64,000 nucleotides of DNA, taken from contig JBBAAQ010000008.1 in NCBI GenBank assembly GCA_041658255.1, positions 3,442 through 67,441 on the forward strand. The letters run 5' to 3'. The notes under the pieces are model-generated. The model searched no databases, was not told where the DNA came from, and saw nothing but the letters and a program-made list of their open reading frames with translations. Made by a program: the position numbers and the translations under genes. This document shows, in pieces, positions 1 through 64,000 of this stretch. The number at the start of each line of letters is the position of its first letter. Positions within the stretch are counted from its first letter, which is position 1. This DNA comes from Candidatus Woesearchaeota archaeon (GTDB lineage: Archaea > Nanobdellota > Nanobdellia > Woesearchaeales > UBA9642).

Positions 1-641
1 GTACCATCGGGTGTATCGTAATCATTGCCATAGACTTTTACATCTTTACGCGTTCCTGCTGCAACTTCCATAACGATGGGGATGAGGTTTCCCGGATTTT
101 TTTCCTTGCCGCGGATTGTACCGTATCCTGCAGCATTAAAGTACCGGAGTGCCGCATACTGTATCTCTTTAAGTTTACTATACCATTCGAGTAGTCGCTC
201 AATTTCTAGTTTTGTAAATCCATAATAATTTTCAGGATTAAGCGGATGCTCTTCATCCATGGGGAGGTATTGCGGGCTTCCATAAACTGCGGCTGAGGAT
301 GAAAAGATGATGCGCTTGACATTATGCTCGACCATCTTTGCAAGAATATTGATTGTTCCGGAAATATTATTTCGTGAATATTTTTCTGGTTTGTGCATGC
401 TCTCGCCTGCATCCTTATGCGCTGCAAGATGGATTACGACATCAGGCTTTTTTGAGAATACTTTTTCAAGATCATCGATATGCATAATGTCGCTGATGAC
501 AAGTTCTGCACGTTGGTCGACGTTTTCTTTAAATCCTGAACTGAGATTATCAAAAACCGTAACTGTGCATCCTTCATCACAGAATTTCTTGACAACATGA
601 CCGCCGATATATCCTGCTCCGCCGATGATGAGAATGTTCAT
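1..641 (-). CDS. galE: NAD-dependent epimerase, UDP-glucose 4-epimerase-like (C-terminus off window)
   Basis: Not in the ORF track because it runs off the left edge. Manual reverse translation from the ATG at 641-639 gives MNILIIGGAGYIGGHVVKKFCDEGCTVTVFDNLS (GxxGxxG Rossmann motif). Further in it reads VISDIMHIDDLEKVFSKKPDVVIHLAAHKDAGESM, typical of GalE. Confidence 0.75.
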   Translation of the reverse strand, partial: MNILIIGGAGYIGGHVVKKFCDEGCTVTVFDNLSSGFKENVDQRAELVISDIMHIDDLEKVFSKKPDVVIHLAAHKDAGESMHKPEKYSRNNISGTINILAKMVEHNVKRIIFSSSAAVYGSPQYLPMDEEHPLNPENYYGFTKLEIERLLEWYSKLKEIQYAALRYFNAAGYGTIRGKEKNPGNLIPIVMEVAAGTRKDVKVYGNDYDTPDG

Positions 642-686
642 AGTATTCTGGAAGATGGGGGGATTTATATGTTTTAGTATTTTAGA

Positions 687-750
687 CCGGAAATTCTCTG
701 CTTCTTGTCGAAAATTATTCGAAAAATTATGCGACAGGTTTATGAAGAAG
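687..750 (+). repeat. Copy A of a ~55-64-bp intergenic element preceding a TA cassette
   Basis: ccggaaattctctgcttcttgtcgaaaattattcgaaaaattatgcgacaggtttatgaagaag aligns with the copies at 1419 and 2101. Confidence 0.7.
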
Positions 751-823
751 TTTCTATTCACTTATCTCGTGCATCACAACATTTAAATAATCCATCGTAT
801 ACTTAGATATACGGTGGTATACT

Positions 824-1063
824 ATGGGTGAAACAACGATAAAACTGCATGACGAAACAAAACTTGCACTTGATACATTCCGCGAGTATAAGAACGAGAG
901 CTATGATGAAGTAGTCGTTAAAATCGTATCAATCGCGCGTACGTGTAAATCACAGCCTGAACTTGCACAAGAAACAATTGTTGCAATTGAAAAGGCGCGT
1001 GAACGTATCAAACGCGGACAATTCGTTACTGCAAAAGATGCACGGAAGCGACTGAGACTTTGA
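824..1063 (+). CDS. Putative RelB-type antitoxin
   Basis: A 79-aa ORF directly upstream of a RelE-like toxin. Its C-terminal tail ETIVAIEKARERIKRGQFVTAKDARKRLRL resembles archaeal RelB tails. A TATA-like tttaaata lies at 782-789. Confidence 0.5.
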   Translation: MGETTIKLHDETKLALDTFREYKNESYDEVVVKIVSIARTCKSQPELAQETIVAIEKARERIKRGQFVTAKDARKRLRL

Positions 1064-1154
1064 GTTGTCAAGAACTGCAAATTAGATCTAGCATCGCGCA
1101 GTTCTTGATCATGATCATAAATCGCTTTATTTGTTATGTTATCGAGGGCGATTT

Positions 1155-1406
1155 ATGACATATGAAATCATTTTTGATACTGTGGCAATCGATTATGTGA
1201 ATACATTCGAAGTACATTTGCGTAGACGTATCTACGAGAAAGTTCTATCTACTGCAACTAATCCCTTCAGATATTTTATTCGTCTTGAGGGACGTGCAGA
1301 TTATAAATTACGTGTTGGCCATTATCGTGTGATTGCTGATATTGATCAATCGATGAAAAGAATTTCTGTAACATTGATTGGACATCGAAGAAATGTCTAT
1401 AAATAA
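1155..1406 (+). CDS. RelE/ParE-family toxin
   Basis: MTYEIIF...YKLRVGHYRVIADIDQSMKRISVTLIGHRRNVYK is a typical RelE C-terminus. The start was moved from the non-ATG start at 1131 to the ATG at 1155. Confidence 0.7.
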   Translation: MTYEIIFDTVAIDYVNTFEVHLRRRIYEKVLSTATNPFRYFIRLEGRADYKLRVGHYRVIADIDQSMKRISVTLIGHRRNVYK

Positions 1407-1418
1407 ATAAGCAAAAAT

Positions 1419-1482
1419 CCGCAAATCTTCTGTTTTCTGCCGTAAACTTTGCGAAAAATTATGCAATAGATTTATGAAGAAC
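1419..1482 (+). repeat. Copy B of the intergenic element
   Basis: ccgcaaatcttctgttttctgccgtaaactttgcgaaaaattatgcaatagatttatgaagaac starts 13 bp after the RelE stop codon. Confidence 0.7.
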
Positions 1483-1550
1483 TGCTGCTTCCTTTACTCA
1501 TGGAAAACTATATAAATACAAACTCACTCGATATCACTCAAGGTGATACC

Positions 1551-1817
1551 ATGACACAAATTAGTTTTCGCGCAGATATTAATGAATACACAAGCAGAGT
1601 TCTTGGTGTAGTAAAAGAGAAGTATGGTCTCCGTTCAAAATCTGAAGCATTGGATAAATTTGCAGAAATGTTCGGCGAGAAATTTGTTGAACTTGAAATA
1701 CGTGAAGAGATTATTGAAGAGGTCGTACGTAAACACGCCGCACATCTTAAGAAATATCCTCATCGAAAAATGACGCTGCAAGAACTTCATAAATTGCTCG
1801 GGAAGAAAGATGTTTGA
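1551..1817 (+). CDS. Putative antitoxin (DUF2683-like N-terminus)
   Basis: MTQISFRADINEYTSRVLGVVKEKYGLRSKSEALDKF. It overlaps the downstream RelE-like gene by 8 nt. TATA tatataaata lies at ~1510, so the ATG at 1551 is preferred over 1500. Confidence 0.5.
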   Translation: MTQISFRADINEYTSRVLGVVKEKYGLRSKSEALDKFAEMFGEKFVELEIREEIIEEVVRKHAAHLKKYPHRKMTLQELHKLLGKKDV

Positions 1818-2094
1818 CTTTGATATGGATGAGGAATTGCGCGTGCAATTACGCAAACTTGCAAGAAAAGATCCTGTATTACGTGAGGCAGTGTTCAAAA
1901 AAGTTTCTGAAATCATCTCTCGAGATAAACAAACGATTGCGGCATACAAAAATCTCCGCCATGACCTTCATCAGTATAAACGCGTACATATTACGGCGCA
2001 GTATATCCTCATCTTCAGTGTCGATACTGCGCAGAACATGATCCATTTTATTGAACTTGGTCATCGTGATCGTGTCTATAAAAAGAAGTCTTGA
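1810..2094 (+). CDS. RelE/StbE-family toxin
   Basis: A 94-aa ORF ending in HFIELGHRDRVYKKK, overlapping the upstream antitoxin. Confidence 0.6.
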   Translation: MFDFDMDEELRVQLRKLARKDPVLREAVFKKVSEIISRDKQTIAAYKNLRHDLHQYKRVHITAQYILIFSVDTAQNMIHFIELGHRDRVYKKKS

Positions 2095-2100
2095 CACTAT

Positions 2101-2154
2101 CCGTAAATCTTCTATTCTCGACCGGAAATCCTTCGAAAAATCTTGCGATGCGTT
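2101..2154 (+). repeat. Copy C of the intergenic element
   Basis: ccgtaaatcttctattctcgaccggaaatccttcgaaaaatcttgcgatgcgtt starts 7 bp after the toxin stop codon. Confidence 0.65.
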
Positions 2155-2210
2155 AATTAAGGAGTATGTATTCTCTTTTCTTGATACAATCTTTGTATCG
2201 GAGAATAAAA

Positions 2211-2453
2211 ATGGGATTAACACAAAAACGTGAAGAACACCTGAAGAAGATGCCGATAATCGAGAGTAAGATTACGACGAGCAAGAATGGGAGATTTCTT
2301 ATCCACCGGACAATTCTTACCCATATCATGCCCATCGATTATTATCGCGCAGTCCTTGCAAACACCGTCAAAGTTGTCGAAGAAGACCTTTCTGACGACG
2401 AGATTTCAGAAATCATCAAGGAAGGACGCGAATATCTGAAAGCAGGAGAATAA
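2211..2453 (+). CDS. Hypothetical protein
   Basis: An 80-aa ORF (MGLTQKREEHLKK...) with no recognisable motif. Confidence 0.3.
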   Translation: MGLTQKREEHLKKMPIIESKITTSKNGRFLIHRTILTHIMPIDYYRAVLANTVKVVEEDLSDDEISEIIKEGREYLKAGE

Positions 2454-2461
2454 GCTACTGT

Positions 2462-2770
2462 TTATGTTTTTAGTGCAGTTTTTATTTTTTCTTTTATTAT
2501 TTTTATGAGTTCTTCGTCCATATAGGAATAGCAATCCATAATATTGAGACAGAGAATCCTTTTTTTAAGGTATAGTTTTGGAAATCGCTCTGAAATAATT
2601 TTGCGTTGAAAATCTTCCATCACAAAAATAATATCTGCCCATTCCACCTGTTTTTCAGTAACGAGGTTTTGATATAATCCTGCGTAATCGGTATTGTATT
2701 CATTTGCAAGAATTTCTGCTGCAGTCCTACTGCGATGTTTTCCAAGATTACAGATAAAGAGGAGGTTCAT
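2462..2770 (-). CDS. Low-molecular-weight phosphotyrosine phosphatase-like protein
   Basis: The N-terminal sequence MNLLFICNLGKHRSRTAAEIL contains the C-X5-R-S P-loop of LMW-PTP and ArsC-type phosphatases. Confidence 0.55.
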   Translation of the reverse strand: MNLLFICNLGKHRSRTAAEILANEYNTDYAGLYQNLVTEKQVEWADIIFVMEDFQRKIISERFPKLYLKKRILCLNIMDCYSYMDEELIKIIKEKIKTALKT

Positions 2771-2774
2771 ACGA

Positions 2775-3131
2775 TTAGGCGTATAATGCGGGGCTTGATT
2801 CTGTTAATCGCGGTACGAGAATAGGTGTTGTCATTCGATCGCGGGATAGAAATATGAGTAAGATTTTTATGATAAAAAAATTGTGCTTATTGATGATTTC
2901 TATTTGACATTCTTTAATATCTCCAAGAGAAATGCTGCCCGATTTTTCAAAACTGAGTTCTTTTAATAATTTTGTGGCATCGAGCAATTCAATTCCCGTG
3001 ACTTCCTTTTTTCCATTATAGTCAATAATCATATCATTAACTTCTACACTTGCTTTTGATTTCGATTTTGGATCGTAGAGAAATAAACTATCATTTTCTT
3101 TATCATAATCAAATTTGAATTTGCGAAACAT
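2775..3131 (-). CDS. DUF2283-like protein (putative antitoxin partner)
   Basis: FDYDKENDSLFLYD...VTGIELLDA matches the DUF2283 pattern. It lies immediately downstream of a DUF4258-like gene, with a 1-nt gap. Confidence 0.5.
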   Translation of the reverse strand: MFRKFKFDYDKENDSLFLYDPKSKSKASVEVNDMIIDYNGKKEVTGIELLDATKLLKELSFEKSGSISLGDIKECQIEIINKHNFFIIKILLIFLSRDRMTTPILVPRLTESSPALYA

Positions 3132-3132
3132 G

Positions 3133-3456
3133 TTATTTCCTCAGGAGTATCTTTTTTTCAACAATATGTTGCCATCTGCGATTAATTTTAACAACAGTTA
3201 TGATGACAATGTTCTTTTCGATTGCAAGGATATATCGGTGGCAGAGATTTTTGCTATAATCAAAATAACAATCAAATTTCTGCTTCTCTTTACGTATAGC
3301 ATATACTAATCGCTTCGGGTTTAAAATGTTTTCTATAACTTCGTTTTCAGATATCTGCCGCTGAATCATTCGAATATGTGCATGCGGTGTGATAATAATT
3401 TGTTCTCGGCGAAATGGTTTAAGTAGCGTGATAAGTTCATCTTTGCAATTCATCAT
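3133..3456 (-). CDS. DUF4258-like toxin
   Basis: ITPHAHIRMIQRQISENEVIENIL matches the DUF4258 signature (HAxxRMxxRxIS). Confidence 0.5.
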   Translation of the reverse strand: MMNCKDELITLLKPFRREQIIITPHAHIRMIQRQISENEVIENILNPKRLVYAIRKEKQKFDCYFDYSKNLCHRYILAIEKNIVIITVVKINRRWQHIVEKKILLRK

Positions 3457-3513
3457 AGAGAAAAACCGTTATACTTTAAATGTGTTATGCGCACTTGACC
3501 AGTGTGTATAGTG

Positions 3514-3537
3514 AAAAGAAAAGGTGGACAGCGAACC
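3514..3537. repeat. 24-bp duplicate of the 3' end and flank of 5S rRNA gene 1
   Basis: aaaagaaaaggtggacagcgaacc occurs identically at 3514-3537 and 3639-3662. Confidence 0.8.
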
Positions 3538-3646
3538 TCGGATAAGGCAATTGCCTTATGAGCTTTCTTTCCAGTATGGCATACTTCGTAGCCATACGAT
3601 AATGTTTGTATTTGTTTTACTATGTAGAATGAATAATAAAAGAAAA

Positions 3647-3762
3647 GGTGGACAGCGAACCAAGGTTCCCAATCGGAGATCAGTACAACTTGGAACGTGA
3701 GGTTTCTTAACTTCCGAGTTCGAAATGGGATCGGGTGTAACCAACCTGCTATGACCGTCCAG
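3647..3762 (-). rRNA. 5S rRNA (copy 1)
   Basis: The reverse complement reads GGACGGTCATAGCAGGTTGGTTACACCCGATCCCATTTCGAACTCGGAAGTTAAGAAACCTCACG...GGTTCGCTGTCCACC. The conserved 5S loop and helix core is present, and the 5' and 3' ends pair as helix I. Ends are accurate to a few nt. Confidence 0.9.
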
Positions 3763-3783
3763 ATAAAAGGGAATAAAATAACA

Positions 3784-3791
3784 TTTATAAA
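3784..3791. promoter_or_regulatory. Palindromic TATA box (TTTATAAA) between 5S copy 1 and the GT2 gene
   Basis: It lies 22 bp from the 5S 5' end on the minus side and 30 bp from the GT2 ATG on the plus side. Confidence 0.5.
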
Positions 3792-3820
3792 TCTTGTGGT
3801 TTACCTCTTCGTAGGGGACT

Positions 3821-4504
3821 ATGAATACTAAAAACATTTTTATTGTTATTGCCGCATATAATGAGGGCAGAAGCATAAAGCATGTTCTTTCAGGATTAAA
3901 AAAAGCAGGATACAAAAATATTGTGGTTGTTGATGATGGAAGCCGCGACAATACCTTTGATATTATTTCTCAAGAAGGCATATTTGCACTCCGCCACGTG
4001 GTTAATCGTGGACAGGGTGCAGCTTTGAAGACAGGCATAGAATTTGCACTCCGCAATGGCGCAAAATATATTGTCACCTTTGACGCTGACGGGCAGCATC
4101 GTGTCGAGGATTTACCTGCGATGATCCGGCCAGTGATGAATGGTGCGTGTGAGGTAACACTCGGAAGCCGTTTTTTACGGAAAGTAGAAATGCCGTGGTT
4201 TCGCAGATTCACCCTCAAAATTGCGATTCTCGTCATCTGGATATTTTATGGTGTTAAAATGACTGACGCGCATAACGGATTTCGGGTGATGTCGCGAAAA
4301 GCTGCGCAGCAGATTACTATTACTTCTGATCGTATGGAACATGCCTCGCAGATTGTTGAAGAGATCAATAAAAAGAAAATCAGATATAAAGAAATCCCGG
4401 TCGTTATTCAGTATACGCAATATACGCTGCAACATGGTACGGGAAGCTTCTTGCAGGCAATCAAAGTATTTACGCGTATGATTTTGAGAAGGATAATACA
4501 TTAA
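3821..4504 (+). CDS. GT2-family glycosyltransferase (polyprenyl-phosphate sugar synthase-like, soluble)
   Basis: IVIAAYNEGRSI...VVDDGSRDNT...TFDADGQH are GT-A DxD-type motifs. Confidence 0.8.
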   Translation: MNTKNIFIVIAAYNEGRSIKHVLSGLKKAGYKNIVVVDDGSRDNTFDIISQEGIFALRHVVNRGQGAALKTGIEFALRNGAKYIVTFDADGQHRVEDLPAMIRPVMNGACEVTLGSRFLRKVEMPWFRRFTLKIAILVIWIFYGVKMTDAHNGFRVMSRKAAQQITITSDRMEHASQIVEEINKKKIRYKEIPVVIQYTQYTLQHGTGSFLQAIKVFTRMILRRIIH

Positions 4505-4514
4505 AGGTCATGTG

Positions 4515-4967
4515 ATGAAATATACTGAATCTGAAACTGTGGAATTGAAGAAATCTACTGCAGAATTAAAAGAAGCGATTATTAATGCGTTTTGTCACAG
4601 AGATTATTGGGGTGGTGATTCAGTAGATATCGCTATATTTAAGGATTGTAAGGATACTCGTATTACTGTTACGTTTACTTATATTGGAGAAAACTTTTTT
4701 GTTGAAATGAACGATACTACCCAAAAGACTACCCAAAAGACTACCCAAAAGACTACCCAAAATCAGTTGAATGCGGTACAATTACACATTCTTTCATTGC
4801 TCAAAGATGATCCTTCAATTACTCGGGGGGAAATTGCAAAAAAAATAGGAACAATAACCTCTGATGGAGTAAAATATCATCTTAATCTTTTACAAAAAAA
4901 CAAGATTATTAAACGAACCGGCGGAAGAAAACAAGGAGTATGGAACATACTAAAGGTGAAACCATGA
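4515..4967 (+). CDS. Collapsed AlbA_2/HATPase_c_4/wHTH regulator-family protein (probably a decayed gene)
   Basis: It reads YTESETVELKKS (AlbA_2 start), then directly AIINAFCHRDYW (ATPase-like region), then a (TTQK)x3.5 linker and a wHTH tail. Proteins of this family are typically several hundred aa (from memory), whereas this ORF is 150 aa. Confidence 0.45.
   Translation: MKYTESETVELKKSTAELKEAIINAFCHRDYWGGDSVDIAIFKDCKDTRITVTFTYIGENFFVEMNDTTQKTTQKTTQKTTQNQLNAVQLHILSLLKDDPSITRGEIAKKIGTITSDGVKYHLNLLQKNKIIKRTGGRKQGVWNILKVKP
4716..4763 (+). repeat. 12-bp tandem repeat, actacccaaaag x4 (last unit imperfect)
   Basis: Read directly. It encodes TTQKTTQKTTQKTTQN. Confidence 0.9.
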
Positions 4968-5305
4968 TATCAATAATTCAGATTGTAATGATTATTTTTG
5001 CGCTCTTTGCATGGAGCAGGGCATTTGTCCGCTTGCGCGATAAGGATGTTGGTCTTAGAGAATTTGCGTTTTGGAGTATTATTTGGGTCGCAGTCATTGT
5101 ATTTGCACTTGACCCCGGGATTCTTGGAGGAGTATCGTCCATTGTCGGTATCGGGCGTGCAGTTGACCTTGCAGTATATGTCAGTATCATCGTATTGTTT
5201 TATCTCTTGTTCCGGATGTATGTACGCATGGATAGACAGAATCAGGAATTGACTACACTCGTACGGGAGATAGCGATAAAGAACGGGAAAAAGAAGAAGA
5301 AATAA
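4964..5305 (+). CDS. DUF2304-like small membrane protein (GT2-associated)
   Basis: MISIIQIVMIIFALFAWSRAFVRLRDK..., about 3 TM segments and a basic tail. An ATGA overlap links it to the upstream ORF. Confidence 0.5.
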   Translation: MISIIQIVMIIFALFAWSRAFVRLRDKDVGLREFAFWSIIWVAVIVFALDPGILGGVSSIVGIGRAVDLAVYVSIIVLFYLLFRMYVRMDRQNQELTTLVREIAIKNGKKKKK

Positions 5306-5369
5306 ATTTATGTATTGCGTCTGCAGAGTATCACAACATTTATAAACAATCCTATTTATAGGAGTGATT

Positions 5370-6023
5370 ATGCCTAAAAATAGGATTAATCTATCGCGCA
5401 AGGATTATGAAATAATCCTCCCTTTTATTAAAGAGCCGTGGAGCAAATATACATTCAAGGATATCAAGCGAATCTCTGGTAAACGTTCTGAAAGTTATGT
5501 GTATACCACTCTTAAAAAATATGTTAAGGAAGATGCGTTAATTGAGGAGAAAGTGGGCAATACACTCATTTATAGGGTTAATTTTGAACAATATTCGGCG
5601 CTGAGTTATTTTGGTTTTATTGCTGAACAATTCGCATGGAATTCTAAACAATTGCCTCATGATACGATTAAAAAAATTTTATCAAAGATTTCAGCAGCCT
5701 ATTTTACTTGTATCATAACAGGAAGTTATGCATCCCAGAAACAGCGCAGTGATTCTGACCTTGACATTGTTATTATCTGCGATGATACGCAGGATACAAA
5801 AAATTTACTCGCACGGATACATTATACCTGCGAGCTCTCAATCCCGCACGTTCATCCATATATTTTTAAGCGATCAGAATTCATAGAAATGCTTCTCAAT
5901 AATCACGCAAATTATGGCAAAGAAATTGTGAAGAATAACTTACTGCTATTTGGCGGGTCATATTATTTTAAGATGATGGGTGAGGTGATGCAACATGGAT
6001 TTAATGATACGAATCTATCTTGA
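5370..6023 (+). CDS. wHTH plus minimal nucleotidyltransferase (MNT-like) protein
   Basis: GSYASQKQRSDSDLDIVIICDD carries the GS...DxD nucleotidyltransferase motif. It is a paralogue of the ORF at 34330-34929. Confidence 0.6.
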   Translation: MPKNRINLSRKDYEIILPFIKEPWSKYTFKDIKRISGKRSESYVYTTLKKYVKEDALIEEKVGNTLIYRVNFEQYSALSYFGFIAEQFAWNSKQLPHDTIKKILSKISAAYFTCIITGSYASQKQRSDSDLDIVIICDDTQDTKNLLARIHYTCELSIPHVHPYIFKRSEFIEMLLNNHANYGKEIVKNNLLLFGGSYYFKMMGEVMQHGFNDTNLS

Positions 6024-6096
6024 ACGGGCTCAAAATGAGATTATTATTGCAGATGCATTAACGCGATTAAGCGAAGATATCTTTCGGGATTCATGA
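5995..6096 (+). pseudogene. Truncated HEPN-like ORF (33 codons)
   Basis: Manual translation gives MDLMIRIYLERAQNEIIIADALTRLSEDIFRDS*. It overlaps the MNT 3' end as cognate HEPN genes do, but stops after ~33 aa where the convergent gene begins. Confidence 0.35.
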
Positions 6097-6309
6097 TTAA
6101 TTTCTGATTTTTTTTATGGCTTGCGTTATTTCTTCTTTTGTGATTACTTTTTTTCCTTTGATTTCAGATATTCGTGCAGCAGTATTTATTAAGTTATTTA
6201 TCTCTTTAGCAATTATTATTTCTATTTCTTTTATTGTTTCATCATTAGCCTTAAAATGCTTCTTTTTAATTATTTTTCGTATTTTAAATCGAATTAATAA
6301 ATTAGTCAT
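6097..6309 (-). CDS. DUF1931-like histone-fold protein
   Basis: The pattern FKANDETIKEIEIIIAKEINNLINTAARISEIKGKKVITKEEI resembles DUF1931 and histone-fold proteins. Confidence 0.4.
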   Translation of the reverse strand: MTNLLIRFKIRKIIKKKHFKANDETIKEIEIIIAKEINNLINTAARISEIKGKKVITKEEITQAIKKIRN

Positions 6310-6334
6310 TTTATTGTCTTTAACGGCTTTTTTA

Positions 6335-6859
6335 CTAATGTATTAGTATATATCTTTTTTTGAATAATACGGCGTTTATTTTAAATGCTTCGTCGAATAT
6401 TTCTTCATAAGCAGTATCTGCAATAAACGTCCCATCAGTAATCCATTCACCATATTTTTCTACTAAGCCTTTATTTTTTTTTCCACGAAATAAGGTTGTT
6501 ATCTTGACTTTTTGCTTATTGTCCATGTTTTTCATACTATACGTGTATAAAATTTTGCTCTCGAAGCGAAATATTTCTGAGAACTTTTTATTATTTAGGA
6601 TACTATATCCTTCGCGAATTAGCGTATTTATTAATGTTATAGGCTTGACAAAGAAATCTTCAATAGTAATAATACTTATATGGTATCCTGTGAGGTTTAT
6701 CTCTAAATCTTTGTTCGTAGTGATTATTGCAACATCTATGTCTGAAGGATTTATTTTGCCTTTAACCGCGGATCCGAATATGATGATATCTATGATATCT
6801 ATATTTTTTACAAATTTTTTAAAATCATTTCTTATTTTTGATGATAGTTCTGATTTCAT
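6335..6859 (-). CDS. Nucleotidyltransferase-domain protein (MNT-like)
   Basis: IIIFGSAVKGKINPSDIDVAII carries the GS-x9-DxD motif. Confidence 0.65.
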   Translation of the reverse strand: MKSELSSKIRNDFKKFVKNIDIIDIIIFGSAVKGKINPSDIDVAIITTNKDLEINLTGYHISIITIEDFFVKPITLINTLIREGYSILNNKKFSEIFRFESKILYTYSMKNMDNKQKVKITTLFRGKKNKGLVEKYGEWITDGTFIADTAYEEIFDEAFKINAVLFKKRYILIH

Positions 6860-7157
6860 ATGAATATGTTTTAATACTAATGGCGTCTTTTTGTTCTAAT
6901 CTTAAATTATATGAATCAACATATTTTTTAAATAAATTGGAGACCTTCAAATAAATATCCGGAAAATATTTTTTTAATAATGAAAATCGGTCATTATGAT
7001 TTTTAGGTAAAATGCGTATCTCTTTATAGATGAGATAGTCGCAAGATATCACTATTGCTTTGAAGAAATCCGAAGCCGCCGCATTGAATCTATTTTTCTT
7101 TAAATTTTCTTCGCCCGATTCGATGAATTCTGCAATATTATCTAATAATTCTTTCAT
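6825..7157 (-). CDS. HEPN-domain protein
   Basis: A 110-aa helical protein (FNAAASDFFKAIVISCDYLIY...) that overlaps the downstream MNT gene by 35 nt. Confidence 0.5.
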   Translation of the reverse strand: MKELLDNIAEFIESGEENLKKNRFNAAASDFFKAIVISCDYLIYKEIRILPKNHNDRFSLLKKYFPDIYLKVSNLFKKYVDSYNLRLEQKDAISIKTYSYEIRTIIKNKK

Positions 7158-7313
7158 AATACGTTAGTAATTACTCTCTATTTTTAAACTTTTTGCTAAT
7201 GCATTAGTTTTCCATCAAAAAATTAATAAACTACTATCAGTGTATTTGTTTAACTGCCCTACGAACATAACGATGAACTCGGTTGCGAAGGCGAGAAATT
7301 AAAAGATAAGGGT

Positions 7314-7535
7314 GTGAAGGCTACCCCCCAAGCTACCCCCCAAGCTACTGCAATGGAACAAAAGATCATAAATGAAATGATACGTAATCCAAAAATATCC
7401 CGATCGGCTATTGCAAAAAAATTAGGCGTATCACCCGATACAGTCAAAGAATATTTATCCCGCTTAAAACAAAAAAAAATTATTGAACGCATAGGCATTA
7501 CAAGCAGCGGATACTGGAATGTGATTAAAAAATGA
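7314..7535 (+). CDS. Small wHTH protein, a C-terminal remnant of the same regulator family as 4515-4967
   Basis: ISRSAIAKKLGVSPDTVKEYLSRLKQKKIIERIGITSSGYWNVIKK is parallel to the tail of the 4515 ORF. It is preceded by an ATPQATPQ repeat. The first ATG is at 7353, since the track start is GTG. Confidence 0.45.
   Translation: MKATPQATPQATAMEQKIINEMIRNPKISRSAIAKKLGVSPDTVKEYLSRLKQKKIIERIGITSSGYWNVIKK
7320..7348 (+). repeat. 12-bp tandem repeat, gctaccccccaa x2.4
   Basis: Read directly. Confidence 0.85.
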
Positions 7536-8629
7536 AACTCTTAATCTTTACAGCATACTATTATCCCCATGCAGGTGGTGTTGAGAATTATGTCCATGAA
7601 TTATTCAAGGGAATGGATGTTACAGTTGTTACCTGCAATACTGAAGGCGCTAAACCATTTGAGCGGATCCATGGATTTAAGGTGTACAGATTTGATTGTT
7701 ATCATCTCATGAATAACACCTATCCGGTATTGAAATATTCTTCTTTGAAAAAAATTGATCAACTTGTTTCTCAGGGGGGATTTGATTATATCGTGACCAA
7801 TACGCGATTCTTTCATACCTCGCTTATCGGTGTTCGTGCAGGTCTGAAGTATCACATCCCTGTCATCCATTTCGAGCATGGGACGCAGCACTCGCCGATA
7901 AAGAATCCGTTATTGCATCTGCTGGGAGTATGGTATGATCATACAATTGGAAGATATATTGTGAAAAATGCTACTACTGCAGTTGGCATCAGTCATGCAT
8001 CTGAGCAGTTCATTAAACATTTGTATAATCGGAAGACATTCTGCGTCTATAATGGCGTCGATACTGCACTCTTTAAGAAAAAAAAGACTGCGCTGAAGAA
8101 AAAATTAGGGATTACGGGTCCGGTCATCATCTTTGTCGGGCGATTAATCTACGCGAAAGGTGTTCAGGATTTACTTGAAGCAGCACGTGGACTTGATATG
8201 ACGGTAATCGTTATCGGTGATGGACCCTACCGCAAGACACTTGAAGAAACGTATCCTTGGGCTAAATTTGTCGGAGCAAAAAACAGTTCTGAAATCGCTG
8301 AGTATTTATCCATTGCAGATATCTTTGTGAATCCCTCCTATGCGGAAGGATTACCGACGTCGGTTTTGGAAGCAGGCAGTTCCGGGGTTTGTTGTATTGC
8401 AACAGATGTCGGAGGGACAAAAGAGATCATCACTCATCTCGTGAATGGATATTTGATCAAACCCCAAGATGCTGAAGGGTTGCGAAAACACATTGTAACA
8501 TTGTTAAATGATAAGAAGTTACGAGACAAATTCAGTAAACGCTTACAATTAAAAATAAGAAAAGAATTCGATTGGAAAGTTGGACAGAAAAAATTAAGGG
8601 AATTGTTATCTCGAAATCGAAATACATAA
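7532..8629 (+). CDS. GT4-family (GT-B fold) glycosyltransferase
   Basis: YAEGLPTSVLEAGSSGVCCIATDVGGTKEII carries the E-x7-E motif region. Confidence 0.8.
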   Translation: MKLLIFTAYYYPHAGGVENYVHELFKGMDVTVVTCNTEGAKPFERIHGFKVYRFDCYHLMNNTYPVLKYSSLKKIDQLVSQGGFDYIVTNTRFFHTSLIGVRAGLKYHIPVIHFEHGTQHSPIKNPLLHLLGVWYDHTIGRYIVKNATTAVGISHASEQFIKHLYNRKTFCVYNGVDTALFKKKKTALKKKLGITGPVIIFVGRLIYAKGVQDLLEAARGLDMTVIVIGDGPYRKTLEETYPWAKFVGAKNSSEIAEYLSIADIFVNPSYAEGLPTSVLEAGSSGVCCIATDVGGTKEIITHLVNGYLIKPQDAEGLRKHIVTLLNDKKLRDKFSKRLQLKIRKEFDWKVGQKKLRELLSRNRNT

Positions 8630-8653
8630 AAAGAGTGCATGATTTTGACGACT

Positions 8654-9673
8654 ATGAATATACTCATTATCAAGACAGGAGCATTAGGTGATGTCCTTCG
8701 AACATCAGTTATTCTTGAAGGACTTATTGAGAAATATGTTCATCCAAAAATCTATTGGCTAACAAGCGAGGCTGCAAAATCATTACTCGAGAACAATCCT
8801 TTTATAAAAAAACTGTTTTTTTCAGAACAATTAGAGGAAGATCTATTTGACATCTCTTTTGACCTCGTTATCTCTTTAGAGGAAGATAAATCGATTCTTG
8901 CACTCCTTGAGCGGATACATGCTAAAAAGACCTTTGGCGTGTACTTAAAAGAGGAATTGGTTGTGTATACTCCTGATAGTGCTCCATGGTATCATATGAG
9001 CCTTGTGAGTAGTTTGGGAAAATCTACTGCTGATGAATTAAAAAAGTCAAACCGTCATTCGTATCCTGAATTATTATATACCATGCTGGGATTGCGATGG
9101 AGTTTTCAGCGATACAGGATTTTTCTTAACAAGAACAGTTTACAGTATGCACGCATTCTTGAATCACAAATCCCTCAGGATTCTATTGTCATCGGTCTTG
9201 TTGTTGGTGCAGGCTCGCGCTGGCCAATGAAGGCATTGCCATTAGAAACGCAGATAGCATTTGTAAGAAAAATCCATTCGAAATATCCTGCTGTTAAAAT
9301 AATATTATTGCATGGTCTGTCAGAACTTGAATTATCCCATGCGGTTTTGCGCGATTGTCCTTATGTCATCAATCATGATATTCACGATCTTAATGAATTT
9401 ATCGGCATTGTTAATCTCTGCGACTGTATAATCACTCCAGATACCCTTTCTATGCATATTGGGATCGCACTAACTAAATATGTTGTTACATACTTTACAG
9501 TAACCTCTGCCCAGGAAATAGAAGTATATACGGGTTCTAAACTTGTTGCGCAGCATCCGGACTATTGCACGTATACCAAAGAGGATAAGCAGCATCCTAA
9601 TATCACTGATACCATAACTGCTGATCAATTGTTCTCTGAAACAGCGAAATTACTTGAGCGTCATCATGGCTAA
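8654..9673 (+). CDS. GT9-family glycosyltransferase (heptosyltransferase-like)
   Basis: MNILIIKTGALGDVLRTSVILEGL is the characteristic GT9 N-terminus. The C-terminus carries LCDCIITPDTLSMHIGIAL. Confidence 0.7.
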   Translation: MNILIIKTGALGDVLRTSVILEGLIEKYVHPKIYWLTSEAAKSLLENNPFIKKLFFSEQLEEDLFDISFDLVISLEEDKSILALLERIHAKKTFGVYLKEELVVYTPDSAPWYHMSLVSSLGKSTADELKKSNRHSYPELLYTMLGLRWSFQRYRIFLNKNSLQYARILESQIPQDSIVIGLVVGAGSRWPMKALPLETQIAFVRKIHSKYPAVKIILLHGLSELELSHAVLRDCPYVINHDIHDLNEFIGIVNLCDCIITPDTLSMHIGIALTKYVVTYFTVTSAQEIEVYTGSKLVAQHPDYCTYTKEDKQHPNITDTITADQLFSETAKLLERHHG

Positions 9674-10745
9674 GAAAAAAATATTCTTTTTAGGATTGAA
9701 CGGCCGCGGGGGAACGTTGCATTATGCATCAAGTGTCTCTTCTCACATGACCGCATATGCTGAAACGCATTTATTATTGCCGTCTTATAGTGATACGAAG
9801 CTTATTGATAAAAAAGTTAAACTTTTGCGTATTACTGCGCCGCCGAATGCTTTGAAGACAGTGGTGCTAACATTTAATATTTTTGCGCACGTACGGACAA
9901 TACGCGCGATTAATGCGATTGATCCTGATGTGATTGATATTCTGGATATTCATCCCTGGTATATGCTCTGGTGGCCATTTTTGAAGGCGAAAAAGATAGT
10001 TACTATTAATGATCCTGAGCTTCACAGCGGAGAAACAGGAGTAGTTGAAGGATTTATTTTACGCCGGATTACTAAATTTCTTTTAAAACATGCACAGGAG
10101 ATTATTGTTCTTGGCGCAAAACAAAAAGAGACAGTCCGTCGATTAGGATATAAACAACCAGTTATTGTCTCACGTATAGGACATTATGGTTTTTTTGCCA
10201 AGAATGCGGGACACGTGCAGATGGAACCGCGTACTATACTTTTTTTTGGACGGATAAAAGGGTATAAGGGATTAGGGTACTTACTTGATGCATTGATTGG
10301 GATGCCACGGAATTTTAAGCTGGTTATTGCAGGAGATGGTGACTTGAAACCATACGAGGATCAACTCAAAAAACTTAATAGACTCGTGGAGATCCATCAG
10401 GAATACATCCCTGACGAGAAAGTTGCTGAATATTTTAATCGTTCAGCATTTATTGTGATGCCTTACACTGATGCGACACAGACAGGTGTTGTACAGATTG
10501 CTTATTCATTCTCTAAACCAGTCATTGCGACTAATGTGGGGAGTTTACCTGAAGTTGTTATAAACGGGAAAACTGGGATTGTTGTTGAACCAAGAGATGT
10601 TGTGCAGTTACGTAAAGCGATAACGCGATTGCTTGATAATCCTTCTTTAACGAAGACCTATGGTGCAAATGGTCATCAATTCATGAAAAAAGAATTAGAC
10701 TGGAAAAAGATTGTGAAGAAGCTGTATTCAAATATTTTTCATTGA
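9666..10745 (+). CDS. GT4-family glycosyltransferase
   Basis: FFGRIKGYKGLGYLLDAL...TQTGVVQIAYSFSKPVIATNVGSLPEVV. It overlaps the GT9 gene by 8 nt. Confidence 0.75.
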   Translation: MAKKKIFFLGLNGRGGTLHYASSVSSHMTAYAETHLLLPSYSDTKLIDKKVKLLRITAPPNALKTVVLTFNIFAHVRTIRAINAIDPDVIDILDIHPWYMLWWPFLKAKKIVTINDPELHSGETGVVEGFILRRITKFLLKHAQEIIVLGAKQKETVRRLGYKQPVIVSRIGHYGFFAKNAGHVQMEPRTILFFGRIKGYKGLGYLLDALIGMPRNFKLVIAGDGDLKPYEDQLKKLNRLVEIHQEYIPDEKVAEYFNRSAFIVMPYTDATQTGVVQIAYSFSKPVIATNVGSLPEVVINGKTGIVVEPRDVVQLRKAITRLLDNPSLTKTYGANGHQFMKKELDWKKIVKKLYSNIFH

Positions 10746-10768
10746 TCCTCTACTTTCAGAACCAAACT

Positions 10769-11473
10769 CTATTTAACCCTGTTCATTATTTTTTTCCTGG
10801 AGACTGACTTTCTTGCATGGTATATTGTGCAATAAGTCAGTGGAACAATATTCATAGGTATTTGTATCCGCGTAAAAGGAATTTGAATATAACTGCCTTC
10901 TATATTAAAAGGTTCGAACCCATACACATTAAGAAGTGTTATCATGTTGGTTGTCGGGAATTCATGAACGTGATCGCCTTTAATTCTGTAATTAAGATTA
11001 TACCCTTTTACCCAATGCCAGAAATGGATAGCGACTTCAATTGGAGACTCGGGATTCGGAGTAGATAATGCTAATACTCCTCCTGGTTTTAATAGCCTAT
11101 ACACCTCTTTCATAAATGAATCAAGATCCGGCAAATGTTCAATAGTCTCGCCGGCAATTATACAATCAAAAGATTTATCTTTAAAGGGATATGGATAAGG
11201 CTTATCCATGTCTATGGTAAATATTTTTGAATAGTTCTTAGGTTTATTAGATGGAACAAAAATATCCAAGCCATACGCATTTTTTATAAATGGATTAGGG
11301 ATAGCTGCATATCCTATATCCAAAACTTTCTCTCCTCCCCTCAAAAATCGAGCAAGTCGCTTCAATCGATACCTGATTCCCCAATTGTAAAAAATATTAT
11401 ACTCTTTTATGACTTCATAGTTTTTTTTTGTAAACTTATCTGTTCTTCTCTTAGTAGTTGTCATTTCGTTCAC
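10769..11473 (-). CDS. Class I SAM-dependent methyltransferase
   Basis: VLDIGYA...FDCIIAGETIEHLPD...LKPGGVLALSTPN. The first ATG is at 11464. Confidence 0.7.
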   Translation of the reverse strand: MNEMTTTKRRTDKFTKKNYEVIKEYNIFYNWGIRYRLKRLARFLRGGEKVLDIGYAAIPNPFIKNAYGLDIFVPSNKPKNYSKIFTIDMDKPYPYPFKDKSFDCIIAGETIEHLPDLDSFMKEVYRLLKPGGVLALSTPNPESPIEVAIHFWHWVKGYNLNYRIKGDHVHEFPTTNMITLLNVYGFEPFNIEGSYIQIPFTRIQIPMNIVPLTYCTIYHARKSVSRKKIMNRVK

Positions 11474-11574
11474 TCATATTTTTTTAAACATAACTCCTCA
11501 ATCAAAGCAAATCAATGATACACCTGTATGGGAACAGATCAAAATTGAGATATCTCATTTTTGTAGGATGAAGT

Positions 11575-12993
11575 CTATTTAAATTTATTCATTATTTTTT
11601 TCAAATATTTGTTTCTTAAGAAAGAATTCTGGACAAATTCCATCACAAATATGTGACCTGCTACTTTGGCAAATGACCCTAGATATGCGTATCTCTTAGC
11701 AATTCTTTTTTTTATTATCGTATTGCTCACTTTTTTTGCAAGCTTAAATGCTTTGACCCGGTCGTCATAACCCATTTCCGGTGTTATGAAGCACGGGATA
11801 TTTTCTAGGGGCGAGGATCTATTGAGATAGTTTTCATAAGGCTGCAAAAGAAAATTATTTTCAGAAAGATACTTGTAAAGCGGAGTCTCAGGAAATGGCA
11901 TTAAATTATAAAAATTAGCATATCCTATCGGATATTTTAAGGCTAATTTAAACGAATTTTCCAGATCCTTTAATGTTTCACCAGGGTATCCAATGACATA
12001 AAAAAGTCCAACAATATACCCTAATTCTACAGCATTTTTAATCGCTTCTTCAACACATTCTATTGATTCTGCTTTTCCCATATTCTTTAACACATGATTA
12101 TTTGCCGATTCAACACCGAAGCAGATGCTGTAAAATCCGACTTCTTTCATTCTTTTTAACAAGTTATAATCTGCCTTATCAGCCCTAATCCCATTCCCGA
12201 GGATCATTCTTAATTTCAGATTTCTTTTTTCTATCTCATCACAGATTTCAATGACCCTTTCTTTATAGAATGAAAAATTATCATCAACAAAGCCAAAATT
12301 GTTAATCCCTTGTTTGGACCAGTATTCAAGTTCATCCACAACATTTTTAGCGCTCCTTACTCTAAAACGTCGTCCAATCGATTTTTCAACAGGACAAAAG
12401 CCACAACCATAAGGACATCCCCGTGAAGATACGACGTGAATCAAAAATTCCGGATATTTTGAAAGCTCAAATTTTTCATATGTTGGAAATGGGATGTTAT
12501 CAAGGTCTGTGATGAACCCTCTATCTCCAGTATACACAACATTATTTTTATTATGATATAACAAACCTTTGACGTCTGCTATGTTTTCTGCTTTGCATAG
12601 ATCTACTATTGTCTGATCGCCCTCGAGCACCACACCGTAATCTATCTGTGGGCATTCTTTTAGGACCTTTTCTCTGAATAATGAAATATGTCCTCCGCCT
12701 GCAACTATCTTTATTTCAGGAAATCTCTCTTTGAGTGTTTTTATGATGCGATACGCATAATTGTACCTTAAAGAGAGGATCTGAAGACCTATTAAATCCG
12801 GCTTGTAATCTTCAATTTTCTTAATAACATCCTTGAGTTCATATCCTAAATTCATATCTATGACATCGTATTCGATATGATGTTGCCTAAGCGCTTCTGC
12901 TATGTATCCGAGCCCGGCATAGATCAGCGGAGCATATTTAACCTTCTCATACTGGGCATTCAATAGTAACACTTTATTGAACCGGTTTACCAT
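11575..12993 (-). CDS. B12-binding-domain radical SAM protein
   Basis: An N-terminal Rossmann-like B12-binding region (DLIGLQILS...IVAGGGH) is followed by SRGCPYGCGFCPV (CxxxCxxC). The ATG at 12993 is preferred over the TTG at 13005. Confidence 0.8.
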   Translation of the reverse strand: MVNRFNKVLLLNAQYEKVKYAPLIYAGLGYIAEALRQHHIEYDVIDMNLGYELKDVIKKIEDYKPDLIGLQILSLRYNYAYRIIKTLKERFPEIKIVAGGGHISLFREKVLKECPQIDYGVVLEGDQTIVDLCKAENIADVKGLLYHNKNNVVYTGDRGFITDLDNIPFPTYEKFELSKYPEFLIHVVSSRGCPYGCGFCPVEKSIGRRFRVRSAKNVVDELEYWSKQGINNFGFVDDNFSFYKERVIEICDEIEKRNLKLRMILGNGIRADKADYNLLKRMKEVGFYSICFGVESANNHVLKNMGKAESIECVEEAIKNAVELGYIVGLFYVIGYPGETLKDLENSFKLALKYPIGYANFYNLMPFPETPLYKYLSENNFLLQPYENYLNRSSPLENIPCFITPEMGYDDRVKAFKLAKKVSNTIIKKRIAKRYAYLGSFAKVAGHIFVMEFVQNSFLRNKYLKKIMNKFK

Positions 12994-13103
12994 GTTATTT
13001 TTCAATTGGTGGTCTTATATAAATTTTTCTAAAAAATAAAATTTTTTATTGTTCGGTAAAAAATAACGCTATTACCTTTTCTCATATTAAAATAATAAAA
13101 ATA

Positions 13104-13217
13104 TGGACAGCGAATCAAGGTTCCCAAACACAAGTGTAGTACAACTTGAAACGTGAGGTTGCTTGACTTCTAAGTTCGAGATGGGGCCAGTGTGACCGAC
13201 CTGCTATAGCAATCCAA
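13104..13217 (-). rRNA. 5S rRNA (copy 2, divergent)
   Basis: The reverse complement reads TTGGATTGCTATAGCAGGTCGGTCACACTGGCCCCATCTCGAACTTAGAAGTCAAGCAACCTCACG...GATTCGCTGTCCAT. By eye it is about three-quarters identical to copy 1, and differences fall in paired positions. Confidence 0.8.
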
Positions 13218-13237
13218 TAAAAAAGACTTTAATAATA

Positions 13238-13245
13238 TTTATAAA
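13238..13245. promoter_or_regulatory. TATA box (TTTATAAA) for 5S copy 2
   Basis: It lies 21 bp upstream of the inferred 5S 5' end, the same geometry as copy 1. Confidence 0.5.
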
Positions 13246-13309
13246 GGTCATGGTCTACTCCAAAAAAACGATTCGTTTAAGGGAAGAAATTAGATCAATA
13301 TAGTATTAT

Positions 13310-14413
13310 ATGTTTTGCCGCATTATTATCAAAAATTTAAAAAATATCGGGGTAAGTATTATGACAAAGGAATTTAACTACAATTATGCAGACACTGTGA
13401 AAAATGCGGATATTAATGTAAAATTTCCTCATCAGGTTGAGCTACAACCCGGAAGAGGGTGCGGATTTTATAAATGCCCATATTGTTATGGTATAAATCA
13501 AGCAAACAATAGTGACGCTGAATTAACACTTGAACAGTACGAACAATTATTCAGCGATATAAAAGGAAAGGTGCCATTAGTTACAATTGCAGGTATCAGA
13601 ACAGAATCATTAACAAGTAGACATATATCCGGAATATTCAAGAGTATAAACAAAAATGGATTAGATTTAGGATTAAATACAAAAGGGTATTTATTTACCG
13701 ACGAAATAATAAATTCTATGATGACTGGCATAAAAGAAGGCAGTTTTATTACCTTTAGTTTGGACTCTGCCATAAATGAATACTATGATAAAATCCATGG
13801 GATAAATGCCGGAACTAACTCGCTTAATAAAGTATACGAGAATATGAAAAAGGTTTTTGAGATAAAAAAGCAAAATAATCTAAATATATTTATCACGGGT
13901 TCTTGTTTGCTGTTTGATGGGAATAGTTCATTCGAAGATATGGAAAAGTTCGTAACAAAATTCGGACCATATTCCACAAGAATAAGGTTTTCATTTCCAC
14001 AAACACCTAATTTCAGTAATGATATACCCGCATATTATGTTGCACATAAAGAAGATGTTGAAAATAATATTATCAAATTGAGAGAAAAATACCCTGAATA
14101 CAAAATACATTTTTTAAAATTCAATACTGACAATCATGCTACGGAGTTTAAATATTGTTATGCACAAAGATTTTTATTTGCAATTGATTATTGCGGTAAT
14201 GTTTATCCATGCCCGCAGGTTACTGTGAAGGAATATAAACCTTTGGTAATCGGCAATTTACATAGAAACACATTTGATGAAATATTAAATTCAGATATAC
14301 GGAAAAAATTATTTGATACTCCAATAGATGATATGAAGTGCCGTGTTTGTGACAGAAAGGATGAGGAAATAAACACCTATTTGAACATAAAACATAGCGA
14401 CTACCACAAATGA
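13310..14413 (+). CDS. Radical SAM protein with a Cys-rich (SPASM/twitch-like) C-terminus
   Basis: QPGRGCGFYKCPYCYG is an atypical Cx4Cx2C spacing. C-terminal motifs are CGNVYPCPQ and CRVCDRKD. An alternative start lies at 13361. Confidence 0.6.
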   Translation: MFCRIIIKNLKNIGVSIMTKEFNYNYADTVKNADINVKFPHQVELQPGRGCGFYKCPYCYGINQANNSDAELTLEQYEQLFSDIKGKVPLVTIAGIRTESLTSRHISGIFKSINKNGLDLGLNTKGYLFTDEIINSMMTGIKEGSFITFSLDSAINEYYDKIHGINAGTNSLNKVYENMKKVFEIKKQNNLNIFITGSCLLFDGNSSFEDMEKFVTKFGPYSTRIRFSFPQTPNFSNDIPAYYVAHKEDVENNIIKLREKYPEYKIHFLKFNTDNHATEFKYCYAQRFLFAIDYCGNVYPCPQVTVKEYKPLVIGNLHRNTFDEILNSDIRKKLFDTPIDDMKCRVCDRKDEEINTYLNIKHSDYHK

Positions 14414-15168
14414 AAAAAGTATATTTAGATGGAATGGGGAAACGAGGCACAAGAATTGCTGAAGAGATAAGAAAAAACAATATGTTTGAAATTGTTAATA
14501 GCCCAACTGAAGCTGACGGCATAATTATTTCAACACCACCAGAAACGCATTACAGTGAATATTTGAAATATAAGGGTGCAAAAATGCTTATAGAAAAGCC
14601 CATGTGTCTTTCTTACAAAAAAGCAACGTGTATGAACAATATTATGATGGGAAATAATTATATGTTCAGCGACGTACTGGTTTTTCTCACAGCATATTTC
14701 CAGAAACATAATGTAAAAGTAAAATCTATCCATTCCGATTGGCTAAAATCCGTAGATATAAAAACGGATGTTTGTTATGATTTGGGATACCACCACATCT
14801 ATATTCACGCTAAAATATTCGGGAAAATTTTTAAGAAAATGAAGATCACCAACGTTAGTGATAAAACAAAAAGCATAATTTTGAGCTTTGGCGAAAATAA
14901 ATCCATAATCAATGTTTCACACAGCAACAATCATAAATTTTATAGAAACGATTTTAATATCGAGACCAATATCGGAACATTTTATATACTTGAAAAAAAT
15001 AATATTATGAAGTTGTATAGTCCCTCTGAAAATCTGATTTGTTCATCAGATACCGGATTATATAATGAATTGAAATTGTTTTCCAAATTTATCGATGGTA
15101 AGTATAAGTATGATAATTTAATTGATAAAAATATAGTAAAATGGCTGGAAAAAGCAGTTAAAACATAA
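14410..15168 (+). CDS. Gfo/Idh/MocA-like oxidoreductase
   Basis: IIISTPPETHYSEYLKYKGAKMLIEKPM carries the EKP motif. An ATGA overlap links it to the upstream gene. Confidence 0.5.
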   Translation: MKKVYLDGMGKRGTRIAEEIRKNNMFEIVNSPTEADGIIISTPPETHYSEYLKYKGAKMLIEKPMCLSYKKATCMNNIMMGNNYMFSDVLVFLTAYFQKHNVKVKSIHSDWLKSVDIKTDVCYDLGYHHIYIHAKIFGKIFKKMKITNVSDKTKSIILSFGENKSIINVSHSNNHKFYRNDFNIETNIGTFYILEKNNIMKLYSPSENLICSSDTGLYNELKLFSKFIDGKYKYDNLIDKNIVKWLEKAVKT

Positions 15169-15337
15169 ACGATGTTTTTCAATACCTACTATACGATTCT
15201 GTATTAAAAAAGAGATATCACAGGGGGAATTATCAAAATAGTATTTGTTTCTTTCTAAAATGAGAGACACACTAATGCGTTTTGTGTTGTGGTCGTAGTT
15301 TGGAAAGATTTTTAAATAATTAGCCATTTTAAAAGCC

Positions 15338-16498
15338 ATGAATTTAAATAATAGAAAGAACAAAGTTGAAAAATTTTTTATTCAAAATTTATCGATATAT
15401 TATAATGGTAATCTAAGTATGCTAGAGAAAGAAGATTGTGTCGCACTTGTATCTAATATAATGGCTGAAAATGGATTCAAATCATATATTGCAGCGATAA
15501 ACATTATGGGACTTAAATCACTCAAAACTCCAGATGATGTACATACATCCCACTCTGTGAATATAATAAATTTTAAGAGCAAAATATCATATTTTAGATT
15601 TATGCTAAGTCATCCGCGAGCAACTGTTTTTGGCAATTCACGTACATATATCGGACTATCAGCATGTTTTTTTGGGGATTACAGGATATTCATGAATCAT
15701 ACTGCTACACTACCCAAATTGTGGTGGCAGCGAAAAATATTAAAATTTTTTCTCAAAAGATTTGATGTTATAAAGGCCGAATCTGAAGCGGAAAAGAGAG
15801 AATTATTAAAATTAGGAAACTTAGACCCAGAAAGGATAGTTATTATTCCTATACCTATTGATCATAAATATCTATCAATAAGGTCGGATGAAACAGTCTT
15901 CAATTCATTAAGGAAAAAATTTAAATTGGAAAAAAAGGATAATATTTTGATATTCCTTGCCGTGATGCGTATGCATAAGAGACCCGATACGGTATTAAAA
16001 GCAATAAAAGTATTAAAAAACCGCGGGATAAAAGTTAAACTGTTGCAAGTTGGAAAAGACGGACTAACAGGACAGATAGGAAAGAGCGTGATGGATTTAG
16101 CTAAAGATATTGGAGTGGCTGATGAAGTCACATGTACTGGCAGAGTAAGTGATGAAGAGTTGAGATGTCTTATACAAATGTCAAAGGTAGGCATACAAAG
16201 TTCTGAAGTTGAAGGACAATGCATTGTTGCTTTTGAATATGCAGCTGTAGGAATAGCAGAATGCCTATCAGATATACCTTCGTTCGAGATATTCGGAGAA
16301 AAAATTTTAAGACATGCACCTGATGATTATAAAAAATTAGCCAAGAATATAGAATTTTATATTAAGAATCCTAAGATTGCAAAATCGCATAGTAAAGCAA
16401 ACCAGCAATTAGTCAGAGAAAAGTATGATTATAAATTGATAAAAAGTAAAATGAGGGATTTGTTGATTAAAAAGAAGAACAAATTCAAGAGTGCTTAA
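15338..16498 (+). CDS. GT4-family glycosyltransferase
   Basis: SEVEGQCIVAFEYAAVGIAECLSDIPSF together with a GT-B architecture. Confidence 0.65.
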   Translation: MNLNNRKNKVEKFFIQNLSIYYNGNLSMLEKEDCVALVSNIMAENGFKSYIAAINIMGLKSLKTPDDVHTSHSVNIINFKSKISYFRFMLSHPRATVFGNSRTYIGLSACFFGDYRIFMNHTATLPKLWWQRKILKFFLKRFDVIKAESEAEKRELLKLGNLDPERIVIIPIPIDHKYLSIRSDETVFNSLRKKFKLEKKDNILIFLAVMRMHKRPDTVLKAIKVLKNRGIKVKLLQVGKDGLTGQIGKSVMDLAKDIGVADEVTCTGRVSDEELRCLIQMSKVGIQSSEVEGQCIVAFEYAAVGIAECLSDIPSFEIFGEKILRHAPDDYKKLAKNIEFYIKNPKIAKSHSKANQQLVREKYDYKLIKSKMRDLLIKKKNKFKSA

Positions 16499-16630
16499 AT
16501 TTTCTCAATTGTAATATATTCATAATAATAACTCTTATTCGAGTGATATTAAAAAATCTTCTCCTATCTAGAAAACAGATACTTATTTAAATAGATTTAT
16601 ATTTCTGAACTTAAAATCTTCATTCATAAA

Positions 16631-17407
16631 ATGATATTAAGAAACCAAATACATAGCTTGAAAGTATTAAGTCATACAATCCTAACTATAAGAAACTGGT
16701 CAGAATTCTTATGGTCACATGTCTCCAAAAGCAAAAAAAATATGGTTGTAACCCTGAGAAATGGATATAAACTCGAAGTTCGTCCATGCCTTTCAGATGT
16801 CACTATGTTAATGGAATCATTCGGGATGAAATATTATACGCCAAAAGGCTTTGAAATTCATGAGAACGATACAGTAATAGATATTGGTGCGCACATCGGG
16901 TCATTCACACTTTATGCAGCAAGATTTGCTAATAAAGGAAAAATTTACTCATTTGAGCCACTTCCAGAAAATTATTCCATATTAATCAAAAATATAAGAC
17001 GCAATAATATAAAAAATATAGCAACTTATAAAATGGCTATTTCGAGGCATACTGGAACATCGTACCTCCATTTATATGATGGCGTTCACACAGGAAGTAG
17101 CAGCCTGTATGAAAGAAATTCAAATAAAAAAATCCAAATAAAAACCATCACTCTAGAAAAATTCATTATAGAAAATGGTATTAAACAAATTGATTTTATA
17201 AAGATGGATTGCGAAGGAGCAGAATATGAAATATTATTCAATACACCTGAAAAAATCCTAAGGATGATAAAAAAAATATCTATGGAATATCATGATAGCA
17301 TAAACAGACATAAACATAATGAATTAATGACTTTTTTTAGAAAGAAAGGTTTTAGTGCAAGACTTGATGGCGAATTCATATATGCTACAAAGAAAAAAAA
17401 TGAATAA
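16631..17407 (+). CDS. FkbM-family methyltransferase
   Basis: VIDIGAHIGSFTLYAARFANKGKIYSFEPLPENYSILIKNI...IDFIKMDCEGAEYEIL. Confidence 0.8.
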   Translation: MILRNQIHSLKVLSHTILTIRNWSEFLWSHVSKSKKNMVVTLRNGYKLEVRPCLSDVTMLMESFGMKYYTPKGFEIHENDTVIDIGAHIGSFTLYAARFANKGKIYSFEPLPENYSILIKNIRRNNIKNIATYKMAISRHTGTSYLHLYDGVHTGSSSLYERNSNKKIQIKTITLEKFIIENGIKQIDFIKMDCEGAEYEILFNTPEKILRMIKKISMEYHDSINRHKHNELMTFFRKKGFSARLDGEFIYATKKKNE

Positions 17408-18434
17408 GCAAAAATATTTAATGAATGGGTTTCCATTTTTGTCAGAGGCATATAAGAAGGGCCTTCCTAAGTACGAGTATTACAATATTGCTCCACTTAA
17501 CACTAAATCTGACTTTGAATATTACATAAAAGACATTCTCGGATTTAGACAATTAATGACGTCTGGAAAAATCAAAGAATATAATGTCGTACACATTAAT
17601 AACTGGGAAAATTTTATACAATATAAAAAAATGAGTAATCAAGTATCGATTGCAGAATCACATGCATTTCATCTTGGGTTGGATTTAAGAAAAGGTCTTG
17701 CAGATTCAGAATGGTGGAAGAAAACCGTAGTTTATGGATTAGGTGGACCGATATTTCACAAATTAACCCAAAGAAATATCAAAAACTTCGATCTATATTA
17801 TGTTGCCATACCTAATCTTCTAGAAACTGCAAAAACTATTAGAAGTGATGCCCAATGGCTTCCAAACCCGATAGATACAGGCATATTTAAAAAATCTAGA
17901 ACGCAATTTGAAGTAGAAGGCGATCCTGCAATATTTTTTCCTACACGAATTCATAAAATGAAAGAACCAGATAAAGGCTTTGAGATATTTTTAAAAATAA
18001 AGAAACATTTTCCGAAAGCAAAACTTCACCTCATCAGATACCCAGATAGGTATTGTCAATATAACGTATATAAGCCATACCTTGATAAGATGCAGAAAGA
18101 TATTATCTGGCACCCATTTGTAGATCGTAAAGATTTACCAAAATTTTATAACTCTTTTGATTTAATACTCGGAGCATTCGGAAAAGGCTTGTTAAATCTC
18201 GTTGAACTAGAAGCAATGGCCTGTAATGCGACAGTTGTGACTTACGATAAATATGAGTTTGTAAAAAAAGAACTTAATGAACTTCCCGAGTTTGCAATAG
18301 ATTTACTTACCCGTCCCACACTAAAGAAGCATTATACGCAACAATCTTACGGTTATGTGATAAATGTTCACAGCCCGAAAAATGTGTGTAAACTCCACTT
18401 GAAAAATTTACGCGCTGTTAACCCACAGTTGTAA
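17400..18434 (+). CDS. Glycosyltransferase (GT-B fold, GT4-like)
   Basis: PAIFFPTRIHKMKEPDKGFEIFLKIKK...LVELEAMACNATVV. It overlaps the FkbM gene by 8 nt. Confidence 0.5.
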   Translation: MNKQKYLMNGFPFLSEAYKKGLPKYEYYNIAPLNTKSDFEYYIKDILGFRQLMTSGKIKEYNVVHINNWENFIQYKKMSNQVSIAESHAFHLGLDLRKGLADSEWWKKTVVYGLGGPIFHKLTQRNIKNFDLYYVAIPNLLETAKTIRSDAQWLPNPIDTGIFKKSRTQFEVEGDPAIFFPTRIHKMKEPDKGFEIFLKIKKHFPKAKLHLIRYPDRYCQYNVYKPYLDKMQKDIIWHPFVDRKDLPKFYNSFDLILGAFGKGLLNLVELEAMACNATVVTYDKYEFVKKELNELPEFAIDLLTRPTLKKHYTQQSYGYVINVHSPKNVCKLHLKNLRAVNPQL

Positions 18435-18444
18435 TATTTTTTGT

Positions 18445-19092
18445 CTAGATTTTCTTTAATCGAATGATTTTTACTTCACCTAGTATCCTTAGCATTGTCG
18501 GTATCTTCCATCTGACAATAGGGATGCGTATTCGATTATAGGCACGGTTTTCGACTACGAATTTTTTATGTGTTAATGCATTTAATTGAAAATCGAATAG
18601 CGGATTGAGATGTCCCATGCCGGGTGATTTATTATTATAAGCCATATCTGATTCTAAAAAACTGAAAAATCGCGTTTGCAACGCAAAATGAATCCTACTT
18701 TGCCAATTTTCTACATTGGGTGTACTAATAATTAATCGGCCGCCCTTTTTAAGGATACGATGAATTTCATCTAATAATTGCGCGGGGCTTCTGACATGTT
18801 CAATAACTTCAACAAGCATAATGACATCAAAGCTCTTATTTTTAAATGGTAATGGCGATCTATTAAGATCTGTTGCGATAAATTTTGTTTTTGCTTTAAA
18901 ATTTTTCTTAATGAAATCTGCGCCCGTGATTTGAAATTTATGAGGATAGGTTGATGCAATACGTTCACAGAGTGCACCTGCGCCACATCCAAGGTCGAGT
19001 AGATTTCCGTGCAATCCCTCTAATAACGAAATAGATTTTGCATGAACATTTGGTGCAGTCATTTCAACAAGCATATGTTCCAGAGCGTTCAA
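18445..19092 (-). CDS. Class I SAM-dependent methyltransferase (paralogue of 10769-11473)
   Basis: LLDLGCGAGAL...FDVIMLVEVIEHV...LKKGGRLIISTPN. The start is uncertain: TTG at 19092 or ATG at 19074. Confidence 0.75.
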   Translation of the reverse strand: MNALEHMLVEMTAPNVHAKSISLLEGLHGNLLDLGCGAGALCERIASTYPHKFQITGADFIKKNFKAKTKFIATDLNRSPLPFKNKSFDVIMLVEVIEHVRSPAQLLDEIHRILKKGGRLIISTPNVENWQSRIHFALQTRFFSFLESDMAYNNKSPGMGHLNPLFDFQLNALTHKKFVVENRAYNRIRIPIVRWKIPTMLRILGEVKIIRLKKI

Positions 19093-19131
19093 TAGTTTAA
19101 AAATGTTGTCTTAACGCGGGCGATATTTTTG

Positions 19132-20541
19132 CTATTTCTTTTCTGTGTTGCGCGCTTTTGCTACATATTTTAACTGATAATATATTTTTCTTAGAAAGAA
19201 TTTTACAAATTTTGGGACCTTGAGATAGACATACCATTTTAGAAATTCTATCTTTTGTTTTAGCGGTCTTTTTTTTGCTTGATAGTATAATAATAATATT
19301 TGTAGATGCTCGAGTTCTTTTAGTGTATGCTCTGCAGTGTAATAAATCTCCTCATTTGTTTTAAGCCAGATTGAATCGTTAACAAGTTTTTTTTGTTTTG
19401 CAAGGTCGTAAATTTTTGTTCCTGGTAGTATCCACATAATTCCTCCGTAGGATAATTTCTCAGGCAGTATCTCATTGAGAAGATCAGCGGTCTCCTTAAT
19501 TGTTTCTTTCGTTTCTCCAGGACTACCGACGATAAGTGATCCGCCAACATCGATATGATAGTTCTTTACGAGCATATATGCACGTCTTATCTCTTCTTTA
19601 GTTTGTGGTTTATCAATATTTTTCAGGATGATATTTGACCCTGATTCCATTCCAAATCCTATTCCAATGCATCCTGCCTTCTTCAGCCAGTATACTCGTT
19701 CATCATCAATGATTCTTACACTGGCGGCTATAGAAAATCTAATCTTTTTATGCATTTTTATGATGCCTTTACATATCTTGATCAACCGTTTCTTATCTAT
19801 GATAAAGTTATCATCATAAAAAAATATATTATATGTGTGATATTTCTTTACGTAATATCTTATCTCTTTGAGTACATTCTCTGCTGAACGCGCCCTGAAT
19901 CTCTTCTCCCAATATGGTGATGATGAACAGAATGCGCAACCATAAGGGCATCCGCGTGAACTCATGATTGGAATAAAATCTCCGTTAAATGCAGGACTAA
20001 TATAATTAGAAAATGTGATGTTTGAATAATCTGGCACAGGAAATGAATCAATATCTTGTTCGAGTTGTCGACGTAGTGTTAGTGTGATTTTGTGTCCTTG
20101 ACGATAAGCAATTCCTTTTATGATAGTAATATCTTCATTCTCTGTAATTGCTCGTACTAGTTCCACCAGTGTATGATCCCCTTCATACAGCACTACATAG
20201 TCAATCGGCGCAAGTATGAACATCTGTTCAGGAAATAATGACGCATGCTGCCCTCCGAAGATGATGATGCATTCAGGAAATAGTGTCTTTACGAGTTTTG
20301 CTAATTTGTATGACATTCCGCGCTCGATTGTTAAGCAGGGTATTCCAACAATATCTGGTTTCTCCTCTAATAAGATGCTTTTAATTTTTTCCTCATTCAT
20401 TCCTGCAAAATCCCATACTTTAGAATCAAATCCGTATTTTTTCAGATTCGCAGAAAGATAACATAGCCCTATCGGTGCAACGAGGTGCGAATATCCTGTT
20501 TCGCTCGGGGGACTGAGTAATAATATTTTTAATTTTTTCAT
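19132..20541 (-). CDS. B12-binding-domain radical SAM protein (paralogue of 11575-12993)
   Basis: PDIVGIPCLT...IIFGGQH followed by SRGCPYGCAFCSS. It is collinear with the other copy. Confidence 0.8.
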   Translation of the reverse strand: MKKLKILLLSPPSETGYSHLVAPIGLCYLSANLKKYGFDSKVWDFAGMNEEKIKSILLEEKPDIVGIPCLTIERGMSYKLAKLVKTLFPECIIIFGGQHASLFPEQMFILAPIDYVVLYEGDHTLVELVRAITENEDITIIKGIAYRQGHKITLTLRRQLEQDIDSFPVPDYSNITFSNYISPAFNGDFIPIMSSRGCPYGCAFCSSSPYWEKRFRARSAENVLKEIRYYVKKYHTYNIFFYDDNFIIDKKRLIKICKGIIKMHKKIRFSIAASVRIIDDERVYWLKKAGCIGIGFGMESGSNIILKNIDKPQTKEEIRRAYMLVKNYHIDVGGSLIVGSPGETKETIKETADLLNEILPEKLSYGGIMWILPGTKIYDLAKQKKLVNDSIWLKTNEEIYYTAEHTLKELEHLQILLLYYQAKKRPLKQKIEFLKWYVYLKVPKFVKFFLRKIYYQLKYVAKARNTEKK

Positions 20542-20589
20542 GTGTGTATTGTATGTATTTTTTTAGTCAGTATTATTTCTGTTCAGGCA

Positions 20590-22083
20590 TCAATTCACTT
20601 TTTCCTGATCTTTTTTTAATATTAATTTCGTAAAAAATAAGATGTCCTGAAATTTAATTATGCGCAGCACTAACAGCAACGCGGCGTATACGATTGCAGT
20701 GATCGCAGCAATGACAATGAGTTTAGGTATTATTGTCAGCAGTATTATCCCGCGCAGCCAGTTGATAAAAAATATCATCCCGATCGATATGAGTGTGAGC
20801 ATCCCCCATGCATAATACGGGAATGAGAATGCGATTTCTTTTCGTGCGTAAATTATAGATATGATGGTTCCGACGATAAAACTTGCAAGTGTTGCATATG
20901 CTGCACCAATAATTCCATAGCGTGGAACAAGCATTATATTAAGTAACAAGTTTAATACAGCGATACCTATCATGATCCGTGCAATCTTGTGAGGTTTTCC
21001 TATTGCAGTCAATACCGCAGTATTGATCATGCATATGGAAAAGAATATTGCTGATATGGATAATATCCGCAATACGGGGGCGGCAGCAGTATATTTTGAT
21101 GTAAATAATATATTGATGATAATATCAGGGAACGCGTACATCATAATGGTGATAGGTAGGATGACAATGATGAGGTAGGTGTATATCAGTTCAAGGCCCG
21201 CAATAAGCTGTTTATACCCTTTCTTTGAATATAGCTCTGTTGCAAGAGGGTAGACCACTAGTGAAATCGAACTCGTGATATACAGAATCAATCCTGAAAT
21301 CGGAACCGCAATCTGATATATTGCAACTTGCACAGGATTAGTAAAATATGTGACTGCCATAGTATCAAGTTGTGTAATCAGAAACCATGCGAGATTAGTG
21401 AATAATATGAACATGCCAAATTTGATTGTTTCAACAGTTAACGCTTTGTTGACTTTGAATTTGAATGATATTTTTCGCAACCGCTTTGCAAATAAATAGG
21501 CAATAATAATGAGTACGAATTGGGCGATTAGATATGCATATGCTGGTGCTGCAAACCCAAACCCGAGCAATATCCCGACAATGCTGAATAGCATGATTAA
21601 AAAATATTTCAGCATATCAATAAACGCGAAAATCTCTGAGCGCTGATATCCATAAATCGTATATACAAATGAAGATAGTATAGGCATCGACACAAGCCAA
21701 ATTGCAAAGATAATTATCAATGATGATGCATTAGCATGAAAATAGTATTGTGATAAATATTTTGAAAATACTACCAGTAGCACTCCAATAATCAATGAAA
21801 CACTTAATTGGAAACTCATGATGTTCATGATGAGATCATTAATGAGAGGTGTTCTCTTCTTTATCGTTAACTCAATAATCTTTCTTGCTACTGCTTGTCC
21901 AAGTCCTGCGTCAACAAAATAAGTGATGAATAGAAAAATAGTAACGACGCTATAGAACAATCCGAATTCTGCAACACTCAGGTTTCGCGCAAGGACAATA
22001 CGTGTCAGGTAACCGAATAATCCTCCCAGAAGCGATATCATAAACACAATCAGTGTCCCTCGTAGTGCTTTCTTGAGATACAT
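20590..22083 (-). CDS. wzx: MOP/Wzx-type oligosaccharide flippase
   Basis: A 497-aa polytopic membrane protein with the polysaccharide-biosynthesis (Wzx) architecture. Confidence 0.7.
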   Translation of the reverse strand: MYLKKALRGTLIVFMISLLGGLFGYLTRIVLARNLSVAEFGLFYSVVTIFLFITYFVDAGLGQAVARKIIELTIKKRTPLINDLIMNIMSFQLSVSLIIGVLLVVFSKYLSQYYFHANASSLIIIFAIWLVSMPILSSFVYTIYGYQRSEIFAFIDMLKYFLIMLFSIVGILLGFGFAAPAYAYLIAQFVLIIIAYLFAKRLRKISFKFKVNKALTVETIKFGMFILFTNLAWFLITQLDTMAVTYFTNPVQVAIYQIAVPISGLILYITSSISLVVYPLATELYSKKGYKQLIAGLELIYTYLIIVILPITIMMYAFPDIIINILFTSKYTAAAPVLRILSISAIFFSICMINTAVLTAIGKPHKIARIMIGIAVLNLLLNIMLVPRYGIIGAAYATLASFIVGTIISIIYARKEIAFSFPYYAWGMLTLISIGMIFFINWLRGIILLTIIPKLIVIAAITAIVYAALLLVLRIIKFQDILFFTKLILKKDQEKVN

Positions 22084-22166
22084 ATTGTTGTAAGTATTTC
22101 TCTTTTTTTAAATCTTCTCTCTTTGACGTTATCGTCAAATGCTCCAGTATATTATTTTTCATCAAA

Positions 22167-22174
22167 TTTATAAA
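22167..22174 (+). promoter_or_regulatory. TATA box upstream of aglB
   Basis: aaaTTTATAAAtg. The ATG at 22184 is only 10 bp away and so is probably upstream of the transcription start. The ATG at 22211 is preferred. Confidence 0.4.
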
Positions 22175-22210
22175 TGAATTCTTATGTGTGTAACTATATT
22201 AGGGGGTGTT

Positions 22211-25090
22211 ATGGTGAGTACACAGCAGCGTGATTCAGATGATGATGTAAGTATTGACTTTTCTAAATTGAAGAGTTTTTTTAGTCCAAAAACAATCAGT
22301 ATCTTATTATTGGTTCTCCTTATCGCAATCCCTGTTATTCTTACTGCATATATCCGTTTGCAGGCATGGAATATTCCTGCAACAGATGGTTGGGCAAAAT
22401 CTTCTGTAGATAATTATTATCGTAATCAAATAGCACAATCAGTCACTGCACAATATCCAAATCTTCCGACAGCACAACGCGAACAATTAATCACCCAACA
22501 ATACACTGAATTCAAGAAAACAAATAAGGCGCAGATTGATGCGCAAGTTCAGCAAACATCTGCTTATTTTAAGACAGGGATGCAGTATGAAGAAAACGGC
22601 AATACTTACACTTTTCTTGGAGATTTAGATTCCTATTTTTATTTGCGTTATGCTCGTAATGTGGAAAAAACAGGCGTGGTTTGTGATATTGTGGATTCAA
22701 AAGGCGCATGTATTGATACTCACATGTGGGCGCCATTAACTTCTGAGGCAGGTGCATCACTTCATCCTTATGCTACAGTCTACCTCTACCGATTCCTCCA
22801 CTTCTTTAATGCAAAAGTTAATCTTATGCAGGCAGCATTCATCCTTCCAACAATTATTGCAATGATTGCAGCTATCGCAGCATTCTTTATTGGGCGAAGA
22901 TTAATGAATAATACGGCAGGATTTTTTGCTGCAATATTTATTGCAGTAAGCCCATTATTAGTGACGCGCACCATGGGTTCTGATACTGATATCTGGAATA
23001 TTATGTTTCCCATGGTTATTATCTGGTTATTCCTTGAAGCATTCGAAACAAAACGTTTATGGGTAAAATTAACACTTACTGCAGCAACAGGCCTTGCATT
23101 AGCATTCTTTAACTTTGCATGGGGGGGATGGTGGTACATCTTCTACTTTATCCTTGCAGCACTCATAGGATACATTGGTTTTATTGCACTAAAAAAATAT
23201 TTAAAGCATAAATCATTAAAACATATCTTCGATACTGAAATGCGTGATACCCTTTTCGTTTTAGGGATATTATTCTTTTCAACTGCATTTTTTGTAACCA
23301 TTATCTATTCATTCAATAATTTTACGAATGCACTTCAAGCACCATTCATGTTTTCTGAAACATTAAAGGTTGCTGTTGCAACCCAATTATGGCCTAATGT
23401 CTTAACAACAGTTGCTGAACTCAATGAAGCAGGACTTACAACAATAGTCGGCCAAGTATCTTTTGGTATTGCAATACTCTTCAGTCTCGCAGCACTCGGC
23501 ATTATCTTTACGTTAGTCAAAAGGAAGCCCGACACTAAAGATTATATTCTCATCGCTATTGCAGCAGTAGTATATTTATTCTTGATATCGACAACTGCAT
23601 TAAACCTTAATTACAAACTGTATCTTGTGATATTACTGCTTCCAGTACTATTGGGTTTATGGTTTGTTTTACGTGATGAAAAGACGCACGATATTAAACC
23701 TGCATTGATCTTAATGATATGGTTTATCGGAATGATCTATACGAGCACGAAAGGTATACGATTCATCCTCTTACTGATTCCCGCGTTCAGTATAGCGCTT
23801 GGTGTTGCAATAGGGTATTTTTATCAATACTTTGCGCGTATATTCAATGAAAGTTTTCATATGAAAGAGAAACTTGCACAATTTATCGTATTTATTCTCC
23901 TCTGCTTGATTTTGATTGCACCAATCAGTATTGGTATCAATGCAGGAAAATCTTATGTTCCATCAATAACTAAAGGATGGTGGGATTCGCTCTCAAAAAT
24001 CCGTGAGGAATCAAAACCTGATGCGATTATCACCTCTTGGTGGGATTTCGGGCATTGGTTCAAATATGTTGCAGACCGTCGGGTAACATTTGATGGCGCT
24101 TCACAATTACCGCCAATTGCTATGTGGGTAGGACATAGTCTTCAGACGAACAGTGAACAAGAGACTGTAGGAATACTGCGCATGCTTGCCTGCGGCAGTA
24201 ATAAAGCATTTGAAGAAGTAGATAAAAAATTTAATGATACAGAAAAATCGCAAAATATTGTAGCAGACATCTTACTCCTCAACAGGGCCGATGCAGAATC
24301 CTATCTCAAAAAGCACGGATTCACTAATCAGGAAATAATAGATATCCTTCAGTACAGTCATTGCACTCCACCTGACGTCTATTATATCACTTCAGAAGAT
24401 ATGGTCGGCAAAGCAGGCGTTTGGGGACACTTTGGAACATGGGATATTGATCGCGCATACATCATTAACAATGTGAGACCAGAATCATTCGAAGTAGGAA
24501 CACGATTACTTAAAGAACGGTTCAATTATTCTGATGAAGAAGCTGCTAAAATCTATTATGAAGTACAAGCGTTGTCAACAGACAGGCAAATGAATGATTG
24601 GATTGCGCCATGGCCGGGATATGCGGGAAACATGGTCACTTGTACTGAGAGTAAGAACATGACAGGTATCATTCTTTGTCAGACAAATCTTAATCTTGGA
24701 AGTAATGGTCAGGCAAATGTAGTTATTGAACGTGCAGTCATAAACCTCACTAATCCACTAGAATCTGTTGTAAGTGTCGGATTCTTTGATGGTACGAATA
24801 GACGCGTCGGGCAGAATGTCGCAACATTCCAAAAAATAGTTATCGCAGATAACAACTACACAACATATACTCCACAGAATGCAACATTCACATTCGGACT
24901 ACTCTTAAATATTAATCGTGCAAATAATCAGACAACCTATAGTGCAATCGTCGCAGACCAGCTCTTAATAGATTCAACATTCACAAAATTATTCTTTTTA
25001 GACGGAAAGAATATGAATCATTTCGAGAAGTTCTCAGAGATAACAGATATCACCGGAACAAAGATTATTGTCTGGAAAGTCAAGTGGTAG
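22211..25090 (+). CDS. aglB: Archaeal oligosaccharyltransferase AglB (STT3 family)
   Basis: A multi-TM N-terminal half is followed by the catalytic motif SWWDFGHWF (WWDxG) and a large soluble C-terminal domain. Confidence 0.9.
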   Translation: MVSTQQRDSDDDVSIDFSKLKSFFSPKTISILLLVLLIAIPVILTAYIRLQAWNIPATDGWAKSSVDNYYRNQIAQSVTAQYPNLPTAQREQLITQQYTEFKKTNKAQIDAQVQQTSAYFKTGMQYEENGNTYTFLGDLDSYFYLRYARNVEKTGVVCDIVDSKGACIDTHMWAPLTSEAGASLHPYATVYLYRFLHFFNAKVNLMQAAFILPTIIAMIAAIAAFFIGRRLMNNTAGFFAAIFIAVSPLLVTRTMGSDTDIWNIMFPMVIIWLFLEAFETKRLWVKLTLTAATGLALAFFNFAWGGWWYIFYFILAALIGYIGFIALKKYLKHKSLKHIFDTEMRDTLFVLGILFFSTAFFVTIIYSFNNFTNALQAPFMFSETLKVAVATQLWPNVLTTVAELNEAGLTTIVGQVSFGIAILFSLAALGIIFTLVKRKPDTKDYILIAIAAVVYLFLISTTALNLNYKLYLVILLLPVLLGLWFVLRDEKTHDIKPALILMIWFIGMIYTSTKGIRFILLLIPAFSIALGVAIGYFYQYFARIFNESFHMKEKLAQFIVFILLCLILIAPISIGINAGKSYVPSITKGWWDSLSKIREESKPDAIITSWWDFGHWFKYVADRRVTFDGASQLPPIAMWVGHSLQTNSEQETVGILRMLACGSNKAFEEVDKKFNDTEKSQNIVADILLLNRADAESYLKKHGFTNQEIIDILQYSHCTPPDVYYITSEDMVGKAGVWGHFGTWDIDRAYIINNVRPESFEVGTRLLKERFNYSDEEAAKIYYEVQALSTDRQMNDWIAPWPGYAGNMVTCTESKNMTGIILCQTNLNLGSNGQANVVIERAVINLTNPLESVVSVGFFDGTNRRVGQNVATFQKIVIADNNYTTYTPQNATFTFGLLLNINRANNQTTYSAIVADQLLIDSTFTKLFFLDGKNMNHFEKFSEITDITGTKIIVWKVKW

Positions 25091-25123
25091 AATTAATAAT
25101 AAGTCCATAGCATAACTAATAAC

Positions 25124-25996
25124 ATGAAAAATGTCGTTATTTTAAATAAAAAAGAAATTAAGGACAGAATATATTTAATCCGGGATATGCAAGTAATACT
25201 TGATAAAGATTTAGCAGAACTATATGGGGTAAAAGCAATTCGTTTGAGAGAACAAGTTAAAAGAAATATTAAAAGATTTCCTCCAGATTTTATGTTTCAA
25301 TTAACTAATAAAGAAGTAGATGTTTTGGTATCGCAAAATGCGATACCATCAAAAAAACATCTTGGAGGATATTTGCCTTATGTTTTTACAGAACAGGGTG
25401 TTGCAAATCTTTCAAGTGTACTTACAAATGATAAGGCAATAGAGGTAAATATTCAAATTATGCGAACATTTGTAGCAATGAGAAAATTTATCTCTTCAAA
25501 TGCGCAGATATTTCATCGATTAGATACAGTTGAAAGAAAGCAGTTAGAACATGATGACAAATTTGATCAATTATTTGATGCAATACAGAGTAAAGATATT
25601 AAGCCTGAAAAAGGGATATTTTTTGATGGGCAAATATTTGATTCGTATAAATTTATTTCGGATATTATACGAACAGCAAATGAATCTATTATATTGATTG
25701 ACAATTATATTGATGATTCAGTATTAACGCTATTTAATAAGAGAAAGAGAGATGTAAGGGTTATTATATTTACTAAAGAAATAACGAGACAGTTAACACT
25801 TGATTTGAGTAAATATAATTCTCAATATTCACCAATAGAAATTAAAGAGTTTAAACAATCACATGACCGGTTTATAATAATAGATAATAAAGAGGTTTAT
25901 CATTTTGGAGCTTCATTAAAAGATTTAGGAAAAAAATGGTTCGCATTTTCAAAATTCGATAAAGAAGCATTCAAGATAATAGAGAAGTTAAAATGA
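25124..25996 (+). CDS. ORF6N-domain protein with a PLD/HKD-like C-terminal domain
   Basis: IYLIRDMQVILDKDLAELYGVKAIRLREQVKRNIKRFPPDFMFQLT...YVFTEQGVANLSSVL is an ORF6N domain. The C-terminus carries HDRFIIIDNKEVYHFGASLKDLG. Confidence 0.7.
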   Translation: MKNVVILNKKEIKDRIYLIRDMQVILDKDLAELYGVKAIRLREQVKRNIKRFPPDFMFQLTNKEVDVLVSQNAIPSKKHLGGYLPYVFTEQGVANLSSVLTNDKAIEVNIQIMRTFVAMRKFISSNAQIFHRLDTVERKQLEHDDKFDQLFDAIQSKDIKPEKGIFFDGQIFDSYKFISDIIRTANESIILIDNYIDDSVLTLFNKRKRDVRVIIFTKEITRQLTLDLSKYNSQYSPIEIKEFKQSHDRFIIIDNKEVYHFGASLKDLGKKWFAFSKFDKEAFKIIEKLK

Positions 25997-26082
25997 GTAT
26001 AATAACGACGTGCTCGTATTCGGTTATAGCAAATAACATTATTAATCATATGGAAAGTAAAGTGGTAACGTGTTAAATCATC

Positions 26083-27792
26083 ATGAGAAAACTGATTGAA
26101 CGCCTCAAACAAACACCTCGGCAGACATACATCATTATCGGGATACTTTTCTTAATCATGGTATTTGCATTCATTCTGCGATCCTACCATATGAATTATC
26201 CGACAATCGGATACCATAATATGAAGGAGGATCATTACCTTAGTTTAGCATTAAACATGCGCGAAAGCGGCAATTACCTAAGAACAACATGGTTTGATTG
26301 TTCAGGATACTTTGTTAATAATTATTTCGGAGATTCTTATCAGTCCTGTAGCGCAAATAGTGACGAGAGCCCTCCTGCGGTGTGGTCGCTTCTACTTTTT
26401 TTTGGAATTTTTGGATGGAAACTATGGGTTGCGCGGCTATTCATCATTCTTCTTGCAGTACTCACCATTGTACCAATTTATCTTATCATAAAGAAATTAT
26501 CACATAATGATTATCTTGCATTACTTTCAGCATTTATTTACGCAGTTCTTCCTCTCGCAATCTTTTTTGGGCGCAACATCCAAATGGATGCGCCATCATA
26601 TTTTTTTAGTCTTTTCGCGTTATATTTCTTCATGGAATTTATAGATACTAATACTACAAAACATTTCATTCTAGGTGCAGTCATGTTTGTACTTGCTGCA
26701 TGGTATAAACCGTTATCGCTTTTTGTCCTCGCTGCATTAATTTTTATTATCCCTTGGCAGACCTATAAACAATATGTTACCCGCGCCCGTAAATACAAAA
26801 TCGAAATTTTTGTTCTTTTGATTGCAATCATTTTAGCAACGATTTGGCCATTATATCTTGCAGGCGCAGTGATGCCTGCTGCAAAATCTTTAGGCGCTGC
26901 AGGTGTAGATTTCAGCGCAGCATGGTTTGGAAAGAATGGCTGGGTTGATATCACGTTCTCATTATTTAGCGCAGAATACTGGCAAAATTATAAACCAATA
27001 CTCTTTTCCTATTTTGCAGATAACTATAGTTGGATTGGATTCTGGCTCATGATTATCGGCTTTATACTCTTCTGTTTAAAGTATCAATCAAAAATCTCGC
27101 GATTCATTTTTGGATATGCTCTAGGGATAGCACTGTATATCCCATTATTTGCATATAAATGGAATGCGCACGCCTATTACCAATACCCATTCTTATTATT
27201 TGCAGCATTATGCATTGCAAATGTATTTTTCCAGGCGGGAATGCTGCTGAAGTCGTTTACCTCTCATAAACTTGCAAAAACACTTATACAATACCTCCCA
27301 CTCGTAGGGTTGTTGTTTCTTGTCGCCCCATTCACAGAATCAACTGCACGCGTATTTAACACCCAATTCTTCGGCTCAGACATTGCAGGAACATACATTA
27401 ATCAACATACGAATAAAGGCGAGATCTTCTTGATAGAGCGCGGAATCCAAAGCCAAGTCTCCTGGTACGCGCAGCGATTCTATTACGCCCTTCCTGATAA
27501 TGAAACCATTATTGAGCGCCTCGAAAGCGAAAGAAATCTGAAATATATTGTCCTTACACATTCCGGAGTATCTACTGCACAACAAAAAAAGAGTTGGCAA
27601 TATATTGTAGACCATTATCGTATTGTACAAGTAGGATTTATTCAAACACCTCAAGGACCAAAAATATATCATCTTGTTCTCGAGAAAGGGGGAACTGTTG
27701 ATTGGGATGGTCTTAACGGTAAACCTTCACGTCTTATAACAACTTATGAATTTACGAGTATGAAGATTCCTTATTATGTTATTGAACCATAA
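26083..27792 (+). CDS. GT-C fold glycosyltransferase (ArnT/PMT_2-like)
   Basis: A 569-aa polytopic membrane protein with an ArnT/PMT-type N-terminal loop (YHNMKEDHYLSLALNM) and a soluble C-terminal domain. Confidence 0.65.
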   Translation: MRKLIERLKQTPRQTYIIIGILFLIMVFAFILRSYHMNYPTIGYHNMKEDHYLSLALNMRESGNYLRTTWFDCSGYFVNNYFGDSYQSCSANSDESPPAVWSLLLFFGIFGWKLWVARLFIILLAVLTIVPIYLIIKKLSHNDYLALLSAFIYAVLPLAIFFGRNIQMDAPSYFFSLFALYFFMEFIDTNTTKHFILGAVMFVLAAWYKPLSLFVLAALIFIIPWQTYKQYVTRARKYKIEIFVLLIAIILATIWPLYLAGAVMPAAKSLGAAGVDFSAAWFGKNGWVDITFSLFSAEYWQNYKPILFSYFADNYSWIGFWLMIIGFILFCLKYQSKISRFIFGYALGIALYIPLFAYKWNAHAYYQYPFLLFAALCIANVFFQAGMLLKSFTSHKLAKTLIQYLPLVGLLFLVAPFTESTARVFNTQFFGSDIAGTYINQHTNKGEIFLIERGIQSQVSWYAQRFYYALPDNETIIERLESERNLKYIVLTHSGVSTAQQKKSWQYIVDHYRIVQVGFIQTPQGPKIYHLVLEKGGTVDWDGLNGKPSRLITTYEFTSMKIPYYVIEP

Positions 27793-27795
27793 TAA

Positions 27796-28461
27796 TTATT
27801 TTCTCCAGTGTTTCGTTATAGGATCAATAAAATATTCTACGAATATGGAAATTCCTAATGAAATAAATGCATACCGCGTACTTCCTTTAGTCTCGGTCTT
27901 TCTCTTTCGAAGTGCATCCCGCAAACTTCCCGTAAATACCGTATATCCTCTTCCAATATCTTGAGGGATATGTGCATCACTTCCGCCAGTCTGCGCGAAT
28001 CCATACTTTTCTGCAGCATGACGTGCAGCAGAATTGAGTTTGCAGGTATTTCTTGAATTAATTGTTTCAATAGCATCAACTATTGAACGTAATTTGTTGA
28101 ATGGATATTGCATGGACATGAATCTGACATATGTTATTGGATGAGGGATGATGATGAGCCCACCCTGATGCTTTATTTCACGGATGACTGTAAAGAAATC
28201 CCTGCTCTTAATCTCTTTCTTAAGATATAATCCTATCACATCACCGTATTGCGTGCGCATCTCCTCACCCGGGATGACTTCGAAATATTTATCCTTATTC
28301 AGTTTCTTAAGGACAGGGTATGCGCGCATGGTCTCATGATCCGTAATTGCAATGCCATCAAGCCCTGCTTTTTTTGCGCGTCTAAGAATTTCTTTTGGAG
28401 TGATGATGCTGCAGGGTGAATAGTGGGAATGGATATGTAAATCATATTTTTTGAGCGCCAT
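27796..28461 (-). CDS. PHP-domain metal-dependent phosphoesterase
   Basis: YDLHIHSHYSPCS...GLDGIAITDHETM...GGSDAH. Confidence 0.8.
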   Translation of the reverse strand: MALKKYDLHIHSHYSPCSIITPKEILRRAKKAGLDGIAITDHETMRAYPVLKKLNKDKYFEVIPGEEMRTQYGDVIGLYLKKEIKSRDFFTVIREIKHQGGLIIIPHPITYVRFMSMQYPFNKLRSIVDAIETINSRNTCKLNSAARHAAEKYGFAQTGGSDAHIPQDIGRGYTVFTGSLRDALRKRKTETKGSTRYAFISLGISIFVEYFIDPITKHWRK

Positions 28462-28589
28462 AGATTTCAAAAGATGTAATAATTTATTAATATTGTTATC
28501 TGTGTGATTATCTTCGATGATACTCGTTCTATCGTCGAAATAATAACCTTTATAAAAACAATATCTTTTAATTTATTTAGGGGTACAGT

Positions 28590-29894
28590 ATGTTTACTAC
28601 ACGAACAAAACTATCTATGGGAAGAGCGATTCTTACAAAGAACTCTCCATTCTATATCCAGTTCTATATCACAAAAATGTGTAATTTTAAATGCAAGATG
28701 TGCAATATTGTTGAAGCAAATGCTGATGTTGACCCGTTTCATCATGATAAGATAGATGCTATCGCAAAAAATCTGAGAAAGATCGGTGCAGGAGTCATCT
28801 TACTGACTGGCGGTGAACCATTTTTGCGTACTGATATTGATTATATTGTAAAGGCATTAAAATCGCAAGATCTTGATGTGCGTTTGCAGACAAATGGTTT
28901 TAAGACAAATCGTGAAAAAATAATTGCATGTGTGGCAAATGGTGCACGCGATATTAGTATCAGTATTGATTCATTAGATGAAGAGTTATTCGATTATATC
29001 AATACAGCTAAAGGATCGCTTACTGCAGCACTGGAGACTGCAGCGTTTGTCTCAAGAAATTTTCCGAAGAAAGATTCAATCTGTGCCTTCGGATGTGTAC
29101 TCTCACGATATAATGTAGATGAAATAGAAGCAATACTTGAATTTGCAACACGGATCGGATGGTGGATTTCCCTGGTGCCGGTGCATATCACGAAAACCGA
29201 TAATCCTCTTAATTTTAGGGGATATGATGAATATTTTGAATTCAAACCAGAGGATTATCCGAAGGTCAAAGAATTGATTGGACGATTAAAGAAAAAGAAA
29301 CGTGAAGGTTACCACTTGTTTGATTCTGATGATTATCTTGATTCCATATATCATTTTATATCAACAGGAAAACCTAATTGGCGGCATAATGATGTGTGCG
29401 ATTCGCCAAACATCTATTTTGCAATACTCCCTGACGGGCGTTTTGCGCCGTGTTGTGATCATCGATTAAAAGAAAAGATCTATCTCTATGATCCTGAATT
29501 TCCCAAAATCTACCGCAGTACAATGTTTAGGGATACGGTGCGTTGCATCACCACAAAATGTCCGGGGTGTAATTTTGGAAGCTATCCTGAGATGACGCTT
29601 TCTGCAAGATCATATTCCACATTATTTGAACGATTAAAACTGCAGCAAAAGACAAAAAAAAGTGGGCTTGTATCTCTAACAGATGAAGAGATGTTGGATA
29701 TACTTGCTGATGTCAAATCAAAATATCCAATCTATGCGCAGAAACGCGATTTACCTCAACGTGAGAAAAAGAAGTGGCCGCGGGTACCTAATATCCCTGA
29801 ACGATTATGGCAGACTAAGGAGGAATTGGCGCGTAATAGTGTTGCAAAAATAGAACAGGATAAATTACAGAAGGACAATAACAATGATAAGTAA
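28590..29894 (+). CDS. Radical SAM protein with a SPASM-like C-terminus
   Basis: YITKMCNFKCKMCNI (CxxxCxxC), LLTGGEPFL, and C-terminal CCDH...CPGCNF. Confidence 0.75.
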   Translation: MFTTRTKLSMGRAILTKNSPFYIQFYITKMCNFKCKMCNIVEANADVDPFHHDKIDAIAKNLRKIGAGVILLTGGEPFLRTDIDYIVKALKSQDLDVRLQTNGFKTNREKIIACVANGARDISISIDSLDEELFDYINTAKGSLTAALETAAFVSRNFPKKDSICAFGCVLSRYNVDEIEAILEFATRIGWWISLVPVHITKTDNPLNFRGYDEYFEFKPEDYPKVKELIGRLKKKKREGYHLFDSDDYLDSIYHFISTGKPNWRHNDVCDSPNIYFAILPDGRFAPCCDHRLKEKIYLYDPEFPKIYRSTMFRDTVRCITTKCPGCNFGSYPEMTLSARSYSTLFERLKLQQKTKKSGLVSLTDEEMLDILADVKSKYPIYAQKRDLPQREKKKWPRVPNIPERLWQTKEELARNSVAKIEQDKLQKDNNNDK

Positions 29895-29923
29895 CGCGTA
29901 CTGAACGGGCAATAGTGATTGAT

Positions 29924-31657
29924 ATGCGCATTTTTATAACAGGGGCATCAGGATTTATCGGATCAGCGTTTATCGCTAAACTTAAGGAGACGCTTAAACA
30001 TCATGATACTGTTTTCGTATTATCACGTCAAGCGTGCGAATTTAATGATAAGCGATTTCATACCCTTATCGGAACACTTGAATCAATAGAACAATATACG
30101 AAGATCATTCTTTCTTGCACGTATGTTTTTCACATTGCTGCGAATGCAACTTTCGGGAATACTGCAGATTATGATTCAGTAAACTATATTCCTACAAAAA
30201 AGATTGTGGATATCCTTAAAGGAAGCAAGCGACTAAAAAATTTTATTTTTATAAGTACGATTGGTGCAATTGATCGGCATAAACATGACCAGTGCACCGC
30301 ACCGCTCACTACGCAGAGTGTCCCCTCTCCGAGATCTAAATACGGATTGTCAAAATTGAAAGCAGAACAATACATTACTGCAACGCATATCCCTTATACG
30401 ATCATTCGACCAACATGGGTATATGGAAAACATATGCGGCAGGAGTCACATATCAACTTATTTGTTACACTTGCGTATAAGAAAAATCCGTTGATGCGCT
30501 GTAATTTTCCGGGAAAAGTATCCTTGATACATGTTGATGATCTTGTGACATCATTTGCTCATTGCATCGGAAATGATCATATCATTGGAAAAACATATTT
30601 TGCAGAAACAGAAAACAGATCGTTTGGAGAATTATTTTCTTTGATTGCTAAACAAGTCCATCCTTCCAAGGATGCATTTACCCAAATACCAGTCCCTTCA
30701 TTTAAATTATTTATTGCGCGCGTACATTCACTGCTTCCTGTTCCTATAGCGAATCTATTCATCAATTATTTATATGTCACTGATCCTGCATATCATGCGG
30801 ATTTATTGTCAGGCATTCCCTTAAAAAGAATCGACGCTACAATTCCTGATGTCATCTCTACCAATACCGCTGTTTCAGGATATTGGGTGATTACCGGAGC
30901 AAACAGCGGAATAGGCCTTGCATTAGCGCGAAAACTGCATATGCAAAATAAAAATTTGATACTTATTGATAAGGAAGCTTCTGTCTTAAAAGAAGAATTC
31001 ACTCACTCAAATATTATTCATCCAAATATCAATCACTCGAATACCAACCACACAAAGATTATTATCGCAGACCTCTCTTCACATGCTGAAATCTCGCGTG
31101 CTGTTCAGGAAATACAGCATTACCTGATTTATTGTTTAGTCAATAATGCAGGGATTGGTTATCGCAAGTCATTTGCTGAATTGAGTGCTGAAGAGATATC
31201 CCGCATCATTGCAGTCAATATCAATGCGCAGGTATTTATTACAAAACTACTGCTTGATAAACTGAAAAAGGACCGCAGCGTTATTGTTAATATTGCAAGC
31301 AGTGCGGCGTATAATCCGCTGCCCAATATGCTCTTATATTCCTCAACGAAAGCATTTATCTCTAATTGGTCGGAATCATTGACCTTTGAATTGCGTGATA
31401 CAAATCATGTCATCACATTTTCGCCTTCAGGAACAAATACTAATTTTCAGCAGACTGCAGGTGTGCGAAAAGAGAACAACGGCAAAGGTCTTAAGACACC
31501 TGAATATGTTGCTGATAAGATCATTGACGCTGTAAAAAAGAATCGCAGCGTAGTAATCCTGGATTTTAAAACCAATATTTTGCTTTACGGTTCAAAATTT
31601 CTTCCACGAAAACTCAACATCCTTTTCTGGGGGAATCTCTTTAAAAAAATGCGGTAG
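29924..31657 (+). CDS. Fusion of an NAD-dependent epimerase/dehydratase domain and a short-chain dehydrogenase (SDR) domain
   Basis: The N-terminal domain carries ITGASGFIGSAF...YGLSK. The C-terminal domain carries ITGANSGIGLALARKL...NNAG...YSSTKAF. Confidence 0.75.
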   Translation: MRIFITGASGFIGSAFIAKLKETLKHHDTVFVLSRQACEFNDKRFHTLIGTLESIEQYTKIILSCTYVFHIAANATFGNTADYDSVNYIPTKKIVDILKGSKRLKNFIFISTIGAIDRHKHDQCTAPLTTQSVPSPRSKYGLSKLKAEQYITATHIPYTIIRPTWVYGKHMRQESHINLFVTLAYKKNPLMRCNFPGKVSLIHVDDLVTSFAHCIGNDHIIGKTYFAETENRSFGELFSLIAKQVHPSKDAFTQIPVPSFKLFIARVHSLLPVPIANLFINYLYVTDPAYHADLLSGIPLKRIDATIPDVISTNTAVSGYWVITGANSGIGLALARKLHMQNKNLILIDKEASVLKEEFTHSNIIHPNINHSNTNHTKIIIADLSSHAEISRAVQEIQHYLIYCLVNNAGIGYRKSFAELSAEEISRIIAVNINAQVFITKLLLDKLKKDRSVIVNIASSAAYNPLPNMLLYSSTKAFISNWSESLTFELRDTNHVITFSPSGTNTNFQQTAGVRKENNGKGLKTPEYVADKIIDAVKKNRSVVILDFKTNILLYGSKFLPRKLNILFWGNLFKKMR

Positions 31658-31665
31658 GTGAATTT

Positions 31666-32619
31666 ATGAAAAAACACACATTAGATATCATCATTCCCAT
31701 ATATAATGAACAGCAATGTATTCCTGAATTAATGAAACGGCTTTTGGCATTGAAGAGAAAAATGAAGACAGTTGAGATAGGTTTCGTCTTCATCAATGAC
31801 GGTTCAAAAGATAAAAGCCTCCCGATGTTGTATTCCTATGCGGATAAATACAAGGGCATTACAGTCATTAATTTTTCAAGGAATTTTGGCCACCAGCTTG
31901 CGGTCACTGCAGGGGTTGATCATACGACTGCGGATTATGTTGTTATTATTGATGCAGACTTACAAGACCCTCCTGAAATCATCGCTGACATGTACGCGAA
32001 AGCGAAAGCAGGGTATGATATTGTTTATGGCCAACGTATTGTTCGGAAGGGAGAAACAGTCTTTAAAAAAGCGACCGCAGCACTATTCTATCGGTTAATC
32101 AATATGTTATGCGATGTTGAAATCCCTGTCGATACCGGAGATTTTAGGCTTATCACGAAAAAAGTTGTAGACACACTCAAATCAATGCGCGAGAAACATC
32201 GATTCATCCGCGGAATGGTTCCATGGGTCGGATTCAAAAGCTATCCCTACCAGTATCATCGCGATATCCGTTATGCCGGAGAAACAAAATATCCTTTGAG
32301 AAAAATGCTTAGACTTGCTAAAGATGCAGTATTTTCTTTTTCTGACAAACCGCTAAGACTGGCGACCTATATAGGATTTATAACACTTATTATAGGAATA
32401 CTTTCCTTAATCGTATTATTATATCTGCGATTTTTTACCGCATCGTATATCTCCGGAATAACTGCAGTCATTACTGCGCTCGTTATCCTTTCTGGAGTAC
32501 AAATCTTCATTATGGGGATTATGGGTGAATATATCGGAAGGATATTTGAGGAATCAAAAAAAAGGCCATTATATGTTGTTGAACATATAAAAACAAGCAA
32601 GTTCAAAACAAATAAATAA
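31666..32619 (+). CDS. Membrane-anchored GT2 polyprenyl-phosphate glycosyltransferase (ArnC/GtrB/AglD-like)
   Basis: IIIPIYNE...INDGSKD...IDADLQDPPE, with two C-terminal TM helices. Confidence 0.8.
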   Translation: MKKHTLDIIIPIYNEQQCIPELMKRLLALKRKMKTVEIGFVFINDGSKDKSLPMLYSYADKYKGITVINFSRNFGHQLAVTAGVDHTTADYVVIIDADLQDPPEIIADMYAKAKAGYDIVYGQRIVRKGETVFKKATAALFYRLINMLCDVEIPVDTGDFRLITKKVVDTLKSMREKHRFIRGMVPWVGFKSYPYQYHRDIRYAGETKYPLRKMLRLAKDAVFSFSDKPLRLATYIGFITLIIGILSLIVLLYLRFFTASYISGITAVITALVILSGVQIFIMGIMGEYIGRIFEESKKRPLYVVEHIKTSKFKTNK

Positions 32620-32637
32620 TACTCTGTAGTGTTGCAT

Positions 32638-33477
32638 ATGAGGAGAATCATGACAAAAATTTTGCCAAAAGATAAGAAAAAAAAGATTATTTTCAAAAAA
32701 GAAGAAAAATTTCATGATGCATGGGCAAATAGTATTGATATTAATACACTCATGGTTGACGAATCTTTTGAAGCATGCACTGCTCCTGAAAATAAACTCA
32801 TCTTAAAAAAATTGGGCAATATCCGCAAAAAAAGGATTCTCGAACTCGGTTGTGGTGCCGGAGAATCATCAGTATATTTTGCAAAAAAAGGCGCCATAGT
32901 AGTCGCAACTGATCTTTCAAGTGGAATGCTTAAGGTCGTACAAAAACTTGCAAAAAAACATCATGTACATCTAAAAACCACCCGATGTCGGAGTGATAAA
33001 ACCCCCTTTGCAGATTCAAGTTTTGATATTGTTTACGCGGCAAACCTTATGCATCATGTTGAACATGCACCTACATTAACTGAAGCATACCGTGTATTAA
33101 AAAAAAGAGGGATTTTTGTGTCTTATGATCCGTTGGCATATAATCCTTTGCTTAATATTTATCGAAAAAAGGCAACGCAGGTACGCACTGAAGACGAGAC
33201 ACCTATAAAACTGTCTGATCTTAAGAAATTTAAAAAGATTTTTTCTAAAGTGGAATATCATGCAACATGGCTTTGTGCATTATGGATATTTATCCGGTTT
33301 TATCTTATCGAAAAAGTCGACCCTAATAAAGAGCGGTACTGGAAAAAGATTCTTATTGAGCATAAGCGACTCGAGAAATCATATACCCGACTGGAAAGGA
33401 TCGATAAAGTATTATTCAGACTATTCCCCTTTTTGAAACGCTTTGGGTGGAATATTGTTATTATTGCAAAAAAATAA
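32638..33477 (+). CDS. Class I SAM-dependent methyltransferase
   Basis: ILELGCGAGESSVYFAKKGAIVVATDLS...FDIVYAANLMHHV. Confidence 0.75.
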   Translation: MRRIMTKILPKDKKKKIIFKKEEKFHDAWANSIDINTLMVDESFEACTAPENKLILKKLGNIRKKRILELGCGAGESSVYFAKKGAIVVATDLSSGMLKVVQKLAKKHHVHLKTTRCRSDKTPFADSSFDIVYAANLMHHVEHAPTLTEAYRVLKKRGIFVSYDPLAYNPLLNIYRKKATQVRTEDETPIKLSDLKKFKKIFSKVEYHATWLCALWIFIRFYLIEKVDPNKERYWKKILIEHKRLEKSYTRLERIDKVLFRLFPFLKRFGWNIVIIAKK

Positions 33478-33483
33478 TTGATT

Positions 33484-33897
33484 ATGCATGTACACGCGAT
33501 TATGAAATTATCCACGAAATCTCATTCATCTTATGCGGGAGTAATACTATTAATAATTGTATGTACCCTATTCACGTCTATTGGTCAACTCTTATTAAAA
33601 CTTGGTTCAAGTCATACAAATTCAATTATAGAAATCGTCACTAACATCCCGCTTATTTTTGGACTCATCTCTTATGCTTTTGGTGCAGTCCTACTCATCC
33701 TTGCATTAAAGTATGGCGAACTTTCATTAATTTATCCATTCATCGCCTTAAGTTTTATCTGGGTGAATCTACTTTCATTATTTATCTTTCATGAATATAT
33801 TGCATTCATCAATTGGATAGGTATTATCGCTATTGTTATCGGTGTTTCGCTTATCGGGTATGGTGGGCATGAACATCGTAAGGCGGTGAAATCATGA
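33484..33897 (+). CDS. Small EamA/SMR-like 4-TM transporter subunit (ArnE/ArnF-like)
   Basis: About 130 aa with 4 predicted TM helices. An ATGA overlap links it to the next gene. Confidence 0.55.
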   Translation: MHVHAIMKLSTKSHSSYAGVILLIIVCTLFTSIGQLLLKLGSSHTNSIIEIVTNIPLIFGLISYAFGAVLLILALKYGELSLIYPFIALSFIWVNLLSLFIFHEYIAFINWIGIIAIVIGVSLIGYGGHEHRKAVKS

Positions 33898-34250
33898 ATA
33901 TCTTTGTAGTCATCATCATCATGATTGTTGCAACACTTATTGGTTCATTAGGATCTATCTTCCTTAAACTCGGAGCAGCACATTTTACCATCAGATTCAC
34001 ATTCAAAAATCTCATACATCTATTCCGGAATTGGCGTCTCATCCTTGGCATATTCCTTTATGCACTTTCAACAATTCCCTTCATCTATCTATTACGTTCA
34101 GTCGAACTCTCCGTACTCTACCCGCTTACTGCCCTAGGATATATCTTTATCATATTCTTTTCGAGATTAATCCTTAAAGAACACATCACATCATATAAGA
34201 TTGTAGGTATACTATTTATTATTCTTGGTGTGATCTTTGTAACACTCTAG
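33894..34250 (+). CDS. Small EamA/SMR-like 4-TM transporter subunit (ArnE/ArnF-like)
   Basis: 118 aa with 4 TM helices. Its last ~253 bp are reiterated twice downstream. Confidence 0.55.
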   Translation: MNIFVVIIIMIVATLIGSLGSIFLKLGAAHFTIRFTFKNLIHLFRNWRLILGIFLYALSTIPFIYLLRSVELSVLYPLTALGYIFIIFFSRLILKEHITSYKIVGILFIILGVIFVTL

Positions 34251-34329
34251 TCACACTGGCGTTTTTTAAGCTCAAAACGAAACATTTATATACTTTTAAG
34301 TGAACACTTGTTCATATAAAGGTGAACAC

Positions 34330-34929
34330 ATGTATATTAATAAGTCTACAGCTAAAATACTCCAATTATTTATTAGTCATATAACTGAATCATTTACTCT
34401 TAGGGAAGTAGCAAGAAGATTAAATATGTATGTATCCCTTGCACATCGAGCTATACGGCCGTTAATAGATGCTAAGATTGTTGAGCAAGATAAACATAAA
34501 AATCTTAGCCTAAATTACAAGATTCATCATGAAACTATTGCTTTTGCTGAATATCTAAGGAGAGATCATTTTCTTGATAAATTCAAGGAGGTTAAATTTT
34601 TTGCAGATGAAGTTATTAAAAAAATTGAACAGAACAGTTTTGTTTTGCTTGTTTTTGGTTCATCAATTGAATCCCGTAAACCCAGAGATATTGATATATT
34701 ACTCATTGTAGATAGTACTGATAAAATAGCATTCCATGAGAAATTCTTACACAACATCGCATCGAATTATGATTTACCATTTGAGGAAAGAGTTGTAGGA
34801 TTTGAAAGTGTTTACGAAATGCTTACCAAGCGTGATGAAAAAAATGTTATGAACGAGTTATTGAACAAACATATCATTTTATATGGTGCGGAACTGTTTT
34901 ATAGACTAATTCAAAGGGGGCGGTTATAA
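34330..34929 (+). CDS. wHTH plus nucleotidyltransferase (MNT-like) protein
   Basis: LLVFGSSIESRKPRDIDILLIVDS. It is a paralogue of 5370-6023. Confidence 0.6.
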   Translation: MYINKSTAKILQLFISHITESFTLREVARRLNMYVSLAHRAIRPLIDAKIVEQDKHKNLSLNYKIHHETIAFAEYLRRDHFLDKFKEVKFFADEVIKKIEQNSFVLLVFGSSIESRKPRDIDILLIVDSTDKIAFHEKFLHNIASNYDLPFEERVVGFESVYEMLTKRDEKNVMNELLNKHIILYGAELFYRLIQRGRL

Positions 34930-34930
34930 C

Positions 34931-35134
34931 ATGTTAGATGAAAAAAAGCTAAAAGAAGCAGAAAGCAGGATTAAGCAGTTTATACGTGAAGGAATAATTA
35001 AGTCAAAGGGAAAGCCAGAGCAGGTAGATTTTTTTATTAAGAATGCTGACGATTCAATTGATTCTGCAAAAGCATTATTTGAGTTATCAACCAATCCTGA
35101 AAAACAGGAAGTAATATGTTCATTATCTTATTGA
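34931..35134 (+). pseudogene. Truncated HEPN-like ORF
   Basis: EAESRIKQFIREGII...FFIKNADDSIDSAKALFELS is a HEPN-type N-terminus. It ends after 67 aa, just upstream of foreign fragments. Confidence 0.4.
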
Positions 35135-35160
35135 ATTCAGGTTTCATGGAAAAGCAAAGT

Positions 35161-35252
35161 ATGAAGTCAAAGAGTTTAAACAATCACATGATCGGTTTAT
35201 CATAATAGATAATAAAGAGGTTTATCATTTTGGTGCTTCATTAAAAGATTTA
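35161..35252 (+). pseudogene. Fragment of an ORF6N/PLD-like gene 3' region
   Basis: The ~84 bp at 35169-35252 are near-identical to 25844-25927 and encode KEFKQSHDRFIIIDNKEVYHFGASLKDL. Confidence 0.8.
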
Positions 35253-35503
35253 CACTCAAAAATCTTGTCGCTCTTATCAAAAATTGGCGTCTCATTCTTG
35301 GAATTGTACTCTATGCTCTTTCAACAATTCCATTTATATACCTTCTCCGTTCAGTCGAACTCTCCGTATTATATCCTATGACGGCCTTAGGATATATCTT
35401 TGTCATATTCTTTTCGAGATTAATCCTTAAAGAACATATTACTTTTTACAAGATCGGAGGAATCATCTTTATCATTCTTGGCGTAGTGTGCGTGACACTC
35501 TAA
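35253..35503 (+). repeat. 5'-truncated copy 2 of the 3' end of the transporter gene 33894-34250
   Basis: It aligns with 33998-34250. The reading frame is preserved (..WRLILGIVLYALSTIPFIYLLRSVELSVLYPMTALGYIFVIFFSRLILKEH..) and substitutions are scattered. Confidence 0.85.
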
Positions 35504-35563
35504 TGTGTTGTAGTATATAATGTACCAGTGTTCACTTCTCACACTGGTCATGCACGCGTGAAG

Positions 35564-35571
35564 TTTATAAG
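35564..35571 (+). promoter_or_regulatory. TATA box of cassette B (within the conserved 74-bp segment 35539-35612)
   Basis: gaagTTTATAAGttc, 28 bp before the ATG at 35599. Confidence 0.5.
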
Positions 35572-35598
35572 TTCATAGATATTTCTTAAAGCAGGTTG

Positions 35599-36468
35599 AT
35601 GCGCATGGATATACATTATTCGATAAAATTATTTGAAGATAAGAAAGTTAGAGTTCAATGGGTTGAGGAAGAGGAAAAATGGTATTTTTCAATAGTTGAT
35701 GTTATGGAAGTACTTACAGAAAGCTTAACACCGCGAAGATACTGGTCTGACCTAAAAATCAAGCTCAAAGAGGAAGGTTTTGAGTTGTACGATAAAATCG
35801 TACAACTGAAATTAGTATCTTCGGATGGTAAAAAGTATGAAACGGACTGTGCTGATACGGAGCTAGTATTAAGACTGGTCCAGTCCATTCCTTCAAAGAA
35901 AGCTGAACCTTTCAAAGTTTGGCTTGCAAAAGTGGGGAATGATCGAATAAATGAGACATATGATCCTGAACTTGCCTTTGATAGGGCCATGAAGACGTAT
36001 TTGCAAAAGGGTTATTCTCAAGAATGGATTAATCAGCGACTAAAAACTATTGAAATACGTAAAGAACTCACTGACGAATGGAATAGGTCTGGAGTAAGTA
36101 AAGAATCAGATTATGCAATACTCACTAATGAAATAACTCACGCATGGTCAGGAAAGACGGTTCAAGAATACAAAAGATTAAAGAGTCTTAAGAAGGAAAA
36201 TCTTAGGGATAATATGACGAATCTTGAACTCGTATTAAATATGCTTGCAGAAGCCACAACCACTGAGATTTCAAAAAATGAGGATCCAAAAACATTTCCT
36301 GAAAATAAAAATGTTGCGAAAAGAGGAGGAACAATCGCAGGAAATACGCGGATAGATATAGAGAAACAATTAAAAAGAAGTGTGGTGACCACAAAAAATG
36401 CAAAAGACGATATTAAAAAATTAGATTCCGATCGTATCAAAAAAATAGGACACAAAAAGAAAGGATGA
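35599..36468 (+). CDS. Bro-N domain protein (phage antirepressor-like)
   Basis: FEDKKVRVQWVEEEEKWYFSIVDVMEVLTES...RRYWSDLK is a Bro-N signature. Confidence 0.65.
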   Translation: MRMDIHYSIKLFEDKKVRVQWVEEEEKWYFSIVDVMEVLTESLTPRRYWSDLKIKLKEEGFELYDKIVQLKLVSSDGKKYETDCADTELVLRLVQSIPSKKAEPFKVWLAKVGNDRINETYDPELAFDRAMKTYLQKGYSQEWINQRLKTIEIRKELTDEWNRSGVSKESDYAILTNEITHAWSGKTVQEYKRLKSLKKENLRDNMTNLELVLNMLAEATTTEISKNEDPKTFPENKNVAKRGGTIAGNTRIDIEKQLKRSVVTTKNAKDDIKKLDSDRIKKIGHKKKG

Positions 36469-36477
36469 TGATATATC

Positions 36478-36730
36478 CACATTCAAAAATCTCATCCTTT
36501 TACTCCGGAATTGGCGTCTCATCCTTGGCATATTCCTTTATGCACTTTCAACAATTCCATTTATATACCTTCTCCGTTCAGTCGAACTCTCCGTACTCTA
36601 CCCGCTTACTGCCCTAGGATATATCTTTATCATATTCTTTTCAAGACTAATCCTTAAAGAACATATCACATCTTACAAGATCGCAGGAATTATATTTATC
36701 ATTATCGGCGTCGTGTTTGTGACGCTCTAG
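36478..36730 (+). repeat. 5'-truncated copy 3 of the 3' end of the transporter gene
   Basis: It aligns with 33998-34250 and is closer to the intact gene than copy 2 is. Confidence 0.85.
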
Positions 36731-36755
36731 TCACACTGGTCATGCACGCGTGAAG

Positions 36756-36763
36756 TTTATAAG
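36756..36763 (+). promoter_or_regulatory. TATA box of cassette C (within the conserved segment 36731-36804)
   Basis: The sequence and the 28-bp spacing to the ATG at 36791 are the same as in cassette B. Confidence 0.5.
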
Positions 36764-36790
36764 TTCAAAGATATTTCTTAAAGCAGGTTG

Positions 36791-37645
36791 ATGAACATGG
36801 ATAAACAAATTATCTCTAAACTTCAAAAGACATTTGAAGATTATGCAAAAGAGACTGAAGGAATAGAATTCTGGTTTGCAAGAGACTTACAAATTCTTCT
36901 CGAGTATGAGGACTGGCGAAATTTTTGGAATGTCATTGAAAAAGCAAAGATGGCCTGTAAAAATTCAGGTTACGACGTAAACCATCATTTCGTTGATGTC
37001 ACCAAAACGATCCTTATGCCAAAAAGTGCAAGTAAAGAAATTCCTGATATTGTTCTTACGCGATATGCGTGTTATCTTGTTGCACAAAATGGTGATTCAA
37101 GAAAAGAACCAATTGCGTTTGCCCAAAGTTATTTTGCAGTACAGACGAGAAAACAGGAATTAATAGAAAAACGGATAGCATTACAGGAACGATTTGAAGC
37201 AAGAAATAAACTCATTGTTTCAGAAACAGAACTTTCTAAACTGATTTATGAACGCGGTGTTGATGATGCAGGATTTGCAAGAATTCGGGGTAAAGGAGAT
37301 GAAGCGCTCTTTGGAGGGTTCACAACAGCACAAATGAAAGTCAAGCTTAAAATCCCGCAAAACAGACCAATGGCAGATTTTTTACCGACAGTAACAATAA
37401 CTGCTAAAAATTTTGCTACTGAAATCACGAATTTTAATGTAATAAAAGAAAACCTTAATGGAGAAATCGATATCACTCACGAACATGTAAAGAACAACAC
37501 AAAAATCCGTGGAGTGCTTATAGAGAGTGGAATTGCTCCAGAAAATTTGCCTCCGGAAGAAGATTTAAAGAAACTTGAACGAAGGGTTAAAAAAGACGAA
37601 AAGAGTATAGCCCTCCATGCAAAACATCACATTAAACTAAAATAG
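36791..37645 (+). CDS. dinD: DNA damage-inducible protein D (DinD)-like
   Basis: EGIEFWFARDLQILLEYEDWRNFWNVIEKAKMACKNSG...LTRYACYLVAQNGDSRKEPIAFAQSYFAVQTR closely follows the DinD family pattern. Confidence 0.75.
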   Translation: MNMDKQIISKLQKTFEDYAKETEGIEFWFARDLQILLEYEDWRNFWNVIEKAKMACKNSGYDVNHHFVDVTKTILMPKSASKEIPDIVLTRYACYLVAQNGDSRKEPIAFAQSYFAVQTRKQELIEKRIALQERFEARNKLIVSETELSKLIYERGVDDAGFARIRGKGDEALFGGFTTAQMKVKLKIPQNRPMADFLPTVTITAKNFATEITNFNVIKENLNGEIDITHEHVKNNTKIRGVLIESGIAPENLPPEEDLKKLERRVKKDEKSIALHAKHHIKLK

Positions 37646-37856
37646 GCGTTTTGTTTAGCATGCTCACATTTTATATTGTTTTGCGTTCGTAGCCGAGTTA
37701 TATTCACTTCTCGCACTGGACAGGCACGCACGAAATTTATAACAAGAGAGATGCTTCTTCAAATGTGCCACTATTTTACTCATTCTCTTCATATTATTAG
37801 CTTAGAAAGTTATCAAAAGCGATAACTTTACACATCAGGAACAAGATAACTATCTT

Positions 37857-38105
37857 ATGCAGACGATATTATTACTAAAACAATTGGATGAAAAGGCGGT
37901 ATTTACAATACAAGATATTAAGAGAATAACTCATTGTAATAGTTTGTACGCTAAACAGATCATAAATCGATTGCACAAAAAAGGATTCATAAAAAAGATT
38001 GATAAAAAAGGGAGCATATGGGTGAGTGAACTAAGTCCATTAATAGATACTGTTCCAAAATTTAGCGAAGTAAAAAATAAAATACTCAAAAACATCAGCG
38101 GATAA
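37857..38105 (+). CDS. Small wHTH protein
   Basis: FTIQDIKRITHCNSLYAKQIINRLHKKGFIKKI. Confidence 0.35.
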   Translation: MQTILLLKQLDEKAVFTIQDIKRITHCNSLYAKQIINRLHKKGFIKKIDKKGSIWVSELSPLIDTVPKFSEVKNKILKNISG

Positions 38106-38189
38106 AATAATACGCGAAGATTGTTACGATTACTCTATCAAAAGCGCTTCCGTAATATTTTTAAACTCCTCACCGTATAAGCATATGCT

Positions 38190-38876
38190 ATGGATACACT
38201 TGAAGCGATTGAGACGAGAAGGTCGGTTCGTAAATATCTTGATCGTCCTGTAGAATTTGAAAAATTGACGACAATTCTTGATGCTGCACGCAAAGCACCA
38301 TCCGCAGGTAATTTGCAGACTTGGCGTTTTGTCATGGTTACTGAGAAGAATCTTATTAAGCAGGTCGCGACCTATTCAGTCGAACAATACTGGATTGCAA
38401 CTGCCCCTGTCCTGATTCTCGTGTGTACTGTTCCGGAAAAACATGAACTCTACTATGGTCTACGGGGAAAAAGATTGTATGCAGTGCAGGATTGTGCTGC
38501 AGCAATACAGAATTTGATGCTTGCAGCAACAGACCTTGGCCTCGGTACGTGTTGGGTTGGCGCGTTTGAAGAGGATAAAATAAAGTCTTTATTCGAGATT
38601 CCTCCAGATATCCGCCCTCAAGCAATTATTACACTCGGATATCCTGACGAAGTATTAGAACCTCGTGTTCTTGACCCGATCGAAAATCAGGTCTATTTTA
38701 ATCGTTGGGGTATGCGTGTCGAGAAACTTCATATTGTCCTGCGTGATTATTCTGTCGAATGGCAAAAACAGAATAGTCGCATGAAGAATGCATTCAAGAG
38801 CACTGGCCGCAAGTTCCGCGAAGAACTGAATAGGTTCACCGGTAAAATGCGTGAACGATTCAGGAAGAAGAAATAG
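38190..38876 (+). CDS. Nitroreductase-family protein
   Basis: AIETRRSVRKYLDRPV...AARKAPSAGNLQTWRFVMV...GLGTCWVGAF. Confidence 0.85.
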   Translation: MDTLEAIETRRSVRKYLDRPVEFEKLTTILDAARKAPSAGNLQTWRFVMVTEKNLIKQVATYSVEQYWIATAPVLILVCTVPEKHELYYGLRGKRLYAVQDCAAAIQNLMLAATDLGLGTCWVGAFEEDKIKSLFEIPPDIRPQAIITLGYPDEVLEPRVLDPIENQVYFNRWGMRVEKLHIVLRDYSVEWQKQNSRMKNAFKSTGRKFREELNRFTGKMRERFRKKK

Positions 38877-38969
38877 TATGCCAATATTACTTTATTCTCG
38901 TTATGTCTCCTATTCTGATGATCTCAAAAAGCGAAAGATTTAAATATCAGTTACCTATAAGGTAACTAG

Positions 38970-39563
38970 ATGACAATCGAAATTCCGCAATATGGATTAA
39001 AGGCATATGCGTTATTGTTTTCAAAACATCACACGCATGGAGAATTCAGGCAGTCTGAATTAGACTGGATAGTATCTATCAGCATGAAAAAGAAAATATT
39101 CTCTTTGTTATTGAGGACAGGATGGATTAAAAAAAATCCCGAAGGAACATATTCTTGTACAAATCCTACAGACGCAATAAGAGGATTATTGGAGTTTCGG
39201 GTTCCCGAGATTATCAAGAATGCAGAGAAGACATATGCATTTACACGAGTTTCGGCTGTCGAAATTTGGTCTGATTTTTCCTATGTACAACGAGGATTAG
39301 AAAAGTCTCCCTATTTCATTAAGATTTTGAAAAAAGACTTGAACTATTGGAAGAAATTTTTTAATAGTAATGAAATACCGAACTATGTTCATTCAGGAGG
39401 AACAATAGGAGAGTTTATTATTTTTATTCCAGTAAGTTCATTATCATTTGAAGAAAAAAATGGATTCAAAGTCGATTCATTAAAAGAGACCATCACGTAT
39501 GCAAAATCAAATGACATCTATGCATATGCATCAGAATATATGAAGAATAAATATGGTGCATGA
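38970..39563 (+). CDS. Hypothetical protein, possibly AbiEi-like (wHTH) antitoxin
   Basis: 197 aa, with an ATGA overlap to a downstream nucleotidyltransferase-like gene. The call rests on context only. Confidence 0.3.
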   Translation: MTIEIPQYGLKAYALLFSKHHTHGEFRQSELDWIVSISMKKKIFSLLLRTGWIKKNPEGTYSCTNPTDAIRGLLEFRVPEIIKNAEKTYAFTRVSAVEIWSDFSYVQRGLEKSPYFIKILKKDLNYWKKFFNSNEIPNYVHSGGTIGEFIIFIPVSSLSFEEKNGFKVDSLKETITYAKSNDIYAYASEYMKNKYGA

Positions 39564-40258
39564 GCATGATTAAAGATCTTTTTTCATTAAGAGAAGGAGA
39601 AATATTTAATACGCTTAAAGAATTAAGAGACTGTGATTTTTCTATTATCGGAGGTTATGCAGTCAATGCATACACATTACCAAGATTTTCAGTAGACTGC
39701 GATATCGTCATTAAAGACGAAACCGTGCTGAGAAAAATAGAGAAGATCCTCTTAAAAGTTGGCTACAAAAAAGAAAAACTTCCACAAGAAGCACAATATT
39801 CCGGAAACTTTTCCAGATATGAAAAAAAATTGAGTAATAATTTTGCGGTAAGTATGGATATCTTGATTAGTCATGTAACAGACCGAATGACTGGGGTAGT
39901 ATTTGCAGCAGATTGGATTTTTGAAAACTCGAGTATGCAACTATTGAGAGGAAAAACCATTACTGAAGAACTCAAAATGCGCATACTGCACATCGATGCA
40001 TTGCTTGTGATGAAAATGATATCATGCAGATCCACAGATATAAGGGATGTATTTATGATGTTTCCAAACGCTAAGGATAAAGAATGGATAAAGTCAGAGA
40101 TATCTTTACGATATTACTTTAAAGACAGAATCACGAAAATCATTGAGAAAATCTCCTCAAAACAATTCAAAGACGGACTCTCAGGAGTCTATGGCTATTT
40201 TGACCAGAACGTTTTTGAAAAACACAAGAAAGCGATTATAGGTTTTATCTCTCTATAA
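39560..40258 (+). CDS. Nucleotidyltransferase-fold protein (AbiEii/DUF1814-like?)
   Basis: FSIIGGYAVNAYTLPRFSVDCDIVIKDE resembles the GG..A...R.S.D.D motif. Confidence 0.35.
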   Translation: MSMIKDLFSLREGEIFNTLKELRDCDFSIIGGYAVNAYTLPRFSVDCDIVIKDETVLRKIEKILLKVGYKKEKLPQEAQYSGNFSRYEKKLSNNFAVSMDILISHVTDRMTGVVFAADWIFENSSMQLLRGKTITEELKMRILHIDALLVMKMISCRSTDIRDVFMMFPNAKDKEWIKSEISLRYYFKDRITKIIEKISSKQFKDGLSGVYGYFDQNVFEKHKKAIIGFISL

Positions 40259-40282
40259 GAAAATAATAAAAAAAAGAAAATT

Positions 40283-40717
40283 TTAGAACTCTTCAGAATC
40301 TTGCGATGCGTCGTAATTCTCTTCAGGTGCTGCTTCTTCTGCTTGTTCTGCAGGTGCTGCTGCATCTTCACTTGGTGCCGCTGCTTCTGATGTTGTGCCT
40401 TCTTCATAGCTTCCGACAACTTCAGCAAATGCAACCTTTTTAGCAACTTTCTTGACGCGAATCTTTACCTTATCGCCGACTTTTGTTCCGGGTACAAAAA
40501 TGACAAATCCTGCTTTTTTAGCAATACCGTCGCCTTTTTCTGCAACTGCTTCAATCACTGCATTGATCTCTTCACCTTCTTTTACCGGTGAAAATCCGTG
40601 ATCTGAGCCGCCACGATAACCGCCACCGCCCATGCCTCTACTCCCGCCGCCGCGATCGCCGCCATATCGGTTGCCACCGCCGCCACTAAAACTTCTTCGT
40701 TTTTCTCCATACTCCAT
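40283..40717 (-). CDS. TRAM-domain protein with an N-terminal RGG-rich region and an acidic tail
   Basis: PVKEGEEINAVIEAVAEKGDGIAKKAGFVIFVPGTKVGDKVKIRVKKVAKKVAFAEVV is a TRAM domain. The N-terminus reads GGGGNRYGGDRGGGSRGMGGGGYRGG. Confidence 0.75.
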   Translation of the reverse strand: MEYGEKRRSFSGGGGNRYGGDRGGGSRGMGGGGYRGGSDHGFSPVKEGEEINAVIEAVAEKGDGIAKKAGFVIFVPGTKVGDKVKIRVKKVAKKVAFAEVVGSYEEGTTSEAAAPSEDAAAPAEQAEEAAPEENYDASQDSEEF

Positions 40718-40929
40718 TATTACACCTTTGTTTTTAGGGTTTTTTTAGTCCTGCAAAAAGAACATTATGTCTATTCTAAAAAATGTAAGAACACTACAAT
40801 GCTTCTTTTCATCTGTTGACTAAACCCCAATATAACATCTTAAAAGGAGGGATTGTTTATAAATTTTATTAAAAATGCCTTTTTTAAGCGTGTTAAGGAA
40901 AGGACTTTGTAGAAATTGTTGGTCGCCTT

Positions 40930-41075
40930 AAGATGAGCAGATGCAAAGAACTATTCGAGAAAAACGGACAGAATTTTCACTACGTTCAAATTTCCTGCAG
41001 GGAAATTGCAAATGGTACGTTTTTCAATCAAATAGCATATAAATCTGCGAATGGCGACTACGAGCGAAGTGAGAA
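40930..41075 (+). repeat. Repeat-family member, related to the nrdD gap sequence; contains a 52-codon ORF at 40933-41091
   Basis: It shares agaaaaacggacag and attgcaaRtggtacgtttttcaWtcaaa with the reverse complement of 49140-49254. Confidence 0.65.
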
Positions 41076-41087
41076 ATTCTACAAAGT

Positions 41088-41453
41088 CTAAGGAAAGGGT
41101 ATTTCTGGATAGTTATCTTCACGTGTGATCTGTCCATCCCTTTCTTCTGCACTGAGAATGATATACTCCTCGCGTTCCATCCCCATATATTGTCCTGGAA
41201 TGTGGAGGAGTTTACGTGTTCCTGATTCTTCATATGCAGAACCTTTTGAGTATTCAATGACTGCAGTAAATGTGTTGTTGTTTACTAATCCTGTAATAAT
41301 TATTTTTTGTTCAGAACCTGTCACGGTTTTTGAATACGTCGGGGTATGATAATAGATGTGCAGCCTATCTTTACGTAATCTTTCTGTTGTCTGAGGATAG
41401 TTTTTCGCGAATATGCTATCAATACTTGATTGTTCATCAATTGTTGGTGCCAT
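41088..41453 (-). CDS. Hypothetical protein
   Basis: 121-aa ORF with no recognisable motif. Confidence 0.35.
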   Translation of the reverse strand: MAPTIDEQSSIDSIFAKNYPQTTERLRKDRLHIYYHTPTYSKTVTGSEQKIIITGLVNNNTFTAVIEYSKGSAYEESGTRKLLHIPGQYMGMEREEYIILSAEERDGQITREDNYPEIPFP

Positions 41454-41461
41454 TTGATTTA

Positions 41462-41839
41462 TTAAAGAGGTATCTGCGTATATTCATCAATACGCTTATT
41501 ATTTACACGGATAAACTGTATCTTCTTTTCTTTTGAATTCTTTTCAAGAATAGCTGCCCTATCGATAGTTACCGTACGGACATAATCAGGATTTTGAGAA
41601 TCATTTTTAGGAATAATTTTTTGATATTCAAGCAATCCTTTATAACCTATTTTATCAATCTGTAGACTGATAATATTTTTTTCTGGGAATATTCTGTAAT
41701 CGATAAAGTCAAGCGTATATTTGCGCGTTTCCGTAAGATACGCGATGAATTCCGGGAATAATTCTTTTGCAAGTTCTTCTGCTTTAGCGCTTCGAATGGC
41801 TAATTCGTTATCTTTTTCTTCCTTAATAATTACTCCCAT
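41462..41839 (-). CDS. Hypothetical protein
   Basis: 125-aa ORF, co-directional with 41088-41453 and 8 nt from it. Confidence 0.35.
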   Translation of the reverse strand: MGVIIKEEKDNELAIRSAKAEELAKELFPEFIAYLTETRKYTLDFIDYRIFPEKNIISLQIDKIGYKGLLEYQKIIPKNDSQNPDYVRTVTIDRAAILEKNSKEKKIQFIRVNNKRIDEYTQIPL

Positions 41840-41909
41840 GAACCCATCGGAATATTGTCTTATTTATAATTCTTACTATGTTTCGGTTTTTAAACCAGGG
41901 TGATTTTTC

Positions 41910-41924
41910 GGCTTTGTGTAAAAA
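41910..41924. repeat. Left arm of a 15-bp perfect inverted repeat (GGCTTTGTGTAAAAA)
   Basis: The partner lies at 42525-42539. Three direct TGTGTAAAAA copies lie at 41915, 41932 and 41952. Confidence 0.8.
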
Positions 41925-42031
41925 CGCATCCTGTGTAAAAATAGAGGATTTTGTGTAAAAATGAAGCAGATTATTATACAAAACCATTTCTATATCGAAA
42001 ACTTTAAATATTCGCGTATGTGGGGAGTATT

Positions 42032-42397
42032 ATGGTACAAGACATCAAATTAATAAAAGAACTTGCAAATGGTTGGGTGGTACAGGATAATCTTCGTGAG
42101 AAAGGAAGACCTGAGAATTTAAGGATCTCTTACCGGTTTACATTAGACCAAGCTATTTCCTTTAGAATAACCGCAAAGACTGAAGAATTCGGTGATATTT
42201 TTGAGCTGTTATATATTGGATCCGCTGCTAAGGACATCTCTATGCAAAATACTTGGAGGTTTATAGGGCTCAAAGACTCCTTTCGTTTTTTTAGTGAGGA
42301 TAAGGTGCGAATACAAAATCTTGCTGTAGAGATGACAGGTTTAAGAAAGATTATGGCAGCGCAAGGATGCAAATTCGACGAGTGGTATGGACACTGA
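42032..42397 (+). CDS. Hypothetical protein
   Basis: 121-aa ORF enclosed by the inverted repeat. Confidence 0.35.
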   Translation: MVQDIKLIKELANGWVVQDNLREKGRPENLRISYRFTLDQAISFRITAKTEEFGDIFELLYIGSAAKDISMQNTWRFIGLKDSFRFFSEDKVRIQNLAVEMTGLRKIMAAQGCKFDEWYGH

Positions 42398-42524
42398 TTT
42401 TATTAAAACATCTTCTTATAATATGGATTGCTCGCCTGTCTTTTTGTAGCTTTAATAAAGACGTGTAGTAATCATTTTTTGAGTGAAATCGAATTTTTCG
42501 AATCCTGTGTAATAACAAACGCCC

Positions 42525-42539
42525 TTTTTACACAAAGCC
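42525..42539. repeat. Right arm of the 15-bp inverted repeat (TTTTTACACAAAGCC)
   Basis: It is the exact reverse complement of 41910-41924. Confidence 0.8.
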
Positions 42540-42632
42540 TCATCTTCCACAAAATATATAAACTAGTTCGTTCTACCTCTCCCTTGTTGAGTTGAAATCA
42601 ACTGTACGCACGTAATTTAAGGTGATAACCAA

Positions 42633-43283
42633 ATGTCTAAATTAAAAAATTCGAAAGAACCACTTCAGGATTTGTATACTGATTCACAAGAAAATGAGCA
42701 GACAACTAATCAAGTGCCTGAACAATCAAGTGAGCAATCATCCTCATCTGGACAATCAGAACATGCATCTAAAAAATCTTCTAAACATCCTGATCATTCA
42801 CATAAACAAGATTCTCAAGATACAAAAATCGAAGAACTTACAGATACATTAAAACGTTTACAAGCAGAATTTGAAAATTATAAGAAGCGAACTACAAAAG
42901 AAAACGCTGAATTTGCAAAACATGCAAACGCAGGATTCATCAAAAAAATGCTCCCCATCATCGACACATTCGATACTGCACTGAATACAATACCCAAGAA
43001 TTCGAATCCTGAACTGCAAACCTATCGTCAGGGGATGGAATTAATCCATGGACAACTCCTTGCATTACTTGCAGAATCCGGCCTTCGCGTTATTGAAACT
43101 AAAAACAAGAAATTTGACCCATTCAAAAACGAAGTACTGATGATTCAAGAATCAACTGCAGATGACGACACCATCCTTGAAGAAGTCCAGAAAGGATATA
43201 TGCTCGGTGAATATGTACTGCGCCATGCAAAAGTAATCATCGCAAAAAAACAGGAATCCCAAGATAAAACAAATAATAAATAA
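42633..43283 (+). CDS. grpE: Nucleotide exchange factor GrpE
   Basis: LKRLQAEFENYKKRTTKE...ML.IID.FD...GYMLGEYVLRHAKV. Confidence 0.9.
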   Translation: MSKLKNSKEPLQDLYTDSQENEQTTNQVPEQSSEQSSSSGQSEHASKKSSKHPDHSHKQDSQDTKIEELTDTLKRLQAEFENYKKRTTKENAEFAKHANAGFIKKMLPIIDTFDTALNTIPKNSNPELQTYRQGMELIHGQLLALLAESGLRVIETKNKKFDPFKNEVLMIQESTADDDTILEEVQKGYMLGEYVLRHAKVIIAKKQESQDKTNNK

Positions 43284-43304
43284 AATATTCGTGAGGTAAA
43301 CAAC

Positions 43305-43682
43305 ATGGCAAAAGAAGAACAACAAAACCAGATAAACAAGATCAATTTTAATATTACTGACGGCGACAGTTTTTACTCGAATGAGATGAGTATCACCTTT
43401 GTTCCGACACAATTTTCGTTCGATTTCAAAAATATCAGTCCACGCGTTGATATGAGAAGTCAGGATGGAAGCAGGAATTTTGTCCTCAAACATAATGTCG
43501 TACTTATCGACCCATTCCAAGTCAAACAATTTGCAACAGTACTGAATGATGCACTGGTGCGGTATGAAAAAGAATTCGGTCCCATCCAAATTCCTGCACC
43601 CATCAAAAAAGCAGAACTCAAAGCAAAACACGCATCGAAGAATGTCGTAACCAGCCACGACGTTCCAAGTTATTTTGGATAA
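43305..43682 (+). CDS. DUF3467-like protein
   Basis: FYSNEMSITFVPTQFSFDFKNISP...VLIDPFQVKQFATVLNDALVRYEKEFGPI fits the DUF3467 pattern. Confidence 0.55.
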   Translation: MAKEEQQNQINKINFNITDGDSFYSNEMSITFVPTQFSFDFKNISPRVDMRSQDGSRNFVLKHNVVLIDPFQVKQFATVLNDALVRYEKEFGPIQIPAPIKKAELKAKHASKNVVTSHDVPSYFG

Positions 43683-43749
43683 GAAATTAGTATTAAACAT
43701 TATGAAAAAATAATTATAAGCTATTATTGTTAAAATCATAGTACGCCAT

Positions 43750-43895
43750 AGAAATAAAATAAAATAATAATAACCTATAAGATAAAATAATAAAAATAAA
43801 AACAAGACAAGATAAAAATCAGATAAGGCAAAATAAAAAAATAAAATAATAAAATAAAATAAAATAATAAAATAAAATAAAATAAAAAAATAAAA
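43750..43895. repeat. Low-complexity A-rich (AAAAT/AAATA)n tract
   Basis: Read directly, for example aaaataaaataataaaataaaataaaataataaaataaaataaaataaaaaaataaaac. Confidence 0.9.
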
Positions 43896-43919
43896 CGAGT
43901 ATATACGGAGGTATTTACC

Positions 43920-45824
43920 ATGGCAAAAATTATTGGTATTGATTTAGGAACATCAAACAGTGCAGCAGCAGTCTTAGAAGGGGGAAAACCAAAAATAATC
44001 CCGAGCGCTGAAGGAATGACACTCTACGGAAAAGCATTTCCGAGCGTTGTCGCATTCACCAAAGACAACCAATTACTCGTCGGAGAACCTGCACGCCGGC
44101 AGGCAATCAGTAATACTGACGGAACAATCACTGCAGCAAAAAGAAAAATGGGGACAGACCATAAATATAAGGTTCATGGCAAAGACTATACTCCACAACA
44201 AATCAGTGCATATATTCTTCAGAAGATAAAAAAAGATGCAGAAAGTTTTCTTGGTGAAAAAATAGACAAAGCAGTCATCACAGTACCTGCATATTTCGAT
44301 GATAATCAGCGTCAAGCAACAAAGGATGCAGGAACCATTGCAGGCCTTGAAGTTGTCAGAATTATTAACGAACCGACCGCTGCAGCACTCGCGTATGGTC
44401 TCGATAAGTCCGGTGCGCATAAGATCCTCGTCTTTGACTTAGGCGGCGGAACACTTGATGTTACGATCATGGAATTTGATGACGGAGTATTCGAAGTAAA
44501 ATCAACATCCGGTGATACGCAACTTGGCGGAACAGATATGGATGCTGCACTTGTCGATTTTCTCGTCAAAGAATTCAAAAAAACAGAAAGTATCGACATT
44601 TCAAAGGATAAAGTCGCGATGCAACGTTTACGTGAAGCTGCAGAAAAAGCAAAAATCGAACTCTCCACAGTACTCGATTCAGAAATTAATTTACCATTCC
44701 TCACCGCAACAAACGAGGGACCGAAACATTTTACGTATAAATTGACACGTGCAAAACTTGAACAGATTGTCGAGCCACTCGTCAAACGATGCAAACATCC
44801 TATTGAACAAGCAATCAGTGATGCAAAACTTTCATTAAAAGATGTCGAACGCATCATTCTTGTCGGTGGACCAACACGTATGCCCATTATCCACAAATTC
44901 CTCGAAGAATTCACCGGTAAAAAGGTCGAACGTGGTGTTGATCCTATGGAATGTGTCGCACTCGGTGCAGCAATCCAAGCAGGTGTCCTTGCAGGAGAAG
45001 TCAAAGATATCTTACTTTTGGATGTTACACCACTTTCTTTAGGTATTGAGACACTCGGCGGCGTATCAACAAAACTCATCGACAGGAATACAACGATTCC
45101 GACTAAGAAATCGCAGATATTCTCGACTGCAGGCGATAATCAGAATGCAGTAACAATTCACGTCCTTCAGGGAGAACGTCCTATGGCAACTGACAATAAG
45201 AGTCTTGGACGTTTCGATCTTATTGGAATCCCTCCTGCGCCACGCGGTATTCCGCAAATTGAAGTATCATTCGATATTGATGCAAATGGAATTGTCCATG
45301 TCACGGCAAAAGATCTTGGAACAGGAAAAGAACAGAGCATCAAAATAACATCTTCACAGAAATTGAATAAGGATGAAATTGAGCGCATGAAAAAAGAAGC
45401 AGAAATGCACGCTGAAGAGGATACAAAGCGTAAAGAAGAAATCGAAATCATCAACCAGGCAGACAGCCTCGTTTACTCCGCAGAACAATTATTCAAGGAC
45501 TTCGAAGGAAAAGTTGATGATACAAAACTCGGCGATGTGAAAAAAGAAGTTGATGAATTAAAAACACTCCTCGCGCCAGAAAAGAAAGATGCTCTTGCAA
45601 TCAAGACTAAACTTGAAGAGATCAATAAAAAAGTTCAGGAACTCAGCATGGAAATGTATAAGAAAGTTTCTGAAGAACACGCAAAATCGCAAGGTGCAGG
45701 AACTGCAAGTCCAGAAGGCGAAGAGCCCTCATCAACAAACACTGACGACAATGTTGTCGACGCAGAATTCACAGAAACTGAAGGCACAGAAGAGAAGAAA
45801 GCCGGCGCAAAGAAGAAGAAATAA
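43920..45824 (+). CDS. dnaK: Hsp70 chaperone DnaK
   Basis: [11 protein letters not shown]...[11 protein letters not shown]...full-length Hsp70. Confidence 0.97.
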
Positions 45825-45825
45825 A

Positions 45826-45848
45826 TTATTTTTTTTAATTTTTTTTTA
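45826..45848 (+). terminator. Oligo-T tracts after dnaK
   Basis: A T8 and a T9 run lie within 25 nt of the stop codon. This is the archaeal-type intrinsic terminator signal. Confidence 0.45.
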
Positions 45849-45909
45849 ATGAGATATTTTTTATTCACATCCAAACATTTATTAACCGTATCTTATTCCA
45901 GTAACAATT

Positions 45910-47007
45910 ATGGCAAACAAGGACTACTACAAAGTTTTAGGATTATCGAAAGGCGCATCGAAGGAAGAAGTCAAGGCAGCATATAAGAAGCTTGCAAAAC
46001 AATTCCATCCGGATGTGAATAAGGCAAGCGACGCTACAGAAAAATTCAAGGAAATCAATGAAGCAGCATCAGTACTTGCCGACGACCAGAAACGCCAGCA
46101 ATATGATACTTATGGTTCAGACTTCGAAAAGAAGTATCATCAAAATTTTAATCAGCAATATTCTAATTATGATTTCGAAGACATGGATTTCGGCGATATC
46201 TTCGAAATGTTTTTTGGCGGCGGAGGAATGGGCGCGAGTAGTGGACGGAGTAGACGGCATCGCGGAAGCGATTTACGATTCGATGTAGAACTCATACTCG
46301 AAGAAGTCGCGAAAGGGATCAAGAAAAATATCTCTATCGAGAAACCATCAGTCTGCGACGCATGTGATGGTAAAGGTGGCGACGATTATGAATCCTGTAA
46401 AGACTGTGGCGGTAAAGGAGTAAAACGCGTAACACAACGTACACCATTCGGAGTTTTTGCATCAACTGTTACCTGCAAGCGATGCGAGGGGCGTGGAGAG
46501 ATCATCAAAAACGTCTGTAGTGAATGTGACGGTCATGGCGTTATCCGGCAAAAAAAGAAACTCGATGTTGATATCCCTGCAGGAATCAGTGACGAGGCCC
46601 AACTGCGACTCAAAGGCGAAGGCGAAGCAGTAAAAAATGGCGAATCCGGAGACCTCTATATTTTTATCAGTGTCAAAGAACACAAATACTTTGCACGCGA
46701 AAATGATGATATCCTTATTGATGCACATATCAATTTTACACAGGCAATACTTGGCGATGAAATAGAAGTACCGACCCTTGAAGGAAAAGCAATGTTAAAG
46801 ATCCCTGTGGGAACACAGCCTGAAACGATTCTTCGCATGAAAGGAAAAGGAATTAAACATTTACACAGTCATGGAATAGGCGACGAACTCGTCACCATCA
46901 AAGTACAGATCCCAGAGAAATTGACTCGCGAACAGGAGCGTCTCGTCAAAGAATTCCAGAAAGAAGCAGGAAAGAAAACATCATTCTTAGATAGGATATT
47001 TGGATAA
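45910..47007 (+). CDS. dnaJ: Hsp40 co-chaperone DnaJ
   Basis: [31 protein letters not shown] is a J domain. A G/F region and four CxxCxGxG repeats follow. Confidence 0.95.
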
Positions 47008-47019
47008 TTTTTTGTGTCT

Positions 47020-47739
47020 TTATCTTACTTCCACAATCCCCACTTTCCCTTCAAATATTTTTTTAAAGTGATGTAATTCTTTTTCAGAATAGGATTTCTC
47101 ATCCTTAAATGTATTATCGATCAGATCTTTTTCTGTCTTGAATTGTTGCAACACATATTTTTTTGCTCCAGTAATCCACGATGCGATCGCTTCAAGATCT
47201 TTTGGCGAATGTAATTTGGGAAGAACTGTTGTTCGGAATTCATAATCGATTAATCCATCGCGTCCTGCATTGATGATGAGTCGGACGCTTTTTTTGATCT
47301 GTTCGATACTTACTTTTGCGCATACAGTCTCTTCATAGCGTTCTTGACTATTTTTGATGTCCATTGCGATATAATCGACGAGTTTTTCATCAATAGCTTT
47401 TTGGATAATCAGAGGAAATGATCCGTTGGTATCAAGTTTGACAAGCAATTTACGTCTCTTAATCTCGCGCATAAAGTCGAGAATTCCCGGATGCATAAGC
47501 GGCTCTCCGCCAAGCAACACGATTCCATCAATCCATTTACGTTTCTTATCGATGAATGCAAAGAATTCAACAGGCGTGATATCCGGAAATTCCTCCTCAT
47601 TGAAGATGAGTTCTGGATTATGACAATACGGACAACGAAAATTGCATCGACTAAAGAATACGACTGTTGAAATCTTATCCGGATAATCGATGAGTGAAGA
47701 TTTCACAATCCCTTTGATGTGGATATCCATCTCTTTCAT
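47020..47739 (-). CDS. nrdG: Anaerobic ribonucleotide reductase activating radical SAM protein
   Basis: FFSRCNFRCPYCHNPE (CxxxCxxC) and LLGGEPL, in an RNR operon context. Confidence 0.75.
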   Translation of the reverse strand: MKEMDIHIKGIVKSSLIDYPDKISTVVFFSRCNFRCPYCHNPELIFNEEEFPDITPVEFFAFIDKKRKWIDGIVLLGGEPLMHPGILDFMREIKRRKLLVKLDTNGSFPLIIQKAIDEKLVDYIAMDIKNSQERYEETVCAKVSIEQIKKSVRLIINAGRDGLIDYEFRTTVLPKLHSPKDLEAIASWITGAKKYVLQQFKTEKDLIDNTFKDEKSYSEKELHHFKKIFEGKVGIVEVR

Positions 47740-48390
47740 TTACATCTGCTCCAATAGTTTTGGAAGTTCAGTAAGTGAAGTAATCCTGTTCGGGTAATCA
47801 GAATTCTTATTTTTCCGGTCAATAAGGATTCCTTTGATGCCAAAGTCCTCTGCACTTTGCACATCTAAACGTAACGAATCTCCGACCATAATGACTTCAT
47901 CTTTAGAGACACTGAGTTTTTCGAGTGCGATTTCATAGATACGCGGGTCGGGTTTTTGCATACCGACTTCGTATGAGAGAATAATTTCATCAACGAGTTC
48001 ATAGAGGGGAAATTTCTCAAATATCTGTTTCATTGATATATTAGTGGTATTACTCAAGATTGCAATCTTATATCTCTTTTTTAATTCTTGCAATACGGCA
48101 ATCGTTTCCGGAAATGCATATTTTCTTACTGTTCCATTCTTTTTAAAAATTTCACAGAGTTCATGAATAAGTCCTTCGTTCACATCAACTCCGATATTTT
48201 TCGTAAATTCATGCATGGTCTGTTCAATATGTGTAATGGGGTGTGCCATGAATGTTTCACTAAATACAGTATAGAATTCTGGATTGCGATATGTTCTTCC
48301 TAATTTTGTCGCGAATTCTTCAAAGGGGAGTGTTGTTGCATCTGACTCGAATAATGTCCCCCATAAATCGAAAATAATCGCTTTAATCAT
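47740..48390 (-). CDS. HAD-superfamily hydrolase
   Basis: IIFDLWGTLF (motif I) and MVGDSLRLDV (motif IV). Confidence 0.75.
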   Translation of the reverse strand: MIKAIIFDLWGTLFESDATTLPFEEFATKLGRTYRNPEFYTVFSETFMAHPITHIEQTMHEFTKNIGVDVNEGLIHELCEIFKKNGTVRKYAFPETIAVLQELKKRYKIAILSNTTNISMKQIFEKFPLYELVDEIILSYEVGMQKPDPRIYEIALEKLSVSKDEVIMVGDSLRLDVQSAEDFGIKGILIDRKNKNSDYPNRITSLTELPKLLEQM

Positions 48391-48638
48391 TTGAGAATTG
48401 CATTCATCTCTTCAAGTGTTGGCGAAACGCCATTCCATTCCTTAACGACATTCTTTTCTTCATCAAGAACTACGACCGAAGGAGTCGCCATGACACCATA
48501 ATCAAGTGCTTCAGCAAGTCCGTCTGCAGTTTGGATATCATGATATTCAACCATCGTCTTATGCTCGACTTGTGAAATCACCTTCTTTGCTGCTGGGCAC
48601 TTCGGACAGCTTGGTTGGATAAACACTTTAATGATCAT
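48387..48638 (-). CDS. Thioredoxin/glutaredoxin-like small redox protein
   Basis: IKVFIQPSCPKCPAAKKV (CxxC) and ATPSVVV. An ATGA overlap links it to the HAD gene. Confidence 0.7.
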   Translation of the reverse strand: MIIKVFIQPSCPKCPAAKKVISQVEHKTMVEYHDIQTADGLAEALDYGVMATPSVVVLDEEKNVVKEWNGVSPTLEEMNAILK

Positions 48639-48842
48639 TGCATTCACCTATTTTGAATCTAATCTTCATCAATAACCCCTGCCATCCTTATAATCATATA
48701 CTATCTAAAAATATATTCTCATCATTAAAAAAATACTGTGACTATAGTAAATCGCTTTAATTTTCGGATAACAAAAAACGCTTTGCGTTTTAGGTTTTCG
48801 GGAATCTTTGATTTCCTAAATATCTAAAAGCGATTTACTATC

Positions 48843-48886
48843 TAGCAAATAACATCGCAGTATCCGAATATTAATGTTATTTGCTA
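48843..48886 (-). terminator. 13-bp-stem hairpin 13 nt downstream of the nrdD C-terminal ORF
   Basis: tagcaaataacat-N18-atgttatttgcta. Confidence 0.3.
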
Positions 48887-48898
48887 TAATAACACCAG

Positions 48899-49066
48899 TT
48901 ATTTAGGGCGTCCGCAATCGTCCTCAACTTCATAATTTCCTTTCTGTCGGCTTTTGAATTCTGCTTTCTTTGATTTATTCCAATTATTGATTCGGGAAAA
49001 GTACCCGACTACGCGGCTGACACCATACACATTCTTGCTTCCACACTGCTTACATTTTGCTCCCAT
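48899..49066 (-). CDS. nrdD: Separate 55-aa ORF encoding the NrdD second CxxC pair and glycyl-radical motif
   Basis: Not in the track because it is under 60 aa. Manual translation gives MGAKCKQCGSKNVYGVSRVVGYFSRINNWNKSKKAEFKSRQKGNYEVEDDCGRPK*. RVVGYF...NWNK.K..EF..R is the conserved class III RNR glycyl-radical C-terminus. Confidence 0.75.
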   Translation of the reverse strand: MGAKCKQCGSKNVYGVSRVVGYFSRINNWNKSKKAEFKSRQKGNYEVEDDCGRPK

Positions 49067-49139
49067 GACTGCACCTCATCATTTGAATATGACTTACTGT
49101 TACCATCGCTCGCATTCTTATTTTAATATTGTTGCTGTC

Positions 49140-49254
49140 GTTCGTGTTTGCGATTACTGTCGCTCGCATTTGATACATGTTTTTGAATGAAAAACGTACC
49201 ACTTGCAATCCTGTCCGTTTTTCTTGATTGTGCGTTTGTTGATGCTCGCATCTT
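49140..49254 (-). repeat. Repeat-family member inside the nrdD gap; contains a 42-codon ORF at 49123-49251
   Basis: See the entry for 40930-41075. There is an 8-bp hairpin stem, gaaaaacg/cgtttttc. Confidence 0.6.
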
Positions 49255-49287
49255 GACAGTAATCGTACAGTACACTACTAATTTTTC

Positions 49288-51771
49288 TTAATCCCGATCG
49301 TACCCTCTGGTTACTGAATGGCAATCCTCGCATACAGTAAATTCTGGACTAATCGTTATTTGTGCTGAAACAGTATTTGTCCAAGTCTTCTTTACAAGTT
49401 CATAAATCGCTTTTGGGCTTGGGGTTTTTTCACCTGCAAATACGTGGGTGATTGCTCCTGCTTCAATGATGGGATTGAACTTGGCCTGCTTCTCAATGCG
49501 TTCCATAATATCTACTGGCGCGTCTGCTGCTAAGTGGATGCTATTGGTATAATAGACTTCTCCTTTACTGATGTCTCCGCGTACAAAGTCGCGGCTTTCA
49601 GGATATTCCTGCAAATCAACTTTTGCAAATCGTAGGGATGTTGATTCTCCGGGTGTTTCTTCAAGGACGAGTTTGAGGCTGTGCTGTTCTTCAAGTTGTT
49701 TAGCTTTAAGATACATGCTTGATGCAATCTTTAATCCTAATCGATATGCCTGGTCTGATTCATGAAGTGCCTTACCTGTTAAATATTTAACACATTCATT
49801 AAGTCCAATCATTCCAATAATATAACTTGCATCATTCAAATCAACATAAGGTCTTCCATCATGCGCTTTCATCCCAATCTGCCATAGCGGAGTTCCTGGT
49901 TGGTTACTGATTTTTGTGATGAATGCCTTCTTTTGGAGATGTGCTTTCATGGCAAGATCCATTGTTTTTTTGATTTCTTCAATTGTTCCTTCAACAGTTT
50001 TTCCACGGTATGCTGCCTGTGGAAGATTAATTGTTACATTCTGGAATCCGCAGAAACGTAAACTTTCAGGATGCAATAAGAGATAATTATCTGTTATTTT
50101 AGTTCTTAACCTACAACATGCAGAAAGTGTTGCCTTATCGCGATCAAACACAAAATACGGGCTCCCATTGTCTGAAGCGATCTTACACGCATATTCTAAT
50201 AATTCGCGTTGGCTCAAATCATCAAAAGAATCTTGATCAACATGAAGGTCCATCTTTGGGAATGCAAACATTTTACCCTCACTATCCCCCTTATGCCATA
50301 TTTCCATTAATGCCCGGCAAAATTCTTGCGCCTCTTTTTTGAAATCTTGATACACTAAAATTTTTCCCTCTTTAGGATTGAGCTGTTTAAGGGTATCATC
50401 AGGATTACGGGGGATTTCATCAACATAATCAATTGTTCCATTGACTCGTTTAATCATATATTTGCCGCCAGGACCGATTGCAGGAATATTTTGCATATAT
50501 TCGGGAATGCCCATGTGGATGTTGAAATCAATGAAGAGTGTCTGCCCCCCGCGACTGAACGCATTCTGCGAGCAACTAAAGATTAAGAATTGTGCTTCTT
50601 GTTTAATCTGTTTCTCACTTAATCCAACAAGAAGTGGTGCGTAAAAAATGTTGAGATATGCAAGACCTAAAGCGCCCGCATAGTATGCTTGTATTGATGC
50701 AAGAAATGTATTCAAATGACTTGTTAATGTATCTGCATGTTTGGCTGGTGTTGAACCGCTATTAAGATTGTTCAGTTTGAGACCATATTTTTTAATATAT
50801 TCAGGTGAATGTGCTGAGCAGTAGACGCGGATAATATGCCCTAAATCATGGAGGTGTAGCGCTGCTTTGAGATGCGCTTCAGCAACATCTTTACTAAAAA
50901 CTTCCTTGAGTGCATATTGTTTAAGTACTAATTCAGCTATTGCAAGATTTACCGCTTCAGGATTATTATTGACAACATTACTATCCTCATTATTTTTAGA
51001 AAAGATGACTTGGTTAAGGTTATACACACTGATGCCCATGATTTCCTGTTTTTCAAGTTTTTTTGTGTATCCGCGTTCAAAGAGTTCATTATTTACAAGT
51101 TCGCGAAGTAGTGATACTGAGATTGTCTTGACACCTGATTTCATGACCTTTTTTTCAATACATGATGCGATTTGTTCTGATTCCTCCTTTTCGAGTTTGA
51201 TCTCTTTTATGAGTGCATCGACAATGCGCTGGCGATTCCACTCATTAATCGTTCCTTTGACTGGTGTTGATACGAGAAGATTAAAATCAGTAGTGTCCTG
51301 ACCGCTTCCTTGTTGGTCATGAGATACAATTCTAAGATTTTTGAGTTCATGCTCAAACTCATCTAGATCCTTAAACTGGCGATAGACTGATGCAAACCTA
51401 ATATATGCAATCTCATCAAGTGCCTTAAGATGTTTCATGATAATATCGCCAATAATCGTACTCTTTATTTCATTAGTCTCTTGATTGTAGACATCTGCTT
51501 CAACTTCAGAAACAACTGCTTCAATGCGTTGAGAACTAATAGGTCGTTTCTCGCATGCTTTAACGATGCCTTTAAGAATCTTATCGCGGGTGAATGGTTC
51601 ACGTCTCCCGTCTTTTTTAATGACTTGGACTTCAACCATCTCAATAGTCTCATAAGTAGTGAATCGTTTACCACATTTGAGACATTCTCTTCTACGCCTA
51701 TTCGTATCATCATCAGAGACACGTTTATCAACAACTTTAATTTCAGAACTTGAACAAAATGGGCATTTCAT
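49288..51771 (-). CDS. nrdD: NrdR-NrdD fusion: a complete NrdR (Zn ribbon plus ATP-cone) fused to a class III ribonucleotide reductase body that lacks the glycyl-radical C-terminus
   Basis: The N-terminus reads MKCPFCSSSEIKVVDKRVSDDDTNRRRRECLKCGKRFTTYE...KRPISSQRIEAVV...LDEIAYIRFASVYRQFKDLDEF, collinear with bacterial NrdR. The NrdD body follows. The ORF ends in FTVCEDCHSVTRGYDRD*, after only the first CxxC pair. Confidence 0.85.
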   Translation of the reverse strand: MKCPFCSSSEIKVVDKRVSDDDTNRRRRECLKCGKRFTTYETIEMVEVQVIKKDGRREPFTRDKILKGIVKACEKRPISSQRIEAVVSEVEADVYNQETNEIKSTIIGDIIMKHLKALDEIAYIRFASVYRQFKDLDEFEHELKNLRIVSHDQQGSGQDTTDFNLLVSTPVKGTINEWNRQRIVDALIKEIKLEKEESEQIASCIEKKVMKSGVKTISVSLLRELVNNELFERGYTKKLEKQEIMGISVYNLNQVIFSKNNEDSNVVNNNPEAVNLAIAELVLKQYALKEVFSKDVAEAHLKAALHLHDLGHIIRVYCSAHSPEYIKKYGLKLNNLNSGSTPAKHADTLTSHLNTFLASIQAYYAGALGLAYLNIFYAPLLVGLSEKQIKQEAQFLIFSCSQNAFSRGGQTLFIDFNIHMGIPEYMQNIPAIGPGGKYMIKRVNGTIDYVDEIPRNPDDTLKQLNPKEGKILVYQDFKKEAQEFCRALMEIWHKGDSEGKMFAFPKMDLHVDQDSFDDLSQRELLEYACKIASDNGSPYFVFDRDKATLSACCRLRTKITDNYLLLHPESLRFCGFQNVTINLPQAAYRGKTVEGTIEEIKKTMDLAMKAHLQKKAFITKISNQPGTPLWQIGMKAHDGRPYVDLNDASYIIGMIGLNECVKYLTGKALHESDQAYRLGLKIASSMYLKAKQLEEQHSLKLVLEETPGESTSLRFAKVDLQEYPESRDFVRGDISKGEVYYTNSIHLAADAPVDIMERIEKQAKFNPIIEAGAITHVFAGEKTPSPKAIYELVKKTWTNTVSAQITISPEFTVCEDCHSVTRGYDRD

Positions 51772-51791
51772 GTTTACCAAACTCCGATAAC

Positions 51792-51807
51792 GCAGTCTAT
51801 ATTGTGA
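51792..51807 (-). promoter_or_regulatory. NrdR-box-like site (11/16 match)
   Basis: In gene orientation it reads TCACAATATAGACTGC, against the consensus ACACAATATATTGTGT. It lies 21-36 bp upstream of the nrdD ATG. Confidence 0.4.
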
Positions 51808-51856
51808 ATTTTAATTGTTTTGGGCCCAATATGTAGTATTCTTCTAAAATTTTTAG

Positions 51857-51872
51857 GCACCAGATATTGTGT
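51857..51872 (-). promoter_or_regulatory. NrdR-box-like site (13/16 match)
   Basis: In gene orientation it reads ACACAATATCTGGTGC. Its centre is 65 bp from the proximal box, about twice the spacing I recall for tandem NrdR boxes (~31-32 bp). Confidence 0.5.
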
Positions 51873-51906
51873 ATTCTTTTTTGAACTAAGATTCTTTTGG
51901 TTCCTA

Positions 51907-51928
51907 GTTATATATAAATATTGTTGTA
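51907..51928. promoter_or_regulatory. 22-bp motif GTTATATATAAATATTGTTGTA shared by both RNR upstream regions
   Basis: It is identical at 51907-51928 and 55415-55436. It contains a TATA-like core and an ACAACAATAT half-site in gene orientation. Confidence 0.5.
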
Positions 51929-52175
51929 CTTAGATATGGGTGTTATAAGAAATATGACCAAAAATGAATAAAGAAAAAGAAATACTGCATATGTTATTGT
52001 TTATTTGCTGAGTAGGCTCACACAGCATATCTTCTCGCACGCCAAACCGAGTTATATTCACTTTGTTCATATTTGTTCACTAACGTTCTCAACCCTCTCT
52101 GAGGTTTCCCTACGGGATATTTGTAATCGCATATTACATAGAAGGTTCGTAAGCAGCTCAGTAAATACCTCGCTT

Positions 52176-55100
52176 TTATAATCCGCACCCACCATTTTTA
52201 TTTCCACAACCAGGACAGGAATAACAATTAGGTGTTGTTCGATCCATTGCGCTACCGCATTCATTACACATGACTCCGCGATCATTGGTTAATTCAGATT
52301 TTTTGAATCCATTTGATTTTTTTCCGTTAGTGCCGTTAGTGTTTTCTTTAGTACCTGTAACAAATCCTCCAAAAATCGAGTCATTGATGACTTCTTCAAA
52401 ATTCCAGTCATTAATATGCCGCCGAGCATAGGTCTGAATTGCGCCATTCTTTGTTCCGCGTAGTTTGTTAATATCCACTGTTGAAGGATCATTAGCAATG
52501 TCAACATCACCAAGATATTCAAGTCGTAAGAGTTTTCCTGCAAAATCAAGCGGTGAAAGCGCGGTTTTAATATAGGAGTGGTCAAAGACTAATCCTTTTG
52601 GTTCGAATTCATCACCAATCCATCCTTTTAAGACATCTTCAAGTTCAACGCCACGTTTCAAAGATGCTGATGCTTGAATCCCTGCCTGTCGAAGCATTGC
52701 TCCTAATGTAGATCCCCCTTTATAGGATTCAATAACAATCTGACCAATACGTCCGTCTGGATATTCGCCTGTGATAAAATGAAATTTAGTGCCTCCGATT
52801 TTAACTTCATATTCATGCCCGGGTCTGTCTGGTGGGAGATCCTCTTTTTCTCCGCGCTTTAACGCAATCATCCTCTTATCTCCAAAGCTGAGTGCGCTAA
52901 TAGGTTTGCTATCATCACGAAAGATTGCAATTGCCTTTAATCCCAGTTTATAACTAAGAAGATATGCATCATAGATATTTTTAACTGTAGCTGATTTTGG
53001 AAAATTACTCGTTTTCGAAATAGCACCCGAGATAAACGGTTGTGCTGCAGCAAGCATACGTACATGACCCTCAAACGGCATTGCTCCTAAACCATCTACA
53101 TTACCAGTAGCTGTCTCGAAAATTTTGTAATGTTCTGGATTCATGTGTGGAGCGCCTACAACAGTGCTGCGTGCAACTCTGGGTCGGATCTCTTCAGTAA
53201 TATATTTATTGATCTCACTAATTTGCGCTTCAGTATATCTCAGATTATGCAATGCATTTGGTACCTCATTATTTACCAGTGTTAATGTCCCTCCTCCTGC
53301 AAGGTTTTTAAAAATACTTAGTGAGTAGGATGGCTCAATACCTGTAGTATCGCAACCCATCAAGAAGGATATTGTACCTGTCGGGGCAATGACACTTGCT
53401 TGACCATTCCGGAATCCATATCTTCGACCGTTATTTACTACCTTATTCCAGGTGTGGTATACTTCGTCCTTTAATGCAGGATCAATATGTTCCCACTGAA
53501 TTTCATCAAGATTTTTCTGATGTTTTTTAATAACTTCACGCATAGGTTTACGATTAAATTCATAATGGGTGAATGTTCCACGTGCTTTTGCTAATTCAGT
53601 TGATTCTTCATATACTGCGCCTGTCATGAGCGCAGTAACTGCGCCTGCAAATGCGCGCCCTTCATCAGAATCATACGCAACTCCTTTACGCATCAATAGT
53701 GCGCCGATATTTGCATAGCCGAGTCCAACATTACGGAATTCAGGACTAATTGCTGCAATATCTTTAACAGGGTATGATGATACATCATTGATAATATCTA
53801 ATGCAATCCCTGTTATCTTCGATCCGTGCTTAAAACTTTGATAATCGAAGTTTCCATTTTGATCGCTGAAACGAAGAAGATTGAGTGATGCAAGATTACA
53901 TGCAGTATCATCAATGAACATATATTCAGAGCAGGGATTACTGGAATTAATGTTTCCAGAATTCTTTGCAGTATGCATTTCCTGAGTTTTTGATTCATAT
54001 TGGACTCCAGGATCGCCGATGCGCCAGGTCCCGAATGCAATCTCTTGAAGCATGCGACGTGCAGCTATCTTTCCTACAACTTTTCCATCGGTTACTTGAT
54101 GGAATTCGACTATTCCGTCTTTTTCTACCTGATCAAAAAAATAGTCATCGAGCCGTATGGAAAGATTAGTGTTTTGGAGTGCGACTGTAGTGTACGCTTC
54201 ACCATCCATACCGCCACTATATCCATTTTGCATAAGGATGAGTGCTTTATGGTCTTCGCGTACTTTTCGGCGGATGAATTCTAAACTGTCAGGATGATGA
54301 TACCTTGTGGTGGTCATGCGCGCAGCGCGTCTAGTCTTCCCGCCGGATTTTATTGTTCCCGCAGCATGATCATAGCTTACAAGAAAACTCATACTACCCG
54401 AAGATACTCCGCCACTTGATAAGGGTTCGCCCTCTCCGCGCAAACGATCAATACCTTGACCAACGCCTGATCCTGACTTAAAAATCATAGCCTCATTCTT
54501 ATGATGTTCAGCAATACTTTCAATATCATCATGAGGGCCAGTGATAAAACAGGCATGACTTTGTGGTTTTATCCATGAACCTTTAGTGATTATTTGAACT
54601 TCACCTGTTTGTGAATCACGCCAGTACTGTTTTCCCCCGCTTCCTGCAATCCCATATTCATTATAGATTCCTGCATTGAATTGGACTGGCGAGTTGAATG
54701 CCATCTTTCGATTAATTTGAAGCCATTTGAGTTCGTCTTTGAATGCTTCTTTGTCTGTAGAAGTCTTGAAATATCCTAATTTTTCTCCCTCATCTGCAAT
54801 AAAATTTGTGACTCGGGTGATGAGATGAGTAATGGATTGTTCGTAAGGTTTTCCAATCTTTTCTTGTATCTTTTCTTGCCACTCAGGTTTTCGAGGTTTA
54901 AACAGATAACGATGTGCGACAATCGTGACATCATTATCACCCCAACTTTCTGGAAAGAGTGCATCATCCATATGAAATACTGTTCTTCCTTTATTATCAG
55001 TAATTGTGACTGCACGTTCAGTATAAGGTCCAACTGTGTCAAATGGATCAATTTTTCCATCAGTAAAATACCGTTTGATCTCTATACCTTCACCTTTTTT

Positions 55101-55337
55101 CGATTCATGATATACCCGCCCGATATCTAATCGATCAAGATATTGCGCGTTATTAAATTGGTGGACAGTAATATTCTTTTTATTTATTGCATTAACTAAT
55201 TTTTCTAATGGGAGATTCTTATCTTTTTGACTTTTGATGAGGTCATATGCTGCTTCAAGCGGGATATGTCGTTCTTTATCGTACGTATCTAAGCTTGTTT
55301 TAGAATAAATTGCGCTTGTTTTATTAGCTTTCATCAT
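52176..55337 (-). CDS. nrdJ: Class II (adenosylcobalamin-dependent) ribonucleotide reductase
   Basis: The active-site region reads SSNPCSEYMFIDDTACNLASLNL. There is a C-terminal Cys-rich tail, CNECGSAMDRTTPNCYSCPGCGNKNGGCG. The ATG at 55337 is preferred over the GTG at 55358. Confidence 0.85.
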   Translation of the reverse strand: MMKANKTSAIYSKTSLDTYDKERHIPLEAAYDLIKSQKDKNLPLEKLVNAINKKNITVHQFNNAQYLDRLDIGRVYHESKKGEGIEIKRYFTDGKIDPFDTVGPYTERAVTITDNKGRTVFHMDDALFPESWGDNDVTIVAHRYLFKPRKPEWQEKIQEKIGKPYEQSITHLITRVTNFIADEGEKLGYFKTSTDKEAFKDELKWLQINRKMAFNSPVQFNAGIYNEYGIAGSGGKQYWRDSQTGEVQIITKGSWIKPQSHACFITGPHDDIESIAEHHKNEAMIFKSGSGVGQGIDRLRGEGEPLSSGGVSSGSMSFLVSYDHAAGTIKSGGKTRRAARMTTTRYHHPDSLEFIRRKVREDHKALILMQNGYSGGMDGEAYTTVALQNTNLSIRLDDYFFDQVEKDGIVEFHQVTDGKVVGKIAARRMLQEIAFGTWRIGDPGVQYESKTQEMHTAKNSGNINSSNPCSEYMFIDDTACNLASLNLLRFSDQNGNFDYQSFKHGSKITGIALDIINDVSSYPVKDIAAISPEFRNVGLGYANIGALLMRKGVAYDSDEGRAFAGAVTALMTGAVYEESTELAKARGTFTHYEFNRKPMREVIKKHQKNLDEIQWEHIDPALKDEVYHTWNKVVNNGRRYGFRNGQASVIAPTGTISFLMGCDTTGIEPSYSLSIFKNLAGGGTLTLVNNEVPNALHNLRYTEAQISEINKYITEEIRPRVARSTVVGAPHMNPEHYKIFETATGNVDGLGAMPFEGHVRMLAAAQPFISGAISKTSNFPKSATVKNIYDAYLLSYKLGLKAIAIFRDDSKPISALSFGDKRMIALKRGEKEDLPPDRPGHEYEVKIGGTKFHFITGEYPDGRIGQIVIESYKGGSTLGAMLRQAGIQASASLKRGVELEDVLKGWIGDEFEPKGLVFDHSYIKTALSPLDFAGKLLRLEYLGDVDIANDPSTVDINKLRGTKNGAIQTYARRHINDWNFEEVINDSIFGGFVTGTKENTNGTNGKKSNGFKKSELTNDRGVMCNECGSAMDRTTPNCYSCPGCGNKNGGCGL

Positions 55338-55354
55338 GTACACCCAACCCAAAA

Positions 55355-55370
55355 ACACAATATATTGTGT
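55355..55370. promoter_or_regulatory. Perfect 16-bp NrdR-box palindrome ACACAATATATTGTGT
   Basis: Read directly. It lies 18 bp upstream of the class II RNR ATG and just downstream of an AATATTTAAAAG TATA-like element. Confidence 0.7.
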
Positions 55371-55414
55371 GTGTCTTTTAAATATTACACCAAATACGGG
55401 ATTGTTGCTCTTAG

Positions 55415-55436
55415 GTTATATATAAATATTGTTGTA
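55415..55436. promoter_or_regulatory. Second copy of the shared 22-bp RNR upstream motif
   Basis: It is identical to 51907-51928. Confidence 0.5.
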
Positions 55437-55454
55437 GAAAAACCGCTAGGTTTC

Positions 55455-55470
55455 AAAGGATATATTGTGA
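55455..55470 (-). promoter_or_regulatory. NrdR-box-like site (12/16 match)
   Basis: In gene orientation it reads TCACAATATATCCTTT. Its centre is 100 bp from the perfect box. Confidence 0.35.
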
Positions 55471-55624
55471 TGTTTAGGCTCAGCAATAGGTTTTAAGTAC
55501 GAGATGTTGTGGTTATGAGGGTTATATCGGAAATCTATGAAAGATTGAGAAATATTTTAATTAGTTTCTTTTAAGTGGTAACAAGATAGAAACTTTTATA
55601 AATAAATACTTATTACCTTATAGA

Positions 55625-56281
55625 ATGAGTTCAAAATATGAATTTAGAATCGAATGCGGAAAATCTTGGCGAAGTTACAAGAAATTTCTCAAAGAGACTG
55701 TGCCTATAGTGTTAGAAGCTTGCAAAGGATCTGATTTAGAAGAACGGGTAACTGCATTTTATAGCTCAGCGCTTCCTCGACAGTGGGAAAATTCGATTAA
55801 TTTTTTATCACGAAATGAATCCCTTTCATATCAGAACGAATCTGAATACCATGATACTAATTTAGTAGTCAATAGAATTATGGCTAAGATTTGTTATTAT
55901 ACTGGAAAAGTTCCACTGTTGCGAAAAGTAATGAGATTAGGCACATTATCCACAGAATTATATCTTGGACAAGATATAAACACAAAACCAATGGCATATA
56001 TTTCAAATGAAGAGACCACCCACAAAGAAGGATTTGGTAATGATTGTATTTCAACAACAATAACTGATTTTAATAGGATTCCGAATTTTGACATTGATGT
56101 GGGATTTACAGATGGAGGAAAGAATTATTTTTTCAAAATAAACGCGCACACTGATTCTGCGCTAGTTGTAGCAAAGAAGGTGTATCAAGGCATCAAGGCT
56201 AATTTTGATCAAAAACGTAGGAACTATGCAGAGACACAATCTGAAAACAGGGCAGTATTACAGTTGTTCCAGAACCGATAA
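55625..56281 (+). CDS. Hypothetical protein
   Basis: A 218-aa ORF. TATA ttttataaata lies ~30 bp upstream. Confidence 0.4.
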   Translation: MSSKYEFRIECGKSWRSYKKFLKETVPIVLEACKGSDLEERVTAFYSSALPRQWENSINFLSRNESLSYQNESEYHDTNLVVNRIMAKICYYTGKVPLLRKVMRLGTLSTELYLGQDINTKPMAYISNEETTHKEGFGNDCISTTITDFNRIPNFDIDVGFTDGGKNYFFKINAHTDSALVVAKKVYQGIKANFDQKRRNYAETQSENRAVLQLFQNR

Positions 56282-56642
56282 GCGTATAAATCCTTAATCA
56301 TTACCGCTTTTTGTGAATGACTCATGAATGATATTGATATCCAAATCCATACGTTGACTGAACACGCACTTGAAGTGCTGCAAGAACGATCCCCGGGTAA
56401 AACATTCTCTATCATTATGCGCGTAATCCTGAAGAACTGAATGCAAGCAGCGAATTACTCACAAAAGAACTGGGTAGTTATCTTTCCCATTACGAACTTT
56501 TAGTCCAAGATAAAGTGCATTATTGGCGGTAATATACGCCCGGGATTTATACGACACTCAAAAAAAAGTACACGTAATTTTTTTCCATTCTCGAGTGGTT
56601 AGTATCATAAACTTTATATAGAAAAACAAAATTACATATCTT

Positions 56643-57173
56643 ATGGTACTTTCAGAATTGATTATGAGTTTATATCTTTCTGCAGCAAATCCCGCAATTT
56701 TGCTACAGAATTATTCACAAGAACAGTCTATACAGCAAGAAAAAACATTGCCTGATTCTACACTTTTTACTCAGCGATTAGAGAATATTATTTCTCGTAT
56801 CCCTAGCAAAGGAGCACCTGGGGGTACAATCGTAACTGAAGGATTTAATGTATCTACAATAGATTATGATCTTAATGGACAATATTTTTTTGAAAAATTT
56901 ACATTCGAAAAAAAAGATTATGTGGTTGTCGCGCGATTGTTCAGCGATGATTCCTGTAAAAAATATTTTCTTATGGTTTCTGGAGATCGATTTGTTCTCA
57001 GTTATGATTTGAAAAGTTTAGATAGTAAGACTGCAACTGATCCTATTCCTGACGCATATGATGTGCTAGAAGGAAAATCTTCAAAGTTATTCAAAAGCGG
57101 ACCAGACGCTGCAAAATTAGTCTCAGAAAAATTACTCCCTGACGCAGAAAAATATGTTGCGAAGAATAAATAA
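56643..57173 (+). CDS. Hypothetical protein with a hydrophobic N-terminus (possibly exported)
   Basis: MVLSELIMSLYLSAANPAILL... TATA ctttatatag lies ~25 bp upstream. Confidence 0.4.
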   Translation: MVLSELIMSLYLSAANPAILLQNYSQEQSIQQEKTLPDSTLFTQRLENIISRIPSKGAPGGTIVTEGFNVSTIDYDLNGQYFFEKFTFEKKDYVVVARLFSDDSCKKYFLMVSGDRFVLSYDLKSLDSKTATDPIPDAYDVLEGKSSKLFKSGPDAAKLVSEKLLPDAEKYVAKNK

Positions 57174-57181
57174 TTCTTTTA

Positions 57182-57856
57182 TTATTCACAAACACAATCC
57201 ATTCTCTTATTTACCTTAACCTTCGTTATCATTCCTGTCGCTAGATTCACACGGATCATTTCTTTCTCAATTTTTCCTTCGATCAGATACTGCAATGCTA
57301 TGTTCACCGCAAGCGATCCTACAATTGAAACCATCGAATTCAACACACCGATTTCGCACGACGTTTCTCCTTCTTTATCCTGATTGAAACATGCAAAACA
57401 GGGTGCATCAGTGTTTTTTGCATCGATGAAATAGATTGCACCAATTCCATGCACTGCACCCGTATAGATCCAAGGAATTTTTTTCTCAAGACAATACTTG
57501 TTAATCACAAGACGCGCTGCAACATTATCAGTGCAATCAATAACTAAATCTGGAATTCCAATAATTTCATAATTTTTCTCGTCAATCATTTGCGTGATTG
57601 CAGTTACTTCTGTAAAATCTTTAAGTTTCTCTTTGATTGCAAGAACTTTCGATTTCAATAAATCTTTCATGTCAAAAAGCATTTGCCGTTCAAGATTCGG
57701 AGTGTCGACAATATCAGAATCAATGATGGTGAATGGAATTCTCATCCGTCCGAGAAGTTGCGCAATGCTGCATCCAGTACCACCCGCGCCGATAATCACG
57801 ATTTTTTTTCCAATAATTTTTTCTGCATCTTTTCCAAAAACTTTCTGATAACTCAT
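57182..57856 (-). CDS. E1-like ThiF/MoeB/UbaA-family adenylyltransferase
   Basis: KIVIIGAGGTGCSIAQLL...DSDIVDTPNLERQMLF, with CxxC pairs. An ATGA overlap links it to the upstream gene. Confidence 0.8.
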   Translation of the reverse strand: MSYQKVFGKDAEKIIGKKIVIIGAGGTGCSIAQLLGRMRIPFTIIDSDIVDTPNLERQMLFDMKDLLKSKVLAIKEKLKDFTEVTAITQMIDEKNYEIIGIPDLVIDCTDNVAARLVINKYCLEKKIPWIYTGAVHGIGAIYFIDAKNTDAPCFACFNQDKEGETSCEIGVLNSMVSIVGSLAVNIALQYLIEGKIEKEMIRVNLATGMITKVKVNKRMDCVCE

Positions 57857-58800
57857 CTTGCAACTCCTGAATCTGTCTTGCATAATTCTTTCTCGAGTTT
57901 GCAGGCATTACATATTTCACCACTACATGCATCACCGCACGCTGTGCAATACCTGAATGTCGTATGCTGTTTTTGTTCTCGATAATGGTCTTTGAGGAGT
58001 GGAAGAATCTCTAAAAATGCATTGACAATGCCATTTTTTGCTCCGGGAAGTTTTGATTCAATGGCGTTGATCTCGTCGCGAACAGTTGCACGAAATGATA
58101 ATGCGATATTGGGGCATTCATTAAATTCAACTTTGAATCCTTTAAGAAGCGCAAATAATCGCGATTCTTTTTCAGAAATGAAATAGAGTGGTTTAACACG
58201 GGGAACAAATTTATCATTTGCATTGAGCCCCGTTGTTGGGCCTAATGAGGCATTGTGTGACATATTGCCAAGCAATGTATTCATCAGGAATGATTGCGCT
58301 TCATCGTCGAGATTATGACCGGTCGCAAGTTTAGTTGCACCCAATCGTTTTGCTTCGCGATTGAGGAGTGTTCGACGAAAAATTCCGCATATCGTGCAAG
58401 GCTTTTTGTTTTTTGCAATACCCTTCTCGCGGATATTATCGAGTGTATCACCAAATTTATTTTTGAATGAAGCGATTTCTAATCGAATATCATATTGTTT
58501 ACAGAATAATTGTAGATCATCAAGTGTGTGATCACGATATCCTGCAATCCCTTCGTCGATCGCGAGTGCAAAAAAATTGATATCATACGTTTTGCAGTAT
58601 TTCATCGTCATATATAATACTGCGAGTGAATCTTTGCCACCCGACGTTGCAACACAAATGGTGTCCTTCTTATCGAATAATTCGAATCGCGCAATGGTCC
58701 TTAAAACTTTATTTTCAAAATAGTTAAGAAAATGATTCTTACAAAAATTCTGTCCCTGTCCTGCGTAGACTGCTTTTTCTTCACATTTTGTGCATTGCAT
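57853..58800 (-). CDS. PP-loop tRNA 2-thiolation protein (NcsA/TtuA family)
   Basis: The N-terminal Zn finger reads CTKCEEK...FCKNHF. The PP-loop reads VATSGGKDS. C-terminal motifs are CTACG and CNAC. Confidence 0.8.
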   Translation of the reverse strand: MQCTKCEEKAVYAGQGQNFCKNHFLNYFENKVLRTIARFELFDKKDTICVATSGGKDSLAVLYMTMKYCKTYDINFFALAIDEGIAGYRDHTLDDLQLFCKQYDIRLEIASFKNKFGDTLDNIREKGIAKNKKPCTICGIFRRTLLNREAKRLGATKLATGHNLDDEAQSFLMNTLLGNMSHNASLGPTTGLNANDKFVPRVKPLYFISEKESRLFALLKGFKVEFNECPNIALSFRATVRDEINAIESKLPGAKNGIVNAFLEILPLLKDHYREQKQHTTFRYCTACGDACSGEICNACKLEKELCKTDSGVAR

Positions 58801-58801
58801 T

Positions 58802-58996
58802 TCATCCACCACTCACGACAGAAAGGATCTGAATATCGTTTTCTCTTTCGAGAACTTCATCATCGAGAACAACGGTGCCGTTTTTGACGACGATGACTGT
58901 TGATGGATTAATCTTTAGTGATTCGAGAAGTTCACGTGCAGTACAAGTACTATCCTGAGAAATATGTGTATTATCCTTTTCAATATAAATCTTCAT
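58802..58996 (-). CDS. Ubiquitin-like sulfur carrier (ThiS/MoaD/SAMP family)
   Basis: 64 aa ending in ...ILSVVSGG* (C-terminal Gly-Gly). Its stop codon is 1 nt from the NcsA start. Confidence 0.75.
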   Translation of the reverse strand: MKIYIEKDNTHISQDSTCTARELLESLKINPSTVIVVKNGTVVLDDEVLERENDIQILSVVSGG

Positions 58997-59086
58997 TGTA
59001 ATTCCCTGGGACTAGTTCCCAGACTATTCTGAGGAGTGGGATAGGTTTTATAAATATTATCCTAAATGATGTGATAAGAAATTTGA

Positions 59087-60604
59087 TTATCGCTGAATCA
59101 GACTCTCGCCCGTCATCTCTTTCGGTTTCGGAATCTCTAGTAATTCTAATACAGTCGGAGCGATGTCTCGTAATCCTTTGCCTTCTTTTAATGTGCACTG
59201 TTTTAATATCTCATCATTACTCACAAGAATACCCGGAACAGGATTGATGGTGTGGCTTGTTCGCCATTCAGGTGTTTGGTCCTCAGCATTTCCATGATCT
59301 GCAAATATGATAAGTGTATAATTGTGCGCGAGTCCTGCTTCCACAATCTTTCCTACGGCTTCATCGACTGCAACCACTGCCTTATGTATTGCATCAATAA
59401 CTCCGGTGTGCCCGACCATATCGCCATTGACGAGGTTTGTGATAATAAGATCATATTTTTCTGTCGCAATCTCTGTCTTCAATCTCTCAGTCACCTCATA
59501 GACGGACATTTCCGGTTTTAAATCATAGGTTGCAATCTTTGGTGAAGGAATTAATATGCGATCCTCTTGAGGATTGGGTTCTTCAATTTGACCATTAAAA
59601 AAGAATGTCACATGTGCATATTTTTCAGTTTCAGAAATGCGAAGTTGTTTTAGTCCATGTTCACCTAATGTTTTTCCTAAAAGATTATCAAATGCAACAT
59701 CCTTAAATGCAACATGCGCATTCATTGGAATATAATATTGTGTCATACTAGCATAATATACGTTTAACGCTTTACGATCCCATCCATCAAATTTTTCTTC
59801 AACAATGCTCTGCGTGAATTCACGTGGACGATCGGTTCTAAAATTGTAGAAAATAATCGAATCATGTTCGTGAATCCCCGTGTAACTAACCCTCGCGCGC
59901 GGTTTAATGAATTCATCAGTTTCATTATTGGCATGACACTGTTTAATTTCAGCAGTCACATCAGTAAACACCGAAACGCCCTTTGCATTTACAATACATT
60001 CGTATGCTTCTTTGATACGGTCCCATCGTTTATCACGATCCATCGTATAATACCGTCCAGAGATCGTTGCAATATTACCAAAACCTATTTGTTTAAATTT
60101 TTCTTCTAACGCAGCGATGTGCTTCAAACTATCAGTGACTGGAGAATCCCTGCCGTCAGTAATCACATGTACGACCACATTCGTGAATTGTTCTTGTTTA
60201 CATAAATCGAGCAGTGCAAATAAATGGTCGCGATGACTGTGAACGCCTTCGACTTGTAATAATCCTATAAGATGTAATGTCGTGTTATACTGTTTGCAAT
60301 TCTTTATTGCATCCAAAAATTCTGGAATACTAAAAAAATCACCATCTTTAATAGATTTATTGATGCGCTCGAGTGATTGAAAAATAATACGTCCAGAACC
60401 GATTGTCATATGTCCAACTTCAGAATTGCCTTGATATCCCTTCGGGACACCGACAGCTTCACCAGATGCTGCAAGAAGTGTATGTGGATAATTTTGCATG
60501 AGCATAGTATCATTCTTGAGATGCATCTCACAAATTGCATTATCAGTGCATTCTTTACGATAACCCCACCCATCACGGATGACGAGAATTGTTTTATGTT
60601 TCAT
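59087..60604 (-). CDS. gpmI: 2,3-bisphosphoglycerate-independent phosphoglycerate mutase (bacterial GpmI type)
   Basis: VIRDGWG...GNSEVGHMTIGSGRI...ADHGNAE. Confidence 0.9.
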   Translation of the reverse strand: MKHKTILVIRDGWGYRKECTDNAICEMHLKNDTMLMQNYPHTLLAASGEAVGVPKGYQGNSEVGHMTIGSGRIIFQSLERINKSIKDGDFFSIPEFLDAIKNCKQYNTTLHLIGLLQVEGVHSHRDHLFALLDLCKQEQFTNVVVHVITDGRDSPVTDSLKHIAALEEKFKQIGFGNIATISGRYYTMDRDKRWDRIKEAYECIVNAKGVSVFTDVTAEIKQCHANNETDEFIKPRARVSYTGIHEHDSIIFYNFRTDRPREFTQSIVEEKFDGWDRKALNVYYASMTQYYIPMNAHVAFKDVAFDNLLGKTLGEHGLKQLRISETEKYAHVTFFFNGQIEEPNPQEDRILIPSPKIATYDLKPEMSVYEVTERLKTEIATEKYDLIITNLVNGDMVGHTGVIDAIHKAVVAVDEAVGKIVEAGLAHNYTLIIFADHGNAEDQTPEWRTSHTINPVPGILVSNDEILKQCTLKEGKGLRDIAPTVLELLEIPKPKEMTGESLIQR

Positions 60605-60663
60605 ATCTTCTCAGAGGATGAGTTGTTTTTAAAGTTTGTTAATTATACTCTCAAGAGTTTATT

Positions 60664-61055
60664 TTAGTAAATCAGCGCCACAACAACTCCATGTATTTCT
60701 TCGAATCGCACTTTTTCTGGATCGACGAAGGGATTATTATCGCCTTGGTGATAAGAAATGCTCCAAGATTGCCTTGCCCCTTACTGATGACGCGATGGAT
60801 AATGATGTTGTTTCCTTTTTTATACGAGACAATATCTCCCATAGTAATCGCATTGATGTTTTCGGACTTCTTTTCTATCGATCGCGTATAATGATTGATG
60901 GTCGGGAGCATTGATGAACTATTATCACACGTTGCCCAGAACGCATTTTTAAGCGTGATGATAACTTTATCATTCAAGACGAGGATGTTATTATTGGAAA
61001 TGATTGCCGGACGATTCCCGAAATCTTCAGTAATGAGGAACGTTTCATCCCTCAA
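60664..61055 (-). pseudogene. S26 signal-peptidase-like gene with an apparent 1-nt frameshift
   Basis: The track frame gives SSSMLPTI...GDIVSYK...IIIHRVIS...FLITKAIIIPSS. Shifting one base at ~60743 restores ..ITK/GDNNPFVDPEKVRFEEIHGVVVALIY*, the canonical KGDNN box. Confidence 0.55.
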
Positions 61056-61082
61056 GTTGCGGCGTTGATGATTGCATACTTG

Positions 61083-61430
61083 TTATTTTTTCATCTGTTG
61101 TTGCTTTTGCAGTATCTCTTCTTGGCTGATATGCCCGCAATCGCACATGACCGGGAATGTATCTGCAAAAAGTACTGAACCACAATTTTGGCAAGTAAAA
61201 CCATAGACTTCTGTCGGCATTGAGAATTCTTGGAGTGCGAGTTCCGGAGTTTGAGGAGATTGTTTTGCAAATTTCATACTATCTTTATAGATGTCGATAA
61301 CTCCTTCAGTTAAGCACCCTAAACAGATATGGAGTTCGCCTTTCGCATAATGACAACTAAACACGGCTGTATCTTGCGATGTGATCTTGCAGAGATCGCA
61401 TGTTTTCGATTCGAGAGTATTATCGCTCAT
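61083..61430 (-). CDS. Cys-rich zinc-finger protein
   Basis: CDLC...CLGC...CQNCG...CDCGH. Confidence 0.45.
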   Translation of the reverse strand: MSDNTLESKTCDLCKITSQDTAVFSCHYAKGELHICLGCLTEGVIDIYKDSMKFAKQSPQTPELALQEFSMPTEVYGFTCQNCGSVLFADTFPVMCDCGHISQEEILQKQQQMKK

Positions 61431-61526
61431 TGCACTCAGTATACCTTATAGTATACTAATATATAAATGTTTTGTTGTTGCGGGAGGGTTACGAAATTGA
61501 CGAGCAATTTCTATTTTTACTGTATA

Positions 61527-62324
61527 ATGATTACTCACGAAAAGATTTTTAAGGAGATACTAATACCTAAGGGTGTGGGGAGAATAAAAACAATACTCAA
61601 ATATACCTTTCTTGCAGCAGTGATTTCAGGAGTAATTAAATATGATATATCTTACAATAAGGATTTTGATAAACAAGTTACTATCCAAAATTTGAACATA
61701 AATACTATTGTCCAAAAACCCATTGCAAAGACTAAACCGTTATTGACTGGCAATACTGCACTGTTTATTATTGATATGCAGAATTCCTGGCTCGAAGATA
61801 TTGATTCAATCGAATTAAAAACAGAGATTCCGAATCAAATCAAGGTTATTAACTATTTTATATCACATCATAATCCGATATATGTTTTTGAATATGCAGA
61901 TATGGGCAAGACAACACCAATTCTTCGTAAGGAGATTGATCGATATCCAAATAAACAGTATTTTTTAAAAGAGGGGCAAAGCGCATTTAGTACGCGTGAT
62001 TCACTTGAAAAAATACTCTATAAACAAAATATTAGAAATGTTATCGTCATGGGCATTAATGCATCAGGATGTGTAAAAGAGACTGTAATAGATTTGTTAT
62101 CTGCGCAATATACTTTCAAAAAATTTAACGAGACAGATTCTTTATCATTACAGTTGAATGTGCTCTTATCTAATGATATTATTGCTGATCCAAGAACTGA
62201 TTATGCAGTGAGACGTGTTAATGACCGATTAGAAAGCGGTTCGTGGTATCGTATGCAAAAGAATTGTTTTTTTCGTGATACTTATGAAGAACTTTTTACA
62301 TTGTTAAACCATAAGGAACAATAA
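61527..62324 (+). CDS. Isochorismatase/cysteine-hydrolase family protein with an N-terminal TM anchor
   Basis: TALFIIDMQNSW...VIVMGINASGCVKETV. The ATG at 61467 abuts the TATA box, so 61527 is preferred. Confidence 0.6.
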   Translation: MITHEKIFKEILIPKGVGRIKTILKYTFLAAVISGVIKYDISYNKDFDKQVTIQNLNINTIVQKPIAKTKPLLTGNTALFIIDMQNSWLEDIDSIELKTEIPNQIKVINYFISHHNPIYVFEYADMGKTTPILRKEIDRYPNKQYFLKEGQSAFSTRDSLEKILYKQNIRNVIVMGINASGCVKETVIDLLSAQYTFKKFNETDSLSLQLNVLLSNDIIADPRTDYAVRRVNDRLESGSWYRMQKNCFFRDTYEELFTLLNHKEQ

Positions 62325-62355
62325 CATTTTTAATGGGGTTGGGTGTTATATACTT

Positions 62356-63231
62356 ATGCTCCTCGCGTCCATCGTTATCGCTTTCATCGCACTCATTATC
62401 GGTTCGATTACTGATCTGAAGAACCGTGAAGTCCCTGATTATGTGTCGTATAGTCTGATATTCTTTGCATTTGCAAGTGCAATCATGTATTCTATTATTC
62501 AATGGTCCTATATCCCGATTGCGCAGACTGCAATGGGTTTTATTGTCGGACTCATCATCGCATATACCATGTTTTATCTCGGGCAATGGGGGGGCGGAGA
62601 CAGTAAACTCATCATGGGACTTGGTGCCGCATTAGGATTCAATTTGTTTGCACTTTTTGGACAGACAAATTATTGGCTCCTTATCTTCCTCTTCCTCACT
62701 GTCATTGTCGGAGCAATCTATGGACTTTTTTGGAGTATCGCTCTTGCCATTAAGCATCATCGCGAATTTCGTAAAGCACTTATTGCATTATCACATAAAA
62801 AACACATCCTTATTATTCGAAGGATTGCGCTTGTACTCCTTATTGTTTTCACCATTGTCACATTCTTTTTTGTACCGCAAGAATTTCGACTTATTATTTT
62901 TTCACTCATCGCCGTCGTATTCTTCATGTTCTATCTCTGGCTCTTTGTCAAAGTCATAGAACTCGGATGCATGGTCAAAGATGTTTCTGTCTCAAAACTC
63001 ACTGAGGGCGATTGGATCTATAAAAATATTAAGATCGGAAGGAAATATCTTGCAGGGCCAAAAGATTTAGGGATATCCCGTGAGCAAATAACACTCCTCA
63101 AAAAATATGTGAAACTCGGAAAAATAAAGAAAGTGACCATCAAAGAAGGGATTCCATTTATTCCTGCGTTTCTTATCGCATTCATCCTCGTCCTCGCATT
63201 CTACTATCTGAAGATCGTGCCGTTCTTTTAG
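62356..63231 (+). CDS. A24-family aspartic peptidase (preflagellin/prepilin peptidase, FlaK/PibD-like)
   Basis: SITDLKNREVPD (first catalytic Asp) and GGGDSKLIMGLGAALG (GxGD). Confidence 0.8.
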   Translation: MLLASIVIAFIALIIGSITDLKNREVPDYVSYSLIFFAFASAIMYSIIQWSYIPIAQTAMGFIVGLIIAYTMFYLGQWGGGDSKLIMGLGAALGFNLFALFGQTNYWLLIFLFLTVIVGAIYGLFWSIALAIKHHREFRKALIALSHKKHILIIRRIALVLLIVFTIVTFFFVPQEFRLIIFSLIAVVFFMFYLWLFVKVIELGCMVKDVSVSKLTEGDWIYKNIKIGRKYLAGPKDLGISREQITLLKKYVKLGKIKKVTIKEGIPFIPAFLIAFILVLAFYYLKIVPFF

Positions 63232-63238
63232 AAAAATA

Positions 63239-63799
63239 TTACGGTATCCTGTCCAGACTCTGCAATAAATAATTCTTTTTTTTATGTTTGTGCTCTTTTT
63301 TCTCGCCCTCAAATTCTTCCTGAGATGTCTCTTGCGTATGTATGGGCAGAACCTTTTCTACAGGTTTTTCTTCTATGACTTCTTGTTTGGGTTCAGGGGT
63401 ACTCATACCTTCGCTGATGATGCGCTGCATACTCTCGAGTGCATCAGGCGCTGCTTGTTTTAAGTCCCAATCAAGTTTTAACCCATCATCACTTCGACGG
63501 GGAATGATATGGATGGATACGTGAGAAATGGTTTGTCCTGCAGAAATGCCGTTCTGCATAATAATATTTGTACCATGTACTTTTAATAATTCAAAAAGGA
63601 GTATTGAGATTTTATTTGCAGCAGCAGCCATATAGGTAAGAAGATCCTGCGGCATCTGTTCAAGAATGGAATAATGTTCTTTTGGGAATAGTTGAATGTG
63701 TCCTGATGTTGCAGGATTTGGCGCGAGAAATACTTTGATCTTCTCATTCTCGTAGATGAGATTTTTCTCGAATGTATTTTCACAAATTTCGCAATTCAT
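63239..63799 (-). CDS. HIT-family nucleotide hydrolase with a charged C-terminal extension
   Basis: GHIQLFPKEH...ISHVSIHIIPR carries the histidine triad. Confidence 0.8.
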   Translation of the reverse strand: MNCEICENTFEKNLIYENEKIKVFLAPNPATSGHIQLFPKEHYSILEQMPQDLLTYMAAAANKISILLFELLKVHGTNIIMQNGISAGQTISHVSIHIIPRRSDDGLKLDWDLKQAAPDALESMQRIISEGMSTPEPKQEVIEEKPVEKVLPIHTQETSQEEFEGEKKEHKHKKKNYLLQSLDRIP

Positions 63800-63802
63800 G
63801 CC

Positions 63803-64000
63803 TTATGCTCCGAATAATTTTGCAATATCGTCTAAATTAGCTTTTTTTTGTTGGGGGATTGTTGAATGTGATTTTTCGCCTTGTGTTTCTGTTTTTGTGG
63901 TAGATTTTTTTACTGGCGTTTTTTTTGCAGGCGACTGTTCTTTTTTTGTGATTGTCTTTTCTTCTGAAGAGTCCTCTTCTTCATGAGGTTCTTCTTTGTT
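63803..64000 (-). CDS. Hypothetical protein, N-terminus off window; Lys/Glu/Thr-rich low-complexity C-terminus
   Basis: Manual translation gives ...EEKTITKKEQSPAKKTPVKKSTTKTETQGEKSHSTIPQQKKANLDDIAKLFGA*. Confidence 0.4.
   Translation of the reverse strand, partial: NKEEPHEEEDSSEEKTITKKEQSPAKKTPVKKSTTKTETQGEKSHSTIPQQKKANLDDIAKLFGA

What the first reader, a model, noticed from the sequence alone, without database searches (positions are those of the whole stretch)
33998..37760. The transporter 3' end plus promoter is reiterated, and each copy fronts a different KilA-N/Bro-N-superfamily or TA cargo gene
The last ~253 bp of the transporter gene (33998-34250) recur as 5'-truncated copies at 35253-35503 and 36478-36730. 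In both copies the reading frame is preserved but diverged.

Both truncated copies are followed by the same 74-bp segment (35539-35612 and 36731-36804). It reads tcacactggtcatgcacgcgtgaagTTTATAAGttca.agatatttcttaaagcaggttgatg..catgga and supplies a TATA box and the start codon. A fourth, degenerate copy of this segment (37711-43, 26/33 identical) has no long ORF behind it.

Between the repeats sit different cargoes:
- A: wHTH-MNT, a truncated HEPN and an 84-bp fragment of the ORF6N/PLD gene whose intact copy is at 25124-25996;
- B: a Bro-N protein;
- C: a DinD-like protein.

ORF6N, Bro-N and the DinD N-terminus all belong to the same broad DNA-binding superfamily typical of phages and mobile elements. 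This looks like serial site-specific integration at the 3' end of the transporter gene, with each event regenerating the gene end. Alternatively it could be a cassette-exchange hotspot that places variable anti-phage or phage-derived genes under one fixed promoter. No recombinase is present in the window.
Basis: partly seen in the sequence, partly recalled or inferred. Interest (0 to 1): 0.8.

Follow-up and report, generated by a model that had tools for sequence, protein, structure and literature searches.

The report
Defence-gene island with displaced transporter ends
A 3.9-kb island of candidate anti-phage genes sits behind a small transporter gene of a DPANN archaeon, and the reiterated transporter ends are relics of gene ends from other lineages, most simply left by successive recombination events anchored in that gene.

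Summary
The last ~256 bp of the EamA-type gene (33995-34250) recur at 35248-35503 and 36475-36730. A 77-bp promoter segment recurs at 35539-35615 and 36731-36807, with a degenerate copy at 37703-37762. Four independent assemblies show parts of the same array.

Two relatives have the transporter directly followed by the nitroreductase gene at 38190. So 34251 to about 38130 is an insertion.

The truncated copies differ from the live gene end mostly at synonymous sites (dN/dS 0.09-0.17, dS 0.5-1.15), like true orthologues. They are former or foreign functional gene ends, not in-situ duplicates. They are mosaic, and strain differences cluster in them, so gene conversion is ongoing.

One junction shows 7-bp microhomology. 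No recombinase lies in the window, and no conserved element arm flanks the copies.

Best reading: serial 3'-end displacement by homology-anchored plus illegitimate recombination.

Cargo genes B and C belong to PADLOC candidate-defence family PDC-S13. The shared promoter carries a CACTGG(A/T)CA element found before such genes in other DPANN genomes. Bro-N and DinD homologues elsewhere are flanked by direct repeats of local sequence about 7-10 times more often than control positions.

Verdict: a new variant of a known kind, of moderate interest.

The parts
33478..33897 (+). First EamA-type half-transporter gene (partner of the anchor gene); last genes of a glycosylation cluster
   Evidence: Pfam EamA, E 1.3e-7. 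The same gene order occurs in relatives L169-L172.
33894..34250 (+). Intact 118-aa EamA-type transporter gene, the anchor gene whose 3' end is reiterated
   Evidence: Pfam EamA. Homologues at 99% and 84% identity are P0001 and P0002.
33995..34259 (+). Repeat copy 1: the live 3' end of the gene plus TCACACTGG, the first 9 nt of the promoter segment
   Evidence: the repeat finder family D1; alignment A1.
34330..34929 (+). Cargo A1: winged-helix plus nucleotidyltransferase (MNT-like) protein of 199 aa
   Evidence: PADLOC PDC-M05A, E 5e-9. Weak HTH hits in Pfam. The GS...DxD nucleotidyltransferase motif can be read in the translation.
34931..35134 (+). Cargo A2: 67-aa ORF, possibly a truncated partner (HEPN?) of A1; identity unverified
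   Evidence: No hit in Pfam, NCBIfam, PHROGs or PADLOC.
35163..35252 (+). 90-bp internal fragment of an ORF6N-PLD gene whose intact copy is at 25124-25996
   Evidence: 94% identical to 25838-25927. The intact sequence was read.
35246..35252 (+). Illegitimate junction: 7-bp microhomology AGATTTA shared by the PLD fragment and the transporter allele
   Evidence: The blastn ranges overlap. Sequences were read.
35248..35503 (+). Repeat copy 2: 5'-truncated transporter end, a displaced relic whose 5' part matches the allele of relative L003
   Evidence: dN/dS against copy 1 is 0.09 with dS 1.15.
35504..35538 (+). 35-bp spacer. It contains CCAGTGT, inverted relative to the ACACTGG of the promoter element, and resembles the sequence before promoter copy 4
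35539..35615 (+). Promoter segment of cargo B: CACTGGTCA element, TTTATAAG box and start codon
   Evidence: the repeat finder family D4, 95% identical to 36731-36807. Motif analysis.
35605..36468 (+). Cargo B: Bro-N plus DinD-like protein of 287 aa (PADLOC PDC-S13; predicted fold resembles DdrC)
   Evidence: Pfam Bro-N; phrog_15286; PDC-S13, E 2e-127. More than 8000 homologues. AF2 model and Foldseek search.
36475..36730 (+). Repeat copy 3: 5'-truncated transporter end, a mosaic of copy-1-like and copy-2-like tracts. It carries a 102-bp deletion in strain L002
36731..36807 (+). Promoter segment of cargo C
36797..37645 (+). Cargo C: DinD family protein of 282 aa (PADLOC PDC-S13)
   Evidence: NCBIfam NF008573, 347.5 bits against a cut-off of 242. 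Pfam Bro-N. PDC-S13, E 9e-112.
37703..37762 (+). Degenerate fourth promoter copy (TTCACTTCTCGCACTGGACAGG...TTTATAAC)
   Evidence: the repeat finder family D2, 77%. Local alignment score 87 against a shuffle maximum of 66.
37857..38105 (+). Cargo D: 82-aa winged-helix protein, the last gene of the island
   Evidence: Called as a gene on L085 and L086. PADLOC AbiEi N-terminus, E 2.6e-6. Absent from L003 and L169.
38190..38876 (+). Nitroreductase gene, the native downstream neighbour of the transporter. It marks the right edge of the island, at about 38110-38150
   Evidence: It lies directly after the transporter in L003 (165-bp gap) and in L169-L172 (43-bp gap).
25124..25996 (+). Intact ORF6N-PLD gene (PADLOC PDC-S05), related to the source of the 90-bp fragment in cassette A
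3470..3515 (-). Fifth copy of the promoter element (TTCACTATACACACTGGTCA...ATTTAAAG), in front of a DUF4258/DUF2283 toxin-antitoxin pair

Best explanation
The segment from 34251 to about 38130 is a small accretion island of candidate defence or stress genes.

**What it contains.**
- A: an MNT-type nucleotidyltransferase plus remnants.
- B: a Bro-N/DinD-like protein.
- C: a DinD protein.
- D: a small winged-helix protein.

**Where it sits.** It lies between the last gene of a glycosylation cluster (an EamA-type half-transporter) and that gene's native neighbour, a nitroreductase.

**How it most likely formed (inferred).** It was built by successive '3'-end displacement' events. DNA from related lineages carried the transporter end followed by a cargo gene. 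That DNA recombined through the transporter homology, which served as the anchor. Its far end was joined illegitimately, at short microhomology, inside the resident transporter gene. A Campbell-type crossover of a circularised fragment would give the same product. Each event kept the transporter intact and pushed the previous 3' end downstream as a 5'-truncated, untranslated relic.

**What is shown.**
- The region is an insertion.
- The relics evolved as functional gene ends in other lineages.
- One junction is a microhomology join.
- The relics and the live gene end still exchange sequence by gene conversion.

**What is inferred.** The order of events, the anchored-recombination mechanism, and the idea that cargo and gene end arrived together.

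**The promoter.** Each cargo has its own archaeal promoter. Those of B, C and D share a CACTGG(A/T)CA element 12-17 nt upstream of the TATA box. That element marks a promoter class used by Bro-N/DinD and toxin-antitoxin genes in DPANN archaea. Co-regulation by an unidentified factor is likely.
For: 1. **Insertion.** The related species L003 (transporter 79% nt identical) and the more distant relatives L169-L172 have the transporter followed directly by the nitroreductase, with gaps of 165 bp and 43 bp.
2. **Relics evolved as functional gene ends.** Nei-Gojobori dN/dS between copies is 0.09-0.17 with dS 0.48-1.15. The real orthologue pair, copy 1 against L003, gives 0.07. In its first 50 nt, copy 2 has 4 differences from the L003 allele and 13 from copy 1.
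3. **Recombination among copies.** Copy 3 switches at least four times between copy-1-like and copy-2-like tracts. Between the window and strain L002 (98% identical), most differences fall inside the three copies and the promoter: 47 of 59 substitutions and all 102 gap positions, the latter being one deletion in copy 3. Tracts have been exchanged.
4. **Illegitimate junction.** The PLD fragment and copy 2 overlap by the 7-bp AGATTTA. The fragment is internal to a gene whose intact copy is at 25124-25996.
5. **No recombinase.** None was found among the window ORFs of 174 aa or more that were scanned. No integron-type palindromic site or Rfam element was found.
6. **The same architecture occurs elsewhere with other anchor genes.**
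   - Lhr helicase 3' end around a Bro-N gene in Woesearchaeota L034.
   - The 3' end of a 1303-aa gene around DinD in L142.
   - Methylase 3' fragments alternating with DinD and RhuM in L101 and L103.
   - The hsdM 5' end around DinD with or without RhuM in L138 and L146.
7. **Flanking direct repeats are enriched.** They occur in 15 of 73 Bro-N loci against 18 of 944 control positions (odds ratio 13, p 6e-10). They occur in 12 of 63 DinD loci against 12 of 464 (odds ratio 8.9, p 3e-6).
8. **A published model of this kind exists.** It covers Rhs/CDI orphan modules and T6SS effector-immunity arrays (PMC5361080, read).
Against: - The 5' breakpoints of copies 2 and 3 fall within about 7 bp of each other (33993-33999). 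Independent illegitimate joins should rarely coincide (roughly 2% by chance). This fits a defined element end or a hotspot better. The local hairpin is weak.
- No intermediate or alternative arrays were found. All near-identical strains carry the same cargo order, and the next relative has none.
- Allelic replacement of the live gene by ordinary recombination, separate from cargo arrival, would give the same dN/dS signature. So co-arrival of cargo and gene end is not proven.
- Joining upstream of the anchor requires a circular intermediate or a sister chromatid. This has not been shown in archaea.
- Only 64 kb of the genome was seen.
Confidence: 0.55

Rival explanations
1. Serial site-specific integration. 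Small integrative cassettes each carry a replacement transporter 3' end as attP. A tyrosine or serine recombinase encoded elsewhere inserts them one after another at attB in the gene end. Known parallels are tandem SCC elements at rlmH, tycheposons at tRNA genes, and phage 21/e14 at icd.
For: - Direct repeats of the target gene's 3' end bound each unit, and empty sites exist in relatives.
- Copies 2 and 3 share the same 5' boundary to within a few bp, as expected for a fixed attP.
- The substitute gene ends differ mostly at synonymous sites. From general knowledge, the same is true of the icd ends carried by e14 and phage 21.
- TCACACTGG follows all three copies, and cassette A diverges right after it.
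Against: - No recombinase was found in 64 kb.
- The element-side sequences next to copies 2 and 3 are unrelated, so there is no conserved arm.
- One boundary is a microhomology join to a gene fragment.
- The copies are multi-breakpoint mosaics.
- The units are single genes of about 1 kb.
- The promoter core was not found in viral or JGI metagenome collections.
- Other genomes show the same architecture with different anchor genes and with repeat lengths from 50 to 370 bp.
Confidence: 0.2
2. Cassette-intrinsic mobility. Bro-N/DinD (PDC-S13) genes with their CACTGG promoter are single-gene selfish units that promote their own insertion next to or into host genes, with long target duplications. 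One possible route is binding DNA ends and circularising fragments that then integrate by host recombination.
For: - The family is very widespread and conserved: more than 8000 homologues, at 58-84% identity from DPANN archaea to Gardnerella and Sulfurimonas.
- Flanking direct repeats of local sequence are 7-13 times enriched around both Bro-N and DinD genes.
- In several loci the distal repeat starts within 0-60 bp of the stop codon.
- The predicted fold of B matches DdrC, a DNA-damage response protein. My recollection of the DdrC literature, not checked here, is that it binds DNA breaks and circularises linear DNA.
Against: - The flanking repeats are heterogeneous. They include host 3' ends, host 5' ends, whole small genes, promoters of tandem paralogues and intergenic repeats.
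- Other, unrelated cargo in the same islands is also repeat-flanked: L039, and cassette A here.
- No catalytic domain is evident.
- No conserved DNA ends were found beyond the ORF.
- About 80% of loci have no flanking repeat.
Confidence: 0.1
3. In-situ tandem duplication of the unit (transporter end + promoter + Bro-N-family gene), followed by divergence of the paralogues and decay of the redundant transporter ends.
For: - B and C have the same architecture (Bro-N plus DinD-like), similar lengths, the same PADLOC family and a 95% identical promoter.
- Tandem Bro-N paralogues that share a promoter and the first codons occur in other genomes: L014, L030, L045 and L058.
Against: - dN/dS of 0.09-0.17 with dS up to 1.15 between copies is incompatible with neutral decay of redundant fragments.
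- B and C are not alignable by BLASTP, while their flanks are 80-95% identical.
- Cassette A is unrelated.
Confidence: 0.04
4. Assembly artefact: the repeats arise from mis-joining of strain variants in a metagenome assembly.
For: Contigs from short-read assemblies break near the repeats. L001 ends inside B, and L084 starts at the promoter of C.
Against: - Four assemblies from three samples agree on overlapping parts of the array.
- The copies differ by 12-24%, which a collapse or duplication artefact would not produce.
Confidence: 0.01

Closest known systems
C-terminal (3'-end) displacement arrays: Rhs/CDI 'orphan' modules and Vibrio T6SS effector-immunity arrays (Jackson 2009, as cited in Kirchberger 2017; Kirchberger 2017, PMC5361080)
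   Same: - An intact gene is followed by 5'-truncated copies of its own 3' region, each with a different downstream gene.
- The proposed origin is the same: a homologous anchor plus an illegitimate join, which pushes the older end downstream.
- The relics keep enough homology to recombine with the live gene.
- No dedicated recombinase is involved.
   Different: - Here the reiterated end encodes a conserved membrane segment with nearly identical amino acids, not a polymorphic toxin domain.
- The downstream genes are unrelated defence-type genes with their own promoters, not cognate immunity genes.
- The host is a DPANN archaeon.
Tandem integrative elements at the 3' end of a gene: SCCmec/ACME at rlmH, tycheposons at tRNA genes, e14/phage 21 at icd
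   Same: - The target gene's 3' end is regenerated.
- Partial copies of it bound successive inserts.
- Relatives have an empty site.
- The substitute ends differ mainly at synonymous sites.
   Different: - No recombinase and no conserved element arm were found.
- The units are single genes.
- One junction is a microhomology join.
- The copies are multi-breakpoint mosaics.
Integron cassette arrays
   Same: - A co-oriented array of single-gene cassettes is separated by a recurring sequence.
- Newer cassettes may lie nearest the anchor.
   Different: - There is no intI, attI or palindromic attC.
- The recurring sequence is a coding gene end plus a promoter.
- Each cassette has its own promoter.
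DinD/RhuM/Bro-N genes embedded in restriction-modification operons and defence islands (noted in PMC9881135; PADLOC candidate systems PDC-S13 and PDC-S05)
   Same: - The cargo families are the same.
- In the metagenome loci examined here, those insertions are also flanked by duplicated ends of hsdM or methylase genes.
   Different: - The anchor here is a glycosylation-cluster transporter, not a defence gene.
- I did not find the flanking duplications themselves described in the papers I could search.

Membership tests
Integrative element array made by a site-specific recombinase | Recombinase gene in or next to the element | tested here: not met
   Pfam scans of the island ORFs and of the window ORFs of 174 aa or more that were scanned found no integrase, resolvase or transposase. 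The rest of the genome was not seen.
Integrative element array made by a site-specific recombinase | Direct repeats that contain the target gene's 3' end, and an empty site in relatives | tested here: met
Integrative element array made by a site-specific recombinase | Conserved element-side arm next to each att copy, and a single fixed crossover point | tested here: not met
   The sequences left of copies 2 and 3 are unrelated: a PLD fragment and the end of gene B. The copies are mosaics with several switches.
Integrative element array made by a site-specific recombinase | Free, circular or elsewhere-integrated copies of the same unit | tested here: not met
   The promoter core pattern is absent from viral contigs and metagenome contigs. 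The repeat DNA is absent from the 80 Bro-N genome loci fetched at that point. Sampling of this lineage is thin.
Integron | intI/attI platform and palindromic attC sites between promoterless cassettes | tested here: not met
   No integrase was found. The recurring unit is a coding sequence plus a promoter with a TATA box and a start codon. Folding shows no attC-like structure.
3'-end displacement (orphan-module) array | Intact gene followed by 5'-truncated copies of its 3' region, each with different downstream genes | tested here: met
3'-end displacement (orphan-module) array | The relics derive from once-functional ends (purifying-selection signature) and can recombine with the live gene | tested here: met
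   dN/dS 0.09-0.17. Gene-conversion tracts differ between strains.
3'-end displacement (orphan-module) array | Junctions formed by illegitimate recombination at microhomology | tested here: inconclusive
   One junction (35246-35252) shows 7-bp microhomology. The junction between B and copy 3 cannot be resolved. The near-coincidence of the two breakpoints is unexplained.
3'-end displacement (orphan-module) array | The displaced 3' regions encode polymorphic toxin domains with cognate immunity genes | tested here: not met
   The encoded peptide is conserved, and the cargo genes are unrelated to the transporter.
DinD family (NCBIfam NF008573) | Full-length match above the curated cut-off | tested here: met
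   Cargo C scores 347.5 bits against a cut-off of 242, matching residues 1-274 to model positions 1-283 of 288. Cargo B scores 26 bits and is not a member.
Bro-N domain (PF02498) | Match above the Pfam gathering score | tested here: met
   B scores 31.9 bits and C scores 35.6 bits, against a cut-off of 25.6.
PADLOC candidate defence system PDC-S13 | Profile match; anti-phage activity | tested here: inconclusive
   B matches at E 2e-127 and C at E 9e-112. The family is a candidate system, and activity cannot be tested here.
HEPN-MNT toxin-antitoxin pair (cassette A) | MNT nucleotidyltransferase next to a HEPN protein with the Rx4-6H motif | tested here: inconclusive
   A1 has the nucleotidyltransferase motif and matches PDC-M05A. 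The 67-aa A2 has no profile hit and is too short to carry the motif.

The most novel reading that the evidence does not exclude
Bro-N/DinD (PDC-S13) genes, with their CACTGG-type promoter in DPANN archaea, may be single-gene mobile cassettes. They would spread across Archaea and Bacteria by carrying a piece of the neighbouring host gene as an 'address tag'. Repeat-mediated excision would give a circle made of cassette plus tag. That circle would re-insert by host homologous recombination into any genome with a homologous gene, adding to an array. The DdrC-like, DNA-end-binding cargo protein might assist circularisation. This would be a recombinase-free mode of gene mobility. It would also explain the direct repeats of flanking sequence seen around these genes, including the hsdM and methylase ends duplicated in several restriction-modification loci examined here.
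Probability: 0.12. Interest if true: 0.85.

Novelty: new variant of a known kind. Interest (0 to 1): 0.55.

Why it matters
The locus gives a clear, datable record of how a streamlined DPANN archaeon adds defence-type genes without any visible recombinase. It keeps an operon gene intact while stacking former gene ends as relics.

Two points reach beyond this locus.

1. Bro-N and DinD genes are very common passengers of defence islands and restriction-modification operons. In about one fifth of the loci examined from many phyla, they are flanked by direct repeats of local sequence, in several cases duplicated ends of the neighbouring host gene. This points to a general, recombination-based route of insertion that could be tested experimentally.

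2. A conserved CACTGG(A/T)CA promoter element links Bro-N, DinD, a small winged-helix gene and a toxin-antitoxin pair in DPANN archaea. This suggests an unrecognised regulon for mobilome or defence genes.

The predicted DdrC-like fold of the Bro-N/DinD-like protein also offers a lead on what this family does.

Tried and rejected
- **Transporter as query.** A genome-contig scan found no close relative. The 5.8-billion protein search gave only two close homologues, so the lineage is thinly sampled.
- **Promoter core as a DNA pattern.** It gave 0 hits in viral contigs and in metagenome contigs. Cargo B gave no relative in viral contigs.
- **Island repeats in other loci.** blastn of the transporter-end and promoter repeats against the 80 Bro-N genome loci found nothing. 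The exact unit is therefore not seen elsewhere.
- **Homology between the L003 intergenic spacer and promoter copy 4.** Alignment scores are at shuffle level, so this was rejected.
- **A remnant of a fourth transporter end after gene C (37646-37700).** It is suggestive only within a longer local alignment, and I do not claim it.
- **A hairpin hotspot at the shared 5' breakpoint.** Stems are weak, with z about -1, so this is not supported.
- **Rfam search of 33-39 kb.** Nothing credible was found. There is no tRNA in the window.
- **Defining the mobile unit from pairs of loci.** Nucleotide homology between genomes (80-89%) stops at the ORF ends. At this divergence that does not separate 'the ORF is the unit' from 'only the ORF is conserved'.
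- **PDB sequence searches with B and C.** No hits. Only the fold search was informative.
- **Literature searches.** I looked for a description of host-gene-end duplications around DinD, RhuM or Bro-N. I found only notes that these genes sit between restriction-modification genes.

Full report
**1. The observation**

The window is AT-rich DNA (about 36% G+C). It carries archaeal-type promoters and genes whose closest relatives are annotated as Woesearchaeota/Nanoarchaeota.

The repeat finder gives three in-register copies of a 265-nt unit at 33995-34259, 35248-35512 and 36475-36739. Copies 2 and 3 are 76% and 88% identical to copy 1.
- Copy 1 is the live 3' end of a 118-aa EamA-type gene (33894-34250; Pfam EamA).
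- Copies 2 and 3 keep the reading frame, but stop codons lie upstream of each in that frame and no start codon is available. They are untranslated relics.

A 77-nt segment with a TTTATAAG box and the start codon is 95% identical at 35539-35615 and 36731-36807. A degenerate copy lies at 37703-37762. Its 30-nt core occurs twice in the window, against zero expected.

Four other assemblies from three samples carry overlapping parts of the same array at 98-100% identity (L001, L086, L002, L084). It is therefore not an assembly artefact.

- The ORF6N/PLD fragment is 90 bp (35163-35252), 94% identical to 25838-25927.
- Copy 1 is followed by only TCACACTGG of the promoter segment.
- The fourth promoter copy does precede a gene, an 82-aa winged-helix ORF at 37857-38105.
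- The 'HEPN' label of 34931-35134 could not be confirmed.

**2. The region is an insertion**

A related species (L003, NCBI GCA_040960315.1; transporter 79% nt identical, nitroreductase 89%) has the transporter followed after 165 bp by the nitroreductase gene, which in the window starts at 38190.

More distant relatives (L169-L172; nitroreductase 73% aa identical) keep the same glycosylation cluster. In L169, L170 and L172 the second EamA gene was called and is followed after 43 bp by the nitroreductase. L171 has the same layout, but that gene was not called there.

The ancestral state is therefore transporter then nitroreductase, and 34251 to about 38130 is derived. A strain at about 95-97% nt identity (L167, L168) carries cargo D next to the nitroreductase.

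**3. The truncated copies were functional gene ends in other lineages**

| Pair | dN/dS | dS |
|---|---|---|
| copy 1 / copy 2 | 0.09 | 1.15 |
| copy 1 / copy 3 | 0.10 | 0.48 |
| copy 2 / copy 3 | 0.17 | 0.59 |
| copy 1 / L003 (true orthologues) | 0.07 | 1.61 |

These are Nei-Gojobori estimates. Fragments decaying in place would show a much higher ratio. In its first 50 nt, copy 2 has 4 differences from the L003 allele and 13 from copy 1. This rules out simple in-situ duplication. Each relic is a snapshot of a working gene end, either imported or resident at the time.

**4. The copies keep recombining**

Copy 3 alternates at least four times between copy-1-like and copy-2-like tracts. The window and strain L002 differ at 161 alignment positions over 3.8 kb. 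Most of these fall in the three copies and the promoter: 47 of 59 substitutions and all 102 gap positions, which are one deletion in copy 3. The long stretches 33530-34111 and 34168-35126 have none. Individual tracts have been swapped between copies in one strain or the other, including a 56-bp patch in the live gene.

**5. How the units were joined**

The junction between the PLD fragment and copy 2 is a 7-bp overlap, AGATTTA (35246-35252). These bases are shared by the intact PLD gene and by the L003-type transporter allele. This is a classic microhomology join.

The sequences on the cargo side of copies 2 and 3 are unrelated. Pfam scans found no recombinase among the island ORFs or among the window ORFs of 174 aa or more that were scanned. 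That rest of the window is glycosylation, chaperone, ribonucleotide reductase and similar genes. No Rfam element, tRNA or attC-like structure is present.

The best-fitting published model is 3'-end displacement by homology-facilitated illegitimate recombination. It was proposed for rhs orphan ends and for Vibrio T6SS effector-immunity arrays (PMC5361080). In that model, an incoming fragment pairs through the conserved anchor and its non-homologous end is joined illegitimately, which pushes the older end downstream.

What that model does not explain is that the 5' breakpoints of copies 2 and 3 coincide within about 7 bp. I leave this as unexplained. It is the main point in favour of a defined element end.

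**6. The cargo**

| Unit | Coordinates | Best description | Evidence |
|---|---|---|---|
| A1 | 34330-34929 | Winged-helix plus nucleotidyltransferase; PADLOC PDC-M05A | |
| B | 35605-36468 | Bro-N plus a DinD-like middle region; phrog_15286; PADLOC PDC-S13, E 2e-127 | |
| C | 36797-37645 | Bona fide DinD (NF008573, 347.5 bits against a cut-off of 242); also PDC-S13 | |
| D | 37857-38105 | 82-aa winged-helix protein resembling AbiEi N-termini | |
| ORF6N-PLD | 25124-25996 | PADLOC PDC-S05 | |

B and C are too diverged for BLASTP to align them. B has more than 8000 homologues, at 58-84% identity from DPANN archaea and Patescibacteria to Bacteroidota, Clostridia, Gardnerella and Sulfurimonas.

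An AlphaFold2 model of B (mean pLDDT 78) matches only DdrC of Deinococcus radiodurans in the PDB (E 5e-5 to 2e-4, TM 0.4-0.5). DdrC is a DNA-damage response protein. This fits the damage-inducible DinD name and gives a functional lead. It does not prove homology.

**7. The 'fixed promoter' is a promoter class**

The element CACTGG(A/T)CA lies 12-17 nt upstream of the TATA box in promoter copies 2, 3 and 4. It also occurs at 3504 (minus strand), in front of a DUF4258/DUF2283 toxin-antitoxin pair.

The same element, at the same place, precedes Bro-N genes in seven other archaeal loci (L020, L024, L026, L028, L033, L061, L063) and a DinD gene in L092. That is 8 of 160 loci, against 0.07 expected (p about 1e-14). 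It is most simply an operator or upstream promoter element of a DPANN regulon for such genes.

The 95% identity of the B and C promoters over 77 nt goes beyond motif conservation. It points to recent recombination between them.

**8. The architecture recurs elsewhere**

Direct repeats of local sequence (at least 40 bp) flank the gene far more often than they flank control positions in the same loci.

| Gene family | Loci with flanking repeats | Control positions | Odds ratio | p |
|---|---|---|---|---|
| Bro-N (homologues of B) | 15 of 73 | 18 of 944 | 13 | 6e-10 |
| DinD (homologues of C) | 12 of 63 | 12 of 464 | 8.9 | 3e-6 |

Several cases copy the window's layout with other anchor genes:
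- An Lhr helicase 3' end in L034.
- The 3' end of a 1303-aa gene in L142. There the distal relic keeps the overlap with the next operon gene.
- Methylase C-terminal fragments alternating with DinD and RhuM in L101 and L103.
- The hsdM 5' end around DinD with or without RhuM in L138 and L146.
- The 5' end of a PLD-like gene in L039.
- A whole 79-aa gene in L065.

Other repeats are promoters shared by tandem Bro-N paralogues (L030, L045) or intergenic repeats (L038, L069). The class is therefore heterogeneous.

pN/pS between such duplicates is 0.3-0.5. That is higher than in the window and is compatible with a mix of in-place decay and import. Unrelated cargo in the same islands can also be repeat-flanked (L039). 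I therefore give only about 0.1 to the idea that the Bro-N/DinD genes mobilise themselves.

**9. Verdict**

- The reading as an insertion hotspot at the transporter's 3' end, with each event supplying or displacing a gene end, is supported.
- The 'site-specific' part is not supported.
- The 'one promoter' is a conserved promoter class.

The mechanism I favour is serial 3'-end displacement through homology-anchored recombination, with later gene conversion (confidence 0.55). This is a new variant of a known kind, in a new host group, with a housekeeping-type anchor and defence-type cargo. The cross-phylum flanking-repeat signal, the promoter element and the DdrC-like fold are the parts most worth following up.

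Noticed in passing
window 3470-3515 (-) and genes 3456..3133 (-), 3131..2775 (-): A fifth copy of the promoter element (TTCACTATACACACTGGTCA, then ATTTAAAG) precedes a DUF4258 / DUF2283 toxin-antitoxin-like pair. This suggests a regulon that links toxin-antitoxin, Bro-N, DinD and winged-helix genes.
   Followed up: partly
window 25124-25996: An intact ORF6N-PLD gene (PADLOC PDC-S05, E 1e-118) sits between the STT3 and PMT glycosylation genes. Its local G+C is only 0.28, so it looks like another single-gene insertion. It has no CACTGG promoter and no flanking repeat that I noticed. Homologues co-occur with Bro-N or DinD genes in L005 and L105.
   Followed up: partly
window 35605-36468 (model m4244a11685e7): The AlphaFold2 model of the Bro-N/DinD-like protein matches only DdrC of Deinococcus radiodurans in the PDB (7qvb, 8u0g, 7udi; E 5e-5 to 2e-4). 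I found no paper linking DinD and DdrC structurally.
   Followed up: partly
window 38970-39563 and 39560-40258: Two overlapping ORFs lie just after the nitroreductase. The second has weak AbiEii/DUF6036 nucleotidyltransferase hits, so this may be an AbiE-like pair. The first has no hit.
   Followed up: partly
window 36540-36641 (copy 3): Strain L002 (ERZ27249422) lacks 102 bp of copy 3, an in-frame loss of 34 codons. This shows that the relic is dispensable and decaying.
   Followed up: yes
window 36460-36504: The end of gene B (AAAGGATGA) pairs with TCATCCTTT inside copy 3. The DNA fold scores -6.8 kcal/mol with z -2.85. The pairing bases in copy 3 are substitutions unique to that copy. This may be a terminator-like hairpin that evolved across the junction.
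   Followed up: no
window 5364-6023 (+) and 6335-6859 (-); G+C 0.265 at 6001-7000: Two more Polbeta/MNT-type nucleotidyltransferase genes lie in a very AT-rich patch inside the glycosyltransferase cluster. They may be further toxin-antitoxin-type insertions.
   Followed up: no
L138 7425-9615; L146 7853-9422 (JGI metagenome contigs): In type I restriction-modification operons, DinD (with RhuM in L138) is flanked by a duplicated 130-150-bp 5' end of hsdM. The two copies are 92-94% identical within a genome. The same segment is only about 80-86% identical between genomes, which suggests concerted evolution of the two copies.
   Followed up: partly
L039 10036-14323 (uncultured Planctomycetia): Downstream of a repeat-flanked Bro-N gene lies an array of unrelated small genes. 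Each is preceded by the same 136-157-bp upstream sequence (91-99% identical), which ends about 13 nt before the start codon.
   Followed up: no
L003 818-926: The 165-bp spacer at the empty site of the related species contains a perfect 10-bp inverted repeat (CTTGAGCGTC ... GACGCTCAAG) about 90 bp apart. It may be a small inserted element or a scar. It is absent from the 43-bp spacer of L169.
   Followed up: no
L058 809-3349; L014 6807-9138: Tandem runs of Bro-N-superfamily paralogues and fragments occur in other genomes. L058 has DinD followed by two Bro-N genes. These parallel the B-C tandem in the window.
   Followed up: partly

Follow-up and report, generated by a model that had tools for sequence, protein, structure and literature searches.

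A class III ribonucleotide reductase (RNR) gene, nrdD, is divided between two ORFs on the minus strand of the window (the whole stretch of DNA that was analysed, 64,000 nt in length). The two ORFs, the signals that delimit them and the associated genes are found at the following positions.

49288-51780, minus strand: nrdD-L, the large subunit ORF, 830 aa counted from TTG
51771, minus strand: ATG (MKCPFC...), the likely start of nrdD-L
49290-49288, minus strand: TAA stop of nrdD-L
49067-49287, minus strand: spacer between the nrdD-L and nrdD-S cistrons, 221 nt
48899-49066, minus strand: nrdD-S, the small glycyl-radical subunit ORF, 55 aa, with the CKQC pair and SRVVGYF
48775-48791, minus strand: terminator-like hairpin followed by a T-run, ~110 nt past the nrdD-S stop
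48387-48647, minus strand: thioredoxin/glutaredoxin-like gene, the probable reductant partner
47020-47739, minus strand: nrdG, the radical-SAM activase (TIGR02495 NrdG2, E 1.6e-54)

An earlier note on this DNA had described a split nrdD whose glycyl-radical C-terminus is a separate 55-codon ORF 221 nt downstream, and our analysis agrees with it in the coordinates, the stop codon and the CEDC and CKQC pairs. In the large ORF, an NrdR-like Zn-ribbon and ATP-cone(s) are recognised along with the NRDD catalytic barrel and the CEDC pair (Pfam, TIGR02487); its first 150 aa match NrdR structures (E 8e-39), it covers positions 1-517 of the 562 in the Pfam NRDD profile (PF13597, E 1.5e-105), and it scores 331 bits against TIGR02487, for which the cut-off is 326. 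Its C-terminus, ...FTVCEDCHSVTRGYDRD, lies 10 residues beyond the first CxxC pair (CEDC). The small ORF begins MGAKCKQCGSKNVYGVSRVVGYF..., with 4 aa preceding its own CxxC pair (CKQC), and covers positions 523-561 of the same 562-position profile (E 1.5e-10); it also matches the C-terminal end of TIGR02487. When the two are joined, the resulting CEDC-x14-CKQC reads as a normal NrdD C-terminus, as had been proposed, and is colinear with the solved NrdD structures 8p23, 4coi and 1h78, with the break falling between the two Cys pairs, which align to those of 8p23 and 4coi. Upstream of the break, the CCRL motif (C548, C549, R550 and L551 of alignment A4) is invariant in the clade and is a candidate for the site of the thiyl-radical cysteine of the finger loop, Cys290 in T4. 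The two ORFs are in different frames (49288-48899 = 389 = 3x129+2) and the main frame meets a second stop inside the gap, at 49123-49125, both as the note had stated. The nrdD-S ATG is preceded at a distance of 5 nt by a Shine-Dalgarno-like GAGGTG (49072-49077, minus strand), whereas such an SD-like 6-mer stands before only 5 of the 2703 ATGs within the window.

The earlier note took the gap to interrupt an otherwise intact gene and suggested that nrdD be compared in related genomes. We compared 129 related archaeal DNA stretches, which together with the window make 130 loci, and the comparison shows that this premise was mistaken, because the gene is split at the same point in 82 of the 130 loci, the window included (81 of 129 without it), with spacers that range from overlap to ~2 kb. 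This implies that the split predates this genome and does not represent local damage. The split loci carry MAG labels, unreliable in places as taxon names, of Nanoarchaeota, Woesearchaeota, Nanohaloarchaeota, Micrarchaeota, Aenigmatarchaeota, Iainarchaeum, Heimdallarchaeota/Promethearchaeati and Bathyarchaeia, and so fall under DPANN, Asgard and Bathyarchaeia labels. Across the 82 split loci, the distance from the nrdD-L stop to the nrdD-S ATG varies between -20 and +1975 nt (median 15.5), the relative frames 0, 1 and 2 are seen 12, 30 and 40 times, the ORFs overlap in 22 cases, often in ATGA style, and an SD-like motif lies ahead of the small-ORF ATG in 76.

The large ORF stops before the Gly motif in every one of the 82 split loci, and 91 of its best 120 protein homologues terminate 9-56 aa past the first CxxC pair. 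The small ORF, which varies in size from 48 to 87 aa, likewise recurs as a protein of its own: all 44 word-index matches to it are stand-alone proteins (41-84 aa), and the top ~50 cluster representatives from an exhaustive profile search are nearly all 48-118 aa long. In the clade alignments both Cys pairs are invariant, CEDC in nrdD-L and CKQC in nrdD-S, as are R18, V20 and G21 of the small ORFs, and the R-V-G-Y core is invariant or nearly so; some relatives carry variant motifs (CxxC[NKH]S, VGFF), and in all such loci the small ORF was then found directly downstream. The small ORF is under purifying selection (dN/dS 0.04-0.09, with dS saturated). A thioredoxin-like homologue occurs in 78 of 81 split loci and nrdG is nearby in 74 of 81; among loci whose sequence extends 2.5 kb or more downstream, nrdG is present in 42 of 42. 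Conservation thus covers the split point, both ORFs, their translation signals and the neighbouring nrdG. In the AF2 model of a contiguous relative, P0023 (mean pLDDT 76), the glycyl-radical domain is placed with low confidence, and the linker that matches the split site (residues 825-834) has a pLDDT below 50.

The spacer of the window is itself enlarged, being ~170 nt longer than in eight sister lineages, in which only 18-61 nt separate the ORFs. It contains the following features, one of which has a partial counterpart elsewhere.

49154-49262, minus strand: conserved non-coding block, ~69% identity to the spacer start in the closest relative, L001
49151-49161 and 49255-49265, minus strand: arms of an 11-nt perfect inverted repeat, CGATTACTGTC / GACAGTAATCG, 93 nt apart
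49095-49115, 49149-49169 and 49231-49251 (span 49095-49251), minus strand: three 21-nt direct repeats, each opening with ATGCGAGC
49189-49223, minus strand: hairpin and T5 run on the sense strand (GGTACGTTTTTC...), the part of the spacer that recurs at 41.0 kb
40958-41087, plus strand: incomplete second copy of the spacer element, lying in an intergenic region unrelated to this locus

The three ATGCGAGC motifs that had been noticed in the gap are indeed there, and they are all the copies that the window holds, where 1.44 would be expected over its whole length. The description of the gap as structured holds for the inverted repeat, whose pairing is retained in L001 with one two-sided change, but not for the gap as a whole, since its RNA fold is not more stable than that of shuffled sequence (z-score -0.93). 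Similarly, the repeat reported at 40.9 kb is real (26/28 nt and 14/14 nt matched at 40958-41032; nhmmer E 3e-5) but is a partial copy only, and a nhmmer search with the window/L001 spacer element recovered this copy alone in the window and none in the 129 loci. The block at 49154-49262 is kept in L001 although synonymous sites between the window and L001 are saturated, and it may be a terminator/promoter module. The hairpin at 49189-49223 may act between the cistrons as an archaeal terminator or attenuator, and the spacer also has a TATA-like stretch. With a spacer of this length carrying both, nrdD-L and nrdD-S may not be strictly co-expressed.

We also considered a conserved small protein encoded in the gap and rejected it, because a 1-nt indel between the window and L001 lies inside the conserved block and no reading frame is preserved. 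ORFs from the spacers of relatives gave no match to the window in tblastn, and neither the ~150-aa ORFs in those spacers nor the ORFs near 41 kb had a Pfam match. No tRNA was found.

Four other accounts of the gap can be weighed against this pattern. The first, that a recent insertion of a small, MITE-like mobile element split a contiguous nrdD whose halves kept or gained expression signals, draws on the extra ~170 nt, on the inverted and direct repeats, on the partial second copy at 40958-41087, and on the fact that the spacer is an insertion hot spot among relatives, some of which have entire genes in it (L082, for instance, has one that is thymidylate-synthase-like). However, the split is older than any such event, as the close relatives with spacers of 18-61 nt are already split and share both the GYDR[D/N/G]-stop tail and the SD and ATG with the window. 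The inverted repeat is internal rather than terminal, a target-site duplication was not seen at the spacer, and the window and 129 loci hold one partial extra copy instead of many. We therefore consider it very improbable that an element caused the split. Of the earlier suggestion that a small insertion gave rise to a two-piece enzyme, the two-piece enzyme and the gain of ~170 nt of spacer stand, and the data support an accumulation of extra DNA in an intergenic spacer that already existed.

Another explanation that had been offered is an intron at the RNA level, of group I, group II or the archaeal bulge-helix-bulge type, whose splicing would restore a single NrdD frame. It has a precedent in the group I intron of phage T4 nrdD (PMC2988022), and both the resemblance of the joined reading to normal NrdD and the presence of the inverted repeat and hairpin are in keeping with it. 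The intron scan that the earlier note recommended found no group I, group II or other family: Rfam searches, of the whole window at gathering thresholds and of 48700-49500 at E<=10, returned two 5S rRNAs and chance-level matches only, with no intron, riboswitch or frameshift element among them. Together with the unremarkable fold of the gap, the short spacers of the eight sister lineages, the overlaps in other split loci, the use of all three frames, a small ORF with its own SD and ATG, and a gap that is conserved in part only and with one relative only, these results leave very little room for splicing.

Decay of a gene broken by mutation or insertion, the third possibility that had been raised, would account for a stop that is premature relative to single-chain NrdD, for the change of frame and for the second in-frame stop. 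A pseudogene is nevertheless hard to reconcile with an identical architecture at 82 loci, with the low dN/dS of the small ORF, with a large ORF that is intact and above the TIGR02487 cut-off, with invariant catalytic and zinc cysteines, or with the intact adjoining nrdG and thioredoxin-like genes, and we give it scarcely any credence. Equally slight is the chance that a single polypeptide is made from the two ORFs, whether by translational recoding through bypass or frameshift or by trans-splicing of the proteins. Ribosomes are known to skip a 50-nt gap in phage T4 gene 60 (bioRxiv 10.1101/2022.08.31.505936), and inteins occur elsewhere in some homologues, P0067, P0075 and P0080 (Pfam intein domains). 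However, the gaps here run from overlap to ~2 kb and can include several stops and entire genes between the ORFs, no take-off or landing context is conserved, neither ORF has an intein domain (Pfam), and large-ORF tails of as little as 9 aa after the first Cys pair and small-ORF N-terminal extensions of as little as 3 aa among the split loci are too short for split-intein halves.

A conserved split with distances of -20 to +1975 nt, three relative frames, an SD of its own for the small ORF and low dN/dS thus excludes, in our judgement, an intron, recoding, a pseudogene and a gene-breaking insertion alike. The locus very probably encodes the class III RNR of this DPANN-type archaeon as a conserved pair of cistrons, in which the 221-nt gap is a lineage-enlarged spacer with nothing to excise. 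The large protein would comprise the regulatory N-terminus (NrdR-like/ATP-cone), the catalytic barrel and the first of the two zinc-site halves; the small protein, translated in all likelihood from its own Shine-Dalgarno sequence and ATG, would contribute the other half together with the radical-carrying glycine. We infer that the two assemble into a heteromer equivalent to single-chain NrdD, with a four-cysteine Zn site formed 2+2 across the chains and serving as a clamp; NrdG would then place the radical on the small subunit, and the neighbouring thioredoxin-like protein would provide the electrons. Because nrdD-L has no glycyl-radical domain of its own, the small protein would be an obligate subunit and not a backup.

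The two-cistron enzyme shares with the single-chain NrdD/NrdG systems of phage T4, Thermotoga maritima and Prevotella copri the NRDD domain, the ATP-cone, the four-cysteine Zn site, the RVxGY motif, a nearby nrdG and a colinear joined sequence, but differs from them in having a chain break within the Zn site that separates the two Cys pairs and places the radical glycine on a separate protein of 48-87 aa with its own ribosome-binding site. To our knowledge, all characterised class III NrdD carry the catalytic chain and the radical glycine on one polypeptide, where two ORFs are found here, and we know of no characterised glycyl-radical enzyme in which the radical glycine is not on the catalytic chain. 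The radical domain of these enzymes must swing out to the activase and then be re-buried. In P. copri NrdD a single C-terminal domain of the same chain comprises both the Zn site and the Gly loop, and recent cryo-EM shows the radical domain acting as a mobile rigid body (PMC11226230).

Separately encoded pieces are known from other RNRs. The class II enzyme NrdJa/NrdJb of Pseudomonas aeruginosa and some phages (PMC9669993, PMC4520616, PMC3653736) has its catalytic chain spread over two consecutive ORFs, the C-terminal piece containing a zinc-finger region, although it belongs to another RNR class, uses a cobalamin cofactor, is split at another site and does not carry the radical on the C-terminal piece. 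The genes-in-pieces NrdA of Aeromonas phage Aeh1 and phage nrdD genes with introns, inteins or fragmentation (PMC2988022, PMC3653736) also show RNR pieces that are encoded separately and still functional. However, the phage cases are sporadic, phage-specific and tied to homing endonucleases, introns or inteins, whereas the archaeal split is stably maintained throughout a cellular clade, most members of which show no mobile element where the gene is broken. These examples from phages and the class II enzyme NrdJa/NrdJb were the only related ones that we found in the searchable literature on a split class III RNR; the two-protein layout itself was not described there and is apparently new.

The small subunit also resembles GrcA/YfiD of pyruvate formate-lyase, a small stand-alone protein homologous to a C-terminal radical domain that can in principle be activated or supplied in trans. 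GrcA lacks a zinc half-site, unlike nrdD-S, and it is a spare for an enzyme that keeps its own radical domain, while nrdD-L has none; a GrcA-like spare-part role for nrdD-S, drawn by analogy, is speculation. We tentatively raise the possibility, on balance doubtful, that the detached subunit of 48-87 aa is an exchangeable cofactor that is activated by NrdG off the enzyme, docks through the shared zinc site and is swapped after oxygen cleavage or radical loss. If so, repair would require a new 6-kDa peptide rather than a new 95-kDa enzyme, and the supply of the small subunit could serve to control activity.

With a two-chain NrdD, the idea of a spare part for oxygen damage could be tested directly, and a natural enzyme with its radical domain on a small protein of its own, zinc-clamped across chains, would let activation, docking and radical transfer be studied in trans. 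In-frame SD and ATG fossils in contiguous forms such as L042 would imply that evolution moves between the fused and the split state in both directions. Present annotation treats the large ORFs as complete NrdD and often overlooks the small ORFs or labels them hypothetical, and the finding provides a correction for both nrdD-L and nrdD-S. The split form appears to be the usual anaerobic RNR in DPANN and Asgard archaea, and it is therefore relevant to the metabolic reconstruction of these groups.

The class III ribonucleotide reductase (RNR) gene nrdD is carried in the window by two ORFs in different frames, as the earlier note had described, the second lying 221 nt downstream of the first (coordinates are positions in the window):

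49288-51780, minus strand: nrdD-L, the large ORF of 830 aa, with the C-terminal end ...FTVCEDCHSVTRGYDRD followed by TAA
48899-49066, minus strand: nrdD-S, the small glycyl-radical ORF of 55 aa, with the sequence MGAKCKQCGSKNVYGVSRVVGYFSRINNWNKSKKAEFKSRQKGNYEVEDDCGRPK

The frame of nrdD-L meets a second stop at 49123-49125. This ORF encodes an NrdR-type Zn-ribbon, an ATP-cone sequence and an NRDD catalytic domain that matches positions 1-517 of the 562 in the Pfam profile and scores above the NCBIfam NrdD cut-off, and nrdD-S covers the rest of the profile (positions 523-561, E 1.5e-10). Joined, the two read CEDC-x14-CKQC and then the radical motif, as had been proposed, and the joined sequence aligns colinearly with the NrdD structures solved from Prevotella copri, Thermotoga maritima and phage T4, with the break point between the two Cys pairs. 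The start context of nrdD-S is gatGAGGTGcagtcATG; among the window's 2703 ATGs, only 5 have a Shine-Dalgarno-like 6-mer upstream.

Among the best 120 protein homologues of nrdD-L (55-85% identical), 91 have a large ORF that ends 9-56 residues past the first CxxC pair without the Gly motif, and only 26 are contiguous, with NrdD as a single chain. We examined the DNA downstream in 80 genome and 49 metagenome loci fetched around relatives, which with the window make 130.

Layout of nrdD in the 130 loci and of the junction in the split loci
Split at the same point, window included: 82/130 loci
Contiguous: 40/130 loci
Cut off or atypical: 8/130 loci
Small-ORF position: same strand, directly downstream, in all split loci
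Small-ORF length: 48-87 aa in split loci
Large-ORF stop to small-ORF ATG: -20 to +1975 nt, median 15.5
Stop-to-ATG classes: overlap, 22; 0-100 nt, 48; >100 nt, 12
Relative frames 0/1/2: 12/30/40 split loci
GAGGTG, GGAGG or like motif ahead of the small-ORF ATG: 76/82 split loci

The MAGs with split loci are labelled, among others, Nanoarchaeota, Woesearchaeota, Nanohaloarchaeota, Micrarchaeota, Aenigmatarchaeota, Iainarchaeum, Heimdallarchaeota/Promethearchaeati and Bathyarchaeia, and the window is most closely related to L001, a Nanoarchaeota MAG (87% identity across the C-terminal 176 aa). In the bacterial relatives of this set nrdD is contiguous, with a linker of 10 residues separating the Cys pairs. 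The first Cys pair is invariant across the large ORFs, as are the second pair and the R-V-G of the radical motif across the small ones, and nrdD-S compared with its nearest relatives has dN of 0.09-0.17 and saturated dS (>1.8), giving dN/dS of 0.04-0.09. A thioredoxin-like gene occurs in 78 of 81 split loci and nrdG in 74 of 81, or in all 42 where the downstream sequence suffices. These comparisons indicate that the split nrdD is a conserved architecture with both ORFs under selection, and the two-piece enzyme is the proposal of the earlier note that held.

A word-index search with nrdD-S gave 44 matches, all stand-alone and 41-84 aa long; in an exhaustive profile search 1936 proteins passed E<=0.001 and 237 of them E<=1e-10, and nearly all of the top ~50 cluster representatives are 48-118 aa. 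Their database names are only 'ribonucleoside-triphosphate reductase' or 'hypothetical', and Pfam and NCBIfam hold no dedicated family for them. In the window's subclade the small subunits (window 48899-48930; L001, L003, L004, L081, L082, L084, L085, L087) have short acidic C-terminal tails containing Cys, often as CxC (DCGCRK, ECECK, CDCKN, EKCC), with a single Cys in the window (DDCGRPK). They are reminiscent of the redox-shuttle cysteines at the C-termini of class I and II RNRs, a possible parallel that would fit the adjoining thioredoxin-like gene. In the Asgard loci (L049, L054-L056, L062, L064, L066; Heimdallarchaeota and related) the small subunits have N-terminal extensions of 31-36 aa and an added Cys right before CxxC (C-x4-C-x2-C), and the large subunits share the conserved tail ...GYGR.(M/L)SSSAHS. 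Three further loci (L112 and L113 from metagenomes, L073 from a bacterial MAG) have NrdD-like ORFs with both Cys pairs that end without the RVxGY motif, and the rest of each locus yielded no glycyl-radical ORF either.

The spacer between the two ORFs varies within the window's subclade, defined by large ORFs ending GYDR[D/N/G]; it is 18-61 nt in eight loci and longer in the other six (ORF coordinates are those of each locus):

Window, 221 nt: no gene
L003, 330 nt: truncated form of a ~150-aa ORF (~4503-4810)
L086, 467 nt: 147-aa ORF (1978-2421)
L004, 518 nt: 165-aa ORF (4374-4871)
L001, about 1210-1260 nt: three ORFs (4747-5786), one of them a distant relative of the L086 ORF
L082, 1975 nt: 559-aa thymidylate-synthase-like gene (3264-4943)

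Because the spacers differ in length and content, the junction behaves like an ordinary intergenic region tolerant of insertions. The L082 protein has MtrA-like and pterin-binding regions. L001, L086 and L003 have in common a ~150-aa protein that is weakly related between them and lacks a Pfam match; no similarity to it was detected in the L004 ORF.

The earlier note had taken the gap as the interruption of an otherwise intact gene, possibly by an insertion, and this reading fails on the sister lineages with 18-61 nt spacers, which are already split alike. A pseudogene is excluded by the selection data, including the low dN/dS of nrdD-S and the invariant Cys pairs, and by the intact operon. 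Spacer length varies down to overlap of the ORFs, the relative frames are mixed and the translation signals are independent, which excludes both translational bypass or frameshifting and an RNA intron, and the window spacer has no Rfam match at E<=10. A split intein is rejected, with no intein domain and flanking tails down to 9 aa and 3 aa.

The structure attributed to the gap is present in part: there is an inverted repeat with perfect 11-nt arms, a hairpin, and the threefold ATGCGAGC motif, which heads three 21-nt direct repeats, but the predicted fold of the spacer does not surpass that of shuffled sequence (z = -0.93). A block of ~110 nt (49154-49262), containing the inverted repeat, two of the ATGCGAGC repeats and a T5-run hairpin, is 69% identical to the start of the L001 spacer despite saturated synonymous sites between the two; the inverted repeat is kept in L001 with one two-sided change, and a 1-nt indel breaks the common frame, so the block is non-coding. 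We infer that it may be a conserved regulatory module, with a predicted order of a termination or attenuation signal after nrdD-L and then a TATA-like stretch before the next cistron. The repeat reported at 40.9 kb exists, but only as a partial copy of the block on the other strand (40958-41087, plus strand; GAAAAACGGACAG ... ATTGCAAATGGTACGTTTTTCAATCAAA, with a 32-nt insertion), in unrelated intergenic DNA that is flanked by a TRAM-domain gene (40283-40717) and the gene at 41088-41453; the copy is oriented opposite to both.

A neighbour-joining tree built on the final ~420 large-ORF residues, without support values, nests the contiguous archaeal L042/L097 and L048/L058 among split forms. The linker of L042 (~4570-4600) reads ...AEDGGEKMEEARC... 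and includes the peptide AEDGGEKM, whose DNA, GAT GGA GGT GAA AAG ATG, is an in-frame Shine-Dalgarno sequence (GGAGGTGA) plus ATG that coincides in position with the ribosome-binding site and start codon of split relatives. This looks like a trace of re-fusion, or an internal start still used, and fused and split forms of NrdD appear to interconvert. The DGGE motif recurs in further contiguous linkers and in the tails of some split forms.

The cut in the split NrdD falls inside the Zn site. In the simplest model, the enzyme would be a heteromer in which one zinc ion, bound by two cysteines of NrdD-L and two of NrdD-S, tethers the small subunit while the Gly loop of that subunit enters the barrel; NrdG would make the radical on the small subunit. 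The glycyl-radical domain of P. copri NrdD is highly dynamic, moving largely as a rigid body (PMC11226230). The linker between the Cys pairs fits a site tolerant of a chain break, because it is long, variable and of low complexity in the archaeal clade and falls below pLDDT 50 at residues 825-834 in the AF2 model of a contiguous relative. Candidate gains from a separate small subunit are cheap replacement after oxygen cleavage, off-enzyme activation and control through subunit supply.

The gene order in the window is nrdD-L, nrdD-S, thioredoxin-like gene, HAD hydrolase, nrdG. Because a terminator-like hairpin and T-run (AAAACGCAAAGCGTTTT TTGTT; 48775-48791, minus strand) lies ~110 nt past the nrdD-S stop, nrdD-L/nrdD-S and thioredoxin-HAD-nrdG may be two transcription units. 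The N-terminal ~150 aa of nrdD-L (51331-51780, minus strand) score 188 bits against TIGR00244 (cut-off 125) and match solved NrdR structures at E 8e-39, which looks like a complete NrdR transcriptional repressor (Zn-ribbon and ATP-cone) fused to NrdD; most clade homologues share the fusion. Immediately upstream of nrdD-L is a 1060-aa class II (B12-type) RNR (52176-55358, minus strand) with a Cys-rich C-terminal tail, CNECGS...CYSCPGCGNKNGGCGL, and the genome therefore has two neighbouring oxygen-independent RNRs. The 64-kb window also has two 5S rRNA genes ~9.5 kb apart (3647-3762 and 13102-13217, minus strand; 74 and 49.5 bits), and no tRNA was found in it.

Split RNRs are known in class II (NrdJa/NrdJb; PMC4520616; PMC9669993) and class I (phage NrdA; PMC2988022), and phage nrdD genes occur that are interrupted by introns or inteins or show unexplained fragmentation (PMC3653736). 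In the full-text literature searched, outside subscription journals, no cellular class III RNR was found described whose radical domain forms a subunit of its own. The nearest functional analogue of nrdD-S is GrcA/YfiD, which backs up an enzyme possessing its own radical domain; nrdD-S, by contrast, is the sole source of the radical glycine. DPANN and Asgard archaea commonly carry the split class III RNR, and this split NrdD is of real interest to glycyl-radical enzymology.

Follow-up and report, generated by a model that had tools for sequence, protein, structure and literature searches.

Does the anaerobic ribonucleotide reductase (RNR) of this Woesearchaeota locus carry a complete NrdR repressor at its own N terminus, and would that module act on DNA, on the enzyme to which it is attached, or on both? 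NrdR is regarded as a regulator of bacteria, and recent papers propose it as an antibacterial target. It has been called rare or absent in archaea (PMC9110341; bioRxiv 10.1101/2025.03.28.645925). We analyzed the gene within the whole 64-kb stretch of DNA available here (the window) and compared it with related loci, beginning from a preliminary description that had offered self-repression and an additional allosteric cone as alternatives.

A Complete NrdR Is Joined in Frame to NrdD

The minus strand of the window is one open frame without interruption from 49288 to 51780, and the encoded protein has the order Zn ribbon, NrdR ATP-cone, flexible tether of ~25 aa, degenerate second cone and NrdD barrel. 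The features of this ORF are as follows.

49288..51771, minus strand: nrdR-nrdD fusion ORF (827 aa from the ATG at 51771; NrdR module plus second cone plus NrdD catalytic body, no glycyl-radical domain)
51649..51771, minus strand: Zn ribbon of NrdR, residues 1-41 (PF22811; C3, C6, C30, C33, D15, R17, R25-R28, R36)
51367..51627, minus strand: NrdR-type ATP-cone, residues 49-135 (K-K-D-G-R-R nucleotide motif, present in no other cone here; collinear with cone 1 of P0110, an unfused homologue)
51247..51330, minus strand: fusion junction and flexible tether, residues 148-175 (limits set by pLDDT and homology)
51052..51258, minus strand: second, degenerate ATP-cone, residues 172-240, from NrdD (Pfam ATP-cone, E 3.1e-8)
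49309..50988, minus strand: NrdD catalytic barrel, residues 262-821 (PF13597 positions 1-517 of 562; finger loop A-C-C-R at residues 551-554, with C552 and C553)

The claim that a full-length NrdR lies in frame with NrdD is borne out by a single ORF on which both NCBIfam equivalog models score above their cutoffs, TIGR00244 (NrdR) with 188.4 bits (cutoff 124.65) over profile positions 1-147 of 147 and TIGR02487 (NrdD) with 330 bits (cutoff 326). Pfam places Zn_ribbon_NrdR on residues 1-41 (E 3.4e-16), the stronger of two ATP-cone matches on residues 49-135 (E 9.6e-31) and NRDD on residues 262-821 (PF13597, E 1.6e-105), and among solved structures the NrdR chains 9fxk, 9fvr, 9gex, 9fzf and 7p37 match residues 1-149 with E values of 1e-32 to 1e-40. 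All four Zn-ribbon cysteines named in the preliminary description (C3, C6, C30 and C33) are there, as are the other motifs that it quoted. Free NrdRs typically have ~140-220 residues; the module here is not free-standing but fused in frame, and neither a stop nor a start interrupts the junction. The gene is thus confirmed as a complete bacterial-type NrdR repressor joined in frame to the anaerobic ribonucleotide reductase NrdD.

Homology to free NrdR stops at about residue 150, and homology to unfused NrdD restarts at about residue 160. In the AlphaFold2 model the tether has pLDDT values below 50 (residues 148-162 and 165-175), and the NrdD core is predicted with high confidence. Beyond the tether, where a cone of NrdD's own had been proposed, the second cone ('EWNRQRIVDALIKE') gives a weak but real ATP-cone match that is without the K-R-D-G nucleotide motif.

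Distribution and Origin of the Fusion

Among the 120 best homologue clusters, 98 have the in-frame fusion, and these come from NCBI, JGI, ENA and Logan assemblies. It also occurs in 27 of the best 80 GTDB species loci, to which the window's own locus is additional. Its carriers belong to DPANN, Heimdallarchaeota (Asgard) and Bathyarchaeia. In a library clustered at 50%, all fusions fall under one representative (P0037), which marks them as one family and gives no count, and a protein-database search with the NrdR domain alone returned free NrdRs and fragments, a list without fused proteins from which fused and free forms cannot be ranked. The architecture had been taken for non-standard; it is instead the usual form of NrdD in a large DPANN/Asgard/Bathyarchaeia clade, and both Pfam and NCBIfam models detect it. 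By the condition named in advance, an architecture that is common and annotated, the claim that the fusion is rare falls.

A bacterial sister clade, at 51-57% identity, has a separate nrdR directly upstream of nrdD, and split nrdR and nrdD neighbors also occur in one Woesearchaeota subclade. Trees of NrdR and of the NrdD core are broadly congruent. Alignment with the unfused homologue P0110 shows that NrdD's own first cone is absent from the fused proteins and that the NrdR cone stands in its place. This comparison shows that the fusion arose from an nrdR-nrdD operon like that of the bacterial sister clade, and that NrdR was left whole while the first ATP-cone of NrdD was deleted.

Relatives that are without nrdD retain a free nrdR in the same slot after nrdJ, which argues that NrdR function is under selection by itself. 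Free NrdRs are found at 65-76% identity in related Woesearchaeota and, because those examined occupy this same syntenic slot in nrdD-less loci, they appear to replace the fusion rather than to accompany it. No second NrdR was found in the 64-kb window in a search extended to E = 10, and no other NrdR lies within 5 kb of any fused locus.

DNA-contact Residues and NrdR Boxes Are Retained

In the NrdR-DNA structure from Streptomyces coelicolor, DNA is contacted by the RRRR motif, D15, R17 and R36/37 (PMC9110341). All 29 fused proteins keep C3, C6, C30, C33, V13, R17, R26-28 and R36, and 27 have D15 as well; the conservation of the contact residues is equal between these 29 and 46 free bacterial NrdRs. 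DNA binding by the fused module therefore looks retained. The candidate sites in the window lie upstream of the two RNR genes.

51907..51927, minus strand: TATA-like element ACAACAATATTTATATATAAC of nrdR-nrdD (same copy at the nrdJ promoter)
51857..51872, minus strand: NrdR box 1 of nrdR-nrdD (ACACAATATCTGGTGC; 19.6 bits with a matrix from other archaea)
51824..51839, minus strand: NrdR box 2 (ATACTACATATTGGGC; 11.3 bits; 33 bp from box 1)
51792..51807, minus strand: NrdR box 3 (TCACAATATAGACTGC; left half alone good; 32 bp from box 2)
55415..55435, minus strand: TATA-like element of nrdJ (identical to 51907-51927)
55387..55402, minus strand: weak in-phase box (ATCCCGTATTTGGTGT; matches at 9 of 16 positions, weak by itself; upstream of the perfect box by 32 bp)
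55355..55370, minus strand: perfect NrdR box ACACAATATATTGTGT of nrdJ (25.7 bits, the best in the whole window)
52176..55337, minus strand: class II ribonucleotide reductase nrdJ (PF02867, PF08471; second predicted target of the NrdR module)

NrdR boxes had been reported upstream of both RNR genes and were recovered at both nrdR-nrdD and nrdJ; the palindrome at 55355-55370, also picked out earlier, matches the NrdR-box consensus with 0 mismatches. For nrdJ we prefer the start ATG at 55337 to the listed GTG at 55358, since the GTG falls within the NrdR box. With a matrix trained on other archaeal loci only, the top three box scores of the 64-kb window are all within the two RNR promoters. Other targets in the window were considered and rejected, the low scores at 23.5-25 kb, inside an ORF for a 968-aa membrane protein, looking like chance. 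The TATA-like element shared by the two promoters, of which zero copies are expected by chance, is conserved in the relatives L002, L003 and L088.

Across loci, boxes with at most two mismatches number 37 in 24.9 kb of upstream regions and 0 in 597 kb elsewhere. A box with at most three mismatches is located upstream of 22 of the 29 fused genes, the other seven loci having none at this threshold. The same threshold gave no box in the free-NrdR relatives L086-L088, of which L086 and L087 have their upstream regions off the contig and L088 has one box with four mismatches. Given the conserved contact residues and the canonical boxes upstream, the enzyme probably represses its own synthesis. Bacterial NrdR boxes overlap the -10 and -35 elements. 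In the window, both RNR genes instead have their boxes past the TATA element, within what is presumably the 5' leader, and the mode of repression at such an archaeal promoter is for this reason conjecture.

The Glycyl-radical Domain Is Encoded Separately

The preliminary description did not note that the 827-aa protein is an incomplete NrdD. The ORF ends between two CxxC pairs, at profile position 517 of 562, and has no glycyl-radical domain; a second small ORF follows.

49321..49332, minus strand: first CxxC pair, C814 and C817 (C-terminal metal site; the body's last conserved element; invariant in 32 homologues)
49067..49287, minus strand: spacer from the nrdD body to the glycyl-radical ORF (221 nt; neither intron nor structured RNA)
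49072..49077, minus strand: ribosome-binding site GAGGTG (5 nt before the ATG that opens the glycyl-radical ORF)
48899..49066, minus strand: glycyl-radical subunit, 55 aa (second CxxC, C5 and C8; radical glycine G21 in RVVGY)
48387..48647, minus strand: thioredoxin/glutaredoxin-like protein (Pfam Thioredoxin_3; syntenic in L002, L004 and L005)
47020..47739, minus strand: radical-SAM activase, NrdG-like (Pfam Radical_SAM and Fer4_12; syntenic in relatives)

The 55-aa ORF fits PF13597 at positions 523-561 of 562 and TIGR02487 at positions 541-580 of 581, the body and the small ORF covering complementary parts of the NrdD profile. Its free-standing homologues number 44 and are 41-84 aa long. At ~30 related loci a ribosome-binding site (GAGGTG or GGAGG) precedes the ATG of the small ORF by 5-9 nt; the small ORF often overlaps the stop codon of the body in these relatives, where the spacers range from -17 to +120 nt and are AT-rich, and both CxxC pairs are conserved. 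In L002 three inserted ORFs, none with a Pfam or PHROG match, separate the body from the glycyl-radical gene. The split of the glycyl-radical domain is conserved across the archaeal clade.

An intron like that of phage T4 nrdD was considered for the spacer and rejected. There is no Rfam match at either the gathering or a permissive threshold, and the fold of the spacer has a z-score of -0.93; in addition, the spacers of the relatives are short, unconserved and AT-rich, or reduced to overlapping stop and start codons, and the ribosome-binding site of the second ORF is conserved. Because its partner body is without such a domain, the 55-aa protein is better understood as an obligatory subunit than as a spare. 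The catalytic body would be completed in trans by this separately translated subunit, which probably docks via the Zn(Cys)4 site with two cysteines from each chain, a Zn bridge between chains that we infer from homology to T4 NrdD.

In a thioredoxin-dependent, NrdD2-like subtype of NrdD, a double-cysteine finger loop without the leading Met is found together with a redoxin partner (PMC9669993). The NrdD of the window matches this subtype in its A-C-C-R finger loop and in the thioredoxin-like gene nearby, and the protein encoded at 48387-48647 is the probable reductant of this enzyme with a CC finger loop.

A Proposed Bifunctional Enzyme-Repressor and Its Alternatives

The explanation that we favor, and regard as rather likely, is a natural NrdR-NrdD fusion in which one nucleotide sensor serves both repression and enzyme control and in which the 55-aa subunit completes the body in trans. 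The protein would be a bifunctional enzyme-repressor with a single ATP/dATP sensor. Its Zn ribbon would still recognize the tandem boxes that follow the TATA elements at nrdJ and at nrdR-nrdD itself, with the flexible tether of ~25 residues letting the NrdR module reach the DNA. As dATP rises, NrdD dimers would pair via their cones and Zn ribbons to give a tetramer on the boxes, and transcription would be blocked. The NrdR cone, loaded with ATP or dATP and the only functional cone of the enzyme, would be the overall activity switch of NrdD, a role proposed from the position of the cone. The 55-aa subunit would be activated by NrdG, and the neighboring thioredoxin-like protein would supply the reducing electrons. 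The two roles set against each other in the preliminary description, self-repressor and allosteric cone, would then probably both hold. Besides the loci without a clear box and the unusual position of the boxes, two further points weigh against this explanation: the boxes could be served by a free NrdR encoded at another place in the genome, and tying a tetramer-forming repressor to a dimeric enzyme of ~90 kDa may hinder the kinked-DNA complex formed by free NrdR.

A more far-reaching version, which we put forward tentatively and hold to be possible rather than probable, has a class III RNR as its own transcription factor and the sole NrdR of these archaea. One NrdR-type cone would read the ATP/dATP ratio; at high dATP it would shut the enzyme and also bring NrdD dimers together in a tetramer that clamps the boxes of nrdJ and nrdD with its Zn ribbons. 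The 55-aa glycyl subunit would be exchangeable, its metal site being shared by two chains. If this is true, radical sites damaged by oxygen could be renewed while the 95-kDa body is kept.

Among the alternatives, the one that survives best, which we nonetheless consider unlikely, is that the NrdR module has been co-opted purely for allostery or oligomerization, without DNA binding, and that a free NrdR encoded elsewhere in the genome serves the boxes. The NrdR cone does occupy the position of the lost cone 1 of NrdD, an allosteric role is needed in any case because the second cone is without the nucleotide motif, and related Woesearchaeota do encode free NrdRs at 65-76% identity. Oligomerization alone, however, would not explain why the Zn ribbon, D15, R17 and the RRRR motif are kept in the 29 fused proteins as they are in free repressors. 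The free NrdRs examined, moreover, sit in the same slot of nrdD-less loci and so replace the fusion, and neither the window nor the surroundings of any fused locus holds a second NrdR.

It is improbable that the gene also, or instead, yields a free NrdR through proteolysis of the linker or separate translation of NrdD, with regulator and enzyme as separate molecules. The junction is a low-confidence and probably disordered linker, and the source annotation of the contig starts the gene at residue 149 (P0002). This internal start would use ATT and is preceded by no ribosome-binding site; for that reason it looks like a gene-caller artefact, and no internal start or stop is conserved at the junction among 32 aligned homologues. 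That adjacent nrdR and nrdD genes, which do exist separately in bacteria and one Woesearchaeota subclade, were merged here by an assembly or sequencing error hiding a stop or start, the case named in advance as refuting the fusion, can be dismissed, since the in-frame junction recurs in ~100 independent clusters and 27 species-representative genomes of several phyla and since the fused proteins also are without the cone 1 of unfused NrdDs, which a missed stop codon cannot cause.

Should the fused protein bind DNA, as in the favored enzyme-repressor reading, this would make it the first RNR to regulate its own transcription. It would also offer a natural test of how a single ATP-cone governs allosteric inhibition as well as DNA binding, and of how a repressor of bacterial type acts on the archaeal transcription machinery. 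Our literature search, whose coverage is incomplete, returned no account of an NrdR-NrdD fusion, nor one of a class III RNR in two pieces. Among DPANN, Heimdallarchaeota and Bathyarchaeia NrdR is widespread, its canonical boxes stand at TATA-type promoters, and it is joined physically to one predicted target enzyme. Purified free NrdR is notoriously unstable, and the natural fusion may handle more easily in structural work. The split subunit extends the idea of an autonomous glycyl radical protein from pyruvate formate-lyase to ribonucleotide reductase. There are consequences for annotation as well: database names of the fusion proteins alternate between 'NrdR' and 'anaerobic RNR', and with large ORFs labeled as complete NrdD or NrdR and small ones as hypothetical, metabolic reconstructions can be misled.

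Comparison with Known Systems

The module shares with free bacterial NrdR (S. coelicolor 7P37/7P3F; 9FXK, 9FVR, 9GEX and 9FZF) the same Zn ribbon and ATP-cone over their full length at ~45-50% identity, the DNA-contact residues, and 16-bp palindromic boxes arranged in tandem at ~31-32 bp upstream of RNR genes. In contrast to the free bacterial protein (~150-200 aa), the archaeal module is the N terminus of its own predicted target enzyme, in an archaeal host with a TATA-type promoter and with boxes that follow the TATA element instead of lying across -10 and -35. The closest NrdD and NrdR sequences come from nrdR-nrdD operons (Planctomycetota including anammox bacteria, Omnitrophota, Clostridia, Elusimicrobia and a Woesearchaeota subclade), which have the same gene order and boxes upstream; there, however, the genes are separate and NrdD has its own canonical first ATP-cone, and in the bacterial operons body and glycyl-radical domain form one continuous chain.

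PutA, BirA and NadR are trigger enzymes that are also repressors, and for these bifunctionality is proven. They combine an enzyme and a DNA-binding domain in one chain and control genes of their own pathway in response to a pathway metabolite, an arrangement that the fusion would share. There is no homology to them, and here the ATP-cone sensor would serve both control of catalysis and DNA binding. The NrdR-type cone of free NrdR binds ATP and dATP together. In Prevotella copri NrdD an N-terminal ATP-cone binds ATP or dATP, and dATP leads to tetramers and a disordered glycyl-radical domain (PMC11226230); the fusion likewise has an N-terminal ATP-cone, here of the NrdR type with a Zn ribbon in front.

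For the small subunit, a 2026 review gives spare-part proteins as known for formate lyases only (PMC13450708). Like GrcA/YfiD of pyruvate formate-lyase, the 55-aa protein is a small separate protein with a glycyl-radical loop; unlike GrcA/YfiD, it is the sole glycyl-radical domain of its enzyme, with no backup role, and the enzyme is split between the two CxxC pairs that make up the metal site. In being an RNR made from two consecutive genes, the enzyme resembles the split class II RNR NrdJa/NrdJb.

The fused protein

The preliminary description proposed that a full-length NrdR is joined in frame to NrdD, and each of its details held. A single unbroken minus-strand ORF (49288..51780) yields 827 amino acids from the ATG at 51771, and in this protein Pfam places Zn_ribbon_NrdR at residues 1-41, two ATP-cone matches, the stronger at 49-135, and NRDD at 262-821. 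Both NCBIfam equivalog models score above their curated cutoffs, that for NrdR (TIGR00244) with 188 bits across model positions 1-147 of 147 and that for NrdD (TIGR02487) with 330 bits, and five solved NrdR structures match residues 1-149 along their full length (E 1e-32 to 1e-40). An AlphaFold2 model built on 32 homologues predicts a three-stranded Zn ribbon followed by a helical cone and, with confidence, the NrdD barrel; confidence is low at residues 148-175, between the NrdR cone and a second small helical domain. By every sequence criterion except being free-standing, the N-terminal module belongs to the NrdR family. What follows it is a class III RNR whose glycyl-radical domain lies on another chain.

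The second cone, which follows the linker, is NrdD-derived as had been suggested (residues 172-240), with a weak Pfam match (E 3e-8) and no nucleotide motif on reading its sequence. In unfused members of the clade, such as protein P0110, the barrel is preceded by two cones, of which the first is canonical, with K-R-D-G, and the second degenerate. The NrdR cone of the fused protein aligns with the first cone of P0110, and homology to unfused NrdD starts again at about residue 160. Because the remaining NrdD cone lacks a nucleotide motif, the NrdR cone is left as the one plausible place for ATP/dATP on the enzyme.

The source gene call for this contig (P0002, 680 amino acids) starts at an ATT codon at residue 149 (51325-51327) without the NrdR module, which hides the fusion here. 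Homologues P0017-P0019 are likewise called without the Zn ribbon, and automatic annotation therefore under-reports the fusion. Domain databases pick up its parts automatically, and NCBI names the fused proteins either "transcriptional regulator NrdR" or "anaerobic ribonucleoside-triphosphate reductase".

A separately encoded glycyl-radical subunit

The NRDD match reaches no further than profile position 517 of 562. At 49288-49332 on the minus strand the body ends with '...TVCEDCHSVTRGYDRD', after the first CxxC pair of the C-terminal metal site and before the second. The rest of NrdD is encoded nearby, and separate genes of this kind occur in relatives (loci L004 and L005, and about 30 others):

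48899-49066, minus strand, glycyl-radical ORF of 55 amino acids (KCKQCGS...SRVVGYFSRINNWN...), the missing NrdD part
L004 8478-8710, separate glycyl-radical gene
L005 8499-8700, separate glycyl-radical gene

The preliminary description had overlooked that the enzyme is in two pieces. GAGGTG lies 5 nt upstream of the ATG of the 55-residue ORF. Among the best 120 homologue clusters, 94 have a body with this same end point, and 34 of 36 archaeal-clade GTDB loci, as well as contigs L001, L002, L004 and L005, encode the glycyl-radical domain in a separate frame. Across the archaeal clade these genes encode 50-90 amino acids; a GAGGTG- or GGAGG-like ribosome-binding site is readable 5-9 nt before the ATG in about 30 such loci, and the spacers range from -17 to about +120 nt, several genes overlapping the stop codon of the body. 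NrdD is continuous with the glycyl-radical domain in bacterial relatives, and since the split bodies have tails homologous to the linker found in these continuous forms, the break reflects gene fission and not insertion. An intron was excluded by an Rfam search and an RNA fold test.

Free-standing glycyl-radical homologues of 41-84 amino acids are present in the protein collection under the names "ribonucleoside-triphosphate reductase" or "hypothetical protein", and NCBIfam holds no dedicated model for them. Both CxxC pairs are conserved, one per chain, and the metal site is probably shared between body and 55-residue chain, by homology to the Zn(Cys)4 site of T4 NrdD (Logan et al. 2003, as cited in PMC9669993). 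A 2026 glycyl-radical enzyme review gives formate lyases as the only enzymes with known small spare-part proteins (PMC13450708).

The spacer in the window (49067-49287) is unusually long at 221 nt and contains three ATGCGAGC motifs, with no RNA structure signal. A piece of about 45 nt (…GAAAAACGGACAG…ATTGCAAGTGGTACGTTTTTCATTCAAA) recurs at 40958-41035, within a 52-residue ORF (40933-41091), and weakly at 10504-10611 of L002, the closest relative (85% identity). At 10685-11724 of L002, ORFs of 84, 149 and 100 amino acids lie between body and glycyl-radical gene; none of the three matches Pfam or PHROG, and together they may be an inserted mobile cassette. In bacterial loci L067 (~4009-4140) and L076 (~8067-8177) a glycyl-radical segment lies ~180-200 nt past the nrdD end without a preceding CxxCG, an arrangement that may stem from a frameshift, an insertion or another type of split.

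Neighboring genes

47020-47739, minus strand, radical-SAM activase (NrdG-like) of the system
47740-48390, minus strand, HAD-family hydrolase, between the activase and redoxin genes of the class III RNR operon
48387-48647, minus strand, thioredoxin-like protein
3647-3762 and 13102-13217, minus strand, isolated 5S rRNA genes 9.5 kb apart

The NrdD of the window has a double-cysteine finger loop, A-C-C-R, which is typical of thioredoxin-dependent class III enzymes (PMC9669993). The HAD hydrolase gene is syntenic in L002, absent from L004 and L005, and might encode a nucleotidase linked to dNTP pools. The second 5S rRNA gene is diverged (49.5 versus 74.1 bits), and ARAGORN found no tRNA genes in the whole 64 kb.

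Distribution and origin of the fusion

The window is low-GC archaeal DNA whose nearest relatives are Woesearchaeota-type DPANN MAGs, labeled Woesearchaeota or "uncultured Methanosarcinales" (76-85% identity). The full-length protein has 2657 homologues in the public protein collection, and architectures were counted in the best 120 clusters of these matches, clustered at 90% identity. Zn ribbon and NrdD barrel share one chain in 98 of the 120; twelve more, which look like N-terminally truncated gene calls, have the NrdR-cone signature without the ribbon, and the module is wholly absent from only ten. When 80 GTDB loci, one genome per species, were each tested for reading-frame continuity, the in-frame fusion was present in 27, in addition to the window and four contigs from the protein look-up (L001-L005). 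The fusion is thus not rare, and its recurrence in frame in these two samples rejects an artefact. Its hosts are Woesearchaeota, Nanohaloarchaeota, Micrarchaeota, Aenigmatarchaeota, Parvarchaeota, Heimdallarchaeota and Bathyarchaeia. When proteins are clustered at 50% identity, a single library representative spans NrdR module and second cone together, and by this measure all fusions are one family. An intein with a LAGLIDADG endonuclease (PF14528, PF14890) interrupts the NrdD part of fused proteins P0066, P0075 and P0080 (1323-1383 amino acids).

Among the 80 loci, nrdR is separate and directly upstream of nrdD in one Woesearchaeota subclade and in all bacterial relatives (51-57% identity; Planctomycetota including anammox genera, Omnitrophota, Clostridia, Elusimicrobia, Nitrospirota and others). 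Neighbor-joining trees built from the NrdR part and from the NrdD core agree broadly, so the two have a shared history, as an operon at first and, in archaea, as a fusion; the fusion originated from an nrdR-nrdD operon.

DNA-contact residues and NrdR boxes

The S. coelicolor NrdR-DNA structure shows the phosphate backbone held by R12, R26-29 and R37 and the bases read by D15 and R17; R17A abolishes binding (PMC9110341). The equivalents in the window are K12, D15, R17, R25-28 and R36. V13, R17, R26-28, R36 and the four cysteines, already noted as retained, are kept in 29/29 fused proteins and D15 in 27/29, a pattern matching that of 46 free bacterial NrdRs; the signature residues of the cone are equally conserved. 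The boxes said to lie upstream of both RNR genes are present:

55355-55370, upstream of nrdJ (class II RNR), perfect NrdR box ACACAATATATTGTGT, full match to the bacterial consensus
51857-51872, 51824-51839 and 51792-51807, upstream of nrdR-nrdD, NrdR boxes spaced 33 and 32 bp
51907-51927 and 55415-55435, 21-nt TATA-like element ACAACAATATTTATATATAAC, identical at both RNR promoters

A spacing of three helical turns is typical of NrdR, and that upstream of nrdR-nrdD agrees. A weight matrix trained on 24 sites, all from other archaeal loci, gives the boxes of the RNR promoters ranks 1, 2 and 3 in the 64-kb window. Across all loci, 16-mers with at most 2 mismatches to the consensus number 37 in the 24.9 kb upstream of nrdR or nrdR-nrdD starts and 0 in the remaining 597 kb. 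A box with at most 3 mismatches precedes 22 of 29 fused genes, where the background rate predicts about 0.5%. The boxes sit 35-55 nt downstream of the 21-nt element, which recurs in L002 (7880-7900), L003 and L088 (2684-2704) and is probably a BRE/TATA promoter element. The mechanical GTG start of nrdJ at 55358 (ORF 52176-55358, minus strand) falls within the perfect box, and translation more likely begins at the ATG at 55337. The C-terminus of NrdJ is a cysteine-rich zinc-finger tail (CNECGS…CPGCGNKNGGCG).

A proposed dual function

On related Woesearchaeota contigs where nrdD is missing, nrdR persists as a free gene for 147-150 amino acids, 65-73% identical to the module of the window:

L086 2597-3049, free nrdR
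L088 6001-6444, free nrdR

In L088 it lies directly after nrdJ, the syntenic slot of the fusion, with the same downstream genes; the box upstream of this nrdJ has at best 4 mismatches. Persistence of the regulator where the enzyme part is absent argues that it has a function of its own.

We consider it reasonably likely that the fused module binds NrdR boxes. At high dATP, cones loaded with ATP/dATP would pair NrdD dimers into tetramers, of the kind that free NrdR forms (PMC9110341) and that the cone of P. copri NrdD likewise gives with dATP (PMC11226230). The four Zn ribbons, given the needed reach by the disordered 25-residue tether, would then sit together on a pair of neighboring boxes and shut off transcription of nrdJ and nrdR-nrdD, and cones in this state would also inhibit the enzyme. 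The main alternative, which we regard as unlikely, is a module that is purely allosteric or serves oligomerization, with a free NrdR encoded elsewhere; no second NrdR was found in the 64-kb window or within 5 kb of any fused gene.

A literature search found no paper describing an NrdR-NrdD fusion, and two large RNR phylogeny papers make no mention of it or of a split class III enzyme. The fusion is real and widespread and seems undescribed; its functional implication is fairly surprising, with bifunctionality offered as a proposal. The closest functional analogues of such an enzyme that represses its own synthesis would be trigger enzymes such as PutA and BirA, a resemblance and not a relationship.
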